IMG/VR virus record: IMGVR_UViG_3300049182_000044
Coordinates: 128,001-192,000 of that record
Direction: 5' to 3' (one strand)
Length of the DNA: 64,000 nucleotides
Source: a virus
Taxonomy: Duplodnaviria; Caudoviricetes
In this document: in pieces, positions 1 through 64,000 of the stretch
How positions within the stretch are numbered: the first letter of the stretch is position 1
Layout: every line of letters starts with the position of its first letter
Notes under the pieces: model-generated
What the model was told of the DNA's origin: nothing
What the model saw: only the letters and a program-made list of their open reading frames with translations
The model's database searches: none
Position numbers and translations under genes: made by a program

Positions 1-1
1 C

Positions 2-901
2 ATCATCGGCCTTACGCCGGGTACGTATCGTTCGGTCACGATTGACCAGTACGGACGTGTTACTGGCGGTACGAACCCTAGCACCCTCGCTGGTTATGGT
101 ATCACGGATGGTCAGCAGATCATCACTGGTGCTGCAACGTCGATCACTACGAACAACCTGACTGCAAATCGCGTCATGGTTAGTGACGCTTCGGGTAAGG
201 TCAGCCAAAGCACGATCACGACCAGTGAGCTGGCTACGATCAAGTCCAACAGTGATAATATGCAGGCTCTGCTTAACGGCAAGCAAGCAACGATTACTGG
301 TGCTGCATCGACCGTTGTCTCTACAAACCTGAACCCTGACGTTCTGGTTGGTACTGACGCTAACGGCAAGATGATTAGCACGACTGCGCTGCTGTCTGAA
401 GTCAACCAGCTGTCCGGTGTAACGAGTAACGTGCAGACTCAGATCAACACGAAGCTCAACAAGGCGGGGGATACGCTGACTGGACATCTGATCCAAGCGG
501 CAGCGCCGACCGTGCAGGAACACCTGGTCAACAAGCAATACGTCGATCAGCAAGTGTCTTCGCTGGCTTCGCAACCGCGTTCGATCTTCGTGACCGTGCC
601 TGGTGAGATCGTCCCGTTTGAAGGTACCCTGCGTTGGTATCCCCCGTTCCCGATCAGCGTATCGGCGTGCCGCATCTTCCAAGGTGTTGCGCCGACCATT
701 ACGGATACAGTTGTTGACGTTCGCGTGAACGCTACGACTTCGGTGTTCACTGGTGCGAAGCCGACTATCACTACGAACAACCACGAAAGCACTCTCGTCA
801 GCAGCAATGCACCGATGGGCGTGGATGACTTCCTGGTGATCGACGTAGATCAGGGTTCGGGTGAAGATCTTTCGATTCGTATTGACTACACCACTGAATA
901 A
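2..901 (+). CDS. Tail fibre protein, 5'-truncated by the window edge
   Basis: Frame is open from base 2, upstream of the track's ATG at 176. It reads GTYRSVTIDQYGRVTGGTNPSTLAGYGITD (phage fibre repeat), later KLNKAGDTLTGHL and HLVNKQYVD fibre motifs, then a C-terminal beta domain. Confidence 0.8.
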   Translation: MIGLTPGTYRSVTIDQYGRVTGGTNPSTLAGYGITDGQQIITGAATSITTNNLTANRVMVSDASGKVSQSTITTSELATIKSNSDNMQALLNGKQATITGAASTVVSTNLNPDVLVGTDANGKMISTTALLSEVNQLSGVTSNVQTQINTKLNKAGDTLTGHLIQAAAPTVQEHLVNKQYVDQQVSSLASQPRSIFVTVPGEIVPFEGTLRWYPPFPISVSACRIFQGVAPTITDTVVDVRVNATTSVFTGAKPTITTNNHESTLVSSNAPMGVDDFLVIDVDQGSGEDLSIRIDYTTE

Positions 902-911
902 GGGGTAGATA

Positions 912-1943
912 ATGGCAGCTCGTTTAGACGAAATGGGGTTGAATAGCTGGAGTCTCGCATACCAGCCTTCAACCCCGGCTGCTGAGATTATGAGCAAGGT
1001 TCACGACGCCGTTACGGCGAAGGGTTGGGCCTTGTTTGACAGCCTCAGTAGCGCCTCAAAGGTGTACCGTTCGCTGATGCTCGATGGTGTGGCGTATAAG
1101 TTTGTTCACATCATGGTGACCAATACCCATATCAAGACCTTGGTGTATGAGAACTGGAACATCGTGAGTCACGCTGGATTCAATCTGGCATATCAAAGTG
1201 ACGCAGACATCTACTCCCAACGTATTGACCAAAGTTCCGGCGGCTACATCTTCATCTTCGTGCACCCACAATGGCTGATTCTGTTTGGCCGTACTGTCGA
1301 TCCTACTGGTAAGTTTATTTACGGATCTTCGACAGGTAGTGCTTGGAGCGGTTGCTTGGAAATCACTCGCAGCAATGCTGGTGAAACTCCTGGTGAGTAT
1401 CCTCGCTTCGCCTGGATGAATGGTTACTTGTTCTCTGGCTATGGTCAGTCTGCAGGTGCCCCTGATGTTACAGCGGAAGCAACTGCTGTGTACTATCACT
1501 ATGCCTTGCCTCGCACTCGTGCCGGCACTACAGGTGAAGCAGCGTCCAAGTACATGCTCGTGTCCAATGTGACTGTGCCGTTTGCAAATCGCGCAGCACG
1601 GAACCTTCTTGGATCGTGCACAGGCTATGAAGGCGTTGAGAAGTTCTTGAATCAAACTGAGAACGCTCTGGGCAGCGGTGCATTCCCGAACGGTGTAAGC
1701 CCGTTCACTCCTGCTGATGCAAAGCCACTGGTGATTACAGCTTACGCTTACGACTTGAAGAGCGGTGTGCGCGGTGCATTCTGTGGGTTGAAGCTCACTT
1801 CGTCAACGAACGGTATCATGATGGATATCGTTGACATCGAATGCGCAGGAGACTACTCGCCGTCAGTGTTCGGAGCAAACGTCCCACATGCGTTGCTAGG
1901 TATCACCGAAGCAACTCTTGATCGTGTGGCTATTCCACTTTAA
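912..1943 (+). CDS. Putative virion protein, paralog family P copy 1
   Basis: Shares GWxLFD, YKF/Y, KVYExWN, GCxEIxR, PxFAW, LPRT, RGxFxGLKL and terminal RVAIPL motifs with four neighbouring ORFs. Confidence 0.65.
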   Translation: MAARLDEMGLNSWSLAYQPSTPAAEIMSKVHDAVTAKGWALFDSLSSASKVYRSLMLDGVAYKFVHIMVTNTHIKTLVYENWNIVSHAGFNLAYQSDADIYSQRIDQSSGGYIFIFVHPQWLILFGRTVDPTGKFIYGSSTGSAWSGCLEITRSNAGETPGEYPRFAWMNGYLFSGYGQSAGAPDVTAEATAVYYHYALPRTRAGTTGEAASKYMLVSNVTVPFANRAARNLLGSCTGYEGVEKFLNQTENALGSGAFPNGVSPFTPADAKPLVITAYAYDLKSGVRGAFCGLKLTSSTNGIMMDIVDIECAGDYSPSVFGANVPHALLGITEATLDRVAIPL

Positions 1944-1957
1944 CTCGGATAAAGATT

Positions 1958-4951
1958 ATGACCGTAGCATTGAAAGTATTAGGTCGACACTCCTATGAGT
2001 TAGGAATCACGGCCAGCGACGGTGCCAATAACGTGCAGAAGGCAATTGCTGCTGCCGTGACAGGCATTTTCGACCCAGGTCCCTACACGTCTGTTGATGG
2101 GCAAGAGGTTTCGCAGTTCGATGGCGGCACTCTGGACAATTCCGCAGCATTAGTAGTGTCCGCTCTTGCAGGCACTGGCGCTATTGCTCTTGACCCGTCG
2201 CTTGAAGAGAAGGCTTTCCACTTCATCAATTCCAACGTCTCAGTTTCATTTGAGATGGTTGCCGGCGACATGACGCTTGAGTTTGAATACCTCCGGACGT
2301 CCACAGAGGATTGGCCCATCGGTCGGACTGCTGAGGTAAATCCAACTACAGCACAACCGTACATTCAACTGAACCTGGATGGAACAGCGACTCTGTCACT
2401 CGGCTCCGGCAGTTACACCGTAGGCTTCGGCAATCCTAGCATCGACGTGATGCACAAGTACGCTGTCGTTCTGCGCTCGAATGTGCTGACTGCTTACGTG
2501 GATGGAGTGGCTGACACTAGCATTGTTGTAGAACCCTCCACGGTCGGCTGGACTGGTTGGTCTGCCGGCATTAGCTCTTCCAATAATAACCGCACAATAC
2601 AGTCGAGCTCAAACCAGTGGGAACGAGCCGCAGCACTAGGCAAGGCCTCTGGTAAATGGTACTGGGAAGTCTATCTCGACGTAGGTAGCTCCTTGCTGCT
2701 GGGTATTGCAAACACTAGCTTTTCGACTTCCAGCCGTACCAACATGGGTGACGCTTACTCAATTGGCCTGTACCTAGGTAATAACGGGTGGTATCAAAGT
2801 GTATCAGGCATCTCTTTAGTCAACCCAGCTAGCGGCTACCCAAACAGTGCAGGCAATAGGTATATGTTTGCCCTGGACATGGACAATCGCTGCCTGTATG
2901 TGGGTCTGAATGGATCTTGGTTCAATGGCGGTAATCCTGCTTCTGGGGCTGCAAAGACTGGAGCATTGGTGACGAACATCCCTGCTGGAACCTGGGGACC
3001 CGCTATGTCGATGGTAAATGCAACTGTCACACTGCGTACAGCCAGCACCCAGCAATCCAATACGGCACCTTCTGGGTATCAGACGCTCGCTTCTGCGCCT
3101 ATGAATGCGGTTAGCACTTCGGGATCTTTACCTAACAGTACACTGGCACTTCAGCTAGGACGCATTTTACAAGCGCCCGCCAGCTCGAGCTTTCAGCCGA
3201 GTGCTTCTGATCCGACGTTCATCTTCTCCAACAACAACCGCACGTTCTACTCAAACAGTGGCTGGGCCAATGCTAGAGCTGCGCAAGGTAAGTCAAGCGG
3301 CAAATGGTACTGGGAGTTGCAGATTACGCAAGGTAGCAATCTCATGCTAGGCCTCGCGCTAAGCGGTATGGCTACTACTGGCAACTTCGGCTCTGCTTCT
3401 AATACAATCGGCCTGTACCTCAACGGTAATAACTGGTTCAATAACATCGGGGCAACTGTAACCCAACCGAGCGGTGCGTACCCCGCGACAGTTGGTGACG
3501 TGTATATGTTCGCCTTGGACATGGACAATCGTCGCCTGTACGTAGGTCGAAACGGTACCTGGTACAATGGTGGTAATCCTGCAACGGGTGCAACACCACT
3601 TGTGACAAACATTCCTTTCAACACCTGGTACCCAGCTATTAGCGTAGCACCAGGCGGTGTGACCTTCAGATCCACAAGTAATGAGTGTGCGTACAGCGTT
3701 CCATCTGGCTACACCGCATTTGCAGGTAATTCGACTGAAAAGTTCAGTGCTGGCTATATGCGTAATTTGCGCCTCACCAGCAAGGCTCGCTATTCTGCGA
3801 ACTACACACCAGCGTCTACGTTAGCGTATGCCAGCGCTGATGCAGATTGGGCGCAGGTCAAGCTGTATGCTGCCATGAATGACAGCGTAGGTGCAACGAC
3901 CTTCACTGCGTATAAATCAACGTCAACGCTCGCCGATGTCTATAATTTAGATGCAGGGACATTCGGTACAGAGCAGCGTACTTGGGAATTGTTTGATGCA
4001 GCTGCTGGGACTAATGCAGTCTGCTATCGCTCGAAAACCAAGGACAACACTTACAAGTATGTGGTGGTTGATCTGAACACCGCAGGTGTAGTACTAACCA
4101 AGGTGTACGAAAGCTGGGACGCGACGACGCACACTGGGACGAATCTCGCTGCAAGTAGCGATACGGCTAGCTATGCTCAGAAGGCCACTTCGGGTCAGAC
4201 CTTGCATGTGTTCGCAACCGACCGTTGGCTTGCACTCCACGGTCTAACCGCAACTGATGTAGGTTCGGCCTTGACTGGTTGCTTCGAGATCAGTCGCGAT
4301 GACGAAGCGGAACCGATTGGTGTTTACCCACGCTTTGCTTGGCTCAGTCAATATGGCCTGTATGGCTACGACATGCCTACTCAGGAATGGGGAACGCTGA
4401 AAGGTCAGACATACAACTGCTTCTCGTTACCTCGTACCATCAAAGGTGACACTGGGCAGAACGCACGTAAGTATCAGATGACTGGCTCGATTGCGAACCA
4501 CATCACTGCGACGAACACTCGCATGAACTATACGTGTACCTACGGCGGCGGCGGTTCGTACCAGCAGTGCGGATACGTATGGCATCCATGGTATGGAAAT
4601 CAGTACCAGTGTACCACGTACCAGAATGCGTACACACCGAGTGTTAGCATGCCTGCGTGGAAGCGTCTGCTTGAGGAAATGTTGCCAACAGGCACGAACC
4701 CTTGGGCAACCGGCACAGATAAGAACTACGTGTTCTCGCCGTATGCAGTAGACACCAATCCTAGCTCGTTCCACATTCGTGGCCGTTTCTACGGATTGAA
4801 GTTGCTTGCAAATAATGTCGGTGCCAGCGGCGATACCATCAACATCAAAATGGATCAAGATGGCTTGTACTCGCAAACTGGCAATGCACGTACGCACTTC
4901 GTGTCGAAGCTCGGTACAGGTGGCTGTGTCGCAATTCCATTAAGCTTATAG
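1958..4951 (+). CDS. Family P protein carrying an inserted LamG/ConA-like domain and two SPRY/B30.2 domains (putative receptor-binding protein)
   Basis: Two GKWYWE...MFALDMDNRxLYVG SPRY repeats. LamG-type motifs HKYAVV...YVDGV and GYMRNLRLT..ARY. Family P core at the C-terminus. Confidence 0.7.
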   Translation: MTVALKVLGRHSYELGITASDGANNVQKAIAAAVTGIFDPGPYTSVDGQEVSQFDGGTLDNSAALVVSALAGTGAIALDPSLEEKAFHFINSNVSVSFEMVAGDMTLEFEYLRTSTEDWPIGRTAEVNPTTAQPYIQLNLDGTATLSLGSGSYTVGFGNPSIDVMHKYAVVLRSNVLTAYVDGVADTSIVVEPSTVGWTGWSAGISSSNNNRTIQSSSNQWERAAALGKASGKWYWEVYLDVGSSLLLGIANTSFSTSSRTNMGDAYSIGLYLGNNGWYQSVSGISLVNPASGYPNSAGNRYMFALDMDNRCLYVGLNGSWFNGGNPASGAAKTGALVTNIPAGTWGPAMSMVNATVTLRTASTQQSNTAPSGYQTLASAPMNAVSTSGSLPNSTLALQLGRILQAPASSSFQPSASDPTFIFSNNNRTFYSNSGWANARAAQGKSSGKWYWELQITQGSNLMLGLALSGMATTGNFGSASNTIGLYLNGNNWFNNIGATVTQPSGAYPATVGDVYMFALDMDNRRLYVGRNGTWYNGGNPATGATPLVTNIPFNTWYPAISVAPGGVTFRSTSNECAYSVPSGYTAFAGNSTEKFSAGYMRNLRLTSKARYSANYTPASTLAYASADADWAQVKLYAAMNDSVGATTFTAYKSTSTLADVYNLDAGTFGTEQRTWELFDAAAGTNAVCYRSKTKDNTYKYVVVDLNTAGVVLTKVYESWDATTHTGTNLAASSDTASYAQKATSGQTLHVFATDRWLALHGLTATDVGSALTGCFEISRDDEAEPIGVYPRFAWLSQYGLYGYDMPTQEWGTLKGQTYNCFSLPRTIKGDTGQNARKYQMTGSIANHITATNTRMNYTCTYGGGGSYQQCGYVWHPWYGNQYQCTTYQNAYTPSVSMPAWKRLLEEMLPTGTNPWATGTDKNYVFSPYAVDTNPSSFHIRGRFYGLKLLANNVGASGDTINIKMDQDGLYSQTGNARTHFVSKLGTGGCVAIPLSL

Positions 4952-4960
4952 GAGATTTAA

Positions 4961-5170
4961 GTGGTCACACTCGAAAACCTTAAGGAGGTATTTGGCAACA
5001 GCAAGTACTACTTCCAAATCGACGTACCGAAAGGGGAACACCCGATCGAGTACGTCACGGCGAAAGCCAAAACTTCTGTGTTTGTTTCCGTCATTGGCGG
5101 TTCGGTGTTCGCGGCTTCCGACGAGCACAACGCATTTGACACCTCTATTATCCTTCAGGAGATTCAATAA
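4961..5170 (+). CDS. Small hypothetical protein
   Basis: GTG start with GGAG RBS; stop overlaps the next ATG. Confidence 0.55.
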   Translation: MVTLENLKEVFGNSKYYFQIDVPKGEHPIEYVTAKAKTSVFVSVIGGSVFAASDEHNAFDTSIILQEIQ

Positions 5171-6102
5171 TGGCAACTGCAACTACTTCCATCGGCGCTA
5201 ATTCCGTAGCTATCAACTACTCGGTCGGTGCAACTATCGCGGAGCTTCTGGATGCGATCCAGGCATTCATCACCACCAAGGGCTGGGATCTGTTCGATGC
5301 AGCTGCTGGCCCGAATGCTCGTTGCTACCGCGCACTGAACGCTGATGGCACCAGCTATAAGTACATGGTCATCGACGGCAACACCGCTAACCAACTATTC
5401 ACCAAAGTGTACGAATCGTGGAACGCAACGACCCACGTGGGTACGAACCTGGCGTTTAACAGTGACGTAGCTCAGTACTCTCAGCGTGTCTCGCTCGCTA
5501 CTTCTGGTTACATCTACGTGTTCGCCAATGTCCGCTGGTGTGCTCTGCTGTCCAAGATCAGCGACGGTTCCATCGGCTCCTCCACGGGTAGCTCGTTCTG
5601 CGGTTGCTTCGAGATCAGCAAGGACAATGCAGATGAAGTCGCAGGCCAGAACCCGATCTATGCATGGGCAAATGGCTACGGCATCACCGGTGGTATGTCG
5701 GATGGTACGTACCCACGCTGCTTCTCTCTGCCGAAGACCAAGTCTGCCGCGACTGGTGACAGCGCTTCCCGCACGATGACTGTTGTTACACTCGCCGGCC
5801 GCACCATCATCAGCACGTCCCCGCTGAAGTTGACTGACCAGCTGCCAAACATTACCAACCCCTGGAGTGCTACGAACAACAACTTCGTGTTCACGATGTT
5901 CGCAGTTGAATCCAAGGAATCGCAGTTCAACGTTCGCGGTCGCTTCTACGGTCTGAAGCTTCTGTCTAACAACCTCGGCACGCCGTTCGACCTTATCACG
6001 GTCAAGACGGATGCAGATGGCTTCTACGCGCCGACTGGCTCGGATCAGGATCACCACATCCTGACCAATACATACCAGAACCGTTTCGCGCTGCCGGTCT
6101 AA
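5170..6102 (+). CDS. Putative virion protein, family P copy 3
   Basis: GWDLFDAAAG, KVYESWNATTHVGTN, RGRFYGLKLL, terminal RFALPV. Confidence 0.7.
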   Translation: MATATTSIGANSVAINYSVGATIAELLDAIQAFITTKGWDLFDAAAGPNARCYRALNADGTSYKYMVIDGNTANQLFTKVYESWNATTHVGTNLAFNSDVAQYSQRVSLATSGYIYVFANVRWCALLSKISDGSIGSSTGSSFCGCFEISKDNADEVAGQNPIYAWANGYGITGGMSDGTYPRCFSLPKTKSAATGDSASRTMTVVTLAGRTIISTSPLKLTDQLPNITNPWSATNNNFVFTMFAVESKESQFNVRGRFYGLKLLSNNLGTPFDLITVKTDADGFYAPTGSDQDHHILTNTYQNRFALPV

Positions 6103-6121
6103 CATCGGAGGTAAATTCAGC

Positions 6122-6655
6122 ATGGCTCACTTAACAGGTGCAGATGCTGGATTCGAGGACGCCGTGGGTTTCACGGCGTTTTCTTCTTTCCAGTACAATG
6201 CAGAAGCATTCGGTAAGAACATCCCGTATATTGGAGAGGCTAACAAGGCTGAAACCCTGGCACTCGCTGCGTCGAATGCCGAGTTCAAAGCAAATCCGTA
6301 TGACAAGCAAGCTGAAAGTGACATCAATGCATCCGTGCGTGGCGATGAAATCAAGTCATTGTTCTCGAGCGGCATGCCTGATCTGGTGCCCAAAGCAAAT
6401 CCTTATGACAAGGATGCTGAGAGCGGCGTCAACGCTGATGTAAGGGGCTCTGGTGCGACCACAATCGAACCGAAGTTCCGTATTGAAGATACCTCGATGG
6501 CCACTAAGACGGCTACAGCTACGGGTGTCTCTGGTGAGCGTAAGAACGTCAAGCAGCTTGCAAACAATGGCAGTGATGCTGTTGTACGTCGTGCGAAGAA
6601 GCGTCCGTATGTTTGGGGCGCCCACAATGCTCAGACCTTGACAACCTCGTCCTAA
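6122..6655 (+). CDS. Hypothetical protein with a duplicated KANPYDKxAESx(I/V)NAxVRG motif
   Basis: GGAGG RBS; two internal copies of a ~19-aa motif. Confidence 0.6.
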   Translation: MAHLTGADAGFEDAVGFTAFSSFQYNAEAFGKNIPYIGEANKAETLALAASNAEFKANPYDKQAESDINASVRGDEIKSLFSSGMPDLVPKANPYDKDAESGVNADVRGSGATTIEPKFRIEDTSMATKTATATGVSGERKNVKQLANNGSDAVVRRAKKRPYVWGAHNAQTLTTSS

Positions 6656-6675
6656 TGTCTTGAATTGAGGTAAAT

Positions 6676-7635
6676 ATGACAACAAGTATCACAAAGCTTG
6701 GTGACAACGCTCAGCGTATCAGCTATACATCGAATACGAGTATCGCTGAAATGCAGACAGCGTTGGACACCGTGATGGTTGCGCAAGGCTGGGAGTTGTT
6801 TGACGCCGCAGCGGGCGCATCTGCTCGCTGCTATCGCGCTCCTATTGCTGATGGCAACATGGCGTTCAAGTACATGGTGCTTGACTTCGGAACAGCGAAC
6901 TACATGCTGTGCAAGGTGTACGAAGCGTGGAATGCAACGACCCACGTTGGCACCAATATGGCTGTAGTTGGAGATAACACGCAGTACAATCAGCAAGTGT
7001 CGCTCTCTGCAGGTGGCGTAATGTGGGTGTTTGCAAACGCTCGCTATGCAGCTTTCTTTTCACGCACTTCTACCTTAGTGTACGGCGACTCTCAGACTGG
7101 TTCCTTCACTGGCTGTTTTGAGATCAGTCGAGACAATCCTGAGGAAGTTCCAGGCTCGTACCCGGCATTCGCTTGGGTCAACGGCGGGCTGGCTATCGGC
7201 TACAATGCGTCGGGCACTCAGCTATGCTGCTTCTCGTTGCCGCGTACCGTGGCAGGTCAAGTAGGCAATAATGCATACTTGGGCAACAGTATCGCCACCC
7301 TTGTTGGCCGTACTACAACAGCTAATGGCACGGCAGCACCTCTGTGGCAGCAGATTCCTACCGCAGTAAATGTCCTCAGCACTTCCGGTGCATGGAACGC
7401 GTTCACGCCATATGCTGTTACAGCTCAGTACAGTGGGACCACTGCGAGTGCGCAAGTGCTGCGCGGTCGATTCTACGGCCTTAAGGTTTTGCCGCGTAAC
7501 ATCGGTTCCGGTCTGGATTCGATCAACCTCAAAGTTGACTCGAACCTGTTCCTCGATGACGCTCAGGTAGCCCCGAAGCAGCATCTGATTCTGCCTGAGA
7601 AGACAGTGCAATGCCGCTTTGCGTTGCCGCTTTAA
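6676..7635 (+). CDS. Putative virion protein, family P copy 4
   Basis: Same motifs; terminal RFALPL. Confidence 0.7.
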   Translation: MTTSITKLGDNAQRISYTSNTSIAEMQTALDTVMVAQGWELFDAAAGASARCYRAPIADGNMAFKYMVLDFGTANYMLCKVYEAWNATTHVGTNMAVVGDNTQYNQQVSLSAGGVMWVFANARYAAFFSRTSTLVYGDSQTGSFTGCFEISRDNPEEVPGSYPAFAWVNGGLAIGYNASGTQLCCFSLPRTVAGQVGNNAYLGNSIATLVGRTTTANGTAAPLWQQIPTAVNVLSTSGAWNAFTPYAVTAQYSGTTASAQVLRGRFYGLKVLPRNIGSGLDSINLKVDSNLFLDDAQVAPKQHLILPEKTVQCRFALPL

Positions 7636-7651
7636 TCAATGAGAGGATAAC

Positions 7652-8614
7652 ATGACTACTAACATCTCGCGCCTTGGGCCGAACTCTCTGGCAATCAGCT
7701 ACACGCCTAGCTCCTCGGTCAGTGAATTGCTCACTGCTTTCGATACAGCTCTAGCCGCACAAGGCTGGGAGCTGTTCGACGCAGCAGCCGGTACGAACAC
7801 GCACTGCTATCGCGCTCCAATCGCTGACGGCACCATGGCGTATAAGTATTTCGTCTTGGACTTGTCGGCAGCTCCTTACATCACTTGCAAGGTATACGAG
7901 TCTTGGAATGCGGCTGCCCACACGGGTGCCAATCCAGCGCTCGGAAGCGAAGCGTCAGCGAATTCCCAGAGATACAGTCTCACTACGGGCGGAACAGTCT
8001 TCGTATTTGCAACCGCTCGGTACGCTCTCTTCTTGTCGCGCTTGGCAGACGGTACTTACGGCTCTCCAACGGGCAGTACGTTCTGCGGCATAGTTGAGTT
8101 CAGCCGGGACAACCCGAACGAAGTTCCAGGCGCTTCTCCGATCTTTGCGTGGATACACGGTTCATACATGCTTGGTGCAGGCCATACTGCCTCGACCTTG
8201 CGCTACCTGTCGATGCCGAAGACTCGCACGAATCAAACAGGTCAAGCCGCAATCGACTACCAGGCGATCTCTACGATCTATGGACGTCCCACTATCGACA
8301 ACTCGACGAACTATTTTACCCAATTGTACAAGATGATTCCGAATCAGGGTAATGTGTTCGACACGAACAACACGCTCGTGATTACGCCATGCGCGTTCGA
8401 TCAGATAGGTGCTGCTCTACCTCAAACCGGAGCGCACTTGCGTGGTCGTCTATACGGCATCAAGTTCCTGTCTAAAGGTATAGGTGCCGCGATGGATCGC
8501 CTGGATATTAAGGTCGACACGAACTTGTTCTATGATCCGAATGCTGTGGAGGCTGCGCCCCACATCGTTTTGTCTGAAATGTCTTACGGTGGTAGATTCG
8601 CCGTGCCGTTGTAG
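7652..8614 (+). CDS. Putative virion protein, family P copy 5
   Basis: Same motifs; terminal RFAVPL. Confidence 0.7.
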   Translation: MTTNISRLGPNSLAISYTPSSSVSELLTAFDTALAAQGWELFDAAAGTNTHCYRAPIADGTMAYKYFVLDLSAAPYITCKVYESWNAAAHTGANPALGSEASANSQRYSLTTGGTVFVFATARYALFLSRLADGTYGSPTGSTFCGIVEFSRDNPNEVPGASPIFAWIHGSYMLGAGHTASTLRYLSMPKTRTNQTGQAAIDYQAISTIYGRPTIDNSTNYFTQLYKMIPNQGNVFDTNNTLVITPCAFDQIGAALPQTGAHLRGRLYGIKFLSKGIGAAMDRLDIKVDTNLFYDPNAVEAAPHIVLSEMSYGGRFAVPL

Positions 8615-8625
8615 CGGAGGGCCTC

Positions 8626-9528
8626 ATGTCACGTATCACGTACTCAACTCTCGATCCAACAAAGATCGTCCGTCCGAATGGGACGTTCGGTGGCGGAACT
8701 GTGGCTGGCAACCTGTTCGTGTCGAGTGAATCCGCAATCATTCACAATGATATGGCGGTACCTGCAGGTACTAGCTTTAGTTACGAAGCTAGTGTAGGTC
8801 CAGGTACTTCATCTGCTTCAAAGGTTGGATTGTGCACTTCCAATACCTCAGTTCTCAACACGAAAGAGATTTATCTCGAGGGCGGAACAAACATCATATA
8901 CAAGTTCGGCGTAGCAACGCCTTTCACGCTCACAACTTCTGTTGGTATGATCGTCCACTTCGATTACAATGCTACGACAGGTGATGTGACTATTCGCGCT
9001 GGAGCCAATTCGGTAACGGTACCGGTACCAGAACTCGTGGGTAACCCAGTATACGCTTTCGGCACTGCACCGAATAGCGCGGGTGGGTTAGTATTCAACT
9101 TTGGTGCCACGCCGTTCAGCCTTCCAGTGAAGGACGGTCATCAAGGAGGCATCTATCGCCTTGATGAACTCGACTACCTCGGTATGCAAGGCAAAGAGCA
9201 GCGGATGTTTGATTCGGTCTTCGGTAATTACTTCGATGCAGGTACTTACTTAGGCAATAGTGGAATAGTAGCAGCTCAAGCCATACCAGTGCAGAAGAGG
9301 GTCGATGTAGCCGATACCCAATTCGTCTATGTTCATGCTCATCATGGGCTAGGCAAGGCAGGCAAGGCTGACGGCTTCGGACTGAAGAATCACATCGGGC
9401 GCAACTCGAAACAGATTCGCATGACGCCTGTCGTGCGTTTCAATCAGACTGCTGCGATGAAGACGAACGGCTTCGAGCAAAATAAGCAGGAGCCGTTCAA
9501 GCCCCGTGAGTTTTGGGGCGACTACTAA
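8626..9528 (+). CDS. Divergent SPRY-like domain protein
   Basis: N-terminal beta-rich region ending FNFGATPFSLP, like the SPRY terminal NFG..PF motif. Confidence 0.5.
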   Translation: MSRITYSTLDPTKIVRPNGTFGGGTVAGNLFVSSESAIIHNDMAVPAGTSFSYEASVGPGTSSASKVGLCTSNTSVLNTKEIYLEGGTNIIYKFGVATPFTLTTSVGMIVHFDYNATTGDVTIRAGANSVTVPVPELVGNPVYAFGTAPNSAGGLVFNFGATPFSLPVKDGHQGGIYRLDELDYLGMQGKEQRMFDSVFGNYFDAGTYLGNSGIVAAQAIPVQKRVDVADTQFVYVHAHHGLGKAGKADGFGLKNHIGRNSKQIRMTPVVRFNQTAAMKTNGFEQNKQEPFKPREFWGDY

Positions 9529-9592
9529 GCGGTATAAACGTGGGTGTGTTCGGGAGAGCGCACCCACTTTCAGCTAATAAGAAAGGCACATC

Positions 9593-10006
9593 ATGTGGTC
9601 AACAGCAAAAATAGTTGCACTTCTTCTGAAGTTCGGGAAAACGTACTGGAAGGAAATTCTTCTAGCCCTATTAGTTCTTTTTGCGCTGAAGATGGTTCAC
9701 GATCACGGCTACAACAAGGCCGATGCCGAGTGGATCAAGTTTCACAACAAGCGCGTGGGTGAACTGAATGCAAAGATCGAAAAGATCGAGCAAGATTCTC
9801 GGACGGAAGCAGAGACGTTGAAGGCGGATGCTGAATCCTACAAGTGGGCATTGCTGACACTTGCCAAAGAGTTCAAGACAATCAAGCCGAAGGATAAGGA
9901 CGGGAAAGTACTCGTGTGCGACGGGAAGGAAGTTGATACTGTCTACTTGGGTCAGGACTTTACGGACGCTTGGAACAAACTGAACACCAAAGGAGAGAGC
10001 AAATGA
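9593..10006 (+). CDS. Inner-membrane spanin (Rz-like)
   Basis: N-terminal TM helix (ILLALLVLFAL) then a coiled coil; ATGA overlap with the downstream lipoprotein. Confidence 0.7.
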   Translation: MWSTAKIVALLLKFGKTYWKEILLALLVLFALKMVHDHGYNKADAEWIKFHNKRVGELNAKIEKIEQDSRTEAETLKADAESYKWALLTLAKEFKTIKPKDKDGKVLVCDGKEVDTVYLGQDFTDAWNKLNTKGESK

Positions 10007-10320
10007 AACGAATCGCCATCATCGTTACCGCATTGCTGTTGGTCGGATGCGCCTGCAAACAGCCAGCGCTGCCCGGTACAAACACACAGACAGATAGCTC
10101 GCCCGCAACAGGCAAACCTATCGACAGGGTAAAGGAGAAGGTCGATATCGATCCTTACCTTCTCAAAGAGTGTGATTGGTTCCAGCCGATGACTGTGAAG
10201 AATCCTACGCCGAATCAGGTGTTGGAGCAAAAGGCTAGTGACGTGGCGACTTTACGTGAGTGTGCAAAGCGTCATAGTTCATTGGCAAAGATTGTGAAGG
10301 ACGCTTTCAATGTGAAGTAG
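10003..10320 (+). CDS. Outer-membrane spanin lipoprotein (Rz1-like)
   Basis: Start re-assigned to ATG 10003 (MKRIAII). Lipobox LLVG-C, Pro-rich linker, additional Cys residues. Confidence 0.7.
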   Translation: MKRIAIIVTALLLVGCACKQPALPGTNTQTDSSPATGKPIDRVKEKVDIDPYLLKECDWFQPMTVKNPTPNQVLEQKASDVATLRECAKRHSSLAKIVKDAFNVK

Positions 10321-10339
10321 CTTTATGAGACTTTGAACC

Positions 10340-10780
10340 ATGAATCTCTTACAGATGTACGCACCAAGCCTGGAACGTATTTACGGTAACAGGCTAGTGC
10401 ATTTACGCGAGTCGTTCCACACGATTCTACTCGCGCTTGACAACATCCAGACCTTACTCGATATGCCTTGTCCTGAAGAGGATGACATTGAGTCAAAGTT
10501 TGCTATGTTGTTAGGTAGTACCTATAGGCACTTCGATAAAGAGGTGGCTTATATGTATCGTATCGACTACAAGTGCACTGAGTGTCACATCGACAAACAC
10601 TCCAAGTTCACTACGATGGTTGAGATGTTCAAAATCAACTTCGAGGGTAATACACGCGAAGAAAACTTGAAAGCATTCAGAGACTTACAACGCTGGGTGT
10701 CAGTACATCTGCTAATGGATGACGCGTACTTCGTTCAGGTAGCAACGGACAAGGTTAGCAACTCCTGCGACAAGTGCTAA
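10340..10780 (+). CDS. Hemerythrin-like di-iron protein
   Basis: H27 (or H21)...H64xxxE68...H83xxxH87...H123xxxxD128 matches the hemerythrin ligand spacing; HFxxE..YM and WxxxH motifs. Confidence 0.7.
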   Translation: MNLLQMYAPSLERIYGNRLVHLRESFHTILLALDNIQTLLDMPCPEEDDIESKFAMLLGSTYRHFDKEVAYMYRIDYKCTECHIDKHSKFTTMVEMFKINFEGNTREENLKAFRDLQRWVSVHLLMDDAYFVQVATDKVSNSCDKC

Positions 10781-10787
10781 GACAAGG

Positions 10788-10828
10788 AAAGCCCGAGGAA
10801 CTTAATTGCTCCTCGGGCTTTTCTCTTT
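10788..10828. terminator. Bidirectional Rho-independent terminator
   Basis: AAAGCCCGAGGA / TCCTCGGGCTTT perfect 12-bp stem with T-rich right flank, between convergent gene blocks. Confidence 0.8.
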
Positions 10829-10832
10829 TGGA

Positions 10833-11057
10833 TCAAAGACTACACTTGTCGCCACACCACACTCGTAGCATACATACGCCTCGATGTTCCAGTTCTGCCT
10901 TTATCAGACAGACTGGAATGTCTCTCAGCATACACTCGCCTTCCCAATTTTCCATCAACGTGGTCAGCATCTCCGTAGACATTAACCGAACACGCAATGT
11001 ACCGATGTACGTGTAGAAGACTAACTCTGCACGTTCAGCTTGACTTTTAGTAGCCAT
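10833..11057 (-). CDS. Small hypothetical protein
   Basis: 74-aa ORF at the end of the - strand block. Confidence 0.45.
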   Translation of the reverse strand: MATKSQAERAELVFYTYIGTLRVRLMSTEMLTTLMENWEGECMLRDIPVCLIKAELEHRGVCMLRVWCGDKCSL

Positions 11058-11102
11058 AACTGGTCACCACTCAACTTAGAGGACTACAAGTGCTCCTTAG
11101 CG

Positions 11103-14100
11103 TTACACCAAGGATGCTGCGAATGTGAAGGCCACGTCTTCAAAGGCTGTATCGGTAGTGCCCGTAACAACTGCACTGAAGATATCACCGCGAGCGAACG
11201 TCGTCTCAGCTTCAGCTGTGAAGCCACCTGTATCAGAAGCTGCGGAGAAGATCAACGTACCAAACTCGACTCCGTTCTTACGCAGCGAGATTTGAACGCC
11301 CGCTGCAGCGGCAACACGCGACTTGGAGATGCTGTCGCCCATACCTACTGCGAACTTACAAGCACGTGCCATGACGATGCGAACCACTTCATCGTTTTGA
11401 GCAGGCTTACCCGAGAAGGACGAAGCGAGATCATAAGGAATTGCCGCAACCTTTTGATCGGTGTAGGTTCCTGCGGCTGTAGTAGCTGCTTGTTGAGCAG
11501 CCGCTTTAGCTGCATCAACGTACTGCTTTGGAGCTGCTTCGAGATCAGCTTCAGGATCAGCTGCAAGTACGAGCGGACCTGTCAGTGTGTCACCATCAAT
11601 GTTGATGTAACGTGCATCAGTGAAGGCTGTGTCGAGCGCAACGCCAGTAGCTGAAACCGAAATACCTGCGTCACCAACAACTGCGAGGGCTGCACCTGCA
11701 CCACCACTCAGGCCGTTACCTGCAACGGACGTAGCGAGTTCAACTTCAGACACGCCTGCCGACCCAACCTTCAGGCCATTCGCGCCTACTGCCAACGATG
11801 TGCCGTCGAGCTTGACTGCAAGTTGTGCATTAGTACCTGTCGAAGACGTAGAACCGTTTTCAGTCAGGAACAAGCCACCTGTTGCACGAACATCGATGCC
11901 AACTTCATCAGTCGGAAGCTGTGCAATACCAGCACCGAGATTCACATCGAACTGATTGCCAACCGTGACCAAGCCGATACCTGCGGTGATCGTCTGCGCG
12001 CCATTGAACTGAACAAACGTTACCGGCGTAGTACCCAGCACATCAGTTGTCTTGGCCGTGCAGGTGAATGCTTTGGAACCGTTTGTAGTACCATTGCGCA
12101 CATAGATCGCAGCCTTAGCGAGTTCTTCGATAGCGTCTGCGTCTTCAGTACGAACCCAAGTACCGTTAGAACCAGTACCGAGTACGTTCACCGTGTACAA
12201 GCCATTTTCAGAAGGAGTAACAGCGTCTTTCACGAGAACGCGATCAGCAACTTGCAAAGTCACGCCATCGACAACCTTCGGAGCGCCACCGTTCAAGGTC
12301 TTGCCGCCAGACAGTGCCGTCATTGCGTAGACTTTAGTAACGCCTGCGCCGTTGCCCTCAGCAGAAGCTGTAACCAGTGACGATGCGCCTACGTGAGCGT
12401 TCACTGCATCGCGCACTTGAGCCGCAGTCGAAGCGATATCTTCTTCAGCACCGCCAGTCAGGTTGATGAATGCCTGCGCAACAGCAACACCCGAACCGTC
12501 ACCTTCAACTGTTGCATCGACGAGAGCCGTAGCTGCGTTGACTGCATCCGCTACTTCTTGAGCTGTGGATACGATTGCGAAGACTGCACCACCAGACAGA
12601 TTTGACATGGACTGAGCCAGCACGTAGCCTTGACCGTCACCAGTAGCACTCGCATTCAGGAGAGCTGCAGCTGCACCATGCGCGTTCACAGCGATTGCAA
12701 CCGCACCTGCCGTCGAAGTGATAAGGAAGTTCTCACCGCCGTTACCGAGATTGGTGAAAGCCGCTACAGCAGCCGTACCAGTACCGTCACCACCTGCGGA
12801 GGCCGTGACCAGTGTCGAAGCATCTTCATCCAGGTTGACAGCATCTGCAACTGCTTGAGCAGTAGACGAAACCGTGAAGTTTGCACCGCCAGACAGATTA
12901 GTGAAGCCGGCCGCAACTGCAATGTCAGCACCCGTGCCTTCGTAGATAGCATTGACGAGCAGAGAAGCAGTAGGATCCGCTTCAACAGCGTTCGCAACGT
13001 CCAGTGCCGTTGAGGTAACATCGCCTGCAACGTCAGTGGCCAGCGTAACGGTAATGTCATTGCCATTCACACTGATGCTCAGTGCTGTCTCAGGGGCCGG
13101 TACAGCGTGCTCGATACGGATTGAATTACCTGCGAGGCCGCCATTGACTGCAGTGTAGGTCACGCCATCATTTTCAGCTACGCCGCCAAGTGTCAACGAT
13201 GCTGCCGTATTGTCAGTAGTCGCCAAGGTAACTGCAATGTCGTTGCCTGTAACAGCTACGTCCAGCACTTGATTCGGAGCCGCAGCGATTTGGGTCACGC
13301 GAATCGAATTGCCTGTAACGCCTTCAGTGTTTGCCGCATAGGACACAGCACTATTGCCTACACCGATATCCAGGTGAGCTGCGTCACCAGCGTCCGTTGC
13401 CAACGTAACAGTCACATCCGAGCCGGCCACGCTAACAGCCAACGTCTGATCCGGAGCATCAGCGATGTGAGCGACACGAATCGAATTGCCTTCAACACCA
13501 GCTACATCCGCTACATAGACAACTGCTTCGTTCGTAGCATCGTTACCGATAACCAGATCAGCTGCAACGTCAGTGCTTGTTTCGAGCGTAACCGTAATGT
13601 CGTTGCCCGACACGTTGACTGCCAACGCTTGTCCTTGCGTCGAGCCGTTATGTGCAACACGAATCGAATTGCCTGCGATGCCTTCAGCGGCTGCTGTATA
13701 GATGACACCATCGTTAGGTGCACCACCACCAACTGTGACTGCAGCTTGATCGCCAGCAGACAGGCCGAGTGCGACAGTAATGTCGTTGCCTGCGACCGAG
13801 ACAACCGGCTGTGCACCAACTGATCCCAGTACGTGTTCGACACGGATCGAATCGCCAGCAGGACCTACGGTCTTTGCCGAATAGGTAACGTCATCGTTTG
13901 CACCAATGCCACTGACATTCAGTTGCGAAGAAGAGCCGACAGGGCCAGTTGTAGCTGCCACTGCATCATTCTTCCACACCAGGCCGGTAGCTGCATTGTC
14001 AACGTAGTTCTTGTTGACTACGTCCGTCGGGAGGACAGGCGCATCGTTCAGTGTAATCTTTGTGCCGTTCGGCATCACCAGGTTGCCCTGCATTGCGTCA

Positions 14101-14354
14101 CCGGCGACGTTCACCGGAGTGAAACCGAGGGCTTCTTGCTTCGCAGTCCAGTCAGTGATTTGAGCATCGCTTACCGTGCGATGATCCACATCTTCTTTTG
14201 CGTTCTTCAGATGGTTCAGATGAACCACTTCACTGCCAGTGCTGAAGAACACATCTTTGTCAGCTGTGTTAATGGCGATTTCGCCATCCAGCATTTGCTC
14301 CAGAGTAGGTGTGACACCTGTTTGGTTGGACCTACGATGTTGTAGACGGTTCAT
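11103..14354 (-). CDS. Large tail fibre/appendage protein: Mtd_N-like N-terminus, nested 5x repeat stalk, fibre domain, C-terminal beta domain
   Basis: MNRLQHRRS..GEIAINTAD N-terminus. WK..AATT / DGVTLQVADRVLVKD..ENGLY fibre domain split by repeats. Confidence 0.75.
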   Translation of the reverse strand: MNRLQHRRSNQTGVTPTLEQMLDGEIAINTADKDVFFSTGSEVVHLNHLKNAKEDVDHRTVSDAQITDWTAKQEALGFTPVNVAGDAMQGNLVMPNGTKITLNDAPVLPTDVVNKNYVDNAATGLVWKNDAVAATTGPVGSSSQLNVSGIGANDDVTYSAKTVGPAGDSIRVEHVLGSVGAQPVVSVAGNDITVALGLSAGDQAAVTVGGGAPNDGVIYTAAAEGIAGNSIRVAHNGSTQGQALAVNVSGNDITVTLETSTDVAADLVIGNDATNEAVVYVADVAGVEGNSIRVAHIADAPDQTLAVSVAGSDVTVTLATDAGDAAHLDIGVGNSAVSYAANTEGVTGNSIRVTQIAAAPNQVLDVAVTGNDIAVTLATTDNTAASLTLGGVAENDGVTYTAVNGGLAGNSIRIEHAVPAPETALSISVNGNDITVTLATDVAGDVTSTALDVANAVEADPTASLLVNAIYEGTGADIAVAAGFTNLSGGANFTVSSTAQAVADAVNLDEDASTLVTASAGGDGTGTAAVAAFTNLGNGGENFLITSTAGAVAIAVNAHGAAAALLNASATGDGQGYVLAQSMSNLSGGAVFAIVSTAQEVADAVNAATALVDATVEGDGSGVAVAQAFINLTGGAEEDIASTAAQVRDAVNAHVGASSLVTASAEGNGAGVTKVYAMTALSGGKTLNGGAPKVVDGVTLQVADRVLVKDAVTPSENGLYTVNVLGTGSNGTWVRTEDADAIEELAKAAIYVRNGTTNGSKAFTCTAKTTDVLGTTPVTFVQFNGAQTITAGIGLVTVGNQFDVNLGAGIAQLPTDEVGIDVRATGGLFLTENGSTSSTGTNAQLAVKLDGTSLAVGANGLKVGSAGVSEVELATSVAGNGLSGGAGAALAVVGDAGISVSATGVALDTAFTDARYINIDGDTLTGPLVLAADPEADLEAAPKQYVDAAKAAAQQAATTAAGTYTDQKVAAIPYDLASSFSGKPAQNDEVVRIVMARACKFAVGMGDSISKSRVAAAAGVQISLRKNGVEFGTLIFSAASDTGGFTAEAETTFARGDIFSAVVTGTTDTAFEDVAFTFAASLV

Positions 14355-14370
14355 TTGATTCCTCGTGTGG

Positions 14371-15156
14371 TTAAACAGTGATCTTGCGATACAAGCCCAT
14401 TGAAATTACTGCCTTCAAGGTCTCGGTGCTACTTGCATTATGCACCGTTAGGCGGTGAATAAGCGGAGTTGGTAAAAAGCTCGGCTCGGGAGCAGCATGA
14501 GCTGTCGTGTTCGTCCCTAGCATGAGCAACTTATTGATGAAGCGAAGAAAAACAGTTTCTTCAGAATGAATGTGATACGCACCAGTATTCGTCGCGTTCG
14601 GCACCCACGTCCCATTCATCAGGTCGAAGTTACCGTTCATGAAGATCGCAGGATGCGGCACATTAGGAGGGGCAACTATCTCTACCGTGAGATAGCTTCC
14701 CATCTCAGCATTCTGATACGCTAGCGTTCCATCCTTCAGATAGATGTCATCAATGAACTGAATGTCCTTGACTATCGTTTCTCCAGGTGGCACCGCAAAC
14801 ATTAGATCTTCACCGTTACCCCTCGTCACGTCTACTAGATCATCTCCATAGCATGTGAAGTGCCTGTAATGATCTTTCGGACGATCAGAAGCGGTAATGA
14901 TACGCTTACCGTCTTTCGTCAACTGATCCACGTTGTCCATGAGAAGGTTGACTGCCTTTTCGTTGGTGTATAGTGAAACACCATCGTGTAGATGCAGGTA
15001 CCCATGGAACAAGTTGTGGACTAGGTCTTGCGATGCTTTGAAAGCGGTTATTCCGAATTGCAAACCATCGACAGTCTCTCCAGGGCCGATGGTCAGTCCG
15101 TTGAGATCAACTATCTCAACGGACACGCCAGATGGGTTTATGATGTTCCGAATCAT
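14371..15156 (-). CDS. Hypothetical (probable virion) protein, paralog of 15243-16037
   Basis: Shared DQLT(K/R)DGKRI.T.SDRP.DHYR.FT..GDD motif; likely start MIRN at 15156. Confidence 0.6.
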   Translation of the reverse strand: MIRNIINPSGVSVEIVDLNGLTIGPGETVDGLQFGITAFKASQDLVHNLFHGYLHLHDGVSLYTNEKAVNLLMDNVDQLTKDGKRIITASDRPKDHYRHFTCYGDDLVDVTRGNGEDLMFAVPPGETIVKDIQFIDDIYLKDGTLAYQNAEMGSYLTVEIVAPPNVPHPAIFMNGNFDLMNGTWVPNATNTGAYHIHSEETVFLRFINKLLMLGTNTTAHAAPEPSFLPTPLIHRLTVHNASSTETLKAVISMGLYRKITV

Positions 15157-15242
15157 GATGTGTACTACCACTCAGTGGTAGAGCCTCATAAAAGAATCTA
15201 CAAGAGAGCCGCGCTATTGTTTTTCCCGATCTTAACTACAAA

Positions 15243-16037
15243 TTAAAAAGTTATTTTTCGATACATGCCAAGCGTGACTGTCGCACGAATGGTTTCGGTC
15301 GAGCTTGCGTTATGAATACTCAATCGCACAATCCATCCTTTTGGGATGAAATTCGGTTCAGTGGTCTCAATGTTCTCTCGTTGTCGGCCCATCCCGAACA
15401 TAGCCATCTTGTTGATGAAGCGATGCACCAGGGTCTCTTGTGGCAAAATGAAATACTTACCTGTATTCGTAGCATTTGGCACCCAAGCGCCATCCACATA
15501 ATCGAAATTACCGTTTGCATTCTTTGCTGGGAAGGGCATGTTTGCAGGAACGAATAAATCGACGCGCAGCCACGACCCCATTTCAGCGTCGTAATATATC
15601 ATCGACCCATCTTTTAGATAGGTGTCGTCGATGAAGCGCACTTCAAGAGTCTGGTCCGAACTAGGAAGGACAGTGTACTGCAAGCACTGACCGTCGCCTC
15701 GAGTCTGCAAATCCCAATCGTCACCACAGGTGGTGAAGTACCTGTAGTGATCCTGAGGGCGATCGGATGTAGTGACGATACGCTTTCCGTCTCTCGTCAA
15801 CTGGTCGGGCGAGAAGCCCTTAACCAAATCGACTGCTCTTTGACCCGTGTAATCTTTAGTACCGTCATTGACTTTCAGATTTCCATCTACGATGGCGTTG
15901 ATTACATCCAGCGAGTTTTTCAGCGCCATTTCACCGAACATCAAACCATCGACGGTTTCACCCGCCTCTATGGTCAGCCCGTTAAAGTCCGTCAAGACTA
16001 ACTGTGCTTGACTTATGTTGGTTAAGTTGCGAATCAC
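15243..16037 (-). CDS. Hypothetical (probable virion) protein, paralog of 14371-15156
   Basis: Colinear similarity over the full length; both end xGMYRKITx / xGLYRKITx. Confidence 0.6.
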   Translation of the reverse strand: MIRNLTNISQAQLVLTDFNGLTIEAGETVDGLMFGEMALKNSLDVINAIVDGNLKVNDGTKDYTGQRAVDLVKGFSPDQLTRDGKRIVTTSDRPQDHYRYFTTCGDDWDLQTRGDGQCLQYTVLPSSDQTLEVRFIDDTYLKDGSMIYYDAEMGSWLRVDLFVPANMPFPAKNANGNFDYVDGAWVPNATNTGKYFILPQETLVHRFINKMAMFGMGRQRENIETTEPNFIPKGWIVRLSIHNASSTETIRATVTLGMYRKITF

Positions 16038-16038
16038 T

Positions 16039-18027
16039 TTAATTCCTCCAAGAGATTTCTAGGACTATTAGCGGATTTGCCACGTTAGATGACGCAGCTA
16101 GATACACTGAAAGAGCGTGGTGCATATCAAGAGGCACGCTAAGGTTTGGAATCTCCAAATGATTTAATCCTGCGTTTAACGTCAGAGTAAGGATCGTGCC
16201 TCCTACGTCTGTACGGAGCTGAAATTCAGCTGGATCGTTCAGTGCCTTTGAGGACTGGATCACCGCCCCACGAATCAAAGCATTGCGTGGCATGATAAAG
16301 CCAGTAGTGTTAGACGGAACGACACCAGCAGTATTTAAATACGCGTTACGTGTACCGTTGGTGCTCAATGCAAACACATACGTCCCGGACACGATCGAGG
16401 TCAACACGTTACCAACAGGCTCGTAGTACGCAGGCATACTGTTAGCCAACGTCAGTAATTGCCCAGGCAACATCTTACCGTCTGCTCCTAATGTTGCTAC
16501 ACCTCCATTCGCACCAAGGGTAGTTACCTGTACGAAATCCTCAGCACTCTTCCCATCTAGTTGGTCGGCATTGAAGCCTGAGACCTTTTGACCTTGTGCA
16601 TTCGGACCAAGTATGAGAGGCGCACCCGGTGAACTTGGGTTTAGGGTATGAACAGCGGTGATGCTCCGACTCTCGCTAACGTGCATGTACTGGGGATGTG
16701 CGTCATCGAGCAGGCCAGACAGTGTTCCATGGTCTGCAGTGGCAATAGCGGCGATGCTCACATGAGACACGCTGCGCAAGTCGGTCACATCGACTAGTCT
16801 GGCCTTTGCTAAGTTGGTGTAGGTCGAACTGGTCTCGAAGATAAGACGATACAGTGTTCGGAATTCCAAGAACGGCATGACACCGAAGTCCAAACTGCTG
16901 AAAGAGCAATTCGAGCGCGCTTCGTCAAGTGTATTGTCTTCCCGTTGTCCGGACATGAGAAGAATCGGACTGCGGAGATCGTTTGTAGCGATCACCCAGT
17001 ACGCGATGAACTTCCCATCAGCAGAAGCGTCGGTCATGCCCCAGTAGTTGCCACCGCCGTCCTTGCTGTTATACTTCAAGCGTGTTCCAACTACCAAGGG
17101 CTCCGCACTAGCTGGCATATCCTCCCACTCACTAAGCCCATATCTATGCAAGCAGCGCAGGCTGGCTACTGGGGAAAGGACTTGTTCAAATGGATTGACC
17201 GGACTAGCGGCATGAACTATGCTGTGATACAGGTCTTCATCCGCAATTCGACCATTCGAGATACTGAATCGGTAATCCGAATTGCTGTTGCCTGTTCCAG
17301 TCAACGTGAAATTACCTAGTGCCAGTCCATTGACATACTTACACCCTTGAGTGGTGTGCAGGTAGCTATGAGTGGCGGAATCCATCGAACATCCATGGCG
17401 TTCTTCACCAACGATGACCGCGCGCTGCAGTGTAGTGTTCCAAGTGATTTCACAGATCGGCACCTGCTTCGTTATGTTCCAAGCAGATTGGGTAGCGGTC
17501 AGTATTCCGGATTCATTGAAGTACACAAACCACTGGCCTGAAACGTCACCGATCTGAATTGACTCTGGAACAGTTCGCGTGTACTTCGTCCCTTTGAGGT
17601 AGAACGAATATTCAGTTGGGTTAGGAGCTATGGTTGCCGTTCGGGTTGCGTTATCAAACGAGATAGTACATTTCGTTCGGTCTACGAAACCCGTAGGTTC
17701 ATTCACATCGAGATTTATCTGAACAAGACGGCTAAGTTCCGCTTGATCTTCAGGGTTCAACTGAGCGATAGTTAGAATCCATCGCCCAGGAGACTCTGAC
17801 AAAAGCTCTGTAGGCTTTAGGTAGTCTTGCCCATCATGTGCTTGCGTCGATTGAGCGTCGAAGCGATAAAGTGCTCCAACATCTTCAACTAGGCGCATTT
17901 GCTTATCAATGACCTGATCTAAAGCTATAGCGATAAGATCGTTAAGTGTTTGAACGGGCATCCCAAAAGACGAGCTGTTTGCAGGTTCGAACCCTAGTGC
18001 ATCTAAAACCATCTTACTGGGTCGCAT
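16039..18027 (-). CDS. Modular tail fibre/appendage protein
   Basis: KQMRLVED.GA.YRFDAQS module shared with 19744 ORF; HxQY..GFNADxLDG module shared with 18044 ORF. Confidence 0.6.
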   Translation of the reverse strand: MRPSKMVLDALGFEPANSSSFGMPVQTLNDLIAIALDQVIDKQMRLVEDVGALYRFDAQSTQAHDGQDYLKPTELLSESPGRWILTIAQLNPEDQAELSRLVQINLDVNEPTGFVDRTKCTISFDNATRTATIAPNPTEYSFYLKGTKYTRTVPESIQIGDVSGQWFVYFNESGILTATQSAWNITKQVPICEITWNTTLQRAVIVGEERHGCSMDSATHSYLHTTQGCKYVNGLALGNFTLTGTGNSNSDYRFSISNGRIADEDLYHSIVHAASPVNPFEQVLSPVASLRCLHRYGLSEWEDMPASAEPLVVGTRLKYNSKDGGGNYWGMTDASADGKFIAYWVIATNDLRSPILLMSGQREDNTLDEARSNCSFSSLDFGVMPFLEFRTLYRLIFETSSTYTNLAKARLVDVTDLRSVSHVSIAAIATADHGTLSGLLDDAHPQYMHVSESRSITAVHTLNPSSPGAPLILGPNAQGQKVSGFNADQLDGKSAEDFVQVTTLGANGGVATLGADGKMLPGQLLTLANSMPAYYEPVGNVLTSIVSGTYVFALSTNGTRNAYLNTAGVVPSNTTGFIMPRNALIRGAVIQSSKALNDPAEFQLRTDVGGTILTLTLNAGLNHLEIPNLSVPLDMHHALSVYLAASSNVANPLIVLEISWRN

Positions 18028-18043
18028 TTGCTGCTCCTACATA

Positions 18044-19669
18044 TCAATAGTACTGAGTGATCGACCAGCCAGAAGGATTGACTCCACCGAAGGTATTTGT
18101 TTGACCGCGGCCGAGGTACCACGTACCAGCCGTAGTGCCGACACGAATCGAGTACGTTACGGGACTTGTTGTATTAGGCTCGTCGATTATCTTCAACGAA
18201 AATGGCTGAAGCTGTCCAGCAGTCTTAAGAAAGACTGAACTCATGCCGATGAATGTCGTACCTCGGAACACAGCGATGTTGACTGTAGAGCCGTTTGACG
18301 AGCAATCGACGATTCCTGCGAACTCGATATCCAGCTTCGATGTGAGCGCCGAAGGTGTTAATGTCTGAGACACGACCTGCGTGCCCATGATCGTAGTCGG
18401 AGCAGTGGTGGAGACGTTCATCGTCGTGTTTCCACTCTGCTGAGCTACGCTACCTGCATATACTGCGGTCACAGCAGTCTGAGCTGTCGCAGGCAAATAC
18501 GTAGGGTCGATCTTGCCCGTAGCGTCGAGACCCGCGTAGCCATTTACTTGATTCTTGTTCGCAGCATTTTCAGGCGTGAAGCCAAGGGCCGCAGTCAAAG
18601 CGGTAGCTGACAGGTATAGAGCATCGATCTTTGCTGTTGCATCAAGACCAACGTAGCCATTAGCTGCGTTCTTGTTTGCAGCATTCTCAGGTGTGAACCC
18701 AAGAGCTGGCTGGGCAGTGAATCCAAGGGCAGGTTCTGGAGTGAAGCCGAGAGCAGTGGTCACGTTGGCACTGGTTATCTCACTGCGAATCGTGGCACTT
18801 GATTTGTTTTCCACGTTACCCAGGCCTACGTCTACGTTCGTCAGAGTGACCGCGCCTTGCCTGCCTGCAACTGAGACGACTGCATCGGTGAACGAGATAG
18901 TACCTGTCGAGCTGTTGTACGAGAGCGAGCCAGTCGCACTGATAGCTGCACGAGCACGAGCATTCGTGAAATACAGATTGGTGTTCTCAGCGATATTGGA
19001 CGTATCCAACGTCACAATACCTTGTTGTCCGTTGACCGAGGTAACCGCCGCGGTTGGGGAGATTAGCTCTTGCCAGTTAGCGAGGACTGTTGGGTCGTTC
19101 GCCTTCAAGATGTAGGACTTCGATTCATCTGTACGAATCGCAACTGAGCCGATGGTCGCACTGGAGAGCGCCAACATTTCAGTTTGAGACGCAACCACAT
19201 AGGTATCCGTTATCGCAATCGAAGGCACTTGGTCAGGATTGAGCTTACCATTTGCATCGAGCGTAGCGACGTTTGTGCCCAGTGTACTGGCGAGAACGAA
19301 GTCCGAGGAATTGTAGCCGTCAAGCAGATCGGAATTGAATCCAGTAACCTTCTGACCCACAGCGTTGGCGCCGAGGATGAAGGGCGCATTAAGCGCAGAC
19401 GGGTTGAAAGTGTGTTGAGCGGATACAGTACGAGAAATGTCCAGATGCACGTACTGCGTATGGTCATCGTTAGTCAGACCTTGCAGACCAGAGTGCGTAC
19501 TGATAGCAGTAAGCTCTGCGTGTTTGGCCACACGATGTACCGAATTGCCTGTACCGAAATAGAGAAGTTCATCAGCGGTATTTATCGCCAATTCACCAGC
19601 CACTACTTGAGCAGCGGTAGGAACCTTGCTCGGTACGTTGCTGCGTTTGAGTAACAACTTGTTCGACAT
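18044..19669 (-). CDS. Tail fibre protein with Mtd_N-like N-terminus and ALGFTPE repeats
   Basis: MSNKLLLKRS..GELAINTAD; VTSVNGQQG / VVSVAGRQG and ALGFTPENAANK repeats. Confidence 0.7.
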   Translation of the reverse strand: MSNKLLLKRSNVPSKVPTAAQVVAGELAINTADELLYFGTGNSVHRVAKHAELTAISTHSGLQGLTNDDHTQYVHLDISRTVSAQHTFNPSALNAPFILGANAVGQKVTGFNSDLLDGYNSSDFVLASTLGTNVATLDANGKLNPDQVPSIAITDTYVVASQTEMLALSSATIGSVAIRTDESKSYILKANDPTVLANWQELISPTAAVTSVNGQQGIVTLDTSNIAENTNLYFTNARARAAISATGSLSYNSSTGTISFTDAVVSVAGRQGAVTLTNVDVGLGNVENKSSATIRSEITSANVTTALGFTPEPALGFTAQPALGFTPENAANKNAANGYVGLDATAKIDALYLSATALTAALGFTPENAANKNQVNGYAGLDATGKIDPTYLPATAQTAVTAVYAGSVAQQSGNTTMNVSTTAPTTIMGTQVVSQTLTPSALTSKLDIEFAGIVDCSSNGSTVNIAVFRGTTFIGMSSVFLKTAGQLQPFSLKIIDEPNTTSPVTYSIRVGTTAGTWYLGRGQTNTFGGVNPSGWSITQYY

Positions 19670-19704
19670 ATCTATGTCCTTGTCTCATGTCAAATGTGAG
19701 GAAA

Positions 19705-19730
19705 GCGCTAGGACTATGAAGCCCTAGCGC
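19705..19730 (-). terminator. Possible terminator hairpin
   Basis: GCGCTAGG / CCTAGCGC stem followed by TTTC on the - strand, after the 19744 gene. Confidence 0.4.
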
Positions 19731-19743
19731 AATTCAGTTCTTA

Positions 19744-20931
19744 TTAGAACGAGCCGCCGTCGATGACTGCGTTATCGACGTATGCCTTAGTTGCAGCGTG
19801 CAGATCAGCTGTAGGAGCGCCCGACAGGGTGAGTGCACCCGTCATCGTATCACCAGCGATGTTGACCGGGGTGTAACCCAGATCAGCTTGCTTGCCGTTC
19901 AACTGAGTCTGAATCGACGAAGTAACGCCGCTCAGGTAGTTGACTTCAGCCGACGTTGCGGTGATTGCGTCCAGCCAGGTGTTCTGGCCAGCTGTCAGGT
20001 GCAGCGCGGTGTCAGTCAGGTGCGTGTCGTAGCTGTTCTTCTCAGCGGTGGTCAAGTGGAGGTGATCGCCTTCAGCGCCGCCTTGCAGACCGTACAGCAC
20101 TTCGTGGTTCTGCGTTGCAGCAGATACCTTCAACCAACGACCAGTGATCGGAGCATCGTCAGGAGCGATAACACCAGCACCGTCAGCAGCAGCGGAGGAT
20201 TGAGCATCGAAGCGATAGATCGCACCGGTGTCTTCAACCAGACGCATTTGCTTGTCTTCGCGGCTTGCAGGAGCAACTGCAGACAGGTCGAGGAGGGTTT
20301 GTACCGGAGCTGCGTACTTACCGCTGATGTTGTTCACCGACAGGTCCACGTACTGCTTGGTAGCCGCGCCCAGGTTTTGTTCCGGATCAGCAGACAGAAC
20401 CAGCAAGCCAGTCATCGTATCGCCAGCCTTGTTGATCTTCAGTGCCAGACCGTCGTCAACGTACTTCTTGTTAGAAGCTTCGTTGTCGGCAGAAGGAGCA
20501 CCCGGGAGAACCAGTGCGCCGGACATGGTGTCACCAGCTTTGTTGACCGGGGCGTAACCCAGATCAGCTTGCTTACCGTTGAACGTTGCCCAGTCAGTTG
20601 CAGACAGAACACCGGTGTCGGTCGACGAAGCGGTCTTGAGACTGATAGTGCCATCAACAGCTACGTCGATGTTCGTACCGATCTTGACGTTACCGAGAAC
20701 GGAAGCACTAGCGGCTGCTTCGAGTTCCGCGAGCTTGGTGTCACTGAGGAAGCGGTGGCCAGCATCGGTCTTGATGTTTGCAGCATGGTTCAGGTGAAGA
20801 ACTTCGGCACCAGTCGAAATGAATAGGTCCTTGTCCGCTACGTTGACTGCCAATTCGCCAGTCAGCATCGACTCCAGGGTAGGGATATTACCCGGGGTAG
20901 AGCTGCGGCGCAGTTGAATCCTGTTGGTCAT
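19744..20931 (-). CDS. Tail fibre protein with Mtd_N-like N-terminus, NKAGDTM repeats and C-terminal DGGSF
   Basis: MTNRIQLRRS..GELAVNVAD; repeated GYxPVNxAGDTMxGxL..ATKxYVD. Confidence 0.75.
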   Translation of the reverse strand: MTNRIQLRRSSTPGNIPTLESMLTGELAVNVADKDLFISTGAEVLHLNHAANIKTDAGHRFLSDTKLAELEAAASASVLGNVKIGTNIDVAVDGTISLKTASSTDTGVLSATDWATFNGKQADLGYAPVNKAGDTMSGALVLPGAPSADNEASNKKYVDDGLALKINKAGDTMTGLLVLSADPEQNLGAATKQYVDLSVNNISGKYAAPVQTLLDLSAVAPASREDKQMRLVEDTGAIYRFDAQSSAAADGAGVIAPDDAPITGRWLKVSAATQNHEVLYGLQGGAEGDHLHLTTAEKNSYDTHLTDTALHLTAGQNTWLDAITATSAEVNYLSGVTSSIQTQLNGKQADLGYTPVNIAGDTMTGALTLSGAPTADLHAATKAYVDNAVIDGGSF

Positions 20932-20948
20932 AATATTGATTCCTTATG

Positions 20949-21757
20949 TTAAGTGTATCGAGTTAAAGCAGCATTCCGATTACGCTCGGAACGTTTCCTT
21001 CTTTCATCCGAACTGAGATTCGCATGATAAGATTGCGTTGATCGCTGAATTTCAGCAACCTTCTTACGACGTTGCGCTTCAGACAACGATTGCCAATGCT
21101 TACGTCGCCCTTCGCTAATCTTCCTACGCCGTTCCGCACGCTGTTCGTCAGTTAATGACGCCCAGTATGAAGATGTTTTACTCGCGATTGCTTTCGCACG
21201 CTTACGCTCAACTTTTTCATCACGTTGAGCATGTGCAGCTCTCAGCTTCTTACTGAACAGTTTCTTTTCACGCTCGGACTTTGAGTTAAACGTCTTAGAT
21301 CGTTTTTCGGCTATTTCCTTTCTGCGGTCTTCGTTCATGTTCCAGTAATTGGCTGATTGTTGTTCAAGCTCTTCCTTAGACCTAATTCGGTTAGAAGGGC
21401 CGCCTAGCCCTCCGTCATTCAAATTAGTTAGGAAGCCTGTTTTCAAATCAAGTCGACCAATCTTCAAGACCAACTCACGCTCTAGTCGAAAAGCTTCTAG
21501 ATTCGTCAAGCCGGTCTTCTTAATGCTTACAATAGGCTCAAATTTTGCACGCCGTATTGATTTAATGGCTTTCTCTTTCTTTGGATTGTAATTACGCGCA
21601 TTTGCCTTCAAGTGGTCCCATGCTCTGCCTGCGGTTCCCTTTCCCACGTAGAAAGGACGATACTTAAATACGTAGCGCCCCCATATCGGAAATGTCCTGG
21701 AAATCTAGGATCGAGCAAGGCGTAGACATACGATTCTTGCTTTTCGCGTCCAGCCAT
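20949..21757 (-). pseudogene. GIY-YIG-like homing endonuclease split by a frameshift
   Basis: ATG 21757 reads MAGREKQESYVYALLDPRFPGHFRYG. The continuation GRYVFKYRPFYVGKG lies in another frame; the break is at the G5 run 21678-21682. The joined sequence parallels the 37689 ORF. Confidence 0.7.
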
Positions 21758-21824
21758 TTAAGACTCCTTTTACTTGATTAAACGCGCGTTTATTTAGCCA
21801 TGAGCTAAATCCTTTCTGTGGCGA

Positions 21825-22382
21825 TTAAAACTCGCCACCATCCAAATTACCAGGAGTGGTTGGGAACCAACGTCCGATTCCACCCGCCGGCGTTACCACG
21901 GTCTGCCCATTGTCATCATCTCCGATGCCTTGGAGATCATAGGCGTATACTCTGTTGAGTTCTTCCACGTAGATCATTTGCTTGTCCTTCACATTAGTCA
22001 TGTTCAGGTTGCGCAAGTCATTCACGGTGGCAATCGGCTGGGCGATGATCGCCTGCGACATGGAGACAGCTTGAGTCATCTTGCTATCAACATACTCTAC
22101 AGTGGCGAATACCTTCCCAGCTTCAAGTGGATCCTTTTCGTCTTCCGTATCGACCCAGGTTCCTGTAGCTACATTGTACTCGTAGAGCTCCCGATTCGTG
22201 GGATTGACCCAGATGAGCCCTTCGTATGGGCGTGCAGGAGAGGTGAACGAAACACAGACGTACTTCTTAGTCGCCACGCCTGCATCATCTGTCCACATCT
22301 CGATGTTGATGGGGTTTGTAGGCGTAAGACCTTTGGCATACGCTTCCGCGATCAAGCCAGCTGCCAGTTTGACTGCATCCAT
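21825..22382 (-). CDS. Fibre anchor/adaptor protein ending in DGGEF
   Basis: N-terminal domain resembles that of the collagen protein; KQMIYVEE..VYAYD..GRWF module; terminal LDGGEF. Confidence 0.55.
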   Translation of the reverse strand: MDAVKLAAGLIAEAYAKGLTPTNPINIEMWTDDAGVATKKYVCVSFTSPARPYEGLIWVNPTNRELYEYNVATGTWVDTEDEKDPLEAGKVFATVEYVDSKMTQAVSMSQAIIAQPIATVNDLRNLNMTNVKDKQMIYVEELNRVYAYDLQGIGDDDNGQTVVTPAGGIGRWFPTTPGNLDGGEF

Positions 22383-23545
22383 TATTCTTTCTCCGCTTTT
22401 GCTTTGAGTTCTTTAGCGAGCTTCACTGGGTCTTGTTTAACAAGCCAGTTCTTCATGTCCATGACCAGGTTGTTCAAGTCTTCCTTGTCTTGTTCATCAA
22501 GCTCACGCTTCGATTTCTTTGAGTGCTTGTGCAGGTTGACGCCTGACTCAGATATATCCTTGGATTCAGAAGTGTCTCGTGCCATGAACTTGTCCATGTA
22601 ATGGCTACCCAAGTCCATTGCATACGGGCCAAGCGGCGTGAACAATGCAGTCGCCACCAGCGCACCTACGAGAATGCCACCTACAACTTTCGCTGTATTC
22701 TTCAGGCCTTCCTTCTGCTCGTCGGTCATGTTCTCGCCGCTCTTGAATGCACGAAGTCCTTCCATACCGTGGCGGAACTCCAAGCCCATCTTGAATGTGT
22801 GTTCATGAATCTTGTCCATGCTGGCTGCAACAAGGTTGTTGACCAAGCCTTTGTGCTTCTTCGCCTTGCGGCTGTTCGGATGCTTCTGCAAGTATTCGGC
22901 TTGCAGCTCTGGCGTTAAGGAGTCCCACCAATCATCACCAGTCTTTGGCTTCTTAGGCTTCTTTTCCTTCTTGTCGCCGTCATCATCCTTGTCAGTGTCA
23001 TCGCCATCATTCGGGCCATCACCACCACCGGACTTCTTGTCCTCAGACTCGTCACCGTCTTCAGCAGCTTTATCACCAGCTTCGTCGGCTGCGTCACCGT
23101 CATCCTTCTTCTTGTCTTCAGTCTTTTTGTTGTCAGCGTTGAGAGGATCTTTAGGGTCGCCTGGATTGTCACGAGCATTGAACTTCTGAGCAGTCTTGTG
23201 AACTTCGTGGAAGATGCTCTTCGGATGCCACTTCAGATAAGTCTCTTTTTGATCCGGTGTCATTTTGTCCCATACTGCATCAACAATCTGATCCGCATCC
23301 TCAACCTCTTCGACCGCCTCAGGATGTGCAAGCTGTTTAAGCATCTTGTCCTGAGCTTTCTTGTCCAGCTTGTGCCACATATCACCGAGGCGCGGTGCTT
23401 TGGACAAGCTGATAAGGTTAGCTGCGATAGCTGCCTTCTTCACTTCATGACTGCCGTCACCGTGATCGAATTGCTCACCCATAATGGCTTCAGCTCGATC
23501 CCAGATGCTTTTCAACTCTGGATTGAGGGTTATTTTGTTGGACAT
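22382..23545 (-). CDS. Hypothetical protein with WxxL/MTP..Q..YLxxHPxS repeats, a charged tract and a hydrophobic segment
   Basis: Two clear copies of the YLxxHPxS motif; VVGGILVGALVATALF segment. Confidence 0.55.
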   Translation of the reverse strand: MSNKITLNPELKSIWDRAEAIMGEQFDHGDGSHEVKKAAIAANLISLSKAPRLGDMWHKLDKKAQDKMLKQLAHPEAVEEVEDADQIVDAVWDKMTPDQKETYLKWHPKSIFHEVHKTAQKFNARDNPGDPKDPLNADNKKTEDKKKDDGDAADEAGDKAAEDGDESEDKKSGGGDGPNDGDDTDKDDDGDKKEKKPKKPKTGDDWWDSLTPELQAEYLQKHPNSRKAKKHKGLVNNLVAASMDKIHEHTFKMGLEFRHGMEGLRAFKSGENMTDEQKEGLKNTAKVVGGILVGALVATALFTPLGPYAMDLGSHYMDKFMARDTSESKDISESGVNLHKHSKKSKRELDEQDKEDLNNLVMDMKNWLVKQDPVKLAKELKAKAEKE

Positions 23546-23654
23546 TTCTAGCCTTCCATTCTCGATTGCTATATCCTATAAATTAACATTCTGCGCAGGA
23601 CATAAAGTGAAGAGGTCGAGACCCAAAACGAGGATCTCGACCTAAAAGTGCGGG

Positions 23655-24407
23655 TTATTCAGCACCATCCAAGTACGGAATATACCGAGGACGCCTGACA
23701 ATCAAGATGTTGCGAGGGTACTCTGTGCGAATATCGTGGAATGATTTGCCATAACCGGGCTGCACGATCTTTGATTTCGTACTGTACTTTTCAACGTGTC
23801 CAAACCAGCGACTCGGATCGCACCCAGGCGTTTGAATGCAGATCTTTCGATCAGTGAGAACACTACCACTGTTGTACGTAGCTGCACCGAACGCAAGATG
23901 TTCGTAATCACTGGCAACCGGGAATCGAACTGCATGATAAGACATCTTGCTCTTGATTACGCCTGCTCTTATCTGAAGCTCTGCATCGAATCGGTTTTCC
24001 CATGTCCACTTCTGCTTCAAGACCGGATCGAGCTTCGTCAAGTCTTTCCACACGTTGAAACGTTCTGTCCCATCCTTGTTGTAGGCGATGGTTGTCTGCC
24101 CCAAGCCGAAGCCGTATTCACGGGATGTCTTCAACTCCGCCCGCGATGACCAGCATTTTTTATGCTTCAAGCTGATGCAGGTTTCTTGCTCGATCTTCGC
24201 TCCCATGAAGGAACGCAAAGGCAGGTCCGGCCACAGTTGGTCTAAGGTACGACGCAAGACCGGAATGAGTGGAACAGCGTTCGGAGGGAGCTCCGGGAGT
24301 TTTAAGCCAGGCGTGTTGATCTCCGGCTTTAGGTTGGCCTCTTGTCCATTCGCGACCAGCGCCATCGCAAATAGAAGAGCGCCTAGACTTACTCTAAGCG
24401 CTTTCAT
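23655..24407 (-). CDS. Lytic transglycosylase (SLT-like endolysin) with N-terminal signal/SAR sequence
   Basis: Catalytic EQET motif, GLGQ motif, AATYNSG motif; hydrophobic N-terminus; four Cys. Confidence 0.75.
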   Translation of the reverse strand: MKALRVSLGALLFAMALVANGQEANLKPEINTPGLKLPELPPNAVPLIPVLRRTLDQLWPDLPLRSFMGAKIEQETCISLKHKKCWSSRAELKTSREYGFGLGQTTIAYNKDGTERFNVWKDLTKLDPVLKQKWTWENRFDAELQIRAGVIKSKMSYHAVRFPVASDYEHLAFGAATYNSGSVLTDRKICIQTPGCDPSRWFGHVEKYSTKSKIVQPGYGKSFHDIRTEYPRNILIVRRPRYIPYLDGAE

Positions 24408-24410
24408 GAC

Positions 24411-24764
24411 CTACCCCCGAACAAAGAACTGAGCTGCAACGACAATGCAAGTACAGATCACAACGGCGACGGCACAGAACACCATTGCAGCAGCCGTGTT
24501 GCGATGATCTTTCGCTTGCTCGTACAACTCTTTCATGTCGATGTAGTTGAACAGACAGTACTTGCGGGTGACGTGCGCGATCAAGGCAATTGCCAGGAAC
24601 ACACCCATCACATACATCATTGTCTGCAACGCACCGTAGTCAGGGCTGAACAACAGCGCGATCATGCCGACCATGAACGACAGACGAAACACCTCGTTCA
24701 GCGTGTAGAAGCGGCCGAGCAGAGCGGTGATTGGTGCGAACAGACGGTTGATAAACTTAATCAT
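24411..24764 (-). CDS. Holin-like membrane protein
   Basis: 117 aa with about 3 hydrophobic helices, directly upstream of the transglycosylase. Confidence 0.55.
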   Translation of the reverse strand: MIKFINRLFAPITALLGRFYTLNEVFRLSFMVGMIALLFSPDYGALQTMMYVMGVFLAIALIAHVTRKYCLFNYIDMKELYEQAKDHRNTAAAMVFCAVAVVICTCIVVAAQFFVRG

Positions 24765-24783
24765 TTTGGAACTCCTTTTTCAG

Positions 24784-25797
24784 TTAAAAGTATTTATGTC
24801 CTGGGCCGAAGCCGTATGGATCGTAGTAGGCCGTATAGTACGTCCTGTTGTAGGCAGAAACGTGTCCAGATGCTACAACCTCGTAGAGCGCAGAACCTTC
24901 GTTCGACAACAGGATGTAGTGAATTCCAGTCTTAGTATCCCGATAAACTGCGTGCTTGCCTTCACCAAAGCCTGCCCACGTAGTCATCGCCGCATTTGTG
25001 GGATAGATTGCATTGGTCTTTGGATGAATAGTGTTATCCCAACCGAAGTCAGTGCCGATCCATCTACGCGGTGAAGACTTGCCCTTATTGGGACCGTCTT
25101 GGATTATGGCTGTGCCGTTGTTCGGAACTGGCTCTGAGAGAAATTCTTTGAAAAAACCTTTAGCCATCCAGCCAAGAGTGCCTGGCCCACCCCAGTTAAA
25201 TTTCCAGCCGATACCTGTCGGGCCTTCTACGATAGGAACGTAGCCGCAATCTACGCTATTCACTTCGATGGCTTGGTTATAGGATCCACCTGTGCCGTTT
25301 GCATACCTACCCATCTTTGTTGTACCGGAACAGTACGTAGATAGCAAGGTACCTGCAGCCGGTGGTGCCGTGTAGCCGCAGTCAAGACTGTTGTACTCGA
25401 TGGCTTGGTTATAGGATCCACCTGTGCCGTTAGCGTACGTACCCATCTTGGTCGTGCCCTGGCAATAGGTATCGAGCAAAGTGCCAGCTGCAGGTGGGGG
25501 AACGTAACCGCATTCAGTGCTATTGCTTTGAATGATCGAGTTGTACGTTCCGCCTGTGCCGTTTGCATAGGTGCCCATCTTCGTAGTGCCGTCACAGTAC
25601 GTAGAGATCAACGTACCGTACGGCAATGGGCAAACAATATCGAGCCATCCAGTGTTGTCTGCGTTTCGGATCTTTGCGTTACCAGGAGTGGCTAGAATCC
25701 AGGTGCCGTCTGCTTTCTTGATCTTCCACCCGCCTTTGCAGAACACATCCACCCAGGCAGTATTTGCTGCGTTGCGTATTTTAGGAACATTTGCCAC
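24784..25797 (-). CDS. Fibre tip/adhesin with three 44-aa Cys-containing tandem repeats
   Basis: GTL(I/L)xTYCxGTTKMGxYANGTGGxYNxxIxxNSxxCGY x3; KIRNA.NT.W N-terminal repeats. Confidence 0.65.
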   Translation of the reverse strand: MANVPKIRNAANTAWVDVFCKGGWKIKKADGTWILATPGNAKIRNADNTGWLDIVCPLPYGTLISTYCDGTTKMGTYANGTGGTYNSIIQSNSTECGYVPPPAAGTLLDTYCQGTTKMGTYANGTGGSYNQAIEYNSLDCGYTAPPAAGTLLSTYCSGTTKMGRYANGTGGSYNQAIEVNSVDCGYVPIVEGPTGIGWKFNWGGPGTLGWMAKGFFKEFLSEPVPNNGTAIIQDGPNKGKSSPRRWIGTDFGWDNTIHPKTNAIYPTNAAMTTWAGFGEGKHAVYRDTKTGIHYILLSNEGSALYEVVASGHVSAYNRTYYTAYYDPYGFGPGHKYF

Positions 25798-25806
25798 AAT
25801 AGCTCC

Positions 25807-26763
25807 TTAAGCATTAGGGTTGATCCAGATGCCATACGCTCCGATAGCGGAGCCTGGGTCAGTAGATTGAATGCGAATGTTCACGGAGCCTGCGGGACCT
25901 TGGGGACCTTGTGGGCCAGTTGGACCTGCCGGACCTTGAGCACCAGTAGCGCCAGTTGGACCTGTCGGGCCAGTCAAGCCACGAGGGCCAGTTGGACCTG
26001 CTGGACCCGTCGCTCCGGTCGGACCTTGGGGACCTGCTGGGCCTGTATCACCTTGAGGACCCTGAGGACCTTGTGAGCCAGTTGGACCTTGAGGACCTGC
26101 CGGACCTTGGGGTCCCTGAGGACCTTGTTCTCCTGCAGGGCCTTGTGAGCCAGTTGGACCTTCGGGGCCTTGCACACCCTGAACACCTTGAGCGCCGTCA
26201 GTACCAGATGGACCTTGAGGACCTTGTGGTCCGCGTTCGCCAGTTGGGCCTATAGCACCACGAGGACCCGCTGGGCCAGTCGCACCTACAGGACCCGCTG
26301 GGCCGATAGGGCCTGCCGGACCTTGTAAGCCACGTGGACCAATATCGCCTTCAGGGCCTTGAGGACCAACTGGACCTTGAGGGCCAACTGGGCCTGCTGG
26401 ACCCGTTGATCCCGGAGGGCCTACATATCCCATACCGTTTGGTACAGTCTGAACGTATTGGAAAATCTCCTCGTATTGAGTAACTTCTTGCCATGTACCG
26501 TTGAAAGGTGCGCGTGGTACAGTTAGGTCCAGGGCGCGATACACCTTACGATAGAACGGCGAGCGCGAGTCCATCATCACCCAGATGCCGTTGATCGGCA
26601 CAACCAAACCACTCGGCTCAGTAATGGATGCGATGACGAAGTACTCTACGCTAGAAATCGGGTGATTGATCTTGAACACCACCGGATTGTATTCATCGAG
26701 GTTGCGGATATCAGACAGGTATTGAATGCTATCTACGAAATCCGTAAGAGTAAAATTGGACAT
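25807..26763 (-). CDS. Collagen-like triple-helix fibre protein
   Basis: About 60 uninterrupted Gly-X-Y triplets (counted by eye); likely start MSNF at 26763. Confidence 0.85.
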
Positions 26764-26840
26764 ACAAGCCTCTTTTGATTGTCTTTGCACATACCACAAA
26801 TTAACATAAACGTGTTGTGCCCAGGCCAACAACGACAAAA

Positions 26841-26868
26841 GCCCTACGACCTAAAAAGGAGGTAGGGC
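26841..26868 (-). terminator. Rho-independent terminator
   Basis: GCCCTAC / GTAGGGC stem followed by TTTT on the - strand. Confidence 0.55.
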
Positions 26869-26879
26869 TCTTACTTCAC

Positions 26880-27245
26880 TTACTGAATAGTCTGCGCTGG
26901 AATCAGATTGAGTTCCGCAAGAATCGACTTCACGCGTTCCTTGAATACTTCATCCGGATTGGGTGAAACTTTCGGAACATGGGTAGCGGTTCCAGTCATC
27001 GCGGTGAGCTCTTCGGGAACGTACTGATTAACGATGTCAACCAGTGGTACATCGACTACCTCAAGCTTGGTCCACTCACGAACTGGTGCGGCGTTTTCGA
27101 TGGTGGATTGCAGTTGGGCGGGATCAGCCGGAAGCAGCATGTTCAGGCTAATAGGATCTTTCCCTTCGCAGGTGTATTGAACCACGAAGGACTTCTGGCG
27201 TAGGTTAACGCTTTCAATTTTCCAGCTATATGTGATAGAAGACAT
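26880..27245 (-). CDS. Hypothetical fibre-associated protein
   Basis: Likely start MSSITYSWKI at 27245, 1 nt after the panD-like stop, with an AAGGA RBS. Confidence 0.55.
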   Translation of the reverse strand: MSSITYSWKIESVNLRQKSFVVQYTCEGKDPISLNMLLPADPAQLQSTIENAAPVREWTKLEVVDVPLVDIVNQYVPEELTAMTGTATHVPKVSPNPDEVFKERVKSILAELNLIPAQTIQ

Positions 27246-27246
27246 T

Positions 27247-27624
27247 TTAGTTTCCTTCAATTACGTGATGCGTTTCAGTTTTCAGCACGTTGTTTGATTC
27301 ATCAACGTACACCACAGTGTGAGTCAGTCCAGCAATTTCATCCGGCGTCACATGCTCAAGTCGATTGATGACCACTTTGTCACCGGCACAGAACAAACGA
27401 GCAGGAGGCCCGTTCAATGTAACCGCACCAGGAGCTCCTGGGATAATGTAGGTCTCCCAATGATTACCGTTCGCCAAGTTGTTCACATGAACAAACTCAT
27501 AAGGCAGAAGTCCCGCAGCTTTGATAAGCTCGGGACAGAGACTGATCGAACCCTTGTAGTTCAAGTTCGCATCAGTCACTGTTGCCCTATGAATCTTCGC
27601 TGTAATGAAGATTCGTTGCTTCAT
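27247..27624 (-). CDS. panD: Aspartate 1-decarboxylase (PanD)-family pyruvoyl enzyme, divergent
   Basis: AKIHRATVTDANLNYKG|SI autoprocessing site, AAGL.P.E, NG..xETY, NG..A..GD.V.I motifs align with E. coli PanD (alignment from memory). Confidence 0.85.
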   Translation of the reverse strand: MKQRIFITAKIHRATVTDANLNYKGSISLCPELIKAAGLLPYEFVHVNNLANGNHWETYIIPGAPGAVTLNGPPARLFCAGDKVVINRLEHVTPDEIAGLTHTVVYVDESNNVLKTETHHVIEGN

Positions 27625-29264
27625 TTAATTGCCTTCACAATCTCTGGGCGTACTGCATCCCAGTCCAAGGTGGTATAGTCAAAGCCGTACTGGTTCACAC
27701 CCGCACCGACAACGTAACCGTTGACGATGATTGGGCTACCCGAAGTAAGTGGCAGGTAGAGCTGCGTGTCTTGCGCTGCACTGACTTGAACGATCTCTTG
27801 CGAAGTCCACCCGATGAGGTTCGCCCACTTGGTGTTTTCAACCCCACTACGAATCGAGTCATTGTCGAACAGACCGCCGATGACACCTTCTTCTGCTTCT
27901 GCTTTCCATTTCTCAGGATTAGCAGACCACCACCATTGAGTATCGTCGCGCTTCGTCCACATGGCGTGTTCTTCTGACCAGAACATGTCTGTGCCTACGA
28001 AGTTCAACATGCGACGGCCACCCAAGATAGGCATGTGATAGTCAACCACAGGTGTCGGCCCATTGACGCCCATTACCATATCGCCGACCTTAATGGTTTC
28101 AATGTTACTCCACGTGCCATCACCCATGAGTACCTGAGAGCCTGCTGGGAAGCAAGTGTTATCGGGCGGGTAGTATTGTGCAGGAATTTCTGTGCGAACG
28201 ATGTACGGAGGTTTCGGAGAAGCCGTAGCATTTGAAAGTGCGGGACCATCTGTTCCGAGTAACGTAGTCGACAGCAAAAGCACCCGTGCATAACCATCGG
28301 CACCTTTAGAACCCGCAGAGCCCCAAGCAGATTCAGAATCACCTTCCCATCTTGCGAACGTCCACCAAATTTGCGGATAGTTGTAGCGAGTTGCCAGAGA
28401 AGTCCAAGTAGGATCAGCCCAATAGCCACCGCTGCCGCCTGCGCCACCGAAACCATCACTCGCGCCACCTGCACCCGGTGCGATATTCTCACCAGTGTAG
28501 TACTGATTTGTAGCGAGGTCATACATTCCATACTGGCTAATCAGATACGGAGCTGTTTCAACCTTACCCAGTAGGTAAGCGCCACCTGTGTAGGACTCCC
28601 ACATATGCGCCCACTTTCCAGATTCGCCAGCAGGATAACCAGCACCACCTAAACCACCCGGAGATTCTGCCGCTTTTTTATCCTGTTCACCACCTGTACC
28701 ACCTGCGCCACCGCGACCACCATCTGCAGATGCGATGCCAACGATTGAAGTTGCACCACCATCAGCACCGGGATTTCCGTTACTGCCATGACGACCAGTA
28801 CCATCACCGCTAGGAACTTCATACCAGCTAACAGAAGCACCACCTGCGCCACCTGCACCAACAATAATTGTTAAAGTTGATCCCGGTGTTACATCAATCA
28901 CGCGATAAATAGTTTGACCTTTACCGCCTGCGCCACCGCCGCCGCCTGCAGTGCCGTTTGTCCAATCGTATTCACCGGCGCCGCCACCTGAACCGCCACC
29001 GCCCGAGCCACCGCGCAACGCGATTGCAGCTTTAGTTATGCCCGCAGGAATTGGAAGTGAATATGTACCGGGAACCGTGTACTCGAAATCGAGAGCCGGA
29101 TTGCCGTCAGCTGGCTTGCCGTAGAAGTCTGACAACAGCACAGTACCGCTCGGCTTCTGACACAGCGCGCGAGCGTCAGTGTCATTAAATGTTAAGGGGC
29201 CACCGCGTCCCAGCTGATCCAAGATCATCTGAAACGTCAGCGCCCCGCTTGTTGGGAGCGCCAT
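27621..29264 (-). CDS. Gly-rich distal adhesin (gp38-like) with a C-terminal Hint domain
   Basis: MALPTSG..SDFYGK N-terminus and polyglycine loops. CFPAGSQVLMGDG..IETIKVGD.V (Cys371) and SEEH are Hint motifs. Confidence 0.75.
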   Translation of the reverse strand: MALPTSGALTFQMILDQLGRGGPLTFNDTDARALCQKPSGTVLLSDFYGKPADGNPALDFEYTVPGTYSLPIPAGITKAAIALRGGSGGGGSGGGAGEYDWTNGTAGGGGGAGGKGQTIYRVIDVTPGSTLTIIVGAGGAGGASVSWYEVPSGDGTGRHGSNGNPGADGGATSIVGIASADGGRGGAGGTGGEQDKKAAESPGGLGGAGYPAGESGKWAHMWESYTGGAYLLGKVETAPYLISQYGMYDLATNQYYTGENIAPGAGGASDGFGGAGGSGGYWADPTWTSLATRYNYPQIWWTFARWEGDSESAWGSAGSKGADGYARVLLLSTTLLGTDGPALSNATASPKPPYIVRTEIPAQYYPPDNTCFPAGSQVLMGDGTWSNIETIKVGDMVMGVNGPTPVVDYHMPILGGRRMLNFVGTDMFWSEEHAMWTKRDDTQWWWSANPEKWKAEAEEGVIGGLFDNDSIRSGVENTKWANLIGWTSQEIVQVSAAQDTQLYLPLTSGSPIIVNGYVVGAGVNQYGFDYTTLDWDAVRPEIVKAIK

Positions 29265-29266
29265 TC

Positions 29267-29953
29267 TTACTCTCCTTTCAGTGTAGCAACTTCTTTGCGA
29301 AGGATATGGATTTCCTCGTGCAGTTCTTTGAAGGCCTCAACAAACAGGCCTGCAAGGTTGCCGTAGGCAAGGCTCAGCTTGCCATCTGCATCTTCCGACA
29401 CAGCTTCCGGCAACACCTTCTGAACGTGCTGCGCGATCAAGCCTGTCTGACGCAAGCCTTCAACGTCGGTACGATCATAGGTGCAGCCGAGCAATTCAGT
29501 AATGCGCGCCATAGCATTGTCGATGCGAACGATGTTGGTCTTAACGCGCTCGTCCGACAAGCCGGAGATGTTGCCATTGACGGTCATACCGTTGGTCGGT
29601 TGTCCGAAAGTGATCTGACGCTGGCCGCCAATCGACACGCCGATAACACCGTCTGCCACCCAGTGGAAGCCCGTGTCTTTGACCAGGTCTTCGTCGAACG
29701 TGATGCCAGGTTGAGCTGCAGTTCCAGATGCAACCAGCAAGCGACCCGTCATCGTGTCACCAGCCTTGTTCACCGGAACATATCCGAGAGCGTCAGTGAT
29801 CATGTCAGCCGTAATGCTGGTAATGCCATCTGTTCCAACTTGAACGCTCTTTGTCGAGCCGTCACTTAGAGTGAACGTCGCGGTCGATCCGGAGACGGTA
29901 ACATCTTTGATGACCGGCGTCGCCAGCATACGTAAGTCAAGTTTCGTAGTCAT
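29267..29953 (-). CDS. Tail fibre with peptidase S74 intramolecular chaperone
   Basis: SDERVKTNI, GLIAQHVQKVLPEAV, Y..L....VEAFKEL coiled-coil end; NKAGDTMTG module. Confidence 0.85.
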   Translation of the reverse strand: MTTKLDLRMLATPVIKDVTVSGSTATFTLSDGSTKSVQVGTDGITSITADMITDALGYVPVNKAGDTMTGRLLVASGTAAQPGITFDEDLVKDTGFHWVADGVIGVSIGGQRQITFGQPTNGMTVNGNISGLSDERVKTNIVRIDNAMARITELLGCTYDRTDVEGLRQTGLIAQHVQKVLPEAVSEDADGKLSLAYGNLAGLFVEAFKELHEEIHILRKEVATLKGE

Positions 29954-29968
29954 TTCTTAGTTCTCCAA

Positions 29969-30430
29969 TTAGCTTGGGTTGAATTCGTCTCGGAACGCAT
30001 GAGCTACGTATGCGGGACCGTCTTGAGTGTTGTTCGGTACGAAGACCATTTCTTTCGGATAGGTTTTCTTCACAGCTGCGATTTGTTCAGCCATAGCTAG
30101 AGCTTCTGACGTAAGGAGCTCCGGCTTAGCAGTCAAAAGCTTCCACAAAACATCCAGCTGATCGCCGATGCTTGGGTATTCAGGCTTTCGAGCTACTGTA
30201 TGCGTAACCACAACTTCATCAGTCGTTTCGCTTACAGGAGCCTCACCTAGATGAACGCTCTCGCCCATGTTGATTACCTGTGCGTCAACCATTTCAGGGT
30301 TGCAGCGTCCTGCACGGATGACATTGCCGTTCTCGCCTGTCACGTAGTACGCTACTGAACGATCACTAGCTGCACCTTGATTTTCTTCAGAAGGCCCTTT
30401 CGGGCCCCCTACGTTTGCTGTCGTAGACAT
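29969..30430 (-). CDS. Putative tail fibre assembly/chaperone protein
   Basis: RKPEYPSIGDQLD..W...IAAVKKTYPK motif typical of fibre-adjacent phage genes; likely start 30430. Confidence 0.5.
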   Translation of the reverse strand: MSTTANVGGPKGPSEENQGAASDRSVAYYVTGENGNVIRAGRCNPEMVDAQVINMGESVHLGEAPVSETTDEVVVTHTVARKPEYPSIGDQLDVLWKLLTAKPELLTSEALAMAEQIAAVKKTYPKEMVFVPNNTQDGPAYVAHAFRDEFNPS

Positions 30431-30444
30431 TGTTTCTCCTAACA

Positions 30445-33400
30445 TTAACGACGAGTTTCAAGCATAGCCATGGCCATGTTACGCACCGAATAGTTCTCGT
30501 ATGTGAAGGTCGAAGTGTTTGTACCTTTCGACATGCACAGCGATAACGTGTACGTACCAGCTGGAACGCCTGTGAACACACCCATAGCATTCATCGACAG
30601 GGTGTAGCCTGGTCCGACGTTGTTATTCATCACACCAGTCACATACGTTCCATTTGGGCCAGACAGTTTGAACGCTGAAACGCACTCTGTGAAGTTCGTA
30701 TTGTGCTTCCAGTACGTTCCCCAGTAGTACATGTCAAAGTTCGACGACGTGCTAGCTTTCGTACCGCAACCAGACCAGCTCGCCCATACCATGATTGGCT
30801 GCGTACCCGTTACGGTAACAACCATTTGCAGGACTGGGTTTGAAGTTGGGTCCGGCATATCCAAAACAGGATTGTTCGGACCTGAGAGCGTAATGTTCGT
30901 CTGCGTCTTGACCGGCTGCGTCGCTACTTGTGCTTGAGTCACCGCGTTGTTGTCAATGTTCAAGGTCTTAACAGCGAGATTATCAATCGCACCGTTGTAG
31001 GCCGTGATCGAACGCGCTGCCATTGCCAAAGCCGTGACTGATCCGTCCACGAGCATGTTCCCATCGACCTTCATGTCGAGGATACGCCACGCAGTGCCAT
31101 CCCAGAAACGAGTCTGAGAGAAGCTGTTGCTGTACTGCATGACGGTATCACCGATGATCGGGCCGCTTTCAACTTGAGCTGCGGTCGTCGCAGAAGCATC
31201 ATTCCAGTTAGTACGACCTGAAATGTAGAAGTTACGCGAACCACGCTTACCATCTGAACCCGGCGAGCCTGCACCGGAAGAGCCTTTGATCTTCGTCAGT
31301 GAGAAGCGACGCACCAGAGTAGGCATACCCGCTTTCGACGCGGTGAGAGTAACGTCACCAGTATCGTTATTGCTGGAGAAGCCTGTGACGCTGACCGATG
31401 CCCCACTCAACGTAGAGGTCACTCCCGCGCTATCAGTTTTAGTGATAGTCCAGGTATTGGTCGTGTCAGTCGAGCCTTCAAACACACGAATCGTCGAACG
31501 AGCACCGGTGAAGTTCGTCACCACACCAGCCGTGCTAGCTGCAAACACGAATGCCTCGTTGTCCAACGCCGCGAAGACTGCGTTGCGGCCATCGATACCG
31601 TTCGTACCATTCAAACCCGTCTTCGATTTGGCCACTGAGAAGCGCTTCATCAACGCTGGGTACTCGGCACGCGACGCCATGATGTCCACGTAGCCGTTGT
31701 CAACTGACATTGCGGTAATGCGAACCGTATTGGCACTGATCGTGCTAGTGACACCTGCCGAGCTAGAACGAGTGAACGTCCACAGATCGGTTACGTCATT
31801 CGCACCTTCATACACCCGCATTTGGGTCATCGCCGAAGCGAAGTCACCAACCACACCGTTAATATCAGCAGCAAGCGTATGCGATTCGTTGGTCAACAAC
31901 GTAGTCAAGCCATTAGAACCTTCACGCAGCTTGACAATCGTGACGTAGTCCAAGTACGTGGTGCCACCAGTGGTGATAGCTGCACGAATTGTAACCGCAT
32001 CGCTGGTCATGTCCTCATACAGCAGCGTAGCAACGTTTCCGTTAGTAGCCAGCACAGCCGCACCATCATAGGCCACGAATGAAGCATCCCCCGGGATGTT
32101 TTGCGGGTTTACCGTGAACGTGATCTGTTCAGGTGTCGAAGTGCCGTCTGCGTTGATACGGAAGATCTGCGACGTAGCGTTCAGGAACAAGGCCTTAGCG
32201 TCTTCCCCTGTGCCACCTGGATCGGTAGGATCAATTCCACCACCTTCATTTGCTCCACCGCCTGGGCCACCTGTACCGCCAAACGACAAGGACATGATTT
32301 CGTCACGAGTCATGTAGCGTTGCGAAAGCTCTTCGCGCGTAATCAGACGTGTCTTCGACTTACCTGTGAGGAATACGATTGCGGTTGCTTTGACCCCATC
32401 TTCCTTGTCGATGCCGGGGATGATGAACTTGTACTGGTTGGTATTCGACACGTTGTAGTCGGTACCCATCTGCATCACAGTGTTGCCAAACAACAGCGTG
32501 TTGTTCTCATTACCCACATCGAGAACCGGAACCGCATCGTAGAACGCATGGCGATAGTCCGACTGCCCACGCTTCAAGTTGAATTGCGAGAAGATAATCG
32601 CGTTGCAGTACTCCTTACGCGGCTTCGAGATGTAACGCCATACTTCCACCTTAGAGCCAACTGGATGCTGCTCTGCAAACACAATCGTGCCGGACGAAGC
32701 GTTGTACTGAGAAGCGTGAACGTACAGGCCACCTACTGAAATAATGTGTGCCTGTACGGAAGCACCTGCAGGAACTTCCGTGAGCGTGTACGTCTGCGTA
32801 TTAGCGGCAATCGTGAACTGAGTACGATCACAGATCAACTCCTCACCGTCGTCTTCAACAGCCTCGAAAGCAACAATGTCGATTTCGTAGCCATCTGGTA
32901 CAAACTGAGGCAGCGTAACAGTGCCGTTTGTCTTGTTCACCACGTTCAGCATCGGGTCTTGCAGCTGACCGCCCACGAACACCATTGCAAAGTCAGGACT
33001 CAAACCTGCGCTGTAGGTACGCGTAGCACCATTACCTACGAAGGTCGAGCGAGCCGAAATGATCTTGTTCGGGTACATATAGACGCCAGCAGGATCGACC
33101 CACTGAGGACCCGTATTCAGACCCAACGTTTCGCGTGCTTCGAGTTCAAGCGCTTCATTGACGAACGCGACTACTACGATCTTCGCACCGGCAGGAACCG
33201 TAACAGAGCTGCGAATCTCGATCTCGTTGACCGACACTTCGTACTTGTCTTTGGCGAGAAGCACGCCGTCAATCGTGACCAACGTGTTGCGCTTTTCAAC
33301 GTACAGAACGTCATTGAGCACAATCGGCTCAACCGGAGACGCTGCTACAACTTCCTTGCGTAGCGCACGGGTCGATGCACCAAGCTCTTCAAAGTTCACG

Positions 33401-34791
33401 TACTGAACGATGCTGACATTACCGATAGGTGCCGCTTCGGTGAACGTAATGGAGGTACCTGCGAAGATGTACCTGTTCGGGGAAACGAGCAAGCCATCAA
33501 CGAACACCATGATGTAGAGCGTGCTGTCTGGCACAACTGATGTGAAGAATTCCCAGTCTGATCCGTCAGCCACATACTCAGTCGTAGCAAACGTCAAGAA
33601 TGAACCGTTACTAGGAACACTACGGAAGCCTACGAACTCAACTGGAACTCCAGCTGCAGGAGCCGCACCCAACAGTGTAAGTTCACCATCAAGCGCCATG
33701 CTGTATTCGTTGCGGTTCAACAGCTTGCCGCCGACGAACACCATGTAGCGATCGCCTTGCTCAAACACGCTGCTTGGAATCGAAGCCGACAGCCGGAACG
33801 TCAAGCGTGCACCGTTACCTGTGAAGCTAGCCTTAACTGGAATGTAGTCAGCCGAAACGTTCTGATCTTCTTCACCGACACGGCGCCACGTATTGCGTCC
33901 GACACCGAGAACGTAGTTACGATCAATGTCAGACGTACGCGACGGCAACTGCTGGCGAGTTGCACGCCAGATGTTGATGATCGACTGCTTGGTGAGCGTG
34001 CTGAAGTTCTTTTCGAGGATCGTGAAGTAGTTCGTCTCTTTATCGAAACGTACACGACGCGATTCACCCGCGCCAGGGCCAGACACGATTTGCACGATCA
34101 CTACTTCCTGATCGTTCAGCCAGAAGCCACCTGTCTTCTCAACGTCGAGTATAAACTCATCTACTGCAGGAACATCTTCTACCTCGCCGTGATAGGTGAG
34201 ATCATAACCAAGGAAGCCCCAGTTGAGCGAGCCTGCACCATAACGAACAGCCAGGCTACCCGAAGTCAATATCAAGTTGTTTTCAGGATTGGTGGATTGA
34301 TCTTGCACGACCACCGCATTGGTGTACGACGACTGAGGCTTAACCAGTGTACGAACGCTAGCAGCAGAAGCCAGTGAAGCATTTGTTCCAACTGTGACAT
34401 TGATAACGTCACCCAGGCGAGCTGCGGTCACGTAAATGTACAGCTTCATGCCGTTGCCAACTTCTTTGACATACGGTACACGGAACGTTCCGTGTGCGAA
34501 CAGTTCCCCGCTCTCGAGGTACAGACCTACTTCGGTCAACGTCCAAGTACCACCAGCGATAGGCTCTTTAGACGGAATGAGAAGTGAGACCTTGACAGTG
34601 GACGCACTGACTACTTCGATAGACTCAACTTCACCCGCGTACACTGGATCTTGTGTCAGAGCGATGTCTCCAACGCTCAGCGTAACATCTGGTGCTTCAG
34701 TGACTGCGAATCGCGTCATGTTGACAAGGAATCCGCCAGCCTCAGCATTAGTGATTGCACTAAGCCCAAGGTCGGTTACTAAAATCGCCAT
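30445..34791 (-). CDS. Long proximal tail fibre/baseplate-attached protein
   Basis: N-terminal T..G....LTEVGLY...GELFA collar-type domain, repeated MVFVGG..Q/L modules, two LxNExxxxxAxxxGxV repeats; likely start MAILVT at 34791. Confidence 0.7.
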   Translation of the reverse strand: MAILVTDLGLSAITNAEAGGFLVNMTRFAVTEAPDVTLSVGDIALTQDPVYAGEVESIEVVSASTVKVSLLIPSKEPIAGGTWTLTEVGLYLESGELFAHGTFRVPYVKEVGNGMKLYIYVTAARLGDVINVTVGTNASLASAASVRTLVKPQSSYTNAVVVQDQSTNPENNLILTSGSLAVRYGAGSLNWGFLGYDLTYHGEVEDVPAVDEFILDVEKTGGFWLNDQEVVIVQIVSGPGAGESRRVRFDKETNYFTILEKNFSTLTKQSIINIWRATRQQLPSRTSDIDRNYVLGVGRNTWRRVGEEDQNVSADYIPVKASFTGNGARLTFRLSASIPSSVFEQGDRYMVFVGGKLLNRNEYSMALDGELTLLGAAPAAGVPVEFVGFRSVPSNGSFLTFATTEYVADGSDWEFFTSVVPDSTLYIMVFVDGLLVSPNRYIFAGTSITFTEAAPIGNVSIVQYVNFEELGASTRALRKEVVAASPVEPIVLNDVLYVEKRNTLVTIDGVLLAKDKYEVSVNEIEIRSSVTVPAGAKIVVVAFVNEALELEARETLGLNTGPQWVDPAGVYMYPNKIISARSTFVGNGATRTYSAGLSPDFAMVFVGGQLQDPMLNVVNKTNGTVTLPQFVPDGYEIDIVAFEAVEDDGEELICDRTQFTIAANTQTYTLTEVPAGASVQAHIISVGGLYVHASQYNASSGTIVFAEQHPVGSKVEVWRYISKPRKEYCNAIIFSQFNLKRGQSDYRHAFYDAVPVLDVGNENNTLLFGNTVMQMGTDYNVSNTNQYKFIIPGIDKEDGVKATAIVFLTGKSKTRLITREELSQRYMTRDEIMSLSFGGTGGPGGGANEGGGIDPTDPGGTGEDAKALFLNATSQIFRINADGTSTPEQITFTVNPQNIPGDASFVAYDGAAVLATNGNVATLLYEDMTSDAVTIRAAITTGGTTYLDYVTIVKLREGSNGLTTLLTNESHTLAADINGVVGDFASAMTQMRVYEGANDVTDLWTFTRSSSAGVTSTISANTVRITAMSVDNGYVDIMASRAEYPALMKRFSVAKSKTGLNGTNGIDGRNAVFAALDNEAFVFAASTAGVVTNFTGARSTIRVFEGSTDTTNTWTITKTDSAGVTSTLSGASVSVTGFSSNNDTGDVTLTASKAGMPTLVRRFSLTKIKGSSGAGSPGSDGKRGSRNFYISGRTNWNDASATTAAQVESGPIIGDTVMQYSNSFSQTRFWDGTAWRILDMKVDGNMLVDGSVTALAMAARSITAYNGAIDNLAVKTLNIDNNAVTQAQVATQPVKTQTNITLSGPNNPVLDMPDPTSNPVLQMVVTVTGTQPIMVWASWSGCGTKASTSSNFDMYYWGTYWKHNTNFTECVSAFKLSGPNGTYVTGVMNNNVGPGYTLSMNAMGVFTGVPAGTYTLSLCMSKGTNTSTFTYENYSVRNMAMAMLETRR

Positions 34792-34805
34792 TATAGACTC
34801 CAATC

Positions 34806-35468
34806 TTATTCAATAGTTATGTGATCTTCCCTGAACGGCCCTGCCGCACCGAAAGCGATATCTGACGTAGGAAACACCTCAATCAGATTGAATCGCTCGA
34901 TAACGAGTGCCGCTGGTGCGAAATCGTAGAATAGCTCTTTGATTCGTCCGATCAGCGAAACGCCTGGGCCGAGCTGAAGCTCTTCAAGTCCGAGAAGTGC
35001 TACGCCAAGCTCGATATGCGTTGTTTTAAACCAGACTCCACCTTCATCGACCAGTGGACCTTGCGGTTCGAGATAGAAGTTGACGTAGTCTTTCGTGTAC
35101 AGGTTTTCGACTTCCGTTGTAGCGTTCAGCACCAGGTCGATGAACTTGACGAATATCTCAGTACCATTTGAATCCGGGTACATCGAAAGCTGCGTAGCGA
35201 TCTTCGTCAAATTATCGGCATTTAGATTCAGAACGTCTTGCGTCAAGTCGAAGCCTAGCAGTCGCGCCGTGTACTGGAGGATGTTGTCATCCGAATTTTC
35301 GCCGATGAAGCGAATCTTCTCTAACTGTGCAACTGGATTCTCGACGTTCGTGTCCATAACCTGGGCAAACACGTCAAGCATGTCTGCCCAGGTAGGGTTA
35401 CTGGTAACAATCGGTACGGCTAGATCAAGCAAGTCGGCCTGCGGTTTATCCAGAAAGTCATCTGCCAT
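34806..35468 (-). CDS. Baseplate wedge subunit (gp7 / P2 gpI-like)
   Basis: Position after the gp6-like gene; ARLLGFD motif; ends with a PA...I motif. Confidence 0.5.
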   Translation of the reverse strand: MADDFLDKPQADLLDLAVPIVTSNPTWADMLDVFAQVMDTNVENPVAQLEKIRFIGENSDDNILQYTARLLGFDLTQDVLNLNADNLTKIATQLSMYPDSNGTEIFVKFIDLVLNATTEVENLYTKDYVNFYLEPQGPLVDEGGVWFKTTHIELGVALLGLEELQLGPGVSLIGRIKELFYDFAPAALVIERFNLIEVFPTSDIAFGAAGPFREDHITIE

Positions 35469-36928
35469 TATCGCCTCGACATAGCTGAAGGAGCACGCTC
35501 AGTGTATCGAGCACTAATGCTCAAAGTTCCTAACTCGAAGTACGCCAGTGGATCATGCTTTCCATCCTCGTCTAGTGCGACGAGGTCTTCCATTGGCTCT
35601 GCGATCTCCATGTAGTCAACATCAATCGTAGCGCAATCCATAATGTCGTACAACGAAACACGCTTGCCCAGTGTATCGGTCGTGCGATTGAACAGTGCCC
35701 GGATGTTTGCTTCAACTACTGGCACAACTTCTTCAGGCATCGCATTGGCTTTTAGAGCCAGCGTAACGTCAATGTCACGCACGATCTTCCTTGGGTTGAA
35801 CTTCTGAATCTTGATTGCAGCATGAGACTTCGTTCCGAACCACTCTAAGAATGATTCCCATTCGCTATCGGAGAAAGCCTCTCCCTCTTCAGGAAGAATG
35901 CAGATACGAATCACGTTCATCCAACGAAGGTCTTTTGGAGCAATGTCCTTCTGCGCCTGAATGGTCACCGACGCAACACCTGGATACGAGGATGTGATTG
36001 CTCGATAGTCCGGAGGATTCACTGCGCGCTTACGTGCCTTGTAGAGATGCGGTGCCAGGAATTTGTAGTAGGTCGAATCTTTTTGATCTGCTCCACCCGA
36101 AATTACGCTCGTCGTTACACCTTGAATGTCAGGCGCTGTACTAAGCTGAATTTCAAGACCACGGCCACCGTTGTTGCCCACACGACCGTTAGTCGTAGTG
36201 TACGTGATGACGATGTTACTGCCGATTGACGGGAGACGGCCTGAATGCCCGTCACCGAACGCCAACACCGTGTCACCCAAGCCTGACGTAGCATCGTAGT
36301 ACACAGGATCATCTGGCCCGGCTGTCCAGATACCGTCGTCGATCACTTCCCACAGCTCACTTGTGTTAAGCGATGGGTTGACCAGCTCGACTTGAACGTC
36401 TGTATTCGATACGATGAATCCTGGCTCATTGAGATAAATTTCGCGGAACGAAGTCGAATCAGCTGGAATGGTTTGCGTCTTCACAGTGCCTTCAAACAGC
36501 TTGCCATCTGCCGTGGTTGCCCCAGCATTGAACATAATGGCGTTGCGATTGAAGAACGGCTGCCCGTTGACAGTGAACTGCGTGAACTTGGGTATTAAGC
36601 GCGGATAGGCCGAATCGCCTCCACGACTCAGCCTAACATCACATCCAGCAGGATTCTTTCGATTGATACGCACACCCAACATACGGGTGATCGCGTAGAT
36701 CGAGCTTTCACGAACAGCGGTATGAAGGAAGCCTTCACGCGCTGCAACTTCAACTGCGAATTGGTTAAATGTGCCAACCGCAGCCATCATTTCGATCAAC
36801 GTTTGACCAGTGGACGAGGTAAGCAAGTCGTTCCACGTTGCGCGTGAGTTCAGGAACAGCTGCAACTGAACAACCAAGGACTCGAAGTCTGGTTTCGTTT
36901 GCGATAGTTGTAATGGTACGCCAGCCAC
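35468..36928 (-). CDS. Baseplate wedge protein (T4 gp6 / baseplate J-like)
   Basis: PDFESL..QL, STGQTLIE, A.RESS..I...G, SGGAD, RAV..DY motifs. Confidence 0.8.
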   Translation of the reverse strand: MAGVPLQLSQTKPDFESLVVQLQLFLNSRATWNDLLTSSTGQTLIEMMAAVGTFNQFAVEVAAREGFLHTAVRESSIYAITRMLGVRINRKNPAGCDVRLSRGGDSAYPRLIPKFTQFTVNGQPFFNRNAIMFNAGATTADGKLFEGTVKTQTIPADSTSFREIYLNEPGFIVSNTDVQVELVNPSLNTSELWEVIDDGIWTAGPDDPVYYDATSGLGDTVLAFGDGHSGRLPSIGSNIVITYTTTNGRVGNNGGRGLEIQLSTAPDIQGVTTSVISGGADQKDSTYYKFLAPHLYKARKRAVNPPDYRAITSSYPGVASVTIQAQKDIAPKDLRWMNVIRICILPEEGEAFSDSEWESFLEWFGTKSHAAIKIQKFNPRKIVRDIDVTLALKANAMPEEVVPVVEANIRALFNRTTDTLGKRVSLYDIMDCATIDVDYMEIAEPMEDLVALDEDGKHDPLAYFELGTLSISARYTERAPSAMSRR

Positions 36929-36930
36929 GT

Positions 36931-37338
36931 TTATCCTCCGCTCTTCAAGTTAAAAGTGAACGACGCCGTCTTGTTTCCAAGTGCCGGGATGACGTACACC
37001 AACTCGACGTAATATTGTTGATTCGGGTAATCGGGGAGTACCTCAGCCTTTTTCAGGATGATGCGGTTCTCCCACCGCTCAATCGCTTCGATCAGTTCGC
37101 GCTTGATGCGCAAAACCGTCATGTCGTCCATTGGGTCAAACAGGATGTCCTGTAGCTCGGACCCGAAGTCTCTGCGAAACACTCGCGAAAACTTCTTCGT
37201 ACCAAGGATCGTGATGATCGACTTGTTGATCGAGTCCTCGTTATAAACAAGCTCCAAAGGACTCTCGGTATTGACGTCTAGGTTGACGTCTGAAAACACC
37301 ACCGAAGTAGCGTTCTTTGTAGCAGTTAGGATTTCCAT
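36931..37338 (-). CDS. Baseplate wedge gp25-like protein
   Basis: SI.KSI.TIL.T...R.FR.DFGS.L..LFDP...IERWE.RI. Confidence 0.85.
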   Translation of the reverse strand: MEILTATKNATSVVFSDVNLDVNTESPLELVYNEDSINKSIITILGTKKFSRVFRRDFGSELQDILFDPMDDMTVLRIKRELIEAIERWENRIILKKAEVLPDYPNQQYYVELVYVIPALGNKTASFTFNLKSGG

Positions 37339-37370
37339 TTGACACCCTAATACGTTTTCTTCACATACCC

Positions 37371-37382
37371 TAAATTACGATA
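37371..37382 (-). promoter_or_regulatory. Candidate late promoter motif TATCGTAATTTA
   Basis: Same motif about 28-34 nt upstream of several structural genes. Confidence 0.4.
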
Positions 37383-37389
37383 AGCGACT

Positions 37390-37686
37390 CTACGCACCGT
37401 TGACTGTGCAATTCGAGCTGCCTTCCATGTTTGATGATCCGCACTCGATAGAATCACCAACCCTAGCCCGCGCTTTACCGCCGGACGTAGCGTTTGGGCT
37501 TCCAGTGGCCTGTACGCTGTCGTGGCAACTGTCGGGATCACAATGAGTTACCCAGTGATCACCGACGCGCACTACAGGCTTACCATTGACCGTATGATTC
37601 GTGCTAGCACTGTCACAAATTCGAGAAGGGAATCCTCCGTGTCCAGTGCACAGATCCACGTTTTGACGAACTTGAGCTGGACACAT
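37390..37686 (-). CDS. PAAR spike-tip protein
   Basis: D.C.GH, VNGKPVVRVGD...H, GKARARVGD..CG motifs; near the gp5-like gene. Confidence 0.85.
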   Translation of the reverse strand: MCPAQVRQNVDLCTGHGGFPSRICDSASTNHTVNGKPVVRVGDHWVTHCDPDSCHDSVQATGSPNATSGGKARARVGDSIECGSSNMEGSSNCTVNGA

Positions 37687-37688
37687 AG

Positions 37689-38552
37689 CTATATCCTTTT
37701 CTCACTTAATTTTCCTGAAGTCCAGCTTCGTTTAATTGCTGCACTTAAATTTTTAGAAATTTTTTCTCGTTGAGCTTGAGTTCTGTTAGCGCCGGCTTTC
37801 TTAGCTGCATCGGATCTGATTTTCCGCATCCGCGACTGGTAGTCAGGGTCAGCCTTTTTACAAACTATACAACTTACCGTATTACTACGAATCATACGCC
37901 AAGGTAGGCGTTCGATGACCGATGCACAGTCCGTGCATCTGTAGTTGTGCTTAATTCGAGCACCTTGATATTCACCTAGGAGTCTCCATTTTCCACACTG
38001 AGTCTCCTTCAGCTTTCTGGAATAGGTACGGGTAGTGTATTTTGTTTCAGTTGAACCACCACCTTTATGGCCAAGCTTCTTAGCACGTAATTCTTCTTTC
38101 TGCTCATCGCTCAAGGAGGCGTAGTGGCTCCGAGTGCGCTCTGCCTGAGCCGCTCTTTGAACCCTACTCCAAGAGTATCCAACGCATCCTTCACCACCAT
38201 TCGTATGGTTAGCTAGTGGCCCTTCTTTTAAGTCACGGCGGCCTATTACTGCTATAAGACGCTTTTCAAGATCAAAAGCTGCTTTTTCGGATACACATTT
38301 GAAGACCCTGTAGCTAGGTAGTTCCCCAGTTTCTTTCTGTATCTTCCGGATAATATTCAGCTTAAGTTTGTTGATTGTTTCTAGCCTAAGAGGATTATTG
38401 AAATGGGAGAACAAGCGTCCTCCCTTTCCCTTTCCGACGTAGAACGGCTCGTGTTCAAAACGATATTTCCCGTACTTACAAGAACCCTTGCGTGAGTCTA
38501 ACAGTACATAAACATAAAAGTCGTTCACGTCTTGTCGTACCTGAGCTGGCAT
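37689..38552 (-). mobile_element. Free-standing GIY-YIG-like homing endonuclease gene
   Basis: YVYVLLD...FYVGKG, LANHTNGGEG, C-terminal CxxC pairs. Confidence 0.75.
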
Positions 38553-38553
38553 G

Positions 38554-38967
38554 TCATGTTACCTTTCCATTTGTTACGAATCCGTGCCAGCCGCAGCCGC
38601 CCATCAAAAGGACTGAGCGGGCGCCACCGCCTGGTACAGCAGGATTATCGCCGTTCAACGTCAAGTCGTGGTAGCCAGTTCCTTCCAGAGTCCAACGTCC
38701 TGGACGAGGACCAATCTCTTCTGGAGTACCTCGGCTACGCGACCAACACATGACGCGATGAGTACCTTTGTCGCCACCGTTCTTTGTGAAGCACACAGGG
38801 CACAGGAACTGAATGCCCTGTGCTTCCTCGATGCTATCTACTTTATGGATCAAGCTGACGGGGCGAGTAACTTCCTTGATTTCCCCGTCCTCGTGCACCT
38901 TGAAGGTGTCCATTTTGTATTCGTGACGAATGAAGCTCGGTTTCAAATCAGTAAGATTCAGTTCCAT
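38554..38967 (-). CDS. Cys/His zinc-binding protein (DUF6527-like)
   Basis: FLCPVC...H...RW...GCGWHGFVTNG. Confidence 0.5.
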   Translation of the reverse strand: MELNLTDLKPSFIRHEYKMDTFKVHEDGEIKEVTRPVSLIHKVDSIEEAQGIQFLCPVCFTKNGGDKGTHRVMCWSRSRGTPEEIGPRPGRWTLEGTGYHDLTLNGDNPAVPGGGARSVLLMGGCGWHGFVTNGKVT

Positions 38968-38981
38968 GATTACCTCAGTGG

Positions 38982-39983
38982 TTAAATACCGCCGCCACCT
39001 CCGCCGCCTTGTTGCTGGTCATCTTCATCTTCAGGCTGATTTTCACCCTTCGCATTGCCTGGGAAGCCCGGCCAATCTTTTTCAGTAGTGAGATCAGGAG
39101 TTTCAGGAGTGTTTGCAGGATCTTGAGGTTGTGCAGGAGAATCAGGAGAAGGACTGCCCTCTTGATCTCGCATGAAGCCTGCGTTGTTGATCTGATCACC
39201 TGAAACTTCGATATTGGAGTTGCCTCCAGTTGAATGTTTCCAGTTACCACCAACAGACATCTTCGCGTCTGCGCCTACCGATTCTTCCTGCTTACCGCCA
39301 GTAGTCAGTACAACATCACCCTTGACTGTACCATTGAAGTTACCTTGAATGGTCTCAGCCTTATTGCCGCGAATGACTTCTGTCTGGTTACCGACGATGA
39401 ACTCTTCCTTGTTACCATGAATAATCTCTTTCAGATTACCCTTGATGTGAACTTCCTTGTTGCCTTCGATGACTTCAGTAACGTTGCCTGTGACTGTGAG
39501 CTGCGTGTTACCTTCGATGTACACCTTCATGTCACCTGGATTGCGAATGAACAGCTCATTCGTCTTGGTGTCATACAAGGTGATTGCTTTGTTTTGCAGA
39601 CGCATGGCGATAATACGATCAGGATAGTTGTGCTCCATCTCTTTCATCGCCGTTTTCTTGCTAACGGGATAGCCCATCCACATTGGATTGTCGTCCGATC
39701 CCTCCTGAAACACTAGCAGGACCTTCGATCCCACTTTAGGGATGTAGGCCATGCCAGAGTTTTTGGTAGCACCGTCCCAATGATCGAACATCGGGATGGC
39801 CCAAGGCAGGTGATCGTCTTCGATCCCATCGAACAGGATTGGTACACGCGCCTTGATTCGGCACATGTACTTTCCTTCCTTCTCCTTGCTATCGTCGTTC
39901 TTTACCACCGTGGCCTCGTACCGATATTCCTTAGTGAGGCCCTGGGGCATCGCCATGTCCCTGGAGATATTCAAGAGTGACAT
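38982..39983 (-). CDS. Baseplate central spike (gp5/VgrG-like, no lysozyme domain)
   Basis: OB-fold motifs R.KARVP...LPWA...P.VGS.V...F..G...P; 8-residue beta-helix repeats xExIxGNx. Confidence 0.85.
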   Translation of the reverse strand: MSLLNISRDMAMPQGLTKEYRYEATVVKNDDSKEKEGKYMCRIKARVPILFDGIEDDHLPWAIPMFDHWDGATKNSGMAYIPKVGSKVLLVFQEGSDDNPMWMGYPVSKKTAMKEMEHNYPDRIIAMRLQNKAITLYDTKTNELFIRNPGDMKVYIEGNTQLTVTGNVTEVIEGNKEVHIKGNLKEIIHGNKEEFIVGNQTEVIRGNKAETIQGNFNGTVKGDVVLTTGGKQEESVGADAKMSVGGNWKHSTGGNSNIEVSGDQINNAGFMRDQEGSPSPDSPAQPQDPANTPETPDLTTEKDWPGFPGNAKGENQPEDEDDQQQGGGGGGGI

Positions 39984-39995
39984 GATGTTCCTTTC

Positions 39996-42185
39996 TTATG
40001 CCATTGGTGTAGACCAAGCCGCGTCGTACATCTGATCTTCACGACGCTTCGCTTGTTCAGCTTCCCATTCCATACGCTGCACTTTTTGTGCCATCGTATT
40101 CACGGATGTATCAACCGCCATGTTAATCGAGCCGCGTGGGATCCATCTTGGGATTCGGTCGTTCGACTTAGCCAGCATTGCGCTAGTTAGTGCGCGTGTA
40201 ACTTGCTGCAGCGGTGTTGACAGGTACGAACCGGAGCGAGGTTGTTGATACTGGTTGTTCACCACGTTCATCATGTACTGCGGATTGCCTGTTGTTATCC
40301 TTTGCGGAACCGGCTTGCCTGTGTACGTTGAGAGCGAGGAGTTCCAGATATCAACCGAAGCTGCGGTACATACATTGAGGTTGTCGTGTGCCTGAGCATT
40401 AAGATCAATGAAGCGATCATACGCATCGCCACCACCTGGGTACTGAGAAATGTCTGAGCGATACTCTGGAAGTTGATGCACGATTGGACCCAGCACTTGA
40501 GTCATGTTCATCTGATTGCGCATACCACTCAGAGAGGCCGTGTACGAGTCCATGATACCGCCTGGACGCGACATAAGAGCCTGACGAACGCCTGGGTTCA
40601 TCCCATTGCGCGGGTCAATCACATGACTGCACATACCTTGCAGTTGCGAAGCACAGCCTTGCATTTGCTGAGACATTTGCTGAGAAGCATTTATGTAGTG
40701 CAGCATCGAAGGAATTGCTCCTACGATTTGCGCACCGAGCATACGCTTCAACGAGTCCCTGTTCATACCCATTGCCATGCCAGCGAGTGTTGTCGTGAGC
40801 ATCTGCATTGGAGGTAGCGCAAACTTCACAGCATTGGTCAATGTGGGCAACGTGCCCTTCATCGTACTGAACTGCTGCTCAACTGGAGCCGCAACATTAG
40901 CGTAGTTACGAACAGCAGGCAGCGTGCTCTGAGAAGTGTTGACCGTTGGATTGATCTGACTATCAGGAACCGTAGAGGCTGCTGACTGAGATGGAGATGG
41001 TGAACAGGACAATTCAGTTGCTCCTTTAGTCGGTAGTGAACGGCGAACGATCTCAAAACGTTCTGCATATGAGGAACCGTTCTTAACGAAGATCGTTTTG
41101 GCCACTACGATATAAATATCAGAAATCGTCAAAGGCTCTTTAGGATCTGCGTTTGCCTGACGATACAGAACTGGATCGAGCAGCTCGAGATCGGTTACGT
41201 CACCAGTCAAGATCGAAACGTGCTCAGTGAACAGTGCCATTGTGCGAATGTTCTGGTACTGCGCCTTTTGGTAATTCTTGTGCGTGTTACCGCAGTCCAA
41301 TGGCGTGTACTCAATACGAGCACGATCAACCGTCTTCTTCACCTTCGCATTGATCGGCAAATACTCTGAGCTGGTCTTTACGTCTACCTTGTCGTGAATT
41401 TCATTCTTACCCGCCAGCGTATTCTCAACGCGAGTCGAGCCGTAATTTTGCCAAGTGTTCATCAAGCCGGCGGTCGAACGAGGGCGTGCCTCGGACACAT
41501 AGATCGGCTGAAGATTCTTTTCTTTGATTAGCTCTGTGTCTGTGTTATGCAGGAACACTCGCTTGATCTTGTCGATGGGTGTTTCAACCACATCATTTAG
41601 ATTGCGGTACTTCAGCTGCCCCAACGAAGTGAGCATCGCCACCATAGTAGACTGTTGATCTACGTAGGCATGTCGCGTGATCTCCTGCACAAACATAGCT
41701 CGTGACTTGCACACGTTCCGCCACACTTGTGAGTCGTCTGGGTTCTGGCCGTTGGCTTCTTCGGGGCCACTGTAGCACAGCTTGCATTTGTCAGCCACCT
41801 TCTTCAACACATCACCAGTGTTACCCTTGTACGCTTCACGTACCGATCCAGTGAGGTAGCCGGGTGCATCGTAGATGCCGATCACTTGCATACCTGGACC
41901 ATATCCAGTTGTTACCTGCCTAACACCGAACACACGATACTGGCGGCTAACGCCTTTGATGTCCTCAATGTCTTTGCCGACAGTGATAGTGATCTCATTA
42001 CCATCTGTCAGCGCTAGCTCTTTATTCAAAGCGCCAGCATAGTCGAACAAGACGAGTTCGATGGCAGGTGACAACGCTCCTCCTCCCTCAGTCATGGTGA
42101 TCTTATGCACCAGTCCTGGGGAGAAAGGAACGTCTCTGCCGTCGATCTGCAGCTTGATGAATATACGCCCTTTGATGATAATCAT
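39996..42185 (-). CDS. Baseplate hub protein (gp27-like) with Q/M-rich C-terminal extension
   Basis: Position between gp53-like and gp5-like genes; beta-rich N-terminal ~390 aa. Confidence 0.5.
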   Translation of the reverse strand: MIIIKGRIFIKLQIDGRDVPFSPGLVHKITMTEGGGALSPAIELVLFDYAGALNKELALTDGNEITITVGKDIEDIKGVSRQYRVFGVRQVTTGYGPGMQVIGIYDAPGYLTGSVREAYKGNTGDVLKKVADKCKLCYSGPEEANGQNPDDSQVWRNVCKSRAMFVQEITRHAYVDQQSTMVAMLTSLGQLKYRNLNDVVETPIDKIKRVFLHNTDTELIKEKNLQPIYVSEARPRSTAGLMNTWQNYGSTRVENTLAGKNEIHDKVDVKTSSEYLPINAKVKKTVDRARIEYTPLDCGNTHKNYQKAQYQNIRTMALFTEHVSILTGDVTDLELLDPVLYRQANADPKEPLTISDIYIVVAKTIFVKNGSSYAERFEIVRRSLPTKGATELSCSPSPSQSAASTVPDSQINPTVNTSQSTLPAVRNYANVAAPVEQQFSTMKGTLPTLTNAVKFALPPMQMLTTTLAGMAMGMNRDSLKRMLGAQIVGAIPSMLHYINASQQMSQQMQGCASQLQGMCSHVIDPRNGMNPGVRQALMSRPGGIMDSYTASLSGMRNQMNMTQVLGPIVHQLPEYRSDISQYPGGGDAYDRFIDLNAQAHDNLNVCTAASVDIWNSSLSTYTGKPVPQRITTGNPQYMMNVVNNQYQQPRSGSYLSTPLQQVTRALTSAMLAKSNDRIPRWIPRGSINMAVDTSVNTMAQKVQRMEWEAEQAKRREDQMYDAAWSTPMA

Positions 42186-42199
42186 TTCGACTAGCCTTT

Positions 42200-42544
42200 C
42201 TAAATCGTGATAGTGCGCTGTACCCGGCTTGGGCGAATAGCGTTGTCTGTCACGATGGTAATCACTGCTGACATATTAGGAATTTTGATCATCTTGCCTT
42301 CAACGAGATCGCGATAGCTCGAAATCCCATTGTACGCCATGAGGATCCACCAAAACTCGTCCGACCTGTACTCTCGCAATGAGATCAAGTCTGGAGCGCC
42401 ACGTTCATCCTGAGTTACCTCGTGTGGCGTCCAAGTCTTGATCTGGGTAATCAGCGGTACGAGTCTGTCCAGTAGCGGGTCAACTCCGTGAATGTCAGAT
42501 ACGACGGAGAAGAGCCTTTGATACCTTGAGTTCATGTCACCCAT
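42200..42544 (-). CDS. Baseplate wedge gp53/LysM-like protein
   Basis: PDLIS...Y....WWILM.YNGI......G..IKIP; likely start 42544 with AGGAG RBS. Confidence 0.75.
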   Translation of the reverse strand: MGDMNSRYQRLFSVVSDIHGVDPLLDRLVPLITQIKTWTPHEVTQDERGAPDLISLREYRSDEFWWILMAYNGISSYRDLVEGKMIKIPNMSAVITIVTDNAIRPSRVQRTITI

Positions 42545-42554
42545 GTTCTTCTCC

Positions 42555-43274
42555 TTACATACCCGACATCTTGAACATCGCCTCAATGTCTTCGACAGTG
42601 AAGCACGCGTAGAAGCTCTCTACTTCAATGTTAATTACCATTGACAGCGGAATACCTTTCTCGTCGAACAGGGTCACCACGTCTGAGGAGACTCCGGTGA
42701 TGATAACGTCATCCAAAAGAAGATAGCGGCCAATCATCAACGAAATGCGACGCGATCCTTCCTTGTCTGAAATCATCTTGTCGCCGATGATTGGACCAGG
42801 CTGAACGAGAATGCTTCCGGCTACAGTGCTAGGCGCAGCTAACTGCAACAAGGCTTTGTGGCGTGCTCTGATCTCACGCTCGGAGTTCTCTTTCGCGTAG
42901 AACACAAGGTCGATACTGAAACGCAGCGCCGAAGTGCTCTCCCACACCTGAGCAGACTGATGCTTGAACTTCGTCGATACACCGGCTACCGCTGCAGCAC
43001 CGGATACAGCTGCTTCAGCCATCGGACCGCCGAACTTGTTGGCCGCTTCTGCTACATAGTTTTTCGAGAAAGCTGGTGCCCACGACGAGCTAAAGTTGAT
43101 ATTGAATCGCTCAGGTAGAGCTGCCTTGATCGGGAAGACCCCTTGATTCAATTCAAGAATCTTAGAGTCCCCTCGAACACGCAACTCGACCTGGTAGTAG
43201 TCATGCACTACAGAGCCACCGGGACTTGACCCTGGCGGCTGTGCCGTACCAGCATTGAAGACTAAACCAGCCAT
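42555..43274 (-). CDS. Tail tube initiator (gp48/gp54-like)
   Basis: Position after tape measure; W.....F.I.L.F, IT.V....D..G.PL motifs. Confidence 0.55.
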   Translation of the reverse strand: MAGLVFNAGTAQPPGSSPGGSVVHDYYQVELRVRGDSKILELNQGVFPIKAALPERFNINFSSSWAPAFSKNYVAEAANKFGGPMAEAAVSGAAAVAGVSTKFKHQSAQVWESTSALRFSIDLVFYAKENSEREIRARHKALLQLAAPSTVAGSILVQPGPIIGDKMISDKEGSRRISLMIGRYLLLDDVIITGVSSDVVTLFDEKGIPLSMVINIEVESFYACFTVEDIEAMFKMSGM

Positions 43275-43285
43275 ACTACCTCCAA

Positions 43286-46153
43286 TTAGACATGCCCGAT
43301 GTTAAGCAGGACAAGTCCTAGATCGTTAATGTACATCGGCACTTCAGCCAGGGTAGGTTCACTCGAACCCCCGCCTTGACCGCTAGGTGCTGCTGCAGTC
43401 TGTTGAGCAGGAGGTGGAGCGTTCTCTACCGCTGCGATGCGCGCTGTCGATTGAGGCTCTGAAGGCGTTTGCGGGTTGACCATCGGCAATTGAGAAGGGC
43501 GAGCTTCGGCGACCGCTACATGGCCGACTTTAACATCGGAAGCCATCGGCGTCGTTGGGCTTGCAACCTGCTGAGGACGGGAAGCGGTAGGCGTAACACT
43601 GTTCAATTGCGCAGTGCGTGCTTCGTCGATCTTCCCTTCCTTCAATGCAACTGTCTTGCCGTTGACAGCACCTACTGCCTTTGCCTTCTTCTCCAGAGCC
43701 TCATCCTGAGCTGCAAGACGATCGTACTCTTTCTCTGCCCAAGTCTTAGGCTTGTCATCAGCCTTCATTGCAACCTTCGTACCTTCAGGAGGCGTCTCAC
43801 CAGACTTGTAGCCCTTCTGAGCGAGCTGAGTATCCGTCGGCGTATAACCCTTCGCTTTAGCATCATCAACCTTAGCGGCCAACGTAGTCATCGACTGTGC
43901 AGCACCCTTAGCATAGTCAGACACCTTCGTGCCGTTAGCATCTGTCGAGTCCTTGCCTTTGAGGAAGTAATCGTTTGCACCACCAGTGCCTTTCAAGTGA
44001 GCGGCCTTGGCATACGCAGCGATATCAGCAGGAGTTGAATTGGCAGTCAGTGCGCCGCTCTTGTAGCCAGCTTCGATGTTCGCATTCGTGTACTTAACGA
44101 ATGTGTCATCTTGCAGCTGCTTGTTCTTCAAGAACTCCTCACGCCCACCTTCATTCTTCCAGTTCTTGTTGTCGGCCATGAATTTTTCATGACCTCCATC
44201 CTTGTACCAGCTCTTACCCTGCTTCTTGTAGTCAGCCTTAGCTGCTGCAAGACGTTCCTTGTCGATAACTCCTTGGTCTGCCAGTGCATCTGCACCGAAC
44301 TGATACTGACCCGCGAAGCCGTACTGATTGACGATACCGAGCTTACCACCGCTCTCAGTCTTCATCACGTTACCAGCATAAGCCTTCGTTTCAGAGTCGG
44401 ACATACCTTTGAGGCCAGTCTTTGCAGAGAAGCCCATTGCAAGATCAAGAGAAGAAGCACTACCCTTCTTCATGTCGTATGCAACGGAGGAGCCTGCGTT
44501 CGCAACACCTTCTTTCAACGCACCACCGGCTTGGGCGAAGCCCTGTCCAACTTTGGTTGCTGTACCAGGAACGGATTTCAAAGCACCTGCAACACCTTCC
44601 TTCTGATAGCCTTCTTTAACTTGTGCTGCAGCGTTCTTGATACCGCCCCAAACAGCTGCGCCTGCATTGCGAATACCGTCTCCAAGTTTGCCACCAGCGT
44701 TCTCCACCATATCAGTGAAGTCGGTGATCTTCTCACCTAGTGCGCTGAAGGTTCCGGCTAAGGACGGGAGGATATTGTTCTGCCACTCGTTGACGAATGC
44801 ATTACGCGCATCTTCACTGAAAGGCGTCATTGCAGTAACAGCTGCGAAGCCCAACACCTTTGCGAAGCGGCTTTGTTTAACAGCGTCGGCCGCACTTGAG
44901 ACCGCATCAGAGGTACGGCTAACTATACCGTCCTTCTCATGCAGTTCTTTGTAGATATCAACGTTGTCTGCAACCTTACGGCCAAGCCATGCTGCTCCAT
45001 CTGCAACGTGACCACCTAGTGAGGCTCCGTATGCTGCACCTGCGCCACCGCCTAATACGCCGCCTATCACACCACCCGCACCTTGAATCGCCAAGTGAGC
45101 TGCTGAAGCTGCCTTAGTAGCGCCATCACTCGTGCTGTCCATCAAAGTGCCTACGTGAGGAGCCGCATTGTACGCCGCGTCAGCACCTGCAGCCCATGGA
45201 GCAATACGACCAAGTACCGACACACCGGGAATTCGGCCAACTACTTCAGCAGCTTTACCTAGTGCCTGCCCACCAGTCCTAAGCAGGCCTCCATTGTTAC
45301 TCACTCGACCCGCTACGTTTGTGGCGCCTTCAGCTACGGTGGTCATCGCCGAACGACCGAAGCCACGAGTTGCGTTCCAACCAGCCCTAATCTTTCCGCC
45401 GCGCGTAGTAGGAACACGGCTGCGTCCACGGCCTCGACCACCGCGGCGACGACGGCCACGTCCGCGATCACGATCATAGTCGTAATCAATATCGGGGTCA
45501 TCACCGTAGTCAATCGGGTCGAAGATATCAATTGCCTTATCGAGGATGCCGCCCTTTCCTTGGCGGCGACGCTGACGGCGCTTCTTGTCCAGCATACGAC
45601 CGAGAATGCTAGGCTTGTCGCTTCCAGAAGACTTGGATGAAGTGTCCTTCATATCCTTGCGCATCTTCTCGATAGCATCAACTATCGCCTTGCTCTGATC
45701 CTTGAAGATCGTATGCATACGGCTCAAGCCTTCATTGATCTGGCCATTGCCCTGCTTTTGAATCTTCAATTGAGCATCCGTAGCGCGCTGCTGCTTGCCT
45801 TCGTCTTTTGCCTTCTCACGACGCTGCTCTGCCCTTTGTGCGGTCTCTTTCGATTGCGCTTGCTTCTGCTGAAAACTCGCTAACTCTTTTGCAGCACGAG
45901 CCTCAACGCTAGCACGTTCCTTCGTGGCACGTCCTTCGATCTTAGCGCGTTGAGCATCCAGCTGACGCATCAATTCAGTTTGCTTCTTTGGGGAAGTTAC
46001 AGGCGCAGAAAGCGCCCCTGAGGACGCTCCCTGGTGCTTCTGCAAAGATGCGGATAGGCGCTTGACGTAGTTCTCAGGCTTGTTTTCGCGTTCTTGACGT
46101 AATTCTTCGGATCGTTCCCTGCGCTTTTCAAGAAACGTTTTCTCCCTAGCCAT
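43286..46153 (-). CDS. Tape measure protein with lysozyme-like domain
   Basis: Charged coiled-coil N-terminus and Ala/Gly helical region; KTESGG...AGQYQFG muramidase-like motif; follows the tail chaperone. Confidence 0.7.
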   Translation of the reverse strand: MAREKTFLEKRRERSEELRQERENKPENYVKRLSASLQKHQGASSGALSAPVTSPKKQTELMRQLDAQRAKIEGRATKERASVEARAAKELASFQQKQAQSKETAQRAEQRREKAKDEGKQQRATDAQLKIQKQGNGQINEGLSRMHTIFKDQSKAIVDAIEKMRKDMKDTSSKSSGSDKPSILGRMLDKKRRQRRRQGKGGILDKAIDIFDPIDYGDDPDIDYDYDRDRGRGRRRRGGRGRGRSRVPTTRGGKIRAGWNATRGFGRSAMTTVAEGATNVAGRVSNNGGLLRTGGQALGKAAEVVGRIPGVSVLGRIAPWAAGADAAYNAAPHVGTLMDSTSDGATKAASAAHLAIQGAGGVIGGVLGGGAGAAYGASLGGHVADGAAWLGRKVADNVDIYKELHEKDGIVSRTSDAVSSAADAVKQSRFAKVLGFAAVTAMTPFSEDARNAFVNEWQNNILPSLAGTFSALGEKITDFTDMVENAGGKLGDGIRNAGAAVWGGIKNAAAQVKEGYQKEGVAGALKSVPGTATKVGQGFAQAGGALKEGVANAGSSVAYDMKKGSASSLDLAMGFSAKTGLKGMSDSETKAYAGNVMKTESGGKLGIVNQYGFAGQYQFGADALADQGVIDKERLAAAKADYKKQGKSWYKDGGHEKFMADNKNWKNEGGREEFLKNKQLQDDTFVKYTNANIEAGYKSGALTANSTPADIAAYAKAAHLKGTGGANDYFLKGKDSTDANGTKVSDYAKGAAQSMTTLAAKVDDAKAKGYTPTDTQLAQKGYKSGETPPEGTKVAMKADDKPKTWAEKEYDRLAAQDEALEKKAKAVGAVNGKTVALKEGKIDEARTAQLNSVTPTASRPQQVASPTTPMASDVKVGHVAVAEARPSQLPMVNPQTPSEPQSTARIAAVENAPPPAQQTAAAPSGQGGGSSEPTLAEVPMYINDLGLVLLNIGHV

Positions 46154-46211
46154 GTCATTGCTCCAATTCTGTAAGTACCTTCGCCATTAAATTCCGGATA
46201 GCGTACTCTGT

Positions 46212-46403
46212 CTATCGTGATCCCGCCCGAGTGGGTTTGGCCGCAGCTGCTCTTGCGGCCAGTTCTTCCCGTTCCTTCTTATACTTCGAGTAGGAATACA
46301 ACAGGGTTTTACTAGGCATGTCATCGTTTGGCTGCATGTTGCGAAATTGCGCCAGCTCATTCTGCATGTCTAGTATGGCCTGTTCGGAATTTATCGGAAA
46401 AAA
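46212..46403 (-). CDS. -1 frameshift extension of the tail assembly chaperone (gpGT-like)
   Basis: Slippery T TTT TTC at 46403-46397 leads into this frame: FFPINSEQAILDMQNELAQF... Confidence 0.65.
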   Translation of the reverse strand, partial: FFPINSEQAILDMQNELAQFRNMQPNDDMPSKTLLYSYSKYKKEREELAARAAAAKPTRAGSR

Positions 46404-47227
46404 CTTAACGCGTCGATCTTCAGCGTGTGCGGAACGTTCTTGCGGCACCGGCGGCATGTGAGCTTAGTGGTCTCAACGATACCGTGAATCACCAGCTCGT
46501 TGATCGCAGCTGCATCGTCGAAGATCTGGCAGTCTTGCTGCTCTTCGAGGAATGCAATCTTGTCAACCAAAGTTTCGCACTTGACCGGCTGGCCGTTCTT
46601 CATGATCTCGTTGGTGGACGAAATCCATTGCGCAGCACCGATAATCAGTTGCAACTCCGGATTGGCCTTCGCTTCTTCGAGTTCACCGAGGATAGCCACA
46701 CGCGGGAAATCAAACAGCGTGCTGCCCTCTTCGTTGATGCCCTCAAAGTCATCCTCAATACACAGGATGTCCACATCGGTCATGTGAATGATTTCGCTGT
46801 TGTGGGTCTTGCAGACCTCAACGTCGTATGCGTCTTCATCCTCTTCGGCAGGCTCTTCAAACGTTTCATCGTTGAAGATCAGCGCCTTTGTCTCTTTGTG
46901 GATCAAGACCGGCGAATGGCAGTGCCACTCAATTATGTAGGGCGTCTTGGGCATCGAGTGAATGCGCAACCACATCAGGATGTAGTAGAAATCGCCAATG
47001 GTCAGCGAGTAAGCGTCTTCGGTCATCACCAGGTCAACAGCACGAATCAAGTGGCTGTAGTCTTTGAGCATGGCAGCCTTAGAGATCAGGCGCAGCTCTT
47101 TGACCGTAAATGGGCGAACGTAGAGTTTCTTGTATTCATACGGGAAAAAGTTCGACGGCAGATTGCCAATGTCTTGATAACGTCCATCGGTCAATACAGC
47201 ACGGAGTCCAGCTTCATCGTATTTCAT
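46391..47227 (-). CDS. Tail assembly chaperone / hub assembly protein (gp26/gp51-like)
   Basis: LPS....Y....YVRPFTVKE, terminal CxxC...SFFR; between tube and tape measure genes. Confidence 0.7.
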   Translation of the reverse strand: MKYDEAGLRAVLTDGRYQDIGNLPSNFFPYEYKKLYVRPFTVKELRLISKAAMLKDYSHLIRAVDLVMTEDAYSLTIGDFYYILMWLRIHSMPKTPYIIEWHCHSPVLIHKETKALIFNDETFEEPAEEDEDAYDVEVCKTHNSEIIHMTDVDILCIEDDFEGINEEGSTLFDFPRVAILGELEEAKANPELQLIIGAAQWISSTNEIMKNGQPVKCETLVDKIAFLEEQQDCQIFDDAAAINELVIHGIVETTKLTCRRCRKNVPHTLKIDALSFFR

Positions 47228-47242
47228 TTTGCGCTTCGCTTT

Positions 47243-47743
47243 CTATCGGTGGAATTCGATTTTTTGATCGTCAACTGAGAACGTCTGGGACACCGTAAGA
47301 CGACCATTATCGGTGTAGTTCAAACTCCAGTTACCTGTCTCCGCAGGCCAACACCGAATCAATGTCACAGTCATAATCGGATTGTTCTGCGAATCGAGCA
47401 ACTGAACTTTAATGTCTTTCTTGTAGTGCGAGGGCAGCCTGTACAAGCCTGTCTCGAAATTCTTAACTTCGTTCTTCCAGCCGTCGATCCATTTTACGCA
47501 CGAGGCTTTATCGTCCTCATAGAACGTCATTTGAAACGACGAGATGTCGTGCGGGCCAGGGAAGAAGTCGTACTTGCTTCCCTGGTACACACCCTCACCT
47601 ATGCGGATATTTCTCCACGGTAGGTCCACACCTTCGACAAAGTTACCGGGTAATCCAAATGGCAAGTCCTCCGGGCACACCCATTTGAAGCTAAGCAGTG
47701 GATCGCTGCGTTTAAGGAGATCCTTGATTTGAGTATTTGCCAT
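47243..47743 (-). CDS. Second tail-tube-fold protein (gp19/gp54-like)
   Basis: YKKDI.VQLLD......L..CWP....L.Y....LT.S.TFS.D. Confidence 0.65.
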   Translation of the reverse strand: MANTQIKDLLKRSDPLLSFKWVCPEDLPFGLPGNFVEGVDLPWRNIRIGEGVYQGSKYDFFPGPHDISSFQMTFYEDDKASCVKWIDGWKNEVKNFETGLYRLPSHYKKDIKVQLLDSQNNPIMTVTLIRCWPAETGNWSLNYTDNGRLTVSQTFSVDDQKIEFHR

Positions 47744-47762
47744 CTGAATTTACCCCGAACTA

Positions 47763-48284
47763 TTAGTTGTCTTGACCCTTCAGCGTGTAGTGGTCGAACT
47801 TGAACGTGACGCTGAGAGTAATGAGCGAGGAGCTCGTACCGTTGAAATTGATGTCCGGCACAACCGACGGCCACATATTGTGGATTTCGTACTCACGAAC
47901 AATCGTACCCTTGTTGTCGAAGATCGTGAAGTAGCCGTTACGAGCGTACTCAGCTTTGTACGCGCCGTGCTGGCTCTGGGTCGAGCGGCAGAAGTTGCCC
48001 CATTGTTCCAGCGTAGTCGTGATCTGAGCAGAACGATTCTCAACGTACTCAACCGTCATGTCGTGGTTGAACGTCTTGTTCGATGCGTACTCGAGCGTAT
48101 GACCGAACACCTGAACTTCAACGGCGTTGATGGTCATACCTGGCTTGACAGCGGACTGGCACTGAACGCGCAGCGGTTGCGGGTTACCACCGCCCGGAAC
48201 GTTAGGGATGTCCAGCAAGAAGTTATCCGACAGCATCGGATCGAGAACGCTTGCAGCGACGTCTCCCAGTGTTGGCTTGGGCAT
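47763..48284 (-). CDS. Tail tube protein (gp19-like)
   Basis: Follows sheath; PG.T...VEV...G, WP..V....F......T..VTF.FD. Confidence 0.8.
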   Translation of the reverse strand: MPKPTLGDVAASVLDPMLSDNFLLDIPNVPGGGNPQPLRVQCQSAVKPGMTINAVEVQVFGHTLEYASNKTFNHDMTVEYVENRSAQITTTLEQWGNFCRSTQSQHGAYKAEYARNGYFTIFDNKGTIVREYEIHNMWPSVVPDINFNGTSSSLITLSVTFKFDHYTLKGQDN

Positions 48285-48307
48285 ATTACACCTCCAATAA
48301 AAATTGA

Positions 48308-49873
48308 TTAGTTACTGTTACCGGCCACGAAGCGTGCGCCAGTTTTCTGAATGATTGCGGTCAGATGGATACGCTTCGCCGGCAGTACCGGATCAATGTA
48401 CACATCCATAATCAAGTCGCCATTGGCGATGGTCTCGGGCAGGTTGTTCGACGAATCGCAGATCACACCGAACGAGTACATACCACGCGCGTCCTTGATA
48501 GGCTTGAGGAAGCGAGTAGCGAGCTCCGTGAGCTGTGCTTGCAAGACCGGGTCATTCGGATCGAAGACCGAGTACAGTGCAGCGCGCGACAAGCTCTTTT
48601 CGAGGAACATCATCAGGCGGCGTACTGATACATTCGACAAGGCGGAAGCCATAGTCTGCAAAGTATCTGCACCCCAAATCTTGATGCCTGCACCTTGGAT
48701 CACGCGAGTCGGATTGACCTGATTGTCAACCAGCATGTCACGATCACCTTGATTGTAGACGTGGCGTACACCCAGGACATTCAAGCGACCACGATTCATA
48801 CCTGCAGGAGCAAACCACAGCTCGAACTCCTCGTCGGTACGTGCGTATGCACCAGCGATGTGACCACTCGGCGGAACGTACAAGCGAAGATCGTTGTACT
48901 CGTCGAGGATCAGATAGTCAGGAGCGTACAGAGCTGCATAGGACGAATCAGCCATCAACGTGTTACGACGGTACGCAATGGCGTCCGATACCTTCTGGCT
49001 GAGTGCCGGGGTGTCGAGGATTGCGATACAGTCCATGCGGTCTTCGCAGATCGCTGTCATCTTGCGCTGAATTGCCGGAACAGTGTAACCACCGTTAATC
49101 AGCATGTTCACGTCGATGTGCTCTGGATCGGCATACAGATCCCAGGCGTTAGCGATATCTGAATGCGTTGCCTTTGTGCCGTTCGTGCCGCCTGCGAGGG
49201 AGACCACATTCAGCGCATTGACAAACTGGTGCTTCGGGTTGGCCATAAGACCAGAGTGTTCGTAGTTCTGCTTGATGCGGATCAGCGACGAACGCTTGTT
49301 GATATGCTCTTCGATGTTCAGCTGCACACCGTACCCGTCAACCTTGAAGTCCAGGTGAACGAGGAACGATTCGAGCGCACGGTTGATACCGTTCTGGTAC
49401 ACATCAACGTAGAACGTACCGTCAGCGACCTTGGTGTTCGGGTAGATGTAAACCTTCAAGTCAGAAGTCCATGTGCCTTGGTTTGCACCGTAGACAACGA
49501 ACAGCTCTTCCGGCTTGAACTCGTAAATCGTAGGGTCTGTCATACCCGCGGTGAACGAATCGGACTTGTTCAGCGAGTTCTCAATCGAAACGATTGCGCC
49601 ACCATACAGAGCGTTCGGTGCAACACGAGTCACATACAGGCGGTTACCATGCTCGAGGAATGCAAGAGCGCAGTAGTGCATGAATGACAGTGCCGCATTC
49701 GGCTTACCGAAGGTAGCGAGGAATTGCTTTGTGCTGGTAATGAGAGTACGCTCACCTACTGGCCCTTTCGCACTCTCACCGACGATTGCAGCGATAGAAG
49801 AAGAGGCAGCGGCAACACGCTGGGAAAGGTCAATCTCCCGGACGTAAACTCCAGCGGAGGAATGATTTGCCAT
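48308..49873 (-). CDS. Tail sheath protein (gp18-like)
   Basis: S.GVYVREID, GP......ITS..QF...FG.P, PPSG...G, WFAPAG..RG, VRRL motifs. Confidence 0.92.
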   Translation of the reverse strand: MANHSSAGVYVREIDLSQRVAAASSSIAAIVGESAKGPVGERTLITSTKQFLATFGKPNAALSFMHYCALAFLEHGNRLYVTRVAPNALYGGAIVSIENSLNKSDSFTAGMTDPTIYEFKPEELFVVYGANQGTWTSDLKVYIYPNTKVADGTFYVDVYQNGINRALESFLVHLDFKVDGYGVQLNIEEHINKRSSLIRIKQNYEHSGLMANPKHQFVNALNVVSLAGGTNGTKATHSDIANAWDLYADPEHIDVNMLINGGYTVPAIQRKMTAICEDRMDCIAILDTPALSQKVSDAIAYRRNTLMADSSYAALYAPDYLILDEYNDLRLYVPPSGHIAGAYARTDEEFELWFAPAGMNRGRLNVLGVRHVYNQGDRDMLVDNQVNPTRVIQGAGIKIWGADTLQTMASALSNVSVRRLMMFLEKSLSRAALYSVFDPNDPVLQAQLTELATRFLKPIKDARGMYSFGVICDSSNNLPETIANGDLIMDVYIDPVLPAKRIHLTAIIQKTGARFVAGNSN

Positions 49874-49900
49874 GTTTGCTCCTAAAAAGTTCTACTACGT

Positions 49901-49912
49901 TAAATTACGATT
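49901..49912 (-). promoter_or_regulatory. Candidate late promoter motif AATCGTAATTTA upstream of the sheath gene
   Basis: Recurring motif, 28 nt upstream of the ATG. Confidence 0.4.
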
Positions 49913-49916
49913 TACG

Positions 49917-50288
49917 CTAGGAGTACAAGTACGTTAAGCGTATCATCTTGCCTGCTACGGGAGACTTTACCTCGACCGAATCAAAAGACCCGTGCATGAG
50001 GAACAAGCCGTTGCAAGGGATATCCGAAATAGAGCCACTAGCGTTCGTCAGGGAAAGCAGAACCGGCTCATACGAATAAATAGCGACCACTGACTTGATG
50101 TTGTTCATCAACAGTGTCTGATTCTCAGTGATGTTGTAATCACCACTGATGAAATTCGAGTCACGCGATACCTTCGATGCGACTGCGCCTTTCAGCTGCT
50201 TGGCGCGTAGATGGATATCCGCAACCTCAATCTTGAACTCTGTTACTACCGATTTATCGAGTGGTAAGCTCTTCGTTGCTCGTACCAT
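49917..50288 (-). CDS. Hypothetical protein
   Basis: Coherent ORF in the structural operon. Confidence 0.55.
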   Translation of the reverse strand: MVRATKSLPLDKSVVTEFKIEVADIHLRAKQLKGAVASKVSRDSNFISGDYNITENQTLLMNNIKSVVAIYSYEPVLLSLTNASGSISDIPCNGLFLMHGSFDSVEVKSPVAGKMIRLTYLYS

Positions 50289-50290
50289 GA

Positions 50291-50956
50291 TTAGCCTCGT
50301 CGAATGTCAGTATCGTCCTTCATTATGATCTCCATATTGAGCAGCGGATTGCCTTGATTGACAGCAGCTACGTCTCTGAAGAAACCGGAGTAGGTGTGAA
50401 TAATCAGCTGCGCTGACAGCTCGACACCTGAGGGCGATTGCGTGTTGCTCGTGTCCGCAAGAGGGATCGAAGTGTTTTCAGGGACCTCAATACGAACATC
50501 AAAGCGGATCTTGTCCGTCAGCTTGATCTCGAATGAAAGCCCACCTATCTGAGAAAGCAGCACCAAGGACTCCGCCATAATCATGGCGCGCTCCGGCTTG
50601 TCATCAATGTACTTAAACTCGATACCGATGTTGACCGGGAACATGAAGGCTTTACGCGCAGTTGCTTTCGTAGCTCCATCTGTCCCAGCGTGCAAGCCTA
50701 GACGTTGCATCACACGATTGTTGTTCTGATCTTTAACACCTATCAGTTCCGACATTGAGAGATACGCATATGGGAACTGTGGCTTCTGTTGCTGACCAGC
50801 CAGACGGTCGATCTCGCGCTTGATCGTTTCGTCAGTTGCGATTAACATGTTCTTTACTTCGAGTTGCTTCTCAAGCACATTACGCACACCGTGTAACGAC
50901 AGTAGGAGGATGCTCTTTTTCGCAAGCTCTTCAAACAAGCTGTTGTTAAGTGCCAT
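50291..50956 (-). CDS. Putative tail terminator/neck protein (gp15-like)
   Basis: Position before sheath; FP....S..., PVNI.I.F.Y, E motif pattern. Confidence 0.45.
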   Translation of the reverse strand: MALNNSLFEELAKKSILLLSLHGVRNVLEKQLEVKNMLIATDETIKREIDRLAGQQQKPQFPYAYLSMSELIGVKDQNNNRVMQRLGLHAGTDGATKATARKAFMFPVNIGIEFKYIDDKPERAMIMAESLVLLSQIGGLSFEIKLTDKIRFDVRIEVPENTSIPLADTSNTQSPSGVELSAQLIIHTYSGFFRDVAAVNQGNPLLNMEIIMKDDTDIRRG

Positions 50957-51018
50957 AATTTATCCCCAAATGAAGACGGCCCTAGTAGGAATGGTCTTCC
51001 GTACTAGGGCCAGTCAGG

Positions 51019-51567
51019 TTACTGCTTGAGTTTGATAGGAGAACTGATGCCGCTGATTATCAACTTCGGAGTACCTTTGCTCTTGACGGTTGTACCGGAA
51101 TCGCTTGAAATCGAGCTGGGCAGGATGCGTTCACCGCCTTCGTTGGGATCAATGTCGTCCGATTCCGATTCTTCATCGTCTTCATCGTCTTCATCGTCTT
51201 CATCTTCGGACTCATCTTCCTCGTCCTCGGAGTCTTCGTCCATGTCCTCGTCGTCCAGCTCTTCGTCATCCTCGTCTTCATCGTCAGAGCTGAGCGAAAC
51301 GCCTTCAACATCCTCCACCGTCTCTTCCATCGAGGCCGCAATTGCCTTTGCGATCTTCGACATAGGCATCTTCTCGCCTGCGACAGCTTCATCGGGAGCA
51401 TTAAGCTCTTCGCCGTCGATGGTCATCTTGTTCAGAGTTTCGAGGAACTCAGGTGCGTCAGCAGAAGACAGGGCACTGGCGAACAAAGCACCAGCGTTGT
51501 CGAATTGCTTGTTCTCAAATGCCACAGCGGCAAGCAGGAGCAAGTCCCGCGCAGTATTGGTTTTCAT
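51019..51567 (-). CDS. Acidic head-associated protein
   Basis: Poly-Asp/Glu tract following VSLSS. Confidence 0.55.
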   Translation of the reverse strand: MKTNTARDLLLLAAVAFENKQFDNAGALFASALSSADAPEFLETLNKMTIDGEELNAPDEAVAGEKMPMSKIAKAIAASMEETVEDVEGVSLSSDDEDEDDEELDDEDMDEDSEDEEDESEDEDDEDDEDDEESESDDIDPNEGGERILPSSISSDSGTTVKSKGTPKLIISGISSPIKLKQ

Positions 51568-51593
51568 CAAAAACTCCTTCTGGATTCATGTGA

Positions 51594-51764
51594 TTACTTC
51601 TTTAAGGCTTTCCGAAGCGCTGCACGGGCCTTGTCGATACGATGCAACGCTTTGTTACGTCTGTCCTTGTACTCTTGGTGCATCAGCATATTCAGCTTGA
51701 AGTCCGCTTCCACTTTGTCGAGATCATCGAGGGCATTCAGCAATTCGAGGGCGAGATTTTCCAT
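51594..51764 (-). CDS. Small 56-aa helical protein absent from the ORF track
   Basis: ATG 51764 with AAGGA RBS: MENLALELLNALDDLDKVEADFKLNMLMHQEYKDRRNKALHRIDKARAALRKALKK. Confidence 0.55.
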   Translation of the reverse strand: MENLALELLNALDDLDKVEADFKLNMLMHQEYKDRRNKALHRIDKARAALRKALKK

Positions 51765-51772
51765 GACGTTCC

Positions 51773-52129
51773 TTACTGCACACGGCGAGTGAATGGGGCG
51801 TTAGCGAGAGCGTCCATATCCTCAGACGTAAGTTCGCCCTTGAATTCATATTCGGATTCTTCCTCTTCGTCCTCAGCTGCAATCTGCTCTTTCTTCTCGT
51901 CAGTCCGACGAATAGAGATAACGAATAAGCGCAATTCCTCGCCTTCCTCAACTCTCTCAAGAGTAAGTTCGATACCGCTCTTGGTGATAACGAGTGCTGT
52001 ATCTTCCTCGTCCTCAACGTCGAGTGCTTCATCGAACATCTGTGTGACTCGTTCAATATCCGCTGAAGTAGGTTCCCAGTCAGGAGTTCCTACCTTGATG
52101 TGGATAATGTCTCGCTTATTGTCATCCAT
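51773..52129 (-). CDS. Acidic hypothetical protein
   Basis: Likely start MDDNK at 52129; IKVGTPDWEPT motif. Confidence 0.55.
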   Translation of the reverse strand: MDDNKRDIIHIKVGTPDWEPTSADIERVTQMFDEALDVEDEEDTALVITKSGIELTLERVEEGEELRLFVISIRRTDEKKEQIAAEDEEEESEYEFKGELTSEDMDALANAPFTRRVQ

Positions 52130-52184
52130 GCTACCACCTCTCGAACGTAACAGCATTCTTTTAAGCTCAAAAACTTAAAAGAAT

Positions 52185-52205
52185 GCTAGGTGCTCAACAC
52201 CTAGC
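52185..52205 (-). terminator. Rho-independent terminator
   Basis: GCTAGGTG / CACCTAGC stem followed by ATTCTTTT on the - strand. Confidence 0.55.
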
Positions 52206-52213
52206 TGAAGAGA

Positions 52214-52558
52214 TTAGCGTACCCCTCCTGGACCGTACTTTACGAACGTCCACGTCACGTCCGGAGCACAGTGACGCAGTAACTCGTGAGTCTTTCCCGG
52301 CTTCCAGTTCTTGATCGTCTCTTCCCAAATTTTCTTTCCATTCGGGATGGCGGGATCGTTCAAGATTGAAGTACTGCTCCAGGGAAAGTGTCCTCCAGGA
52401 ACTGAGGCGCTAACGCGCATCCCTGAAATAATGTCCTTACGCTTGCTGGAATCCCATTCAAAGTGAAGACGAAATTTCTTTCCGTCTTTCTTTTCGCCTT
52501 CCCATACTTCGGCAACGTTTGAAGAGTTCTCCACGCTTAAACTTATCTTGAGTTTCAT
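52214..52558 (-). CDS. Hypothetical protein
   Basis: ORF beginning MKLKISLS. Confidence 0.55.
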   Translation of the reverse strand: MKLKISLSVENSSNVAEVWEGEKKDGKKFRLHFEWDSSKRKDIISGMRVSASVPGGHFPWSSTSILNDPAIPNGKKIWEETIKNWKPGKTHELLRHCAPDVTWTFVKYGPGGVR

Positions 52559-52611
52559 TTTGGAATCCGTATTTATCTAGGCTTTAGAAAAAAGCATACA
52601 TGAATACGAAC

Positions 52612-52680
52612 AAGGGCGGAGCCCTGAGGCCCCACCCTTGAGGTATTGCGAAATAATGGGAGCGGGATTTGCCCGCCCCG
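52612..52680 (-). terminator. Tandem GC-rich hairpins after the major capsid gene
   Basis: Two stems, 52658-52680 and 52612-52639, downstream of the double TAA stop. Confidence 0.5.
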
Positions 52681-52685
52681 CATTA

Positions 52686-53804
52686 TTAGACGCGCTTGCC
52701 CTTGGAGACCGAACGCGGATTGCCCAGCACGAAGCTGAACATCTCGCTGAGCAGCCAGCCGCGAGTCGTGGTGCCGGTGTCGGCGCCGCTGGTCGGGGTC
52801 GAACGAACGCCACCGCGATCCGTGTAAGCTGCGTGGTTCTCCGGCGAGGAGACAACGTAGATTTCGCCACGGTTCAGGACCTTCTGGTTCGGCTGACGGA
52901 ATGCATCGGTGAGGAGCTGCATACCGATCAGGGTGCCCAGATGGCCGTTCAGTGCCAGGTCGTACTTGGTGACCGGGTCGAGGAACTGTGCGAAGTCCTG
53001 CGAACCGATAACGTCGGACCAGAAGTCGTTGGAGATGATCGCGGTCGTTGCCGGCAGGTTCCAGTCGGAAACGCCTTGACGAATCTGAGCCAGAATCTGG
53101 GTGGTCAGCTGGCCACCGATGTAGTTCAGCGGATTGGTGACGCCAACGGTCATGTCAGCGGCCTTCTTCCACAGGCGATCTTCTGCGACCATGATCGCGT
53201 CCAGACCTTGGTTGTACACGTCTTCCAGGATGTCACCGGAGACTTGTTCGATCTCGAGTTGCTCGACGCGGAGGTTTGCGTTGATCTCGAACTCGTCCGG
53301 TTGGAAGACCTTGTTACGGATCATCTGGTAGCCGACAGCTGCGCTGGAAGTAGCGACAACAGCGACTGCATCCCATGCCGGCATTGCGACACGAGCGATT
53401 TCACCTTGACGCAGGGTCTGGCCGACAGCGATACGACGCAGGAAGCCTTCGCGGTTGCGTTGCTCTTGCAGTTGCATTGCGATGTTGGCGCCGAGAGCTG
53501 CCCAGGACTTGCCCGAGGTGTCATTGTATGCTGCTGCCAGCACTTCACGACGCTCTTGCAGTTCCTTGGTGTACTGTTCGGACGATGCCATTGCGGACTG
53601 ATACTGGGGAACGATTTCGCCTTTCTGGACTTGGCCCATCAGCGCGGTGATCGCTTGCACCAGGTCTTTGCGGTCGTTCGCATTGAACTCACCGGTGGAG
53701 CTGGACAGAGCGAGCGAACGGTCTTTGCCGAAACGCAATTGTTCAATCGGGTCGCCGTTCTTCAGAACGAGTTGCGCACCAGCGAAAGGGTTAGAAGCTT
53801 TCAT
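52686..53804 (-). CDS. Major capsid protein
   Basis: 372 aa with strong codon bias, follows scaffold and decoration genes; HK97-like pattern (R.G..RR...G, EDRLW, GEIYVV); terminators downstream. Confidence 0.75.
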   Translation of the reverse strand: MKASNPFAGAQLVLKNGDPIEQLRFGKDRSLALSSSTGEFNANDRKDLVQAITALMGQVQKGEIVPQYQSAMASSEQYTKELQERREVLAAAYNDTSGKSWAALGANIAMQLQEQRNREGFLRRIAVGQTLRQGEIARVAMPAWDAVAVVATSSAAVGYQMIRNKVFQPDEFEINANLRVEQLEIEQVSGDILEDVYNQGLDAIMVAEDRLWKKAADMTVGVTNPLNYIGGQLTTQILAQIRQGVSDWNLPATTAIISNDFWSDVIGSQDFAQFLDPVTKYDLALNGHLGTLIGMQLLTDAFRQPNQKVLNRGEIYVVSSPENHAAYTDRGGVRSTPTSGADTGTTTRGWLLSEMFSFVLGNPRSVSKGKRV

Positions 53805-53858
53805 GAGTTTCTCCTGTACTTCGATTGTGAAATGTGGTTACGAGATCAGCTGGCGCGA

Positions 53859-54548
53859 TTAAGCAACCTGGATGCTGAGGACCAGGAACGGATTGCTCGC
53901 GTTCGGGGCATTCTTGACCACGACGTTCGGGATGTGGTCAGCTTCGGTACCAACGGTGAACGTACCTGCGGCGCCGAGCTTGGCGTACAGTGCGTCCGAC
54001 CAGTCAGCCGATGCGTCGAACATATTGGTAGCGAACTGTGCGTCTTTGATCGTGCCGATCACGGACTGAGCCGTCGAGGACAGGCCACCAATCGGGGTGT
54101 CGCCGATGACGGTGCGTGCTTCGGTAACGGTCGGTGCGTACAGGAACTGAACGAAAACGTTCTTGCCCTTTTCGCCAGCTGCGAACACGAGGTTGCGGCC
54201 AACGAGTTGTACTTCACCAGCGTTTGCCGGTGCTGCGTTCACGACGGTCTTCTGTGCGCCGCCGACCTTAACCAGCAGTTGGCCAGTGATCGGGGTGCGC
54301 GGCAGTTCCAGAACTTCAGCGGCAGGGACAGCTTGGTCCATAACGAAAGGCAGAGCAGCCGGCGGGCTGTTACGGGACTGGGAAACGCCAGCGAACACTT
54401 CGCCGTCAGCGCCGGACGAAAGGGTTACTTTGGTTTCGCCGTCTTCCTTGGCGTACACCAGGGCCATACCTTCTTCCGACACGATGGTGCCGGACAGGAC
54501 GTTCTCGTGTTTGGAACGAACGATGCGAGTTTCACGAAGTTGCAACAT
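53859..54548 (-). CDS. Head decoration/cement protein
   Basis: Between scaffold and capsid genes, with highly expressed codon usage; beta-rich. Confidence 0.5.
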   Translation of the reverse strand: MLQLRETRIVRSKHENVLSGTIVSEEGMALVYAKEDGETKVTLSSGADGEVFAGVSQSRNSPPAALPFVMDQAVPAAEVLELPRTPITGQLLVKVGGAQKTVVNAAPANAGEVQLVGRNLVFAAGEKGKNVFVQFLYAPTVTEARTVIGDTPIGGLSSTAQSVIGTIKDAQFATNMFDASADWSDALYAKLGAAGTFTVGTEADHIPNVVVKNAPNASNPFLVLSIQVA

Positions 54549-54596
54549 GGTATCTTACTCCTTGATAGGGTATAAGTTGATTGACGAATACAGCTA

Positions 54597-56612
54597 TTAA
54601 CGACGACGACCAAGACCTGCGACTACGCTTGAAATACGTGCGCCGCTGCTCAAGGATTCTTGCTTATCTTCTTGCTGTTCCGGTTCTGCTGTCGTTGTAG
54701 CAGAAGCGGTTACTGTGCCCATACCTGCCAGTCGATCTTCGAGCTGGTTGGAGGTAGAAGACGATTCAGAAGCACCCATGTAGTTCGTGCCCAGGATTGC
54801 CTTTGCGAGGCTCTCTTGAACTTCCAGCGGCTTTGCAACAATGTCGCAAGCCATTGCGAACAACGACTGGTGATACGCGTCTGCCGATTCACGGAACGCA
54901 TTGTGGATAACCACTTCTGCGTTTTTCACGCCGACTGCACTGAGTGCGTCGAACAGTGCGGCCTTGACCGGATTGCCTTTGCCTGGGAAGAAACCACGAT
55001 TCAGGCCGATTGCAGCGGATGCCATTGCCGAAAGCAGGCGCTCGCTGTATTCTTTCTGATCGCGTTCCAGATTGGACTTCGCTTCAGCAACTTGCTCGGC
55101 AACCTTGTCGTTGACGATGGAGCTGACCGAAACGCTGTGCTTGATGCCCTTGAAGCCCATATCGGCGAGAATGTTCTTCACGCCAACATGCTTTGCACCT
55201 GCGATGATCGCATGACCGAAAGCAGCATCGTTGAAGATGTCAGCGTTCTTGCCGGCGTCAGCTGCAGTTGCGATAGCAACAGGAGTACCGTTGTAGAATG
55301 CAGTCCAAGTTGCTTGGCCTGCGATGCTGGAGCTGAAAGAAACGTCCAGAGCTTTGTGAGCATCTTCACCGCCGTCATTCAGGCGTTGCAGCATGTCCAC
55401 TTCGATCTGTTCGACTTCGGTCTGACCAGCCTGAGCCGTTTCAGCGGCCGGGGTCTCAGCAGCGGGAGTAGTGGTTTCAGGAGTGGTCACGGTTTCGCTT
55501 TCAGTTTGAGTTTCGACAGAAGCTTCAGCCGATTCGGTAGCCGGAGTAGCAGCAGCTTCAGGAGCAGCTGTCTCAGTGGTTTCCGTAGTAGCTGCAGCCG
55601 ACGATTCAGACTCTTCGTCTTCATCTTCCTCGTCCTCGCCTTCTTCGTCTTCATCTTCCGGCAGGACTTCCAGATCCGACTCGTCTTCCTCTTCGTCCTC
55701 TTCCTCGGACTCTTCGTCCTCGCATTCGGCCTTGCTACCTGCAGTTGCAGGAGTTGCGGCAGGAGCGGCTTCAGTGGTAGCGGCTTGGGTCTGAGTTTCG
55801 GTTTCTGCGGTTGGCTCTTTCAGAGCGGACTCACATGCTGGGCAGGAGCTCAACGAAGCATCTTCGGAGAGGATATGTGCACCGCACTCGCTGGACGAGC
55901 AAACCAGGTAGTCGACTTCGACGGTCGTGGCTGCCGTAGCGATGCCATGACGTTGCGACTGGTAAATTTCGATAGCTTTGTCTTTCGAGTCAGCTGCGAT
56001 TACCAGCGGAGAAGAATCGTCGTCCTCATCTTCCTCGTCGTCCTCGGACTCATCTTCGTCGTCTTCGGAATCATCTTCCTCGTCGTCTTCGTCTTCGTCC
56101 TCGTCGTCTTCCTCGTCCTCATCCGACTCTTCATCCTCGTCGGACTCTTCGTCTTCATCGGACTCGTCTTCTTCGTCCGACTCGTCTTCCTCCTCTTCTT
56201 CGTCGTCAGCCGACAGCGATGCATGCTTGTCTTCTTCGGATTCATCGGAAGCGATTGCAGTCGTGCAGGACGGGCAATGTTTTACCAAAGTCTCGGAATC
56301 ATATACGATGTGAACACCGCAGCCTGCTTCGCAGCAGAAATGATTGGCTTCGACTTCACCTGCTTTTGCTTCAAACTCGAGGCTGTCAAGAATCGATTCG
56401 TCTTTAACGAGGTCGAGTTCGCCAGTCTGCGGATTGAACATTTCAGGGATTTTGCTGTTGGCGTTAGAGACAAAAGCGAGCGTCTTGCTTTGGTCCACGA
56501 ACGCAGAAACACCCTTGCCCAAAGCCAGCAACCGATAACGGTTAACAGCCTCGTCCTTAGTGCTTCCTACAGCGACAATTCCATGAAACGGTACAGCGTT
56601 GGAATTACGCAT
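54597..56612 (-). CDS. Prohead scaffold/core protein with two Zn-ribbon-like motifs and acidic tracts
   Basis: Poly-D/E tracts, C..C...CPxC duplicated module, C-terminal coiled coil; upstream of capsid genes. Confidence 0.6.
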   Translation of the reverse strand: MRNSNAVPFHGIVAVGSTKDEAVNRYRLLALGKGVSAFVDQSKTLAFVSNANSKIPEMFNPQTGELDLVKDESILDSLEFEAKAGEVEANHFCCEAGCGVHIVYDSETLVKHCPSCTTAIASDESEEDKHASLSADDEEEEEDESDEEDESDEDEESDEDEESDEDEEDDEDEDEDDEEDDSEDDEDESEDDEEDEDDDSSPLVIAADSKDKAIEIYQSQRHGIATAATTVEVDYLVCSSSECGAHILSEDASLSSCPACESALKEPTAETETQTQAATTEAAPAATPATAGSKAECEDEESEEEDEEEDESDLEVLPEDEDEEGEDEEDEDEESESSAAATTETTETAAPEAAATPATESAEASVETQTESETVTTPETTTPAAETPAAETAQAGQTEVEQIEVDMLQRLNDGGEDAHKALDVSFSSSIAGQATWTAFYNGTPVAIATAADAGKNADIFNDAAFGHAIIAGAKHVGVKNILADMGFKGIKHSVSVSSIVNDKVAEQVAEAKSNLERDQKEYSERLLSAMASAAIGLNRGFFPGKGNPVKAALFDALSAVGVKNAEVVIHNAFRESADAYHQSLFAMACDIVAKPLEVQESLAKAILGTNYMGASESSSTSNQLEDRLAGMGTVTASATTTAEPEQQEDKQESLSSGARISSVVAGLGRRR

Positions 56613-56797
56613 AGTCAAACTCCTGTTGGGATTATCAATGACAAAACCTGTATTAAGGTGTCTGCATTAAATTGATATTTTCAAATATTTTGCAAGAAAT
56701 CGTGATTTCCACAGGATCGCGCAAAACACATGAAAACGGTCTTTGAGTAACAAAACCTACAAACTTAAGGCTGGTTTTGTGGTATATTCGGAGTTGG

Positions 56798-57355
56798 CTA
56801 ATCCCATAGATCCGAAAAGGAAACTGACGAAAACATCAGAGGAAGCGGCCTACGCTGCAAGGCTGAATTTACTTGTTCCAGCCAATAGCCTAGCCTAGGT
56901 GTAAGTGCGCCGATCTTGGCCGCAAGGGTTATATGTGGTTCGTAGGTCGGAAACGAATGCTGCGCACCGAGCTTAACCAATATATCATGTAAATTAACGA
57001 GTCCATCACTTTTCACATTCAAAACGAGATAGCCTACGTTATCGTGACCTGGCCAGTAATCCGCGCCAACTACACTGGCTGGAAATCTCTGGCACACAGC
57101 ATCACATACGCCCAGTATTTCACTCTTCCTAACAGGAACCCGTGACCAGATAACTGTTATGTGAGCGTCGTCCAAGTAATCACCTGGCCGTACTGGGCAT
57201 GGAATTTGTTGGAGGATCAAATCCGTTACTGCACGTTTTTCCTTACCCTTCACGGGAACTAGCTTCACGTACATTCCGGCATTACCGGAAAACCTCGAAA
57301 AGTCGATACTTGGGTTTTCCTTCAATCTTTGGCCCAAGCTAAACATTGAGGTCAT
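56798..57355 (-). CDS. 2H-phosphoesterase, Acb1 / T4 gp57B-like
   Basis: Two HxT motifs (AHITVI, PHITLA) with spacing typical of 2H enzymes; HSFPTYEPH. Confidence 0.7.
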   Translation of the reverse strand: MTSMFSLGQRLKENPSIDFSRFSGNAGMYVKLVPVKGKEKRAVTDLILQQIPCPVRPGDYLDDAHITVIWSRVPVRKSEILGVCDAVCQRFPASVVGADYWPGHDNVGYLVLNVKSDGLVNLHDILVKLGAQHSFPTYEPHITLAAKIGALTPRLGYWLEQVNSALQRRPLPLMFSSVSFSDLWD

Positions 57356-57363
57356 GACTCCCT

Positions 57364-57993
57364 CTATGTCAGCTGTTTGACGTCTTTCGCTACCTCGATC
57401 AGTAACGAATCCATCGGTTTCTTGACCGCTGCGATGGCCTTGTTTTCCTTACGTGCTTGAATCAAGTTCGTCACATAAGGAGCGATTTCACTTTCCCATT
57501 CAGGGTGCAGGCGCATAGTTGCGAAGTGATCTGCCGGAATATAGCCTTGCGCCCCAATGAAGTTCTCAGCCCGAGTAAGAAGTTCATACTTCCATTCTTC
57601 TTGCTGCGCTAACTGGTGAGCTTCGTGATCCGGCAGATCCTTATGCTTACAGTGCGGTCGAACCCGCTTAATCAGCATAGTCAGGAAATCGAGTTCCCGC
57701 TCTGCTTCGTCAATACAGTCCTGTCCGTGAGATTTCATCAACTCGATTTCGAGTATATCTGCCTCCGCTTTCAGGACCTTACCTTTTGAGAACATACGCA
57801 TCAAGGTGCTGCTTACGATGCGCTTTGCCTCCACCAGTTTCGCCTGAGCACGCTTGTCTGCCACCTGAGCGTTATTCAGTGCTAGCTGCCTTTCCTCTCG
57901 CAGTTCACATAGAACGCGATAAGCCTCGTCTGGCGTGTGCGTCTTTCCTACAAGGAAATAAAGCACCTGGAAACGTGAGTTTCGCCAATGCAT
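57364..57993 (-). CDS. Coiled-coil hypothetical protein
   Basis: SxFQ..YF..G..HTPD..Y...EL motif and heptad pattern. Confidence 0.55.
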   Translation of the reverse strand: MHWRNSRFQVLYFLVGKTHTPDEAYRVLCELREERQLALNNAQVADKRAQAKLVEAKRIVSSTLMRMFSKGKVLKAEADILEIELMKSHGQDCIDEAERELDFLTMLIKRVRPHCKHKDLPDHEAHQLAQQEEWKYELLTRAENFIGAQGYIPADHFATMRLHPEWESEIAPYVTNLIQARKENKAIAAVKKPMDSLLIEVAKDVKQLT

Positions 57994-58047
57994 GATGTAC
58001 TGCCTTTCTTTTCGATTCGTATGTCAGAAAATTATGAATAGCAATCA

Positions 58048-58968
58048 TCACAAACCGCCATGGCTGTCGCCAACCGCAGCGTGCTGACGAACAGGAGTAC
58101 TAAGAGCAGTACCGGAAGAAACCGTGTTCGAGGCATACGTGTAGATATCCGTAGCACCTGAATAGTAAGGATCTGTGGCCTGCTGACCGCCGTTGATAAC
58201 CGCGATAGTGGCATCACCTGTTCCAGCACGATACTGCAAAGCATTACCCAACGCGGTTCCAGCTGTAACAGCCAGGGTCGAGAAGTTGAATCGGTCGGTA
58301 TAGGTTGAATACACACCGCCCGTATGGCCGCCGGCAAACAGAGCTTGATGCCCTGTCGAGGCCGCAGCCAAGCCATTACGTCCTAAACCGAGGCTCGTTG
58401 TCTGAGCTGCGCTCATAGAAGCGTAGGTCCACAAATCGGTAAAGATCGTACTAGTGGCCGTGATGCCGCCGCCGAATACGCCAACCAGTGGATTGCCAGC
58501 GGCTGCGAGCTCGCGTCGATTACGAGCCAGATTGCCGCTAGGGCTACTAGACTGCGACGCGAAGGTATACTTGTCGGTTGAGCCAAGCGGTGATCCGTTA
58601 TAGCCACCACCCACAATGCCGATTTCAGAGTTGCTGATACCTGCGCCATACGCCCGCGCAACGCTGAGATTCGCAGTATAGTTCCACGCAGATGTAGCGA
58701 ACTCGACTCGCTCTGCAATCGTAGAGTAATTGCCACCGAAACCGCCTGCTGCGATACCGTGAGTCTGATTGGAAATACCTGCAGCGCCACGACGAGCAGT
58801 ACCCAACTTCGTGGCCGCAGTGACAGCGTGGTTATCGAATTGATAGCGTCGTACTGTATCTAAGTTGGTGTTAAAATAACCGCCAACGAAAAGCCCAATG
58901 CCCAACTCACCCGGGTTGCCAATTGGGATCAAGTTCATGATGGCTGGCTGAAACATGATAATGGACAT
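58048..58968 (-). CDS. Kelch-like beta-propeller protein
   Basis: About 6 repeats of GxxxGG...D/ExxxFAT...GxLxxARxxxA. Confidence 0.65.
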   Translation of the reverse strand: MSIIMFQPAIMNLIPIGNPGELGIGLFVGGYFNTNLDTVRRYQFDNHAVTAATKLGTARRGAAGISNQTHGIAAGGFGGNYSTIAERVEFATSAWNYTANLSVARAYGAGISNSEIGIVGGGYNGSPLGSTDKYTFASQSSSPSGNLARNRRELAAAGNPLVGVFGGGITATSTIFTDLWTYASMSAAQTTSLGLGRNGLAAASTGHQALFAGGHTGGVYSTYTDRFNFSTLAVTAGTALGNALQYRAGTGDATIAVINGGQQATDPYYSGATDIYTYASNTVSSGTALSTPVRQHAAVGDSHGGL

Positions 58969-58979
58969 TGGAACTCCGC

Positions 58980-59342
58980 TTATGTTCGTTTTTCGCCGTT
59001 GTACGGTTTTGCGTGACCGGCGTCAATCATTTGTTGGTTAAGGCTGACAGAATTATCAGGTAGATACAGCACAGCAAGATAACGGCCATACTTCTCTTTT
59101 TCGTCCTTGTAGGTCTTGATGATGATTTCGTCGTAGCCCATCAGTAGGCGTGCGAGGAAGGCTTTTGCGTCTTTGCCTTCCGGAGTATTCTTTTCGGGAG
59201 CGTTGATTCCGCTCAACCGACATTTCATTTTGATACGCAGATCACAACCTAGGTCTGCGTCGAGGATAACCGTATCCCCATCTGTGATTTCGACGACTAC
59301 TGCCTTACGCACGTACTCGTCTTTTGGAACTCGCTTAGCCAT
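58980..59342 (-). CDS. Staphylococcal nuclease (SNase/thermonuclease)-like protein
   Basis: DGDT, RL.GINAPE, KYGRYLA catalytic motifs. Confidence 0.85.
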   Translation of the reverse strand: MAKRVPKDEYVRKAVVVEITDGDTVILDADLGCDLRIKMKCRLSGINAPEKNTPEGKDAKAFLARLLMGYDEIIIKTYKDEKEKYGRYLAVLYLPDNSVSLNQQMIDAGHAKPYNGEKRT

Positions 59343-59401
59343 GATCTATAACTCCAATGGAGAACAGGCTCGCACTCCTGAGAATGCGAGCCCGGTACTA
59401 C

Positions 59402-59851
59402 TTAATCGACGAAGCTCAGGATCGCCTTGCCTGCGATAGGCATGGAGAACTTAAGTTCGACGGTATCGTTGTCCACCAACTTGATAAGGTCGGGGATGAC
59501 CGATTGGTACGAACCGTCAACGTTCAGCTGGTAGGCTTGCACCACACAGTTGAACGAAGCCAGATTGTGTACCAGCGTCCAAGTGGACATTTCGCTACCT
59601 TCCGCCACATCGGCGATGAAGTGGCGAACGCCGCCTGCGTTGCCGTTACCGTCCAGGTTGTTGAGAGTCACACCTTGCAGCTGGCCATTGACACGAGCCA
59701 GCACTTGGCCGTCCGTAAGATCAATGAATTGCAGCTGACGAGGACCCTGACCGCGACGAACCGGGATAGATTCCAGATTGCCGTCAGTCGGAGTAAATGG
59801 ACGTAACGGTAACTCTTGTTGTACAAACTGTTCAAAAGCTGAGCCGGCCAT
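59402..59851 (-). CDS. Putative virion structural protein
   Basis: WTLVHNL..VVQAY..PD.I...D...V.F..P..G.A domain common in phage structural proteins. Confidence 0.5.
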   Translation of the reverse strand: MAGSAFEQFVQQELPLRPFTPTDGNLESIPVRRGQGPRQLQFIDLTDGQVLARVNGQLQGVTLNNLDGNGNAGGVRHFIADVAEGSEMSTWTLVHNLASFNCVVQAYQLNVDGSYQSVIPDLIKLVDNDTVELKFSMPIAGKAILSFVD

Positions 59852-59852
59852 G

Positions 59853-61517
59853 TTACATTACCTCCTCGACTTCGACCTGGAGTGTACCCGTCGTGTTGGA
59901 ACCAGCGAACGCCGCATCCGTCAGATAGAGGTAACCGCCAGCCGGGTTGTAATTGCCGTCCGCATCGGTGATCGTGAAACCGCCAATGAAGTCAGTGGTA
60001 TCGGTACGACGAGTCAGATCACCAGAGGTGCCTGCGTACTTCGCAGTTACCTTGCTGAAGTCTGCGACCACGGTGCCGATTGCAGCAGTGCGCGAGAACG
60101 CTGCGAACGTCAAGGTACGGCGCTCGAAACCACCAACGGTGTAAGCTGCGCCGCTAGTGATAGTGCTGCCAACCACGTCTGCAAGGCCGGTCATCGACAA
60201 GCCGCTGAAGGTTTGTGCGCCATCAGCATCAGCATCGGTGATCGTGAGTGTGCGCGACCATACGTTGCCAGACAGAGTCCACGAACCACTGAACGTACCG
60301 GACGAAGCGTTGAGCGTCGGAGCCGATTTGAGCACTTGGTTCGGGGTGATGTTGACCGTGTAGGTCTTGCCGGCTGCGCTGCCCACCAGACGAGTCGGGT
60401 TGCCCGTGATCGTGATCGCTGCGGTTGCTGCTGCATCTGCGATGTTGATCTGAGCTTGAGCCGTCGAGACTGCACCGTTCGAGGCCTTGGTAGCCGTGAT
60501 AGTGTAGTTGTTGACGTTGCGAACGTAGCCGCTTGTGCCGGCCAGACGGGTGACGGTCTTCGTAGCTGCATACGTGTTCGGGTCAGTTACTGACAAGTCC
60601 GAACTGGAGCTGTACACCACCGTGTCCGCATTGGTGATCGTAGAAGCAACTGCAACAGATTCCGTGCCCTTGATAGCCAGCTGAGTACCAGGGTAGGTAA
60701 TCGTGCGAGCGCCAATGGTCGGATAGGTCTGGTTCAGCGTAACAGTGTTGCCAGACAGGACGTTGTTACCGTAAGTGCCAAGAGCATTACGAGCACGAGC
60801 CGAAACACGCTGTGCGCCCGTACCAGAACCGACAGTGAAAGTACCGCTAAAAGTACGCAGACCTGCACCAGCAGAATCCACTGCACCCAACGTCTGAGCA
60901 GACAGGGAACCGGCTGCACCGCCAGAAATGATTTCAACATAGGCCGCTGCATTAGGAACAACGCCCGATACTTGAACCACGTCACCGGACTTGACTTCAG
61001 TTTGCGAGCCAGGCAATGCCCCGATGGTGACAGAAGTCACGTCAGGGCCAGCCACTGCACGACGTACCGTAGTGGAAGTCGTAACGCCAGTGCTGGACGT
61101 TGCGGTCACAACTACGTCTTCGGTGATACCAGTCATGGCGAACGAACCGGTGAAGAAACGTTTGTCGTTTGCGTCTTCGGCGAGTGCCACGGTGCCTGGA
61201 GTACCTGGGAGAGGCGGAACCGTCGTGATGGTAATGGTTGGAGAATAGAAGGCGGAACCACCTTCGCACACCAGAGTCACAGTGACATTGTTAGTGTCGG
61301 CTGTACCTTCGGTGATGACCTTGTTTGCAGGAATCGTGTTGGGAGCATACTGCTTGTTCCCGACAATACCTGCGCCGGTAGGAGCGATGTTCGTGAAGAA
61401 CACACCGCCACCACCCGCTGCTGCTGACTGCACTACCTGATCGACATACTGTTTGTTCACCAGATGGTCGTTCGCGGTAGGAGTGTCAGCGCATTCAATT
61501 AGACCTTGTACGCGCAT
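59853..61517 (-). CDS. Ig-like multidomain virion protein
   Basis: Thr/Gly-rich beta-sandwich repeats; PTANDHLVNKQYVD N-terminal fibre motif. Confidence 0.55.
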   Translation of the reverse strand: MRVQGLIECADTPTANDHLVNKQYVDQVVQSAAAGGGGVFFTNIAPTGAGIVGNKQYAPNTIPANKVITEGTADTNNVTVTLVCEGGSAFYSPTITITTVPPLPGTPGTVALAEDANDKRFFTGSFAMTGITEDVVVTATSSTGVTTSTTVRRAVAGPDVTSVTIGALPGSQTEVKSGDVVQVSGVVPNAAAYVEIISGGAAGSLSAQTLGAVDSAGAGLRTFSGTFTVGSGTGAQRVSARARNALGTYGNNVLSGNTVTLNQTYPTIGARTITYPGTQLAIKGTESVAVASTITNADTVVYSSSSDLSVTDPNTYAATKTVTRLAGTSGYVRNVNNYTITATKASNGAVSTAQAQINIADAAATAAITITGNPTRLVGSAAGKTYTVNITPNQVLKSAPTLNASSGTFSGSWTLSGNVWSRTLTITDADADGAQTFSGLSMTGLADVVGSTITSGAAYTVGGFERRTLTFAAFSRTAAIGTVVADFSKVTAKYAGTSGDLTRRTDTTDFIGGFTITDADGNYNPAGGYLYLTDAAFAGSNTTGTLQVEVEEVM

Positions 61518-61545
61518 TTTCAGATCCTATAGGGTTGATGAAACT

Positions 61546-61564
61546 GGGCAGGAGCGACCTGCCC
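61546..61564 (-). terminator. Possible terminator after the protease gene
   Basis: GGGCAGG / CCTGCCC stem followed by AGTTT on the - strand. Confidence 0.35.
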
Positions 61565-61585
61565 TACTTATACCACACCGACCGA

Positions 61586-62332
61586 TCAGAACTGTGAAGG
61601 GTTCAGCAGATGCGGACCGATCGCTGTGACGTAAGAGGGATTCGCAACGACGCTTGTCTCGAAGCCCACAATGTCGTGGCACTGGCGATAGGACAAACGG
61701 CCTTGCGGAGTTTGATACGTTGGACGACGCGGGTAGGTGTGTTCGCACGGCTTGCTGTTCATGCCTTGACCGACATGCGCGTTGCAGATCGAGCAAGTGT
61801 ACGACTTGAAGTAGAAGCCTACCGAGTATGCATTGTTGTCTTTCTTGAGAATCGAGTTGACCAGCAGTGGATCCTTCGTGCGGTCATAAGCCATCAGCTC
61901 GACCAGCTTGTAGTAACGACCGCCGCCGAAACGCTTGAGCGGACGCAGAAACACATCGAGGATCACGCCCTTGGCTTTCTCGATGATCTTGTTGTCGTGT
62001 TCCAGATGGCAGGGCTTGCCACGGAATGTCTTAAACGCCTGCATACCCATTTCAGGGTTGAATTGCATGAACTCTTGCAGGGTCACGCTATCACCATTGG
62101 TATTGGGAATTTCTGAAAACATTACCGGAACAGGAACGAGAACATAGTCGCGAATGTCGGTGGACAAATTGTACTTCTTCGCAGCCCAGGGCAACCATAA
62201 GTTTGCCTCAATAGTACCGCCTTCGCTCATACCCGCTTGCTTTGCAGCCTGCTCCGGATCTTTGTACATCTCTACGGCTGGCTCACCAAATCCAAAACAT
62301 TGGCTAATGAATTGCTCACTTACGTTTTTCAT
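61586..62332 (-). CDS. Prohead maturation protease
   Basis: PNTNGD, GKP..LEH, YSVG (candidate catalytic His/Ser), CxxC..C.H insertion, ETSVVANP terminal motif. Confidence 0.65.
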   Translation of the reverse strand: MKNVSEQFISQCFGFGEPAVEMYKDPEQAAKQAGMSEGGTIEANLWLPWAAKKYNLSTDIRDYVLVPVPVMFSEIPNTNGDSVTLQEFMQFNPEMGMQAFKTFRGKPCHLEHDNKIIEKAKGVILDVFLRPLKRFGGGRYYKLVELMAYDRTKDPLLVNSILKKDNNAYSVGFYFKSYTCSICNAHVGQGMNSKPCEHTYPRRPTYQTPQGRLSYRQCHDIVGFETSVVANPSYVTAIGPHLLNPSQF

Positions 62333-63281
62333 CTAGGGTTCCTCTTCTAGAAATCTTAAAGTCGTGTTCCCACATAACTATTAAATTATAGCCCAAGGAT
62401 CGGATCAGATCTTCCCGTTCAAGTGTTTCCTTGTACAGGCGGCCAGCGGTTTTATTGCTAAACGGGTTTGGTTTTGATCTAGGTGAATGCTTCCTCGGAT
62501 TGCCGTGAAAGTCGTCACCGTGAAATTCAAATACGGTCTTACTTAACGCATGGTATCCATCTACTCTAATTCGCGTTCCTGGAATGCGAAACTCTCCGCC
62601 CTTTCTAGCGTGTTGCACCTTACGCAACTTCCTACGGCGCGCTTCAGCTTCAATCCAAGCTATCGCCATTGAGGAACTTCCATTGCAGCATCCTTGACAA
62701 CCGTGACCAGCTAAATGCGAATAGGTGTATTGATAGAAGGGTCCATGCTTTTCACAAATGATCTTTACCTTCGTATCTGAGTTCTTGTACTCTGTTTCTG
62801 AGTAGTCGTATCTTGAGCCATGCTTTTTCTTAGCGGCTCTAATGAATTCTTCCAGACTACCTGAACGATGCTTTGAAACTGATTCATACCCACATGACGG
62901 ACAGCCGAACCCAGCTAAATGGTCACTGGGGGTTTGAGGAAATGATCCGTGCTTTTTGCAAACGATCTCAACCTTAACAGAATTCTTTCGGTAGTCTACC
63001 TTTCGATAGTCATATTTAGATCCATGCACCTCTACAGCCTTCTTTATGAAAGCCGGAGTCGAAGACCTTAACTTACTAGATATGGAAAGCTTCTTACACT
63101 CGGGGCATCCGCTTCCACCCAAATGGTTCGTAGGTGATTGCCAGAAGGCTCCGTGGCTCCTGCAAATTATTTCAACTTTCACGGCGGCGCCAAGGTAATC
63201 TGTCTTAGCATAAGAATATTGCGTCCCATGCTTTTCCTTAGCTCTGCCTATCCACTCTTTAGTGGTTATCACTTTAGGCAT
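62316..63281 (-). mobile_element. Homing endonuclease-like gene with DUF723-type Zn repeats and a Vsr/PD-(D/E)XK C-terminal nuclease
   Basis: Three HG..YDY....Y......V.I.C..HG.F.Q....HL.G.GC..C repeats; RVDGY...EFHGD.FHG; start MPKV at 63281 with GGAG RBS. Confidence 0.75.
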
Positions 63282-63383
63282 CTTATACTCCACACAGTTA
63301 AAGGGAATAGCTATGACAGTATCTGCAGTGTGGTGCAGAAGGGCTGGCCGGCCTTTTCCTGTCAAAGCTATTTTGATACTCTG

Positions 63384-63782
63384 TTATAGATCGATCTTGA
63401 TCTTGATCTTGTTCGAGGACATTGAAGGATGCGGACTAATCTTCATTGTCGGGAAATGTTCAATCGGCCTGAGACCGAAGTAGCGATTGTCTTCAGACGG
63501 AAGCTTGTGCTTTGCAGGGCCACTTCCAGAAGAAGGAGTACCGAAGGCTTTAGCACGTTTACGCTTCGTTTCTTTCTTCTTCGGTGAGGTCTCGATGTTG
63601 ATATTTTCGTCCTTTTCAGGAGGATTCAGCTGATCGTTTGTGCGCCTGAACTTAGGATTGTGCGTGATCGGGTTGTCACCGAAGTAATGAAAGTCACCAT
63701 TCGGCACCACATTCTTCAATGTCTCCAGATCGCTTTCAGGTCGTGCGTAACCAGCGAGTGAAATTCTGATCTTACTCTTCAT
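63384..63782 (-). CDS. Hypothetical basic protein
   Basis: Begins MKSKIRISLA; ATGA overlap with the upstream ORF. Confidence 0.5.
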   Translation of the reverse strand: MKSKIRISLAGYARPESDLETLKNVVPNGDFHYFGDNPITHNPKFRRTNDQLNPPEKDENINIETSPKKKETKRKRAKAFGTPSSGSGPAKHKLPSEDNRYFGLRPIEHFPTMKISPHPSMSSNKIKIKIDL

Positions 63783-63976
63783 TTCTTTTTGCCCTGGAAC
63801 AGATCGACGAAATCCTTAACGTCGTCCTCACTCCAATCCTTGGAGAACAGGATCGTGTAGTAATCAGGTAACGTCAGGCGCTTGGGATCGAGCATTTGCT
63901 CGTACTGATCTTTCTTTCCCGAACTGCCGTCCTTTAACGACAAGTAGCGGTACTCCTTAATCAGACGTTGCAGCAA
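63779..63976 (-). CDS. Small hypothetical protein
   Basis: 65-aa ORF coupled to the 63384 ORF. Confidence 0.45.
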   Translation of the reverse strand: MLQRLIKEYRYLSLKDGSSGKKDQYEQMLDPKRLTLPDYYTILFSKDWSEDDVKDFVDLFQGKKK

Positions 63977-64000
63977 CTGATTGGTGCCCTCGGAATGCCA

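Follow-up and report, generated by a model that had tools for sequence, protein, structure and literature searches.

Deep nesting of one protein fold inside itself has been described so far mainly for one system, the Si3 of the cyanobacterial RNA polymerase beta' subunit, where eight domains are arranged in six levels (Alvarez-Carreno et al. 2024). A flagellin of G. thiophilus (9AU6) represents a two-level nest, with domains described as a DUF992-like beta-sandwich. In phage tail sheaths, extra domains made of an outgoing and a returning chain segment have been described (PMC9230969). Our literature searches found no papers on nested domain insertion in tail sheaths, and returned irrelevant papers only for phrases on domain self-insertion.

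This report addresses a fibre-like phage protein of 1083 amino acids (aa), referred to as P0001, which is a clear new example of the rare architecture already known from the cyanobacterial polymerase. Its gene lies in the window, meaning the whole 64,000-nucleotide stretch of DNA analysed, which belongs to an uncultured viral contig with a phage genome of 281,566 bp. We consider it highly probable that P0001 contains a five-level homotypic nest of a sheath-domain-II-like domain, with mirror pairing of each first half A_i with its second half B_i, and that this nest is itself inserted in the loop of a fibre module.

The Gene and Its Genomic Setting

The P0001 gene is the last gene of a minus-strand tail-fibre and baseplate block, and the adjoining genes match PHROG families of tail fibre, minor tail and baseplate wedge proteins. 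At the N-terminus, aa 1-121 are matched by the representative protein P0012, while the C-terminal half (aa 662-1082) gives matches to phrog_16122, phrog_30390 and phrog_2647. Thousands of fibre or decoration homologues cover aa 690-980, and the proteins matched by aa 690-930 are annotated as tail fiber and, in some cases, as head or capsid decoration. From this position in the block, and from the modules that it has in common with annotated fibres, we infer that P0001 is a tail-fibre-like protein. The layout of the gene is given below, with A and B standing for the first and second halves of the candidate domain and levels counted from the outside inwards.

11103..14354, minus strand: whole gene P0001, 1083 aa, fibre-like protein (ORF list and translation)
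13935..14354, minus strand: aa 1-140, N-terminal fibre part and first half of the host motif (WKNDAVAATTGPVG) (motif comparison, P0012 match)
13752..13934, minus strand: A1, aa 141-201, lead-in strand and first half of the outermost domain, level 1 (dot-plot, half-domain profiles)
13575..13751, minus strand: A2, aa 202-260, first half of level 2 (dot-plot, profiles)
13392..13574, minus strand: A3, aa 261-321, first half of level 3 (dot-plot, profiles; model pLDDT 87-95)
13209..13391, minus strand: A4, aa 322-382, first half of level 4 (dot-plot, profiles; superposition with B4)
13014..13208, minus strand: A5, aa 383-447, first half of the innermost level 5, contiguous with B5 (tblastn, model)
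12867..13013, minus strand: B5, aa 448-496, second half of level 5 (dot-plot, tblastn, profiles, model)
12717..12866, minus strand: B4, aa 497-546, second half of level 4 (dot-plot, profiles, model)
12570..12716, minus strand: B3, aa 547-595, second half of level 3 (dot-plot, profiles; model pLDDT about 87-97)
12432..12569, minus strand: B2, aa 596-641, second half of level 2 (dot-plot, profiles)
12285..12431, minus strand: B1, aa 642-690, second half of level 1 (dot-plot, profiles)
11106..12284, minus strand: aa 691-1083, second half of the host motif (APKVVDGVTLQVADRVLVKD...) and C-terminal fibre modules (motif, PHROG matches, homologues)

On the nested reading, the two halves of a domain in this protein would lie up to about 490 residues apart.

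Ten Half-Repeats Within a Split Fibre Motif

In a BLOSUM62 self-dot-plot, P0001 resolves into five A repeats that recur about every 60 aa (aa 153-447), followed by five B repeats that recur every 46-50 aa (aa 448-690), and A5|B5 is the sole contiguous pair of halves. Profiles built from the halves read the same protein as AAAAABBBBB. The order is that of nested insertion (A1..An Bn..B1), with the innermost pair alone contiguous. An independent whole-domain profile of 77 contiguous A+B units, taken from other DNA, was searched against the whole 281,566-bp genome and matched P0001 as its only gene; no further copy of the module was found elsewhere in that genome. Within P0001, this profile gives one full-length match (E 5e-32), four A-half matches over profile positions 2-55 (E 2e-13 to 6e-11) and four B-half matches over positions 45-102 (E 4e-10 to 7e-8), with A1 covering positions 2-53. 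Each of the ten halves is matched by one or other half of a single domain profile, which places them all in one homologous family. The initial annotation of this DNA had read five first halves followed by five second halves, only the innermost pair being contiguous, and the dot-plot, the profiles and the single full-length match all agree with it; its interval, 12300-13934, corresponds to aa 141-685 and is almost exactly the array.

The same annotation held that the stack splits a common fibre domain, and the comparison with homologous modules shows that the split is real. The host motif W[KR]..AATT..DGV..DRVLV is contiguous and spans 34-38 residues in 33 homologous modules, whereas its residues W127 and D696 stand about 570 residues apart in P0001. 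Tandem Repeats Finder detected no repeats in the array DNA, and the halves are about 42-60% identical at the protein level, so the DNA copies are old.

One Tail-Sheath-Type Domain

The contiguous unit provides the link to tail sheaths. A tblastn search aligned aa 386-492 with aa ~44-151 of a Vibrio phage Valp1 protein annotated as tail sheath (43.5% identity, E 3e-11). The profile matches include 79 ORFs and 55 proteins with a single AB unit, many of which carry the sheath domains PF04984 or PF17482, and sheath proteins with these domains number in the dozens. A5B5 is directly homologous in sequence to a domain inside annotated sheath proteins. Searched for related loci, the single A5B5 unit yielded one locus and P0154, a relative, yielded none.

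Family databases capture the module poorly. Pfam gave no match to P0001 even at E<=1, and none to the contiguous A5B5 at E<=0.1. The only recurrent weak match was PF17481 (Phage_sheath_domII), found in 16 of the 77 related units with a best E of 0.003; P0019 scored 20.3 bits against it, with a cut-off of 31.4, and no membership of PF17481 was obtained at the Pfam gathering score. Sequence searches of the PDB returned nothing meaningful with the whole of P0001, no match with profile A4, and one marginal sheath match, 8fop (E 0.016), with a clean unit profile.

Structural comparison was carried out with VIA-align on a predicted model, described below. The A5B5 range of the model (120..232) superposes on the phiCD508 sheath 9g8s_e with Z 9.0 and rmsd 3.0 Å over 101 aa; other sheath superpositions reach Z 8.5 (3lml_F) and Z 7.1 (9ezm_A), and all matches with Z>=5 among the 48,161 representative chains are sheath proteins. 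On this predicted model, the fold is that of the solved sheath outer domain. A and B are halves of one domain, because the contiguous A5B5 corresponds to the outer domain found in tail sheaths, both solved and annotated. What had been an impression of tail-sheath-type elements in the initial annotation is hence substantiated by the Valp1 alignment and by the superposition at Z 9.0.

Structure Model and Predicted Nested Pairing

The AlphaFold2 (AF2) monomer model covers aa 262-595 (A3 to B3), that is, levels 3-5. In its alignment, the 76 contiguous A+B units were aligned to A5B5 only, and therefore no outer pairing was imposed on the model. The mean pLDDT is 93.5 and the pTM 0.72, with all five models above 91. 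Pairing was read from the first and last aligned residues and the aligned length in the superpositions, not from contacts. The phage 812 sheath aligns on model range 62..281 with 87-91 residues (Z 7.3-7.4, rmsd 2.7-3.0 Å), a superposition that in the model consists of a strand and A4 plus B4, wrapped around A5B5 and skipping it. At level 3 (A3+B3), the phiKZ sheath aligns on range 1..334 over 97 aa with a weak Z of 3.0. In the prediction, an outer domain is built from two separated segments around an inner one at level 4 and, weakly, at level 3. Nested pairing is supported by the model in levels 3-5, and by extrapolation levels 1-2 would pair in the same way. The nested pairing that the initial annotation expected of such a model is seen in the aligned ranges for A5B5 and A4+B4, and weakly for A3+B3.

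An earlier AF2 fold of aa 120-760 with only five nested homologues was discarded, as it had a mean pLDDT of 38 and no confident packing. An alignment of whole single-AB proteins to the construct was also dropped, since the B halves were split between B5 and B4 and junk flanks were aligned.

Partner matching by DCA, trained on contiguous units only, favours nested pairing in each array with n>=3 (z +0.7 to +1.5, Stouffer 2.7), with sequential pairing at Stouffer -2.0. For P0001 alone, where a sequence test has little power, nested pairing scores z 0.69 (rank 32/120). Because the training set contained orthologous units, a first DCA control came out inflated; under strict exclusion the mean z is about 1.4, a modest power for which the DCA is taken as supporting evidence only. 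The correlation between the A and B identity matrices within P0001 (r 0.2, rank 46/120; again, r -0.11) is uninformative because its duplications are too old.

Relatives and the History of Duplication

Homologous arrays occur with 2+2 (at least 12), 3+3, 4+4, 5+5 and 8+8 halves, and AAA-X-BBB relatives with foreign sequence at the array centre are also present. Variable depth with equal numbers of A and B halves had been foreseen for the homologues, and no unbalanced array among them has been shown. Four giant proteins combine 7 A halves with just 5-6 weak B halves, reflecting either degeneration of the B halves or a genuine imbalance. The nested architecture was found in unrelated contigs and in bacterial genomes. 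The module is also strung in tandem ABABAB... arrays (P0154, P0110 and the FlgE-like P0152), and relatives of it are located inside flagellins, FlgL and hook proteins.

The 3+3 array of P0173 is informative on growth. Its A2 and A3 are 84% identical and its first and second B halves 72% identical, with A1 and the last B standing apart, so that identity maps with r = +1.00 on nested pairing versus r = -0.60 on sequential pairing. This pattern shows a recent duplication in mirror image. As a historical mechanism, recursive insertion is supported only indirectly, through the mirror-image duplicates of this one homologue.

Alternative Explanations

Phage fibres are usually trimers. An oligomeric fibre could therefore be imagined in which the A halves pair with the B halves of a neighbouring chain, keeping the mirror order but forming inter-subunit beads, and the AF2 run, being of a monomer, would be blind to it. 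We regard this exchange as unlikely, given that the monomer already models with very high confidence (pLDDT 93.5), that the same domain is intramolecular in solved sheaths, and that the innermost unit, being contiguous, can do without a partner chain. It is still less probable that P0001 carries two independent tandem arrays, five all-beta repeats and then five helix-strand repeats, in coincidentally equal numbers. The linear order taken alone is compatible with this, as is the lack of confident packing in the first AF2 attempt; but solved sheaths show A+B as one compact domain, A4+B4 superposes on the sheath domain, and each half finds its match in the corresponding part of the whole-domain profile only. 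Moreover, equal counts recur at depths 2, 3, 4, 5 and 8 in independent proteins, and the recent P0173 duplicates are mirrored.

Sequential pairing, with A1 joined to the first B, A2 to the second and so on into a closed ring or zipper of beads, predicts equal counts too, although nothing speaks for it specifically. It is very improbable, as no linker separates A5 from the first B, A4 is paired with the second B in model range 62..281, the DCA is negative for sequential pairing, and the P0173 identities fit nesting instead. An artefact of assembly or gene calling comes to mind for repetitive metagenomic DNA from an uncultured viral contig, and its likelihood is close to nil: the repeats are too diverged for mis-assembly, as the empty Tandem Repeats Finder result and the identities of the halves indicate, the frame is open over 3.2 kb, and the same architecture recurs in unrelated contigs and bacterial genomes.

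Proposed Architecture

In the five-level nest that we favour, a domain of about 100 aa would be inserted within a copy of itself, in the loop that joins strand 4 to the first helix, five times over. The domain, distantly related to what is called outer "domain II" in phage tail sheaths, would consist of a lead-in strand, four strands with a G..GN.I.V turn, two helices, two strands and an LSGG turn. A loop of a common phage-fibre module would in turn accommodate the whole stack, so that the chain would run host > A1 > A2 > A3 > A4 > A5 | B5 > B4 > B3 > B2 > B1 > host. Each A_i would pack with its own B_i into one globular bead, and the chain would pass between neighbouring beads twice, once on its way out and once on its way back. 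The predicted result is a five-bead side arm, roughly 12-20 nm long, on each fibre subunit, and its double joints may make it stiffer than a beads-on-a-string array. The arm is probably an exposed spacer or weak-adhesion arm, a role like that thought for the outer domains of sheaths, hooks and flagellins. Such arrays probably grow as a whole A+B copy enters the A|B loop of the innermost bead, and folding would have to proceed from the inside outwards.

A broader and rather doubtful reading is that the A+B module serves as a "professional insert" on filamentous assemblies (sheaths, hooks, flagellins and fibres), whose loop accepts a copy of the module itself, with depth as a length dial. Under it, the strand4-helix1 loop would be a hotspot for self-insertion, and an evolvable depth of 2 to 8 would give stiff, doubly connected arms as opposed to floppy tandem arrays. 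If it were true, P0001 would represent a natural system for inside-out folding.

Significance

P0001 adds an independent case of nesting, with another fold and in another biological setting. Its relatives at depths 2, 3, 4, 5 and 8, together with the tandem arrays, make the growth of such architectures testable, and P0173, which keeps the mirror-image signature of its last duplication, informs how nests grow. Nests also open the question of how a domain folds when its halves are hundreds of residues apart, and the mechanical contrast between doubly connected nested arms and tandem arrays can be tested. For phage biology, this would be a new way to build a fibre side-branch. One module, currently uncaptured by Pfam, links the outer domains of sheaths, flagellar hooks, flagellins and fibres.

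Comparison with Known Systems

The sheath outer domain (9g8s/9gb1 of phiCD508, 3lml of Lin1278, 8q1i/8r5g of phage 812, 3fo8 of T4 gp18 and 3j0h of phiKZ gp29) has the same fold, and overall these domains superpose on the model with Z 7-9 and rmsd of about 3 Å over about 90-100 residues. In the sheaths of phage 812, T4 and phiKZ, the domain is interrupted by another, as the chain ranges span 220-280 residues with only about 90 aligned. The sheath nest is heterotypic, shallow and decorates a contractile polymer, whereas that of P0001 is homotypic, five deep and located in a fibre protein. The tandem arrays of P0154, P0110 and P0152 use a module and motifs identical in kind to those of P0001; they are head-to-tail with one connection per joint, in contrast to the nested P0001 with two.

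The flagellin of G. thiophilus resembles P0001 in having a domain inside its own duplicate on the exterior of a filament-forming protein, but it has only two levels, compared with five, and a DUF992-like fold. 9AU6 was not among the structural matches to the AF2 model, and FliD D2-D3 reached only Z 2.0-2.2; kinship with either is not claimed.

Si3 remains the closest parallel in architecture. In both Si3 and P0001, a small fold is repeatedly inserted in its own copies within the loop of a host domain, to 5-6 levels, and an out-and-back chain gives a projecting arm, a predicted one in the case of P0001. The fold differs, being a beta hybrid motif in Si3 and an alpha/beta sheath-type domain in P0001, and so does the host, a cellular enzyme in the former and a virion fibre in the latter. 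Si3 mixes nested and sequential domains, whereas the P0001 array is a pure A^5B^5 nest, and the P0001 module, unlike Si3, also occurs in long tandem arrays and at depths of 2-8 in its relatives.

Arrangement of the half-domains

The fibre-like protein P0001 is read from a single open reading frame. Its self-dot-plot reveals five first half-domains, or A repeats, of about 60 aa each (aa 153-447), directly followed by five second half-domains, or B repeats, of 46-50 aa each (aa 448-690). The levels are numbered from 1 (outermost) to 5 (innermost), and the limits of the A units include the short lead-in strand ahead of each A.

Gene and half-domains of P0001
11103..14354, minus strand: P0001, single open reading frame, 1083 aa
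aa 141-201: A1
aa 202-260: A2
aa 261-321: A3
aa 322-382: A4
aa 383-447: A5
aa 448-496: B5
aa 497-546: B4
aa 547-595: B3
aa 596-641: B2
aa 642-690: B1

A whole-domain profile made from 77 contiguous A+B units, all from other DNA, was run against the entire genome, a 281,566-bp contig rated complete by CheckV, of which the window is bases 128001-192000. The matches were confined to the P0001 gene, with one full-length, four first-half and four second-half. The arrangement of five A followed by five B, as proposed in the initial annotation, is confirmed and lies far beyond chance. The duplications are old, since no DNA tandem repeat is detectable in the P0001 gene and its halves are 42-60% identical pairwise.

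The database copy of the protein (P0002, 1063 aa) begins at Met21 of the longest reading frame. With the longer start (window 14295..14354, minus strand) the protein gains MNRLQHRRSNQTG..., a sequence similar to the motif found at the N-terminus of many fibre proteins, and translation may therefore truly begin at the upstream ATG at 14354.

The stack sits within a known type of module. The motif W[KR]..AATT..(L.G)..DGV....DRVLV spans 34-38 residues in 33 homologous fibre modules, while in P0001 the first residue of WKNDAVAATT is 127 and that of DGVTLQVADRVLV is 696. The stack therefore splits a common phage fibre/decoration module, as had been suggested earlier, and does so within a loop. This host module matches PHROG 16122, 30390 and 2647, and its tblastn matches carry the annotations tail fiber, capsid decoration or structural protein. 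Upstream genes of the same strand resemble fibre, minor-tail and baseplate-wedge genes. Next to the fibre gene on its upstream side are two neighbouring paralogues of about 265 aa each, 14371..15171 and 15243..16037 (both minus strand); motifs common to both include LTKDGKRI..SDRP.DHYR.F as well as HNASSTET, and neither gave a PHROG match.

One A+B pair as a sheath-type domain

A5B5 (aa 386-492), the one pair whose halves adjoin, shares 43.5% identity (E 3e-11) with residues ~44-151 of a Vibrio phage Valp1 protein annotated as tail sheath, and a second search added the Aliivibrio phage H905 sheath. In profile searches, dozens of sheath proteins (PF04984, PF17482, PF22671) were found to contain exactly one A+B unit. 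P0001 has no Pfam match, and PF17481 (Phage_sheath_domII) weakly matches 16 of the 77 dereplicated units and none at the Pfam threshold. Judged by its sequence, the A+B module is a distant, currently Pfam-unmodelled relative of the sheath outer domain. The stack finds matches in only three of 50,697 deposited phage genomes, in each case with one contiguous unit.

The module was also observed, single or in tandem, inside FlgE-like hook proteins (P0152, P0160, P0184, P0188, P0203, P0210), flagellin/FlgL-like proteins (P0161, P0178, P0179, P0181, P0190, P0197) and PF13400-domain proteins (P0166-P0168). It seems to be an "outer domain" module that filament-forming proteins have in common and that Pfam does not model.

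Predicted structure of the inner levels

An AlphaFold2 (AF2) prediction of aa 120-760 with five homologues gave a pLDDT of 38. The construct aa 262-595 (A3 to B3; model residue = protein residue - 261) was predicted from a 97-row alignment, comprising 76 exact contiguous A+B units and 20 nested relatives aligned collinearly. Every contiguous unit was checked and aligned to A5B5 only, so the only rows covering the outer levels were collinear ones (18 deep at level 4, about 8 at level 3) and the alignment did not impose any outer pairing. The mean pLDDT was 93.5 with a pTM of 0.72, and all five models exceeded 91. In the model, secondary structure is alike at each level, the A part consisting of strand, strand, short turn helix and three strands, and the B part of two helices and two strands.

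Pairing was deduced from structural superposition ranges, not from a contact map. Model residues 120..232 (lead-in strand, A5 and B5) superpose on the phiCD508 sheath 9g8s_e (Z 9.0, rmsd 3.0 Å, 101 residues), Lin1278 3lml_F (Z 8.5) and phage 812 8q1i_O (Z 7.7). The phage 812 sheath fits the range 62..281 equally well (8r5g_N, Z 7.4, rmsd 3.0 Å; 9eui_E, Z 7.3), with just 87-91 residues aligned; this can only be the lead-in strand and A4 with B4, skipping 110 residues of A5B5. When 48,161 representative chains were scanned without bias, a Z of at least 5 was reached by sheath proteins only. These matches also bear out the earlier impression of a tail-sheath-type element. The phiKZ sheath 9xpf_A aligns 97 residues over 1..334 (Z 3.0), which lends weak support to A3+B3 having the same fold. 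The model thus shows the proposed A-to-B nest at levels 5 and 4, and probably at level 3.

Among viral predicted structures, the three-level model was matched best by BFVD A0A6J5P7Z2 (uncultured Caudovirales phage, 530 aa; E 9e-11, 286 aligned columns, 22% identity), which may be another multi-unit array of the module.

Nested or sequential pairing

The halves could in principle pair as mirror images or sequentially, and the relatives argue for the former. P0173 (AAABBB) is 42% identical to the window array. Its A2 and A3 are 84% identical, with A1 at about 50% to both; its first and second B are 72% identical, with the third at 37-40% to both. The recent duplicates are therefore mirror images, as predicted if a whole A+B copy inserts into the innermost A|B loop. 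Between the identity matrix of the A halves and that of the B halves, the correlation is r = 1.00 under nested mapping and -0.60 under sequential mapping, and P0096 points in the same direction (0.57 against 0.17). A mean-field DCA partner-matching score, trained on 308 contiguous units only, had modest power on tandem controls (mean z ~1.4 with similar units excluded). Among arrays with n of at least 3, nested pairing was positive in six of six (z 0.69-1.54, Stouffer 2.7) and sequential pairing negative (Stouffer -2.0). For P0001 alone both tests are weak (DCA z 0.69; identity-matrix r -0.11).

Depth and balance among relatives

Half-domain profiles, iterated on their matches, were used to classify 255 proteins and about 100 loci. 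The majority of proteins carry either a single A+B unit or several, up to 7, in tandem (ABAB...); the mirror arrays are as follows.

Mirror arrays by number of A + B halves (P, proteins; L, loci)
2+2: P0187, P0177, P0192, P0193, P0208, P0216, P0217, L021, L041, L044, L065, L068, L077, L080
3+3: P0173, P0206, L068, L080
4+4: P0054, L077
5+5: P0001, P0019, P0163; P0199 weakly
8+8: P0096

Homologues are thus balanced at 2, 3, 4, 5 and 8, in line with the equal counts that the initial annotation expected. Apparent imbalances vanish at lenient thresholds, except in four giant proteins with 7 A halves against 5-6 degenerate B halves. P0158 and P0189 read AAA-X-BBB, X being a central stretch of other sequence, 274 or 124 residues long, so the A|B loop takes other inserts too. 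These inserts (P0158 aa 211-486, P0189 aa 202-326) are unrelated or highly degenerate, and that of P0158 has no Pfam match.

Giant bacterial open frames (>1600-2500 aa, extending beyond the loci) occur at L068, L077, L080 and L096-L098, which are one Opitutales MAG contig set, and at L044 and L065. They hold several separate mirror arrays (AABB, AAABBB, AAAABBBB) among tandem units, so nesting also occurs outside phages.

Proposed architecture and role

The analysis shows in what order the chain runs, that A+B is a single domain and that balanced mirror arrays are conserved; the predicted model shows nested packing of the inner levels, and the nested interpretation is supported. All five levels would pack as beads, and at each joint the chain would pass twice, once as the A-to-A lead-in strand and once as the B-to-B return segment. 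The five beads would make up a comparatively stiff arm of roughly 12-20 nm that leaves and re-enters one loop of the fibre module. With the outermost halves about 490 residues apart, folding would have to start at the innermost bead and proceed outwards. The exposed outer domains of sheaths, hooks and flagellins (PMC9230969, PMC11532411) offer an analogy, on which we tentatively favour a surface-exposed spacer or weak-adhesion arm.

Comparison with known systems

Nested topology is normal in sheaths and flagellins (PMC9230969). In solved structures of phage 812 (8q1i_O, 8r5g_N), T4 gp18 (3fo8_D) and phiKZ gp29 (3j0h_A), the sheath domain equivalent to A+B is itself split by another domain, with about 90 residues aligned over 220-280 chain residues. 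The solved Geovibrio thiophilus flagellin carries a domain within its own duplicate, D5 in D4 (PMC11532411), and the cyanobacterial RNA polymerase Si3 shows deep same-fold recursion, with eight hybrid-motif domains in a six-level architecture (PMC13114784). The principle of same-fold nesting is thus already known; what is new is the fold, the virion-fibre setting, the pure A^5B^5 arrangement, and a family with depths of 2-8 plus tandem forms.

What the first reader, a model, noticed from the sequence alone, without database searches (positions are those of the whole stretch)
26880..29953. Three adjacent, coupled self-cleaving proteins: S74 fibre, Hint-capped adhesin, PanD-like pyruvoyl enzyme (candidate adhesin-tip modification system)
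Seen in sequence: 29267-29953 (S74, SDERVK) is 2 nt from 27621-29264 (Gly-rich adhesin + Hint, Cys371). That gene overlaps 27247-27624 (PanD-like, YKG|S) by ATGA, and a small gene starts 1 nt later. Established: S74 domains autocleave via a Ser-Lys dyad; Hint domains form a thioester at Cys1 that can be resolved by an external nucleophile (Hedgehog cholesteroylation); PanD self-cleaves at Gly-Ser to make a pyruvoyl cofactor and decarboxylates an amino acid to an amine. Inference: a metabolic gene placed inside a fibre operon and coupled to a Hint adhesin may supply the amine that is ligated to the adhesin's new C-terminus (Thr370), chemically decorating the receptor-binding tip. The simpler alternative is an unrelated CoA-pathway auxiliary gene.
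Basis: partly seen in the sequence, partly recalled or inferred. Interest (0 to 1): 0.8.

Follow-up and report, generated by a model that had tools for sequence, protein, structure and literature searches.

The report
Self-trimming phage fibre tip with decarboxylase
A 281-kb uncultured phage encodes a short tail fibre and a glycine-rich tip protein that each carry a self-removing end domain, followed directly by an unusual PanD-like decarboxylase; that decarboxylase type turns up in phage genomes almost only where the same Hedgehog-like end domain is present, so the tip protein may be chemically finished rather than just cut.

Summary
Three tightly coupled minus-strand genes encode an S74-capped short fibre, a glycine-rich tip protein with a C-terminal Hint domain, and a PanD-like pyruvoyl proenzyme.

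- **Hint cap.** The AF2 model has pLDDT 95. The best fold matches are BIL, Hedgehog and intein domains. Cys1 and S-x-x-H are present but the terminal His-Asn is not, so only N-terminal cleavage or ligation is possible. It caps more than 50 protein clusters with variable N-termini.
- **S74-then-Hint gene order.** This order recurs in at least 7 other phage lineages.
- **PanD-like protein.** It is not a canonical aspartate decarboxylase. Arg54, Ala74 and Ala75 are replaced ("HW" subfamily). It scores below the NCBIfam panD cut-off. Bacteria that carry it can also have a normal PanD.
- **Linkage.** Most PanD-HW genes lie among DNA-metabolism genes, and most Hint caps have no PanD nearby. However, all 4 IMG/VR phage records with PanD-HW that are at least 85% complete also carry the Hint cap, against 0 of 23 complete controls (p = 6e-5). 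One 7.7-kb contig has the order Hint protein, p283, PanD-HW, SPASM radical-SAM enzyme in one operon.

A functional link is therefore likely (about 0.5). Amine capping of Thr370 is the leading mechanism but is untested. This scan had already noted the same Hint cap next to radical-SAM genes in another phage genome.

The parts
29267..29953 (-). Short fibre protein (228 aa) with a C-terminal S74 intramolecular-chaperone domain. The predicted autocleavage is before Ser133 (codon 29555-29557), with Lys138 as the dyad partner.
   Evidence: PF13884 51.2 bits; PHROG tail-fibre families; SDERVK seen in the translation.
28155..29264 (-). N-extein of the tip protein (residues 1-370). It has a conserved roughly 50-aa N-terminal attachment module followed by a glycine-rich (polyglycine/TNF-like) domain, and it ends ...PPDNT370.
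   Evidence: AF2 pLDDT 82.6. Foldseek best hits are the Bxb1 tail tip 9d93_Q, the cyanophage Pam3 fibre 7ypx and the ALK glycine-rich domain. Gly_rich_2 is weak. Homologs exist with and without the Hint cap.
27621..28154 (-). C-terminal Hint cap (residues 371-547). Cys371 is Cys1 (codon 28152-28154). Block B is SEEH. There is a Trp-rich insert, the fold ends ...IVNGYVVGA without His-Asn, and a roughly 25-aa conserved helical tail follows.
   Evidence: Alignment of 52 homologs with Cys1 invariant; AF2 pLDDT 95; Foldseek hits to BIL2 6y75, BIL 2lwy, Hedgehog 1at0 and inteins; profile against PDB inteins, E 4e-9.
27247..27624 (-). PanD-like pyruvoyl proenzyme of the 'HW' subfamily (125 aa). The Gly25|Ser26 processing site is at codon 27547-27549. 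Lys10, His12, Tyr23, Thr58 and Tyr59 are kept. Arg54 is replaced by His55, and Ala74-Ala75 by Pro73-Pro74.
   Evidence: PF02261 116.6 bits. TIGR00223 100.3 bits against a cut-off of 106. Alignments to solved PanDs. Subfamily statistics.
26880..27245 (-). 121-aa protein of unknown function. Its start is 1 nt after the PanD stop.
   Evidence: Junction read. No Pfam, PHROG or NCBIfam hit. Only a weak structural lead to a tail-assembly-chaperone cluster.
29969..30445 (-). 158-aa protein between the large fibre and the S74 fibre. It may be a fibre-assembly factor.
   Evidence: Only PHROGs of unknown function match its C-terminal 50 residues.
30445..34803 (-). Large tail fibre (1452 aa) directly upstream of the module.
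   Evidence: Phage_tail_fib N-terminal domain and PHROG tail hits. In the closest complete relative the glycine-rich domain is fused to the end of this fibre.
23655..26838 (-). Downstream context: a collagen-like fibre (25807-26838), a 337-aa three-repeat protein (24784-25797), a holin-like protein (24411-24764) and an endolysin-like protein (23655-24407).
   Evidence: In contig L196 the S74-Hint pair is followed directly by membrane proteins and the endolysin homolog.

Best explanation
The region is a tail-fibre-tip module.

Shown or directly read:
- The short fibre carries an S74 chaperone domain that should cut itself off at Ser133.
- The next gene encodes a glycine-rich tip protein of the kind seen at the Bxb1 tail tip and in the Pam3 fibre. 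It is made as a precursor with a C-terminal Hint domain.
- That Hint has the Cys1 nucleophile and the S-x-x-H block but no terminal His-Asn. It can therefore only shift the Thr370-Cys371 peptide bond to a thioester, which an outside nucleophile must then resolve.
- The PanD-like gene, whose start overlaps the adhesin stop, keeps the Gly-Ser processing site and the catalytic Lys, His, Thr and Tyr residues. It has lost the aspartate-specifying Arg54 and the Ala74-Ala75 pair.

Inferred:
- PanD-HW is a real accessory partner of Hint-capped fibre proteins, because in phages the two are found together far more often than chance allows.
- It most likely decarboxylates an amino acid other than aspartate to a small primary amine.
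- That amine most likely attacks the thioester, so that the mature tip protein ends in an amide-linked adduct at Thr370 rather than a free carboxylate.

In phages without PanD-HW, water or another partner would resolve the thioester. That partner is often encoded beside a SPASM radical-SAM enzyme. My odds are about 0.5-0.6 for a functional link of any kind and about 0.3 for amine capping specifically.
For: - **Coupling.** The genes are translationally coupled.
- **Hint fold and motifs.**
- **Cap position.** The Hint domain always lies at the extreme C-terminus of variable N-termini in 52 clusters.
- **Conserved gene order.** An S74-capped gene lies directly upstream of a Hint-capped gene in the window, L196, Providencia phage PSTNGR1, G014, G024/G026, L201, L211 and L212.
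- **PanD-HW is non-canonical.**
  - 111 of the 112 nearest relatives with the subfamily's Trp55 (of 120 examined) lack Arg54.
  - 75 of 80 GTDB genome hits are canonical Arg.
  - Its TIGR00223 score is 100.3 against a cut-off of 106, whereas a canonical PanD scores 157.5.
  - Two bacterial MAGs carry both a canonical PanD and an HW paralog.
  - PMC3314653 lists Arg54, Ala74 and Ala75 as strictly conserved and Arg54 as the specificity residue.
  - The phage has no panC.
- **Association.**
  - Only 15 IMG/VR records hold PanD-HW.
  - 5 of the 14 tested carry the Hint cap, including all that are at least 85% complete (G014, G085, G024); the window's own record makes 4 of 4.
  - Achromobacter phage 2-1 has both genes.
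  - A 206-kb JGI contig has both.
  - Controls: Hint cap in 0 of 50 and PanD in 0 of 50.
  - Fisher exact tests give p = 5.7e-5 and p = 2.6e-4.
- **Second operonic case.** L233 has the order Hint protein, p283, PanD-HW, SPASM rSAM, with overlapping or near-abutting genes.
Against: - **Hint caps without PanD-HW.** These are Achromobacter phage JWF, Providencia phage PSTNGR1, the complete 279-kb record G018, three roughly 45-kb proviruses, and the closest full-length homolog L196, where the pair is followed directly by lysis genes.
- **PanD-HW usually sits elsewhere.** In most genomes with both genes it lies 8-25 kb or more away, among RNR/ThyX, SbcC, DNA polymerase or FolE2 genes.
- **PanD-HW in bacteria.** It also occurs in bacterial chromosomes where no Hint cap was found, so it has a function of its own.
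- **Divergent L233 copy.** The L233 copy has Tyr22 replaced by Ser and Tyr58 replaced by Phe. From my own knowledge Tyr58 is the proton donor, so that copy may not be an active decarboxylase.
- **Statistical caveats.** The lineages counted are few and not fully independent. Controls were chosen by S74 or tail similarity, not matched for host or habitat.
- **No direct evidence.** Nothing here shows cleavage, a thioester, or an amine product.
Confidence: 0.5

Rival explanations
1. The Hint cap is only a self-removing folding or assembly cap, the functional twin of the S74 domain, and its thioester is hydrolysed by water. PanD-HW is a separate, mobile auxiliary gene that happened to land in this late operon. 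The co-occurrence reflects a shared accessory gene pool among phages of related hosts.
For: - PanD-HW neighbours differ in almost every genome and are mostly DNA or nucleotide-metabolism genes.
- Many Hint-capped proteins have no PanD.
- The closest complete relative of this phage has neither gene.
- PanD-HW also exists in bacterial chromosomes.
Against: - Both genes are very rare in IMG/VR (15 and 18 records of 2.9 million contigs), yet they coincide in at least 5 different phage types of 80-281 kb.
- There are two independent operonic placements, the window and L233.
- Hint was found in 0 of 50 controls.
Confidence: 0.33
2. The gene is an ordinary aspartate 1-decarboxylase that boosts host beta-alanine and coenzyme A synthesis during infection.
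For: There is a strong Pfam Asp_decarbox match, and the processing site and the catalytic Lys, His, Thr and Tyr residues are kept.
Against: - Arg54, Ala74 and Ala75 are replaced across the whole subfamily.
- The protein scores below the panD equivalog cut-off.
- Bacterial MAGs keep a canonical PanD beside the HW paralog.
- The phage has no panC.
- In this phage the gene is expressed from a late structural operon.
Confidence: 0.07
3. The Hint thioester is resolved by a protein nucleophile, for example a lysine of the trimmed S74 fibre. This would weld the tip protein covalently to its fibre, as BIL domains do in the Tetrahymena BUBL system. PanD-HW plays no part.
For: - The best structural match of the cap is the BUBL BIL2 domain.
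- The S74-then-Hint gene order is conserved in many lineages.
- The conjugation chemistry of BUBL is recalled from my own knowledge and was not tested here.
Against: - The fold match is generic (15% identity).
- No partner lysine or interface was identified.
- This reading does not explain the PanD-HW association.
Confidence: 0.07

Closest known systems
Hedgehog C-terminal autoprocessing domain (HhC, PDB 1at0)
   Same: It has the Hint fold, a Cys1 thioester and a T/S-x-x-H block. It has no C-terminal Asn, so the thioester is resolved by an external nucleophile that ends up on the new C-terminus. There is extra sequence after the Hint core (alignment).
   Different: There is no sterol-recognition region. 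Instead the cap has a Trp-rich insert and a 25-aa tail. The host protein is a phage fibre-tip protein. The nucleophile is unknown. Sequence identity is about 15%.
Bacterial intein-like (BIL) domains, including BIL2 of the Tetrahymena BUBL locus (6y75) and the Clostridium thermocellum BIL (2lwy)
   Same: These are the best Foldseek matches (E 7e-7 and 2e-5). They are non-splicing or poorly splicing Hint domains in variable extracellular proteins.
   Different: BIL domains usually lie inside proteins and keep a C-terminal Asn (type A) or other C-terminal chemistry. Here the domain is strictly C-terminal and ends ...YVVGA.
S74 intramolecular chaperone domain of endosialidase and tail-fibre proteins (PF13884)
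   Same: It is a self-removing C-terminal cap on a phage fibre protein. It is present in the gene directly upstream and is probably the functional analogue of the Hint cap.
   Different: It has a different fold and different chemistry: a Ser-Lys dyad carries out hydrolysis, and no activated acyl intermediate is available for ligation.
Glycine-rich tail-tip and fibre proteins: Bxb1 tail tip chain Q (9d93), cyanophage Pam3 fibre (7ypx), and gp38-type adhesins of T2/S16-like phages
   Same: The N-extein shares the glycine-rich fold. One homolog with the same Hint cap carries Pfam GP38 (P0013). By analogy the tip protein would sit on a fibre whose C-terminus has been trimmed; this part is from my own knowledge of T2 gp37/gp38.
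   Different: None of these known proteins is described with a Hint cap. The receptor is unknown.
Aspartate 1-decarboxylase PanD (E. coli, M. tuberculosis; TIGR00223)
   Same: It shares the double-psi beta-barrel family, the Gly-Ser self-processing site that gives a pyruvoyl group, and Lys9, His11, Tyr22, Thr57 and Tyr58.
   Different: Arg54 is replaced by His, the next residue by Trp, and Ala74-Ala75 by Pro-Pro. The protein scores below the equivalog cut-off. In bacteria it is a paralog beside canonical PanD. The substrate is unknown.
Radical SAM/SPASM peptide maturases (QhpD, PapB, CcpM types) of RiPP systems
   Same: In many relatives, though not in this window, such an enzyme lies 0-2 genes after the Hint-capped gene.
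   Different: This phage genome has no radical-SAM gene. No substrate peptide was established here.

Membership tests
Peptidase S74 / intramolecular chaperone domain | Pfam PF13884 match above the gathering score | tested here: met
   51.2 bits against a cut-off of 22, residues 133-185.
Peptidase S74 / intramolecular chaperone domain | Ser-Lys catalytic dyad (S-x4-K) at the start of the domain, located at the C-terminus of a fibre protein | tested here: met
   S133-D-E-R-V-K138 in the translation. PHROG tail-fibre C-termini align to residues 110-228.
Peptidase S74 / intramolecular chaperone domain | Trimer-dependent autocleavage | not testable with these tools
   Needs expression and mass analysis.
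Hint superfamily, cleavage-only (Hedgehog/BIL-like) type | Hint fold | tested here: met
   AF2 pLDDT 95, pTM 0.90. Foldseek probability 1.00 to BIL2, Prp8 intein, C. thermocellum BIL, Hedgehog HhC and the DnaB intein.
Hint superfamily, cleavage-only (Hedgehog/BIL-like) type | Cys/Ser nucleophile at position 1 and a T/S-x-x-H block B | tested here: met
   Cys1, Ser and His are invariant in 51 homologs (C13, S72, H75 of alignment A2).
Hint superfamily, cleavage-only (Hedgehog/BIL-like) type | Pfam Hint-family model above the gathering score | tested here: not met
   Hom_end_hint scores 29.2 against 32.1, and Hint 22.9 against 29.7. Only block A aligns. A profile of the family hits PDB inteins at E 4e-9.
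Intein (protein splicing) | C-terminal His-Asn followed by a Cys/Ser/Thr of a C-extein | tested here: not met
   The domain ends ...IVNGYVVGAGVN plus a short tail. There is no C-extein in any of the 52 homologs.
Aspartate 1-decarboxylase PanD (TIGR00223 equivalog) | Family-level homology (PF02261) | tested here: met
   116.6 bits against a cut-off of 25.
Aspartate 1-decarboxylase PanD (TIGR00223 equivalog) | Score above the curated equivalog cut-off | tested here: not met
   100.3 bits against a cut-off of 106. A canonical PanD from a MAG scores 157.5.
Aspartate 1-decarboxylase PanD (TIGR00223 equivalog) | Gly24-Ser25 processing site and Lys9, His11, Tyr22, Thr57, Tyr58 | tested here: met
   K10, H12, Y23, G25-S26, T58 and Y59.
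Aspartate 1-decarboxylase PanD (TIGR00223 equivalog) | Substrate-pocket residues Arg54, Ala74 and Ala75, listed as strictly conserved in PMC3314653 | tested here: not met
   The window protein has His55 and Pro73-Pro74. The same loss is seen in 111 of the 112 nearest relatives that carry the subfamily's Trp55 (of 120 examined).
Aspartate 1-decarboxylase PanD (TIGR00223 equivalog) | Pantothenate-pathway context | tested here: not met
   There is no panC in the phage genome. In two MAGs the HW form is a second copy beside a canonical PanD.
Glycine-rich tail-tip / fibre domain (Gly_rich_2, gp38-like) | Pfam match above the gathering score | tested here: not met
   Gly_rich_2 scores 18.7 against a cut-off of 24.3.
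Glycine-rich tail-tip / fibre domain (Gly_rich_2, gp38-like) | Fold shared with solved virion tip or fibre proteins | tested here: met
   Bxb1 tail tip 9d93_Q at E 3e-6 (23% identity) and Pam3 fibre 7ypx at E 3e-5. TM-scores are modest (0.31-0.48).

The most novel reading that the evidence does not exclude
Phage fibre-tip proteins are finished by Hedgehog-like chemistry. The Hint cap activates Thr370 as a thioester. A dedicated phage pyruvoyl decarboxylase of a new PanD subfamily supplies a small amine that is ligated there, giving a chemically modified receptor-binding tip. Related phages add SPASM radical-SAM steps to the same cassette.
Probability: 0.3. Interest if true: 0.9.

Novelty: new variant of a known kind. 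Interest (0 to 1): 0.72.

Why it matters
Self-removing S74 caps on phage fibres are textbook. A Hedgehog/BIL-type Hint cap on receptor-binding tip proteins was not described in any paper that my searches found. Such a cap leaves an activated thioester, which opens the possibility of small-molecule or cross-link modification of the part of the virion that touches the host.

The recurrent company of peptide-maturase radical-SAM enzymes and of a PanD paralog with a rebuilt substrate pocket suggests a post-translational maturation pathway for phage adhesins. If real, it would add a new layer to host-range determination. It would also give a natural, enzyme-free C-terminal ligation handle, and it would assign a function to an uncharacterised PanD subfamily that is also present in bacteria.

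Tried and rejected
1. **PanD-like as DpdL.** I suspected that the PanD-like gene was DpdL, the proposed 7-carboxy-7-deazaguanine decarboxylase, because some homologs sit near QueC/D/E or FolE2. The paper (PMC10516641) shows that DpdL is a QueD paralog. A pyruvoyl enzyme also needs an alpha-amino acid as substrate. Rejected.
2. **Complex prediction.** Complex prediction on the Hint cap plus PanD-like gave no answer (score 0.00). This is not evidence either way.
3. **Near-identical DNA.** No match in GenBank phages.
4. **Single-protein pattern scans of IMG/VR.** These found only 2 PanD loci and 0 adhesin loci. The alignment-based scans were needed.
5. **My earlier reading.** Up to about I read the evidence as showing no linkage. 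That rested on adjacency alone and was overturned by the whole-record HMM searches.
6. **Proteins between the Hint and rSAM genes.** I looked for similarity among p240, p283 and p300, and between them and the window's p121, p158 and p337. There was none.
7. **Exosortase lead.** The 601-aa membrane protein upstream of the bacterial PanD-HW scored only 0.80 in the Atlas and had no Pfam or NCBIfam hit. It remains a lead only.
8. **Literature.** Searches for Hint-capped fibres and for phage PanD found nothing relevant.


Full report
**Setting.** The window is bases 128001-192000 of a single 281,566-bp IMG/VR virus record that CheckV rates as complete. It is a jumbo myophage. Its tail sheath is 45% identical to those of Pseudomonas phage PaBG and phage NCTB. 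Sheath, baseplate and fibre genes all run on the minus strand.

Downstream of a 1452-aa fibre the genes run in this order:
- a 158-aa protein
- the S74 protein
- the glycine-rich/Hint protein
- the PanD-like protein
- a 121-aa protein
- a collagen-like fibre
- a 337-aa repeat protein
- a holin-like protein
- an endolysin-like protein

**Observation.**
- The junctions are as described. The S74 gene ends TAA, followed by 2 nt and the adhesin ATG, with an AAAGGAG ribosome-binding site upstream. The adhesin stop and PanD start overlap as ATGA. The PanD gene ends TAA, followed by 1 nt and the next ATG.
- No convincing terminator or promoter separates these genes.

**The Hint cap.**
- Pfam sees only block A, below threshold.
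- More than 50 database clusters share residues 355-547 at 36-60% identity. The domain always lies at the extreme C-terminus, behind N-terminal parts of 124-720 residues.
- Cys1 and the Ser and His of an S-E-E-H block are invariant. The domain ends ...IVNGYVVGA with no His-Asn and no C-extein. A Trp-rich insert and a short tail are conserved.
- The AF2 model is very confident (pLDDT 95).
- Its best solved neighbours are the BIL2 domain of the Tetrahymena BUBL locus, the Prp8 intein, a Clostridium BIL domain and the Hedgehog autoprocessing domain.
- It is therefore a true Hint domain that can only perform the N-terminal acyl shift. The resulting thioester must be resolved by water or by another nucleophile.

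**The N-extein.**
- The AF2 model (pLDDT 82.6) matches the glycine-rich protein of the Bxb1 tail tip, the cyanophage Pam3 fibre and the ALK glycine-rich domain.
- Homologs of this part exist with and without the cap.
- In the closest complete relative (286 kb) the same domain type is fused to the end of the large fibre.
- One capped homolog carries Pfam GP38.
- 'Tip adhesin' is a fair name for this protein, but the receptor is unknown.

**A conserved S74-then-Hint pair.** An S74-capped gene lies directly upstream of a Hint-capped gene in all of the following:
- the window
- contig L196, which holds the closest full-length homolog and where lysis genes follow directly
- the T7-like Providencia phage PSTNGR1
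- G014
- G024 and G026
- L201, L211 and L212

This part of the finding is a real, recurrent two-gene unit.

**Radical-SAM company.** A SPASM-type radical-SAM enzyme follows the Hint-capped gene within 0-2 genes in about half of the Hint loci: 9 of 19 IMG/VR loci, Achromobacter phages JWF and 2-1, and three jumbo contigs. Its best partial matches are QhpD, PapB and CcpM maturases. This phage has no radical-SAM gene.

**The PanD-like protein.**
- It keeps the self-processing Gly-Ser site and Lys, His, Tyr, Thr and Tyr.
- It reads N-G-N-H-W-E-T-Y and L-N-G-P-P-A where canonical enzymes read N-G-x-R-[FL]-x-T-Y and L-N-G-A-A-A.
- PMC3314653 lists Arg54, Ala74 and Ala75 among the strictly conserved residues and names Arg54 as the specificity residue.
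- Of the 120 nearest database relatives, 112 carry the subfamily's Trp55, and 111 of those lack Arg54. By contrast 75 of 80 hits in species-representative bacterial genomes are canonical.
- The protein scores 100.3 bits on NCBIfam panD, under the cut-off of 106. A canonical PanD scores 157.5.
- Two bacterial MAGs carry both a canonical PanD and an HW paralog in housekeeping surroundings.
- An abundant bacterial cluster that is 66% identical to the phage protein sits in a chromosomal context.
- The phage has no panC.
- This is therefore a distinct PanD subfamily, probably with another substrate.

**Is PanD-HW linked to the Hint cap?**

By adjacency, the link is mostly absent.
- PanD-HW lies next to DNA polymerase in phage 2-1.
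- It lies between RNR and ThyX in G014 and a related contig.
- It lies next to an SbcC-like gene in G024.
- It lies near FolE2 in 60-kb and 206-kb contigs.
- It lies by PP-loop ATPases or QueC/D/E in two IMG/VR contigs.
- Many Hint caps have no PanD.

By genome, the picture reverses.
- An alignment-based scan of 2.9 million IMG/VR contigs found only 15 PanD-HW records and 18 Hint-cap records.
- 5 of the 14 PanD-HW records tested carry the cap. These include every record at least 85% complete (G014, G085, G024). With the window's own record that makes 4 of 4.
- All the negative records are fragments: at most 32% complete among these 14, and a 15th record, tested separately, is 58% complete.
- Phage 2-1 and a 206-kb JGI contig also carry both genes.
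- Among 50 control phage records, neither gene occurs; 23 of these are complete.
- Fisher exact tests give p = 5.7e-5 (4 of 4 against 0 of 23) and p = 2.6e-4 (5 of 14 against 0 of 50).
- The distances between the two genes are 0 kb (window), 0.9 kb (L233), 7.7 kb (G014), 14.6 kb (G024/G026), 25 kb (2-1/G085), and far apart in the 206-kb group.
- In L233 the order is a Tal-like protein, the Hint-capped protein, p283, PanD-HW and then the SPASM enzyme. The genes overlap or nearly abut.

Caveats on this association:
- The L233 copy has Ser and Phe in place of Tyr22 and Tyr58.
- The lineages are few.
- The controls are not habitat-matched.
- PanD-HW has a life of its own in bacteria.

**Reading.** The S74-Hint pair is a conserved fibre-tip unit with two different self-removing caps. 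PanD-HW is more likely than not a functional companion of the Hint-capped protein family (about 0.5-0.6). The simplest chemistry that joins the two is an amine product resolving the Thr370 thioester. I give that specific step about 0.3.

The main rival is a hydrolytic cap plus an unrelated mobile decarboxylase (about 0.33). An ordinary CoA-pathway role is unlikely (about 0.07).

No cleavage, thioester or enzyme activity has been shown. The complex prediction gave no answer and is not used as evidence.

**Earlier notes of this scan.**
- Other readers had already described this Hint domain as non-splicing. I agree, and I tested it here.
- On another phage genome the scan had noted the same cap beside RiPP-like radical-SAM genes. 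I saw that arrangement again here.
- The same genome also carries a 7-deazaguanine DNA-modification operon. I did not test that here.

Noticed in passing
L003 6512-8589; L007 11387-17778; L009, L011, L197, L198, L202, L203, L205, L206, L209-L211, L233: Hint-capped fibre genes are very often followed by a cassette. It holds a roughly 240-300-aa unknown protein and one to three radical SAM/SPASM peptide-maturase-type enzymes, and in the 174-206-kb phages also a 67-aa peptide. This looks like a RiPP-style maturation system attached to a virion protein.
   Followed up: partly
P0047, P0048, P0051, P0035, P0049, P0020 (residues just before Cys1): Several Hint-capped homologs carry (Cys-Asn)n or Cys-x-Cys runs immediately upstream of the Hint Cys1. 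These are possible substrates for the neighbouring thioether-forming SPASM enzymes. The window protein has no such run.
   Followed up: no
L243 7920-10119 (also L244, L245): The commonest PanD-HW cluster (66% identical to the phage protein, found on more than 160 contigs) is bacterial. It lies 25 nt after a 601-650-aa multi-pass membrane protein. That protein's only lead is a weak Atlas resemblance (0.80) to EpsI/exosortase-family proteins, and it has no Pfam or NCBIfam hit.
   Followed up: partly
G001 (L116, L194) and G003 (L119, L195): Two bacterial MAGs encode both a canonical PanD and an HW-type paralog (N-A-V-H-W-E-T-Y, L-N-G-C-P-A). In L116 the HW gene faces a 443-aa protein with faint ATP-grasp/RimK-like matches.
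   Followed up: partly
G014 = IMGVR_UViG_3300033475_001782, at 33.8 kb, 93.5 kb and 95.3 kb: One 109-kb record carries three Hint-capped genes, one of them with an in-frame TGA. Two of them are in tandem, followed by a second SPASM enzyme (L203).
   Followed up: no
window 24784-25797 (-): The 337-aa protein has three roughly 45-aa tandem repeats (G-T-L-L-x-T-Y-C-x-G-T-T-K-M-G-x-Y-A-N-G-T-G-G-S-Y-N ... C-G-Y). Each repeat has two cysteines. There is no family hit. A short match occurs downstream of collagen-like genes in relatives L027-L031.
   Followed up: no
window 29229-29264: The public gene call for the adhesin starts 12 codons downstream (535 aa). The ATG at 29264 has a strong AAAGGAG site and lies 2 nt after the S74 stop, so the 547-aa form is more likely.
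   Followed up: yes
L016 10686-15641: In the closest complete relative (286 kb, with terminal repeats) the glycine-rich tip domain is fused to the C-terminus of the 1651-aa fibre. It is not a separate capped gene. This illustrates domain shuffling at fibre tips.
   Followed up: partly
L001 9397-12107 (Achromobacter phage 2-1): The DNA polymerase next to panD is annotated as two overlapping CDS of 207 and 2517 nt. This could be a frameshift or a split gene at the site where panD is inserted relative to phage JWF.
   Followed up: no
L233 6359-6739: The PanD-HW copy inside the Hint/rSAM operon has Tyr22 replaced by Ser and Tyr58 replaced by Phe, but it keeps the Gly-Ser site. It may be processed yet be catalytically different.
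   Followed up: partly

What the first reader, a model, noticed from the sequence alone, without database searches (positions are those of the whole stretch)
27247..27624. PanD-like enzyme keeps its processing residues but has a remodelled substrate pocket
By-eye alignment to E. coli PanD (offset +1, reference recalled from memory): K10, H12, Y23, G25-S26, T58 and Y59 are kept. The position of Arg54, which binds the substrate's side-chain carboxylate, is His55 (NGNHWETY vs NGKRFSTY). The NGAAA loop is NGPPA, and the conserved Asp29 position is Cys30. Inference: the enzyme still forms pyruvoyl but may not decarboxylate aspartate, so the panD label may be functionally wrong.
Basis: partly seen in the sequence, partly recalled or inferred. 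Interest (0 to 1): 0.65.

Follow-up and report, generated by a model that had tools for sequence, protein, structure and literature searches.

The report
Phage PanD-like decarboxylase, non-aspartate clade
A soil jumbo phage carries, inside its tail-fibre operon, an intact relative of the vitamin-B5 enzyme PanD that belongs to an undescribed branch of the family which keeps the catalytic machinery but has lost every group that normally grips aspartate's side chain, so it probably decarboxylates something else.

Summary
ORF 27247-27624 (-) is an intact 125-aa PanD homologue (Pfam 116 bits; model pLDDT 96, matching solved PanDs at 1.4-1.6 A). It keeps K10, H12, Y23, G25-S26, T58, Y59 and N71, but has His55 for Arg54 and Pro73-Pro74 for Ala74-Ala75.

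This is a clade signature, not a one-off. In 141 relatives W56, P74 and F78 are 97-100% conserved and position 55 is never Arg (His 76%, otherwise S/L/F/T/P). On a 200-sequence tree these form one supported split. Cys30 is not a clade feature.

In M. tuberculosis PanD, Arg54 and the backbone NH groups of Ala74 and Ala75 hold the ligand carboxylate, and R54A is inactive. All three donors are absent here.

Of 15 bacterial genomes with this type:
- 5 also carry a canonical PanD (within about 1 kb of panC in two of them);
- 5, including four CPR genomes, have no panC.

About half the bacterial loci carry an ATP-grasp ligase nearby. In phages the gene moves alone and tends to co-occur with a rare Hedgehog-type Hint tail protein, which is its upstream neighbour here.

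Best reading (about 0.6): a pyruvoyl decarboxylase whose substrate is not free aspartate. The substrate is unknown. The panD label is probably wrong in function.

The parts
27247..27624 (-). PanD-like gene (125 aa, P0001), a member of the W56/P74 'HWETY-NGPPA' clade of PF02261
   Evidence: ORF. Pfam PF02261 scores 116.6 bits. TIGR00223 scores 100.3, below its cut-off of 106. AlphaFold model has pLDDT 95.9. Foldseek top hits are all PanD, TM 0.84-0.91.
27547..27552 (-). Codons for Gly25-Ser26, the predicted self-cleavage site. Ser26 would become the pyruvoyl group.
   Evidence: Aligns with G24-S25 of Salmonella PanD. G is 97% and S 98% conserved in the clade.
27448..27471 (-). Motif N52-G-N-H55-W56-E-T58-Y59. 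His replaces the specificity Arg54. Trp56 is clade-invariant. The catalytic Thr-Tyr pair is kept.
   Evidence: Role of Arg54 from PMC6969166 and PMC3314653.
27400..27414 (-). Loop N71-G72-P73-P74-A75. The two prolines replace Ala74 and Ala75, whose backbone NH groups bind the ligand carboxylate in M. tuberculosis PanD.
   Evidence: Sequence. Clade frequencies are P73 92% and P74 97%. Literature.
27621..29264 (-). Upstream gene (547 aa): a glycine-rich tail protein ending in a Hedgehog-type Hint domain. Its stop codon overlaps the PanD-like start as ATGA.
   Evidence: Pfam Hom_end_hint, Hint and Gly_rich_2 are weak hits. PHROG minor tail protein. Homologues listed.
27624..28154 (-). Hint domain (aa 371-547). 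It starts T|CFPAGS and carries an invariant W-S-E-E-H block.
   Evidence: Alignment A3. The same domain sits next to a PanD-like gene in L035 and L101.
26880..27260 (-). Downstream small gene (126 aa from TTG, or 121 aa from the ATG at 27245, one base after the PanD-like stop). No known family.
   Evidence: ORF. No Pfam, PHROG or PADLOC hit.
29267..29953 (-). Tail-fibre protein with an S74 intramolecular-chaperone domain
   Evidence: Pfam Peptidase_S74 at 1.5e-13. PHROG long tail fibre families.
25807..26838 (-). Collagen-like tail-fibre protein
   Evidence: Pfam Collagen at 1.4e-28. PHROG tail fibre families.

Best explanation
The gene encodes a self-processing, pyruvoyl-dependent amino-acid alpha-decarboxylase of the PanD fold. 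It belongs to a distinct clade, not described in the literature searched here, that has given up recognition of aspartate's beta-carboxylate.

Inferred steps:
- The proenzyme cleaves between Gly25 and Ser26 with the help of Thr58 and Asn71, giving a pyruvoyl N-terminus.
- The pyruvoyl group forms a Schiff base with the alpha-amine of the substrate.
- Lys10 pairs with the alpha-carboxylate and Tyr59 reprotonates after loss of CO2.

The far end of the pocket is different. In place of Arg54 and the two backbone NH donors of Ala74 and Ala75 it has His55, Trp56, Pro73-Pro74, Phe78 and Asn48. This makes the far end less charged and more aromatic.

The substrate is therefore most likely either an amino acid whose side chain does not end in a free carboxylate (a beta-substituted alanine such as Asn, Dap, Cys, Ser or His), or an aspartyl or other residue whose side chain is already tied up in an amide.

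In bacteria the clade is a paralogue of housekeeping PanD and works beside carboxylate-amine (ATP-grasp) ligases. In phages it travels as a single gene. Here it is co-transcribed and translationally coupled with late tail-fibre genes.
For: Shown here:
- Family, fold and catalytic set are intact.
- The Arg54, Ala74 and Ala75 equivalents are replaced, and the replacements are conserved in 141 relatives. Position 55 is never Arg and varies H/S/L/F/T/P.
- These sequences form one starred split, SH-aLRT 97, with 85 non-Arg rows plus 1 Arg row out of 200.

From the literature: Arg54* and the amides of Ala74 and Ala75 make the hydrogen bonds to the ligand carboxylate, R54A is inactive, and these residues are called strictly conserved among ADCs.

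Comparative genomics:
- Five genomes (three Armatimonadota, one beta-proteobacterium, one Phycisphaerales) carry this type plus a canonical Arg-type PanD. In two Armatimonadota genomes the canonical copy lies within about 1 kb of panC.
- Four CPR genomes and one proteobacterial MAG have this type and no panC.
- In the order of G003, all 27 of the 30 fetched PanD loci that my motif scan could read were canonical, and G003's own copy was the non-Arg exception.
- ATP-grasp ligases lie within 6 kb in about 25 of 50 bacterial loci, in four architectures.
- The phage genome has no panB or panC.
- The gene is a single-gene insertion in Achromobacter phage 2-1 relative to phage JWF.
Against: - No enzyme assay exists for any member of the clade.
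- Five genomes with panC have this type as their only PF02261 homologue (G002-G004, G010, G074). It might serve as their aspartate decarboxylase, although 24 of 61 genomes of that order have no PanD at all.
- A protonated His55, with Arg76 nearby, could in principle still bind a carboxylate.
- An ATP-grasp partner is also compatible with beta-alanine as the product. Carnosine synthase is an ATP-grasp enzyme that ligates beta-alanine (PMC7367687, listed, concerns carnosine synthesis; the enzyme class is from my own knowledge).
- The score against the NCBI equivalog model misses the cut-off only narrowly (100.3 against 106).
Confidence: 0.6

Rival explanations
1. It is an ordinary aspartate 1-decarboxylase carried as an auxiliary metabolic gene. 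It makes beta-alanine to boost host pantothenate and CoA during infection, and His55 is a tolerated substitute for Arg54.
For: - The full catalytic set and PanD fold are present.
- The Pfam score is well above threshold.
- Other phages carry canonical-type PanD genes, for example Gordonia phage Jace.
- In 5 genomes with panC this type is the only PanD homologue.
Against: - R54A abolishes activity and ligand binding in M. tuberculosis PanD.
- A quarter of the clade has Ser, Leu, Phe, Thr or Pro at this position.
- Pro73 and Pro74 remove both backbone NH donors.
- The type co-exists with a canonical, panC-linked PanD in 5 genomes and occurs in 5 genomes without panC.
- TIGR00223 is below its cut-off.
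Confidence: 0.22
2. It is part of a tail-fibre capping system. The Hedgehog-type Hint domain of the upstream protein turns the fibre's C-terminus into a thioester. The amine made by the PanD-like enzyme is the nucleophile that resolves it, leaving a small amide cap on the fibre. In bacteria an ATP-grasp ligase would play the activating role of the Hint domain.
For: - The ATGA overlap couples the PanD-like gene to the Hint-ended gene.
- The Hint domain keeps Cys1 (CFPAGS) and an invariant S-E-E-H block.
- The same Hint domain lies next to a PanD-like gene in L035 and L101.
- It occurs elsewhere in 5 of 19 IMG/VR records that carry the PanD type.
- Only 4 of 50,697 phage records carry it (3 phages), and one of them is Achromobacter phage 2-1, the only cultured phage with this PanD type.
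- In three Saccharibacteria the order is collagen-like fibre, ATP-grasp, PanD-like.
Against: - Phage JWF has the Hint protein but no PanD-like gene.
- Four other Hint-protein loci have no adjacent PanD-like gene.
- In other phages the gene sits among replication or nucleotide-metabolism genes.
- The L101 copy next to a Hint protein lacks Tyr23 and the proton donor Tyr59.
- The co-occurrence may reflect shared phage lineages or hosts.
Confidence: 0.1
3. It is a non-catalytic relic or structural protein that has kept the PanD fold, for example a virion or assembly component, and decarboxylation is not the selected function.
For: - It is located inside a structural operon.
- One relative (L101) has lost Tyr23 and Tyr59.
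Against: - K10, H12, Y23, G25, S26, T58, Y59, N71, G72 and N111 are 94-100% conserved across 141 clade members from phages and many bacterial phyla. That pattern is the signature of a working active site.
- It has no PHROG structural family.
Confidence: 0.05

Closest known systems
Canonical aspartate 1-decarboxylase PanD (E. coli, M. tuberculosis, H. pylori; EC 4.1.1.11; PF02261, TIGR00223)
   Same: Same fold (TM 0.84-0.91, rmsd 1.4-1.6 A). Same Gly-Ser self-cleavage site. Same Lys, His, Tyr, Thr-Tyr and Asn-Gly catalytic and processing residues.
   Different: Arg54 becomes His55. Ala74-Ala75 become Pro73-Pro74. Phe55 becomes Trp56. Trp47 becomes Asn48. Phe78 is added. It forms a separate clade. 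It is not linked to panB or panC. It falls below the equivalog cut-off. In bacteria it is a paralogue beside canonical PanD.
CrpG, the beta-methylaspartate alpha-decarboxylase of cryptophycin biosynthesis (a PanD homologue recruited to secondary metabolism; recalled from my own knowledge, not checked here)
   Same: A precedent for a PF02261 enzyme that acts on a substrate other than plain aspartate and sits outside the pantothenate pathway.
   Different: CrpG's substrate still has the beta-carboxylate. I did not compare sequences. The present clade has lost the carboxylate-binding groups altogether.
BtrJ/BtrK of butirosin biosynthesis (an ATP-grasp ligase paired with a decarboxylase acting on a side-chain-tethered glutamate; my own knowledge)
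   Same: Same logic of pairing a carboxylate-amine ligase with an alpha-decarboxylase. This is the gene pairing seen for this clade in bacteria.
   Different: BtrK is PLP-dependent and unrelated in fold. The pairing here is inferred from gene neighbourhood only, and the phage has no ATP-grasp gene.
Hedgehog-type (Hog) Hint autoprocessing domains (for the upstream neighbour)
   Same: Cys-Phe-Pro-(Ala)-Gly-Ser start, a Ser/Thr-x-x-His block, and a position at the C-terminal end of the protein.
   Different: It is found on a phage glycine-rich tail protein. Its nucleophile is unknown. The Pfam hits are below the gathering thresholds.

Membership tests
PanD / aspartate 1-decarboxylase (PF02261) | Sequence match to the family model above the curated threshold | tested here: met
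   PF02261 scores 116.6 bits against a cut-off of 25, over residues 4-113.
PanD / aspartate 1-decarboxylase (PF02261) | Double-psi beta-barrel PanD fold | tested here: met
   AlphaFold model with pLDDT 95.9. The top 40 Foldseek PDB hits are all PanD, with TM up to 0.91.
PanD / aspartate 1-decarboxylase (PF02261) | Gly-Ser self-cleavage site with Thr57 and Asn72 for pyruvoyl formation | tested here: met
   G25-S26, T58 and N71 are present and 96-100% conserved in the clade. The requirement for Thr57 comes from PMC3975893. Cleavage itself was not observed.
PanD / aspartate 1-decarboxylase (PF02261) | Catalytic Lys9, His11 and Tyr58 (proton donor) | tested here: met
   K10, H12 and Y59 are aligned and conserved.
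Functional aspartate 1-decarboxylase (EC 4.1.1.11, TIGR00223 equivalog) | Score above the equivalog model's trusted cut-off | tested here: not met
   100.3 bits against a cut-off of 106.
Functional aspartate 1-decarboxylase (EC 4.1.1.11, TIGR00223 equivalog) | Arg54 binding the substrate's side-chain carboxylate | tested here: not met
   His55 occupies this position. The clade never has Arg here except one sequence. Role.
Functional aspartate 1-decarboxylase (EC 4.1.1.11, TIGR00223 equivalog) | Ala74-Ala75 loop whose backbone NH groups bind the carboxylate | tested here: not met
   Pro73-Pro74 occupy these positions. Role.
Functional aspartate 1-decarboxylase (EC 4.1.1.11, TIGR00223 equivalog) | Pantothenate-pathway context (panB or panC in the genome or nearby) | tested here: not met
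   The 281.6-kb phage has no panC or panB. In bacteria the canonical copy, not this type, lies next to panC. Five genomes carrying this type lack panC.
Functional aspartate 1-decarboxylase (EC 4.1.1.11, TIGR00223 equivalog) | Beta-alanine formation from L-aspartate, or delta-panD complementation | not testable with these tools
   Needs expression and assay.
Hedgehog/intein (Hint) superfamily (upstream neighbour, aa 371-547) | N-terminal Cys nucleophile and Thr/Ser-x-x-His block | tested here: met
   Cys is present in 15 of 15 aligned sequences, and W-S-E-E-H is invariant in 27. Pfam Hint models score below gathering (29.2 against 32.1).

The most novel reading that the evidence does not exclude
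The PanD-like enzyme makes a small amine that caps a fibre protein. In the phage, the amine would attack the thioester generated by the Hedgehog-type Hint domain of the upstream tail protein, playing the role cholesterol plays for Hedgehog. In bacteria, including Saccharibacteria, ATP-grasp ligases would attach the same kind of amine to carboxylates, possibly on collagen-like surface fibres. This would be a new protein-modification chemistry on receptor-binding proteins.
Probability: 0.1. Interest if true: 0.9.

Novelty: new variant of a known kind. Interest (0 to 1): 0.62.

Why it matters
PanD has been treated as a one-reaction family, and genome pipelines call every member 'aspartate 1-decarboxylase'. 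This finding defines a separate clade by W56, P74 and F78 with no Arg54. It occurs in phages and, patchily, in at least ten bacterial phyla. Among the carriers are CPR bacteria that have no panC and so cannot use beta-alanine to make pantothenate.

If its substrate differs, three things follow:
- Many annotations, and metabolic reconstructions of CoA synthesis, are wrong for these genomes.
- A new pyruvoyl decarboxylase specificity becomes available for biocatalysis.
- A new ligase-plus-decarboxylase tailoring module, and a possible phage tail-fibre modification, become testable.

A cultured phage, Achromobacter phage 2-1, and its natural 'minus' control, phage JWF, are available for those tests.

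Tried and rejected
- **Complex prediction.** PanD-like with the Hint domain (alignments A1 and A3) gave 'no answer', score 0.00. This is not evidence either way.
- **Near relatives.** Megablast of 20 kb of the window against the phage collection found no near relative.
- **Family libraries.** PHROGs and PADLOC have no family for the PanD-like protein or for the 126-aa neighbour.
- **ATP-grasp partner in the phage.** None was found with custom HMMs of the two bacterial partner families or with PF08443 and PF13535.
- **c32 versus TPR-ATP-grasp.** hhalign of the Saccharibacteria partner (c32) against the TPR-ATP-grasp profile was insignificant. Its ATP-grasp nature rests on the fold search.
- **Other neighbours.** The Armatimonadota 658-aa neighbour (c2) and the roughly 500-aa neighbour (c13) stayed unexplained. 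Pfam and NCBIfam gave nothing, and the Atlas gave leads only.
- **Hint-protein contexts.** Four loci elsewhere showed no adjacent PanD-like gene. Their whole contigs could not be searched.
- **c32 relatives.** Three further relatives had no adjacent PanD-like gene, so the ligase does not need the decarboxylase.
- **Clade test.** The AU test of strict monophyly of all non-Arg rows did not finish in time.
- **Sequencing runs.** One DNA holder was found, a soil metagenome that is probably the source. No RNA holder was listed.
- **Literature.** Searches found no description of this clade or of phage PanD function.
- **Considered and dropped: DNA hypermodification.** I considered a role in thymidine or 7-deazaguanine hypermodification, because some phage copies lie near a DNA polymerase, ThyX, radical SAM or PP-loop genes. 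The neighbours are not conserved between phages, so I dropped it.

Full report
**What and where.** The window is bases 128001-192000 of a 281,566-bp IMG/VR virus record judged complete. The only public run that holds the stretch is a soil metagenome.

ORF 27247..27624 on the minus strand is open and encodes 125 residues. It lies in a run of co-directional late genes, in this order:
- baseplate wedge (35468-36928);
- tail proteins, including a 1452-aa fibre (30445-34803);
- an S74-chaperone fibre (29267-29953);
- a glycine-rich protein ending in a Hint domain (27621-29264);
- the PanD-like gene;
- a small gene of unknown family;
- a collagen-like fibre (25807-26838);
- a further 337-aa gene (24784-25797) and a 117-aa gene (24411-24764), neither with a PHROG family;
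- an endolysin-like gene (23655-24407).

The PanD-like ATG overlaps the upstream TGA as ATGA. An ATG of the next gene follows its stop by one base. No convincing promoter or terminator interrupts the block before about 23,613. Co-transcription is inferred, not shown.

**Checking the observation.** Pfam gives PF02261 at 116.6 bits. The NCBI equivalog model TIGR00223 gives 100.3 bits, just under its cut-off of 106.

K10, H12, Y23, G25-S26, T58 and Y59 are kept. NGNHWETY aligns with NGKRFSTY. NGPPA aligns with NGAAA. Cys30 aligns with Asp29. HMMER alignments to solved PanDs agree. An AlphaFold model (pLDDT 95.9) matches solved PanD structures and essentially nothing else (TM 0.84-0.91, rmsd 1.4-1.6 A).

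**It is a clade, not a quirk.** Among 264 aligned homologues I separated 141 with Trp56 and no Arg55 from 108 canonical sequences.

| Feature | Non-Arg group |
|---|---|
| Trp56 | 100% |
| Phe78 | 99% |
| Pro74 | 97% |
| Pro73 | 92% in this set (Cys in about half of the non-Arg rows later drawn from genome and virus loci) |
| Asn48 | 88% |
| His46 | 77% |
| Position 55 | His 76%, otherwise Ser, Leu, Phe, Thr or Pro |

- The catalytic and processing residues (K10, H12, Y23, G25, S26, T58, Y59, N71, G72, N111) are shared by both groups.
- Cys30 is a minority state (22%; Asp 62%), so that part of the finding carries no weight.
- A maximum-likelihood tree of 200 sequences puts the window's protein in a starred split (SH-aLRT 97) of 86 rows, 85 of them non-Arg.
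- The one Arg row inside still has Trp and Pro-Pro. The three non-Arg rows outside lack Pro-Pro.
- Viral and bacterial members interleave, with 6 label changes among 63 labelled rows.

The type is rare:
- A motif scan found 50 loci among the 185,579 species genomes, all MAGs.
- A similar scan found 19 loci in IMG/VR.
- Among cultured phages, only Achromobacter phage 2-1 has it.

**Why the changed residues matter.** In the M. tuberculosis PanD-pyrazinoate structure the ligand carboxylate is held by the guanidinium of Arg54* and by the backbone amides of Ala74 and Ala75. The authors state these are the same groups that bind the substrate. R54A is inactive and binds no ligand (PMC6969166). [quoted passage not shown] Arg54, Ala74 and Ala75 are listed as strictly conserved among ADCs, and Arg54 as the specificity residue (PMC3314653).

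In the window's protein all three donors are gone at once, because proline has no backbone NH. Trp47, described as close to the E. coli active site, is Asn48 here. By contrast Thr57, the only residue shown to be needed for activation, is kept.

I infer that pyruvoyl formation and decarboxylation chemistry are retained, but the canonical way of holding aspartate's side chain is not.

**Genome-level tests.** I examined 15 bacterial genomes that carry the clade.

| Group | Genomes |
|---|---|
| This type plus a canonical Arg-type PanD | G005, G071-G073, G075 |
| This type only, no panC | Four CPR genomes of about 1 Mb (G006-G009) and G001 (4.2 Mb) |
| This type only, panC present | G002-G004, G010, G074 |

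- In G071 and G073 the canonical copy lies within about 1 kb of panC, while the clade copy is elsewhere.
- The third group leaves aspartate activity possible.
- In the order of G003, 37 of 61 genomes have one PanD. All 27 of the 30 fetched relatives' loci that my motif scan could read were canonical (NGxRFETY...NGAAA). G003's own copy, read from L062, is the non-Arg exception.
- One of those 61 genomes (G051, locus L070) is unpublished. The tally includes it, but the conclusion does not depend on it.
- The phage has no panB or panC.

**Partners in bacteria.** Clustering the neighbours of the 50 loci showed that the commonest neighbour is a 430-490-aa protein with N-terminal TPR repeats. It occurs in 18 loci across Alpha- and Betaproteobacteria, Planctomycetota, Verrucomicrobiota and Acidobacteriota.

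Its C-terminal domain is a divergent ATP-grasp ligase:
- 10 of 19 members hit ATPgrasp_ST weakly, and others hit RimK, YheCD or CPSase_L_D2.
- There are weak RimK and CofF hits in NCBIfam.
- The Atlas features point to RimK and glutathione-synthase clusters.
- A custom HMM recovers all members.

Further ATP-grasp partners:
- Two loci have an ATPgrasp_ST protein instead.
- Armatimonadota loci have an ATPgrasp_TupA gene three genes away.
- In three Saccharibacteria the gene follows, by 13 bases, a 388-aa protein whose model (pLDDT 86.8) matches only ATP-grasp enzymes such as glutathione synthetase, YjfC/YgiC, Ddl and RimK. That protein is preceded by a collagen-like fibre protein.

In all, about 25 of 50 loci have an ATP-grasp ligase within 6 kb. 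I take this as a real functional link, though I have no measured background rate. The ligases do not need the decarboxylase: three other members of the Saccharibacteria ligase family have no PanD-like neighbour.

A different recurring neighbour set occurs in four loci: a PLP-dependent beta-replacement enzyme plus a possible acetyltransferase. It hints at a beta-substituted alanine as substrate.

**Phage contexts.** No neighbour is shared by all phage loci. The gene sits:
- beside RNR and ThyX in L004/L098;
- beside the DNA polymerase in Achromobacter phage 2-1;
- in a small biosynthetic cluster in L111;
- in the tail module here.

Comparison with Achromobacter phage JWF shows it is a single-gene insertion in phage 2-1. 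It can therefore work without a co-acquired partner. The phage has no detectable ATP-grasp gene.

One association does stand out. The C-terminal 180 residues of the upstream protein are a Hedgehog-type Hint domain, with T|CFPAGS and an invariant W-S-E-E-H block.
- The domain is found in only about 52 protein clusters and in 4 of 50,697 phage records.
- It lies directly beside a PanD-like gene in L035 and L101.
- It occurs elsewhere in 5 of 19 IMG/VR records that carry the PanD type, including 4 of the 7 that are at least half complete.
- It is present in Achromobacter phage 2-1.

Against a strict link, JWF has the Hint protein without the PanD-like gene. Four other Hint loci lack an adjacent copy. 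The L101 copy has lost Tyr23 and Tyr59.

**Reading.** The best-supported explanation (about 0.6) is a pyruvoyl-dependent alpha-decarboxylase whose physiological substrate is not free L-aspartate. The 'panD' label is right for the family and probably wrong for the function.

The substrate is unknown. The pocket changes and the partner enzymes point to one of two classes. One is a side chain without a terminal carboxylate. The other is an amino acid already tethered through its side chain, in which case the ligase and the decarboxylase would act in sequence as BtrJ and BtrK do (my own knowledge).

The rivals are:
- an ordinary aspartate decarboxylase serving as an auxiliary metabolic gene (about 0.22);
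- a tail-fibre capping role with the Hint thioester (about 0.1);
- a non-catalytic protein (about 0.05).

I found no paper describing this clade. That shows only that it is absent from the library searched.

Another first-stage note on this window (e1-5405460) proposes the fibre-tip modification idea. I tested its adjacency and co-occurrence claims in part, as described above.

Noticed in passing
window 27621-29264 (-), Hint domain 27624-28154: A glycine-rich tail protein ends in a Hedgehog-like Hint domain (T|CFPAGS, invariant WSEEH, Trp-rich insert) with nothing downstream to splice to. It is probably an autocleaving C-terminal module. The domain is rare: about 52 clusters, and 4 of 50,697 phage records.
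   Followed up: partly
L023:3998-6354, L043:3986-6354, L048:3163-6354: Saccharibacteria carry a three-gene row: a collagen-like fibre protein with a conserved N-terminus (WGDILN..FL), an uncharacterised ATP-grasp ligase (glutathione-synthetase-like by fold), and the PanD-like gene. These genomes have no panC.
   Followed up: partly
L101:5995-6375: The PanD-like copy beside a Hint-ended protein in this IMG/VR fragment has Ser for Tyr23 and Phe for the proton donor Tyr59, while keeping the Gly-Ser site. It may be a processing-competent but decarboxylation-dead variant.
   Followed up: no
L001:8397-11107 (Achromobacter phage 2-1): Immediately after the inserted panD-like gene, the DNA polymerase is annotated as two overlapping CDS (207 bp and 2517 bp). 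Phage JWF has one 2733-bp gene. This could be a frameshift, a sequencing error or an insertion scar.
   Followed up: no
L118:7493-11021, L119:7524-11076, L120:7490-10287: Large phages with the Hint-ended tail protein carry, three genes downstream, two radical SAM genes flanking a HamA/haem-oxygenase-like gene. This is an unexplained conserved cluster.
   Followed up: no
L044:3821-6008, also L051, L053, L059: In Coxiellaceae, Omnitrophota and a gammaproteobacterial MAG the PanD-like gene is divergent from a conserved trio: a PLP-dependent (PALP) enzyme, a possible GNAT acetyltransferase and a 200-aa unknown protein.
   Followed up: partly
P0121 (2178 aa) and P0217 (5026 aa): Two giant repeat proteins scored highly against the PanD query through 30 and 8 short stretches. 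They have none of the PanD motifs. These are probably repeat-driven false positives.
   Followed up: partly
window 26880-27260 (-): A small gene tightly coupled to the PanD-like stop has no family in Pfam, PHROGs or PADLOC, and no homologue next to other PanD-like genes. Its size recalls the PanD activator PanZ, but no similarity was found.
   Followed up: partly
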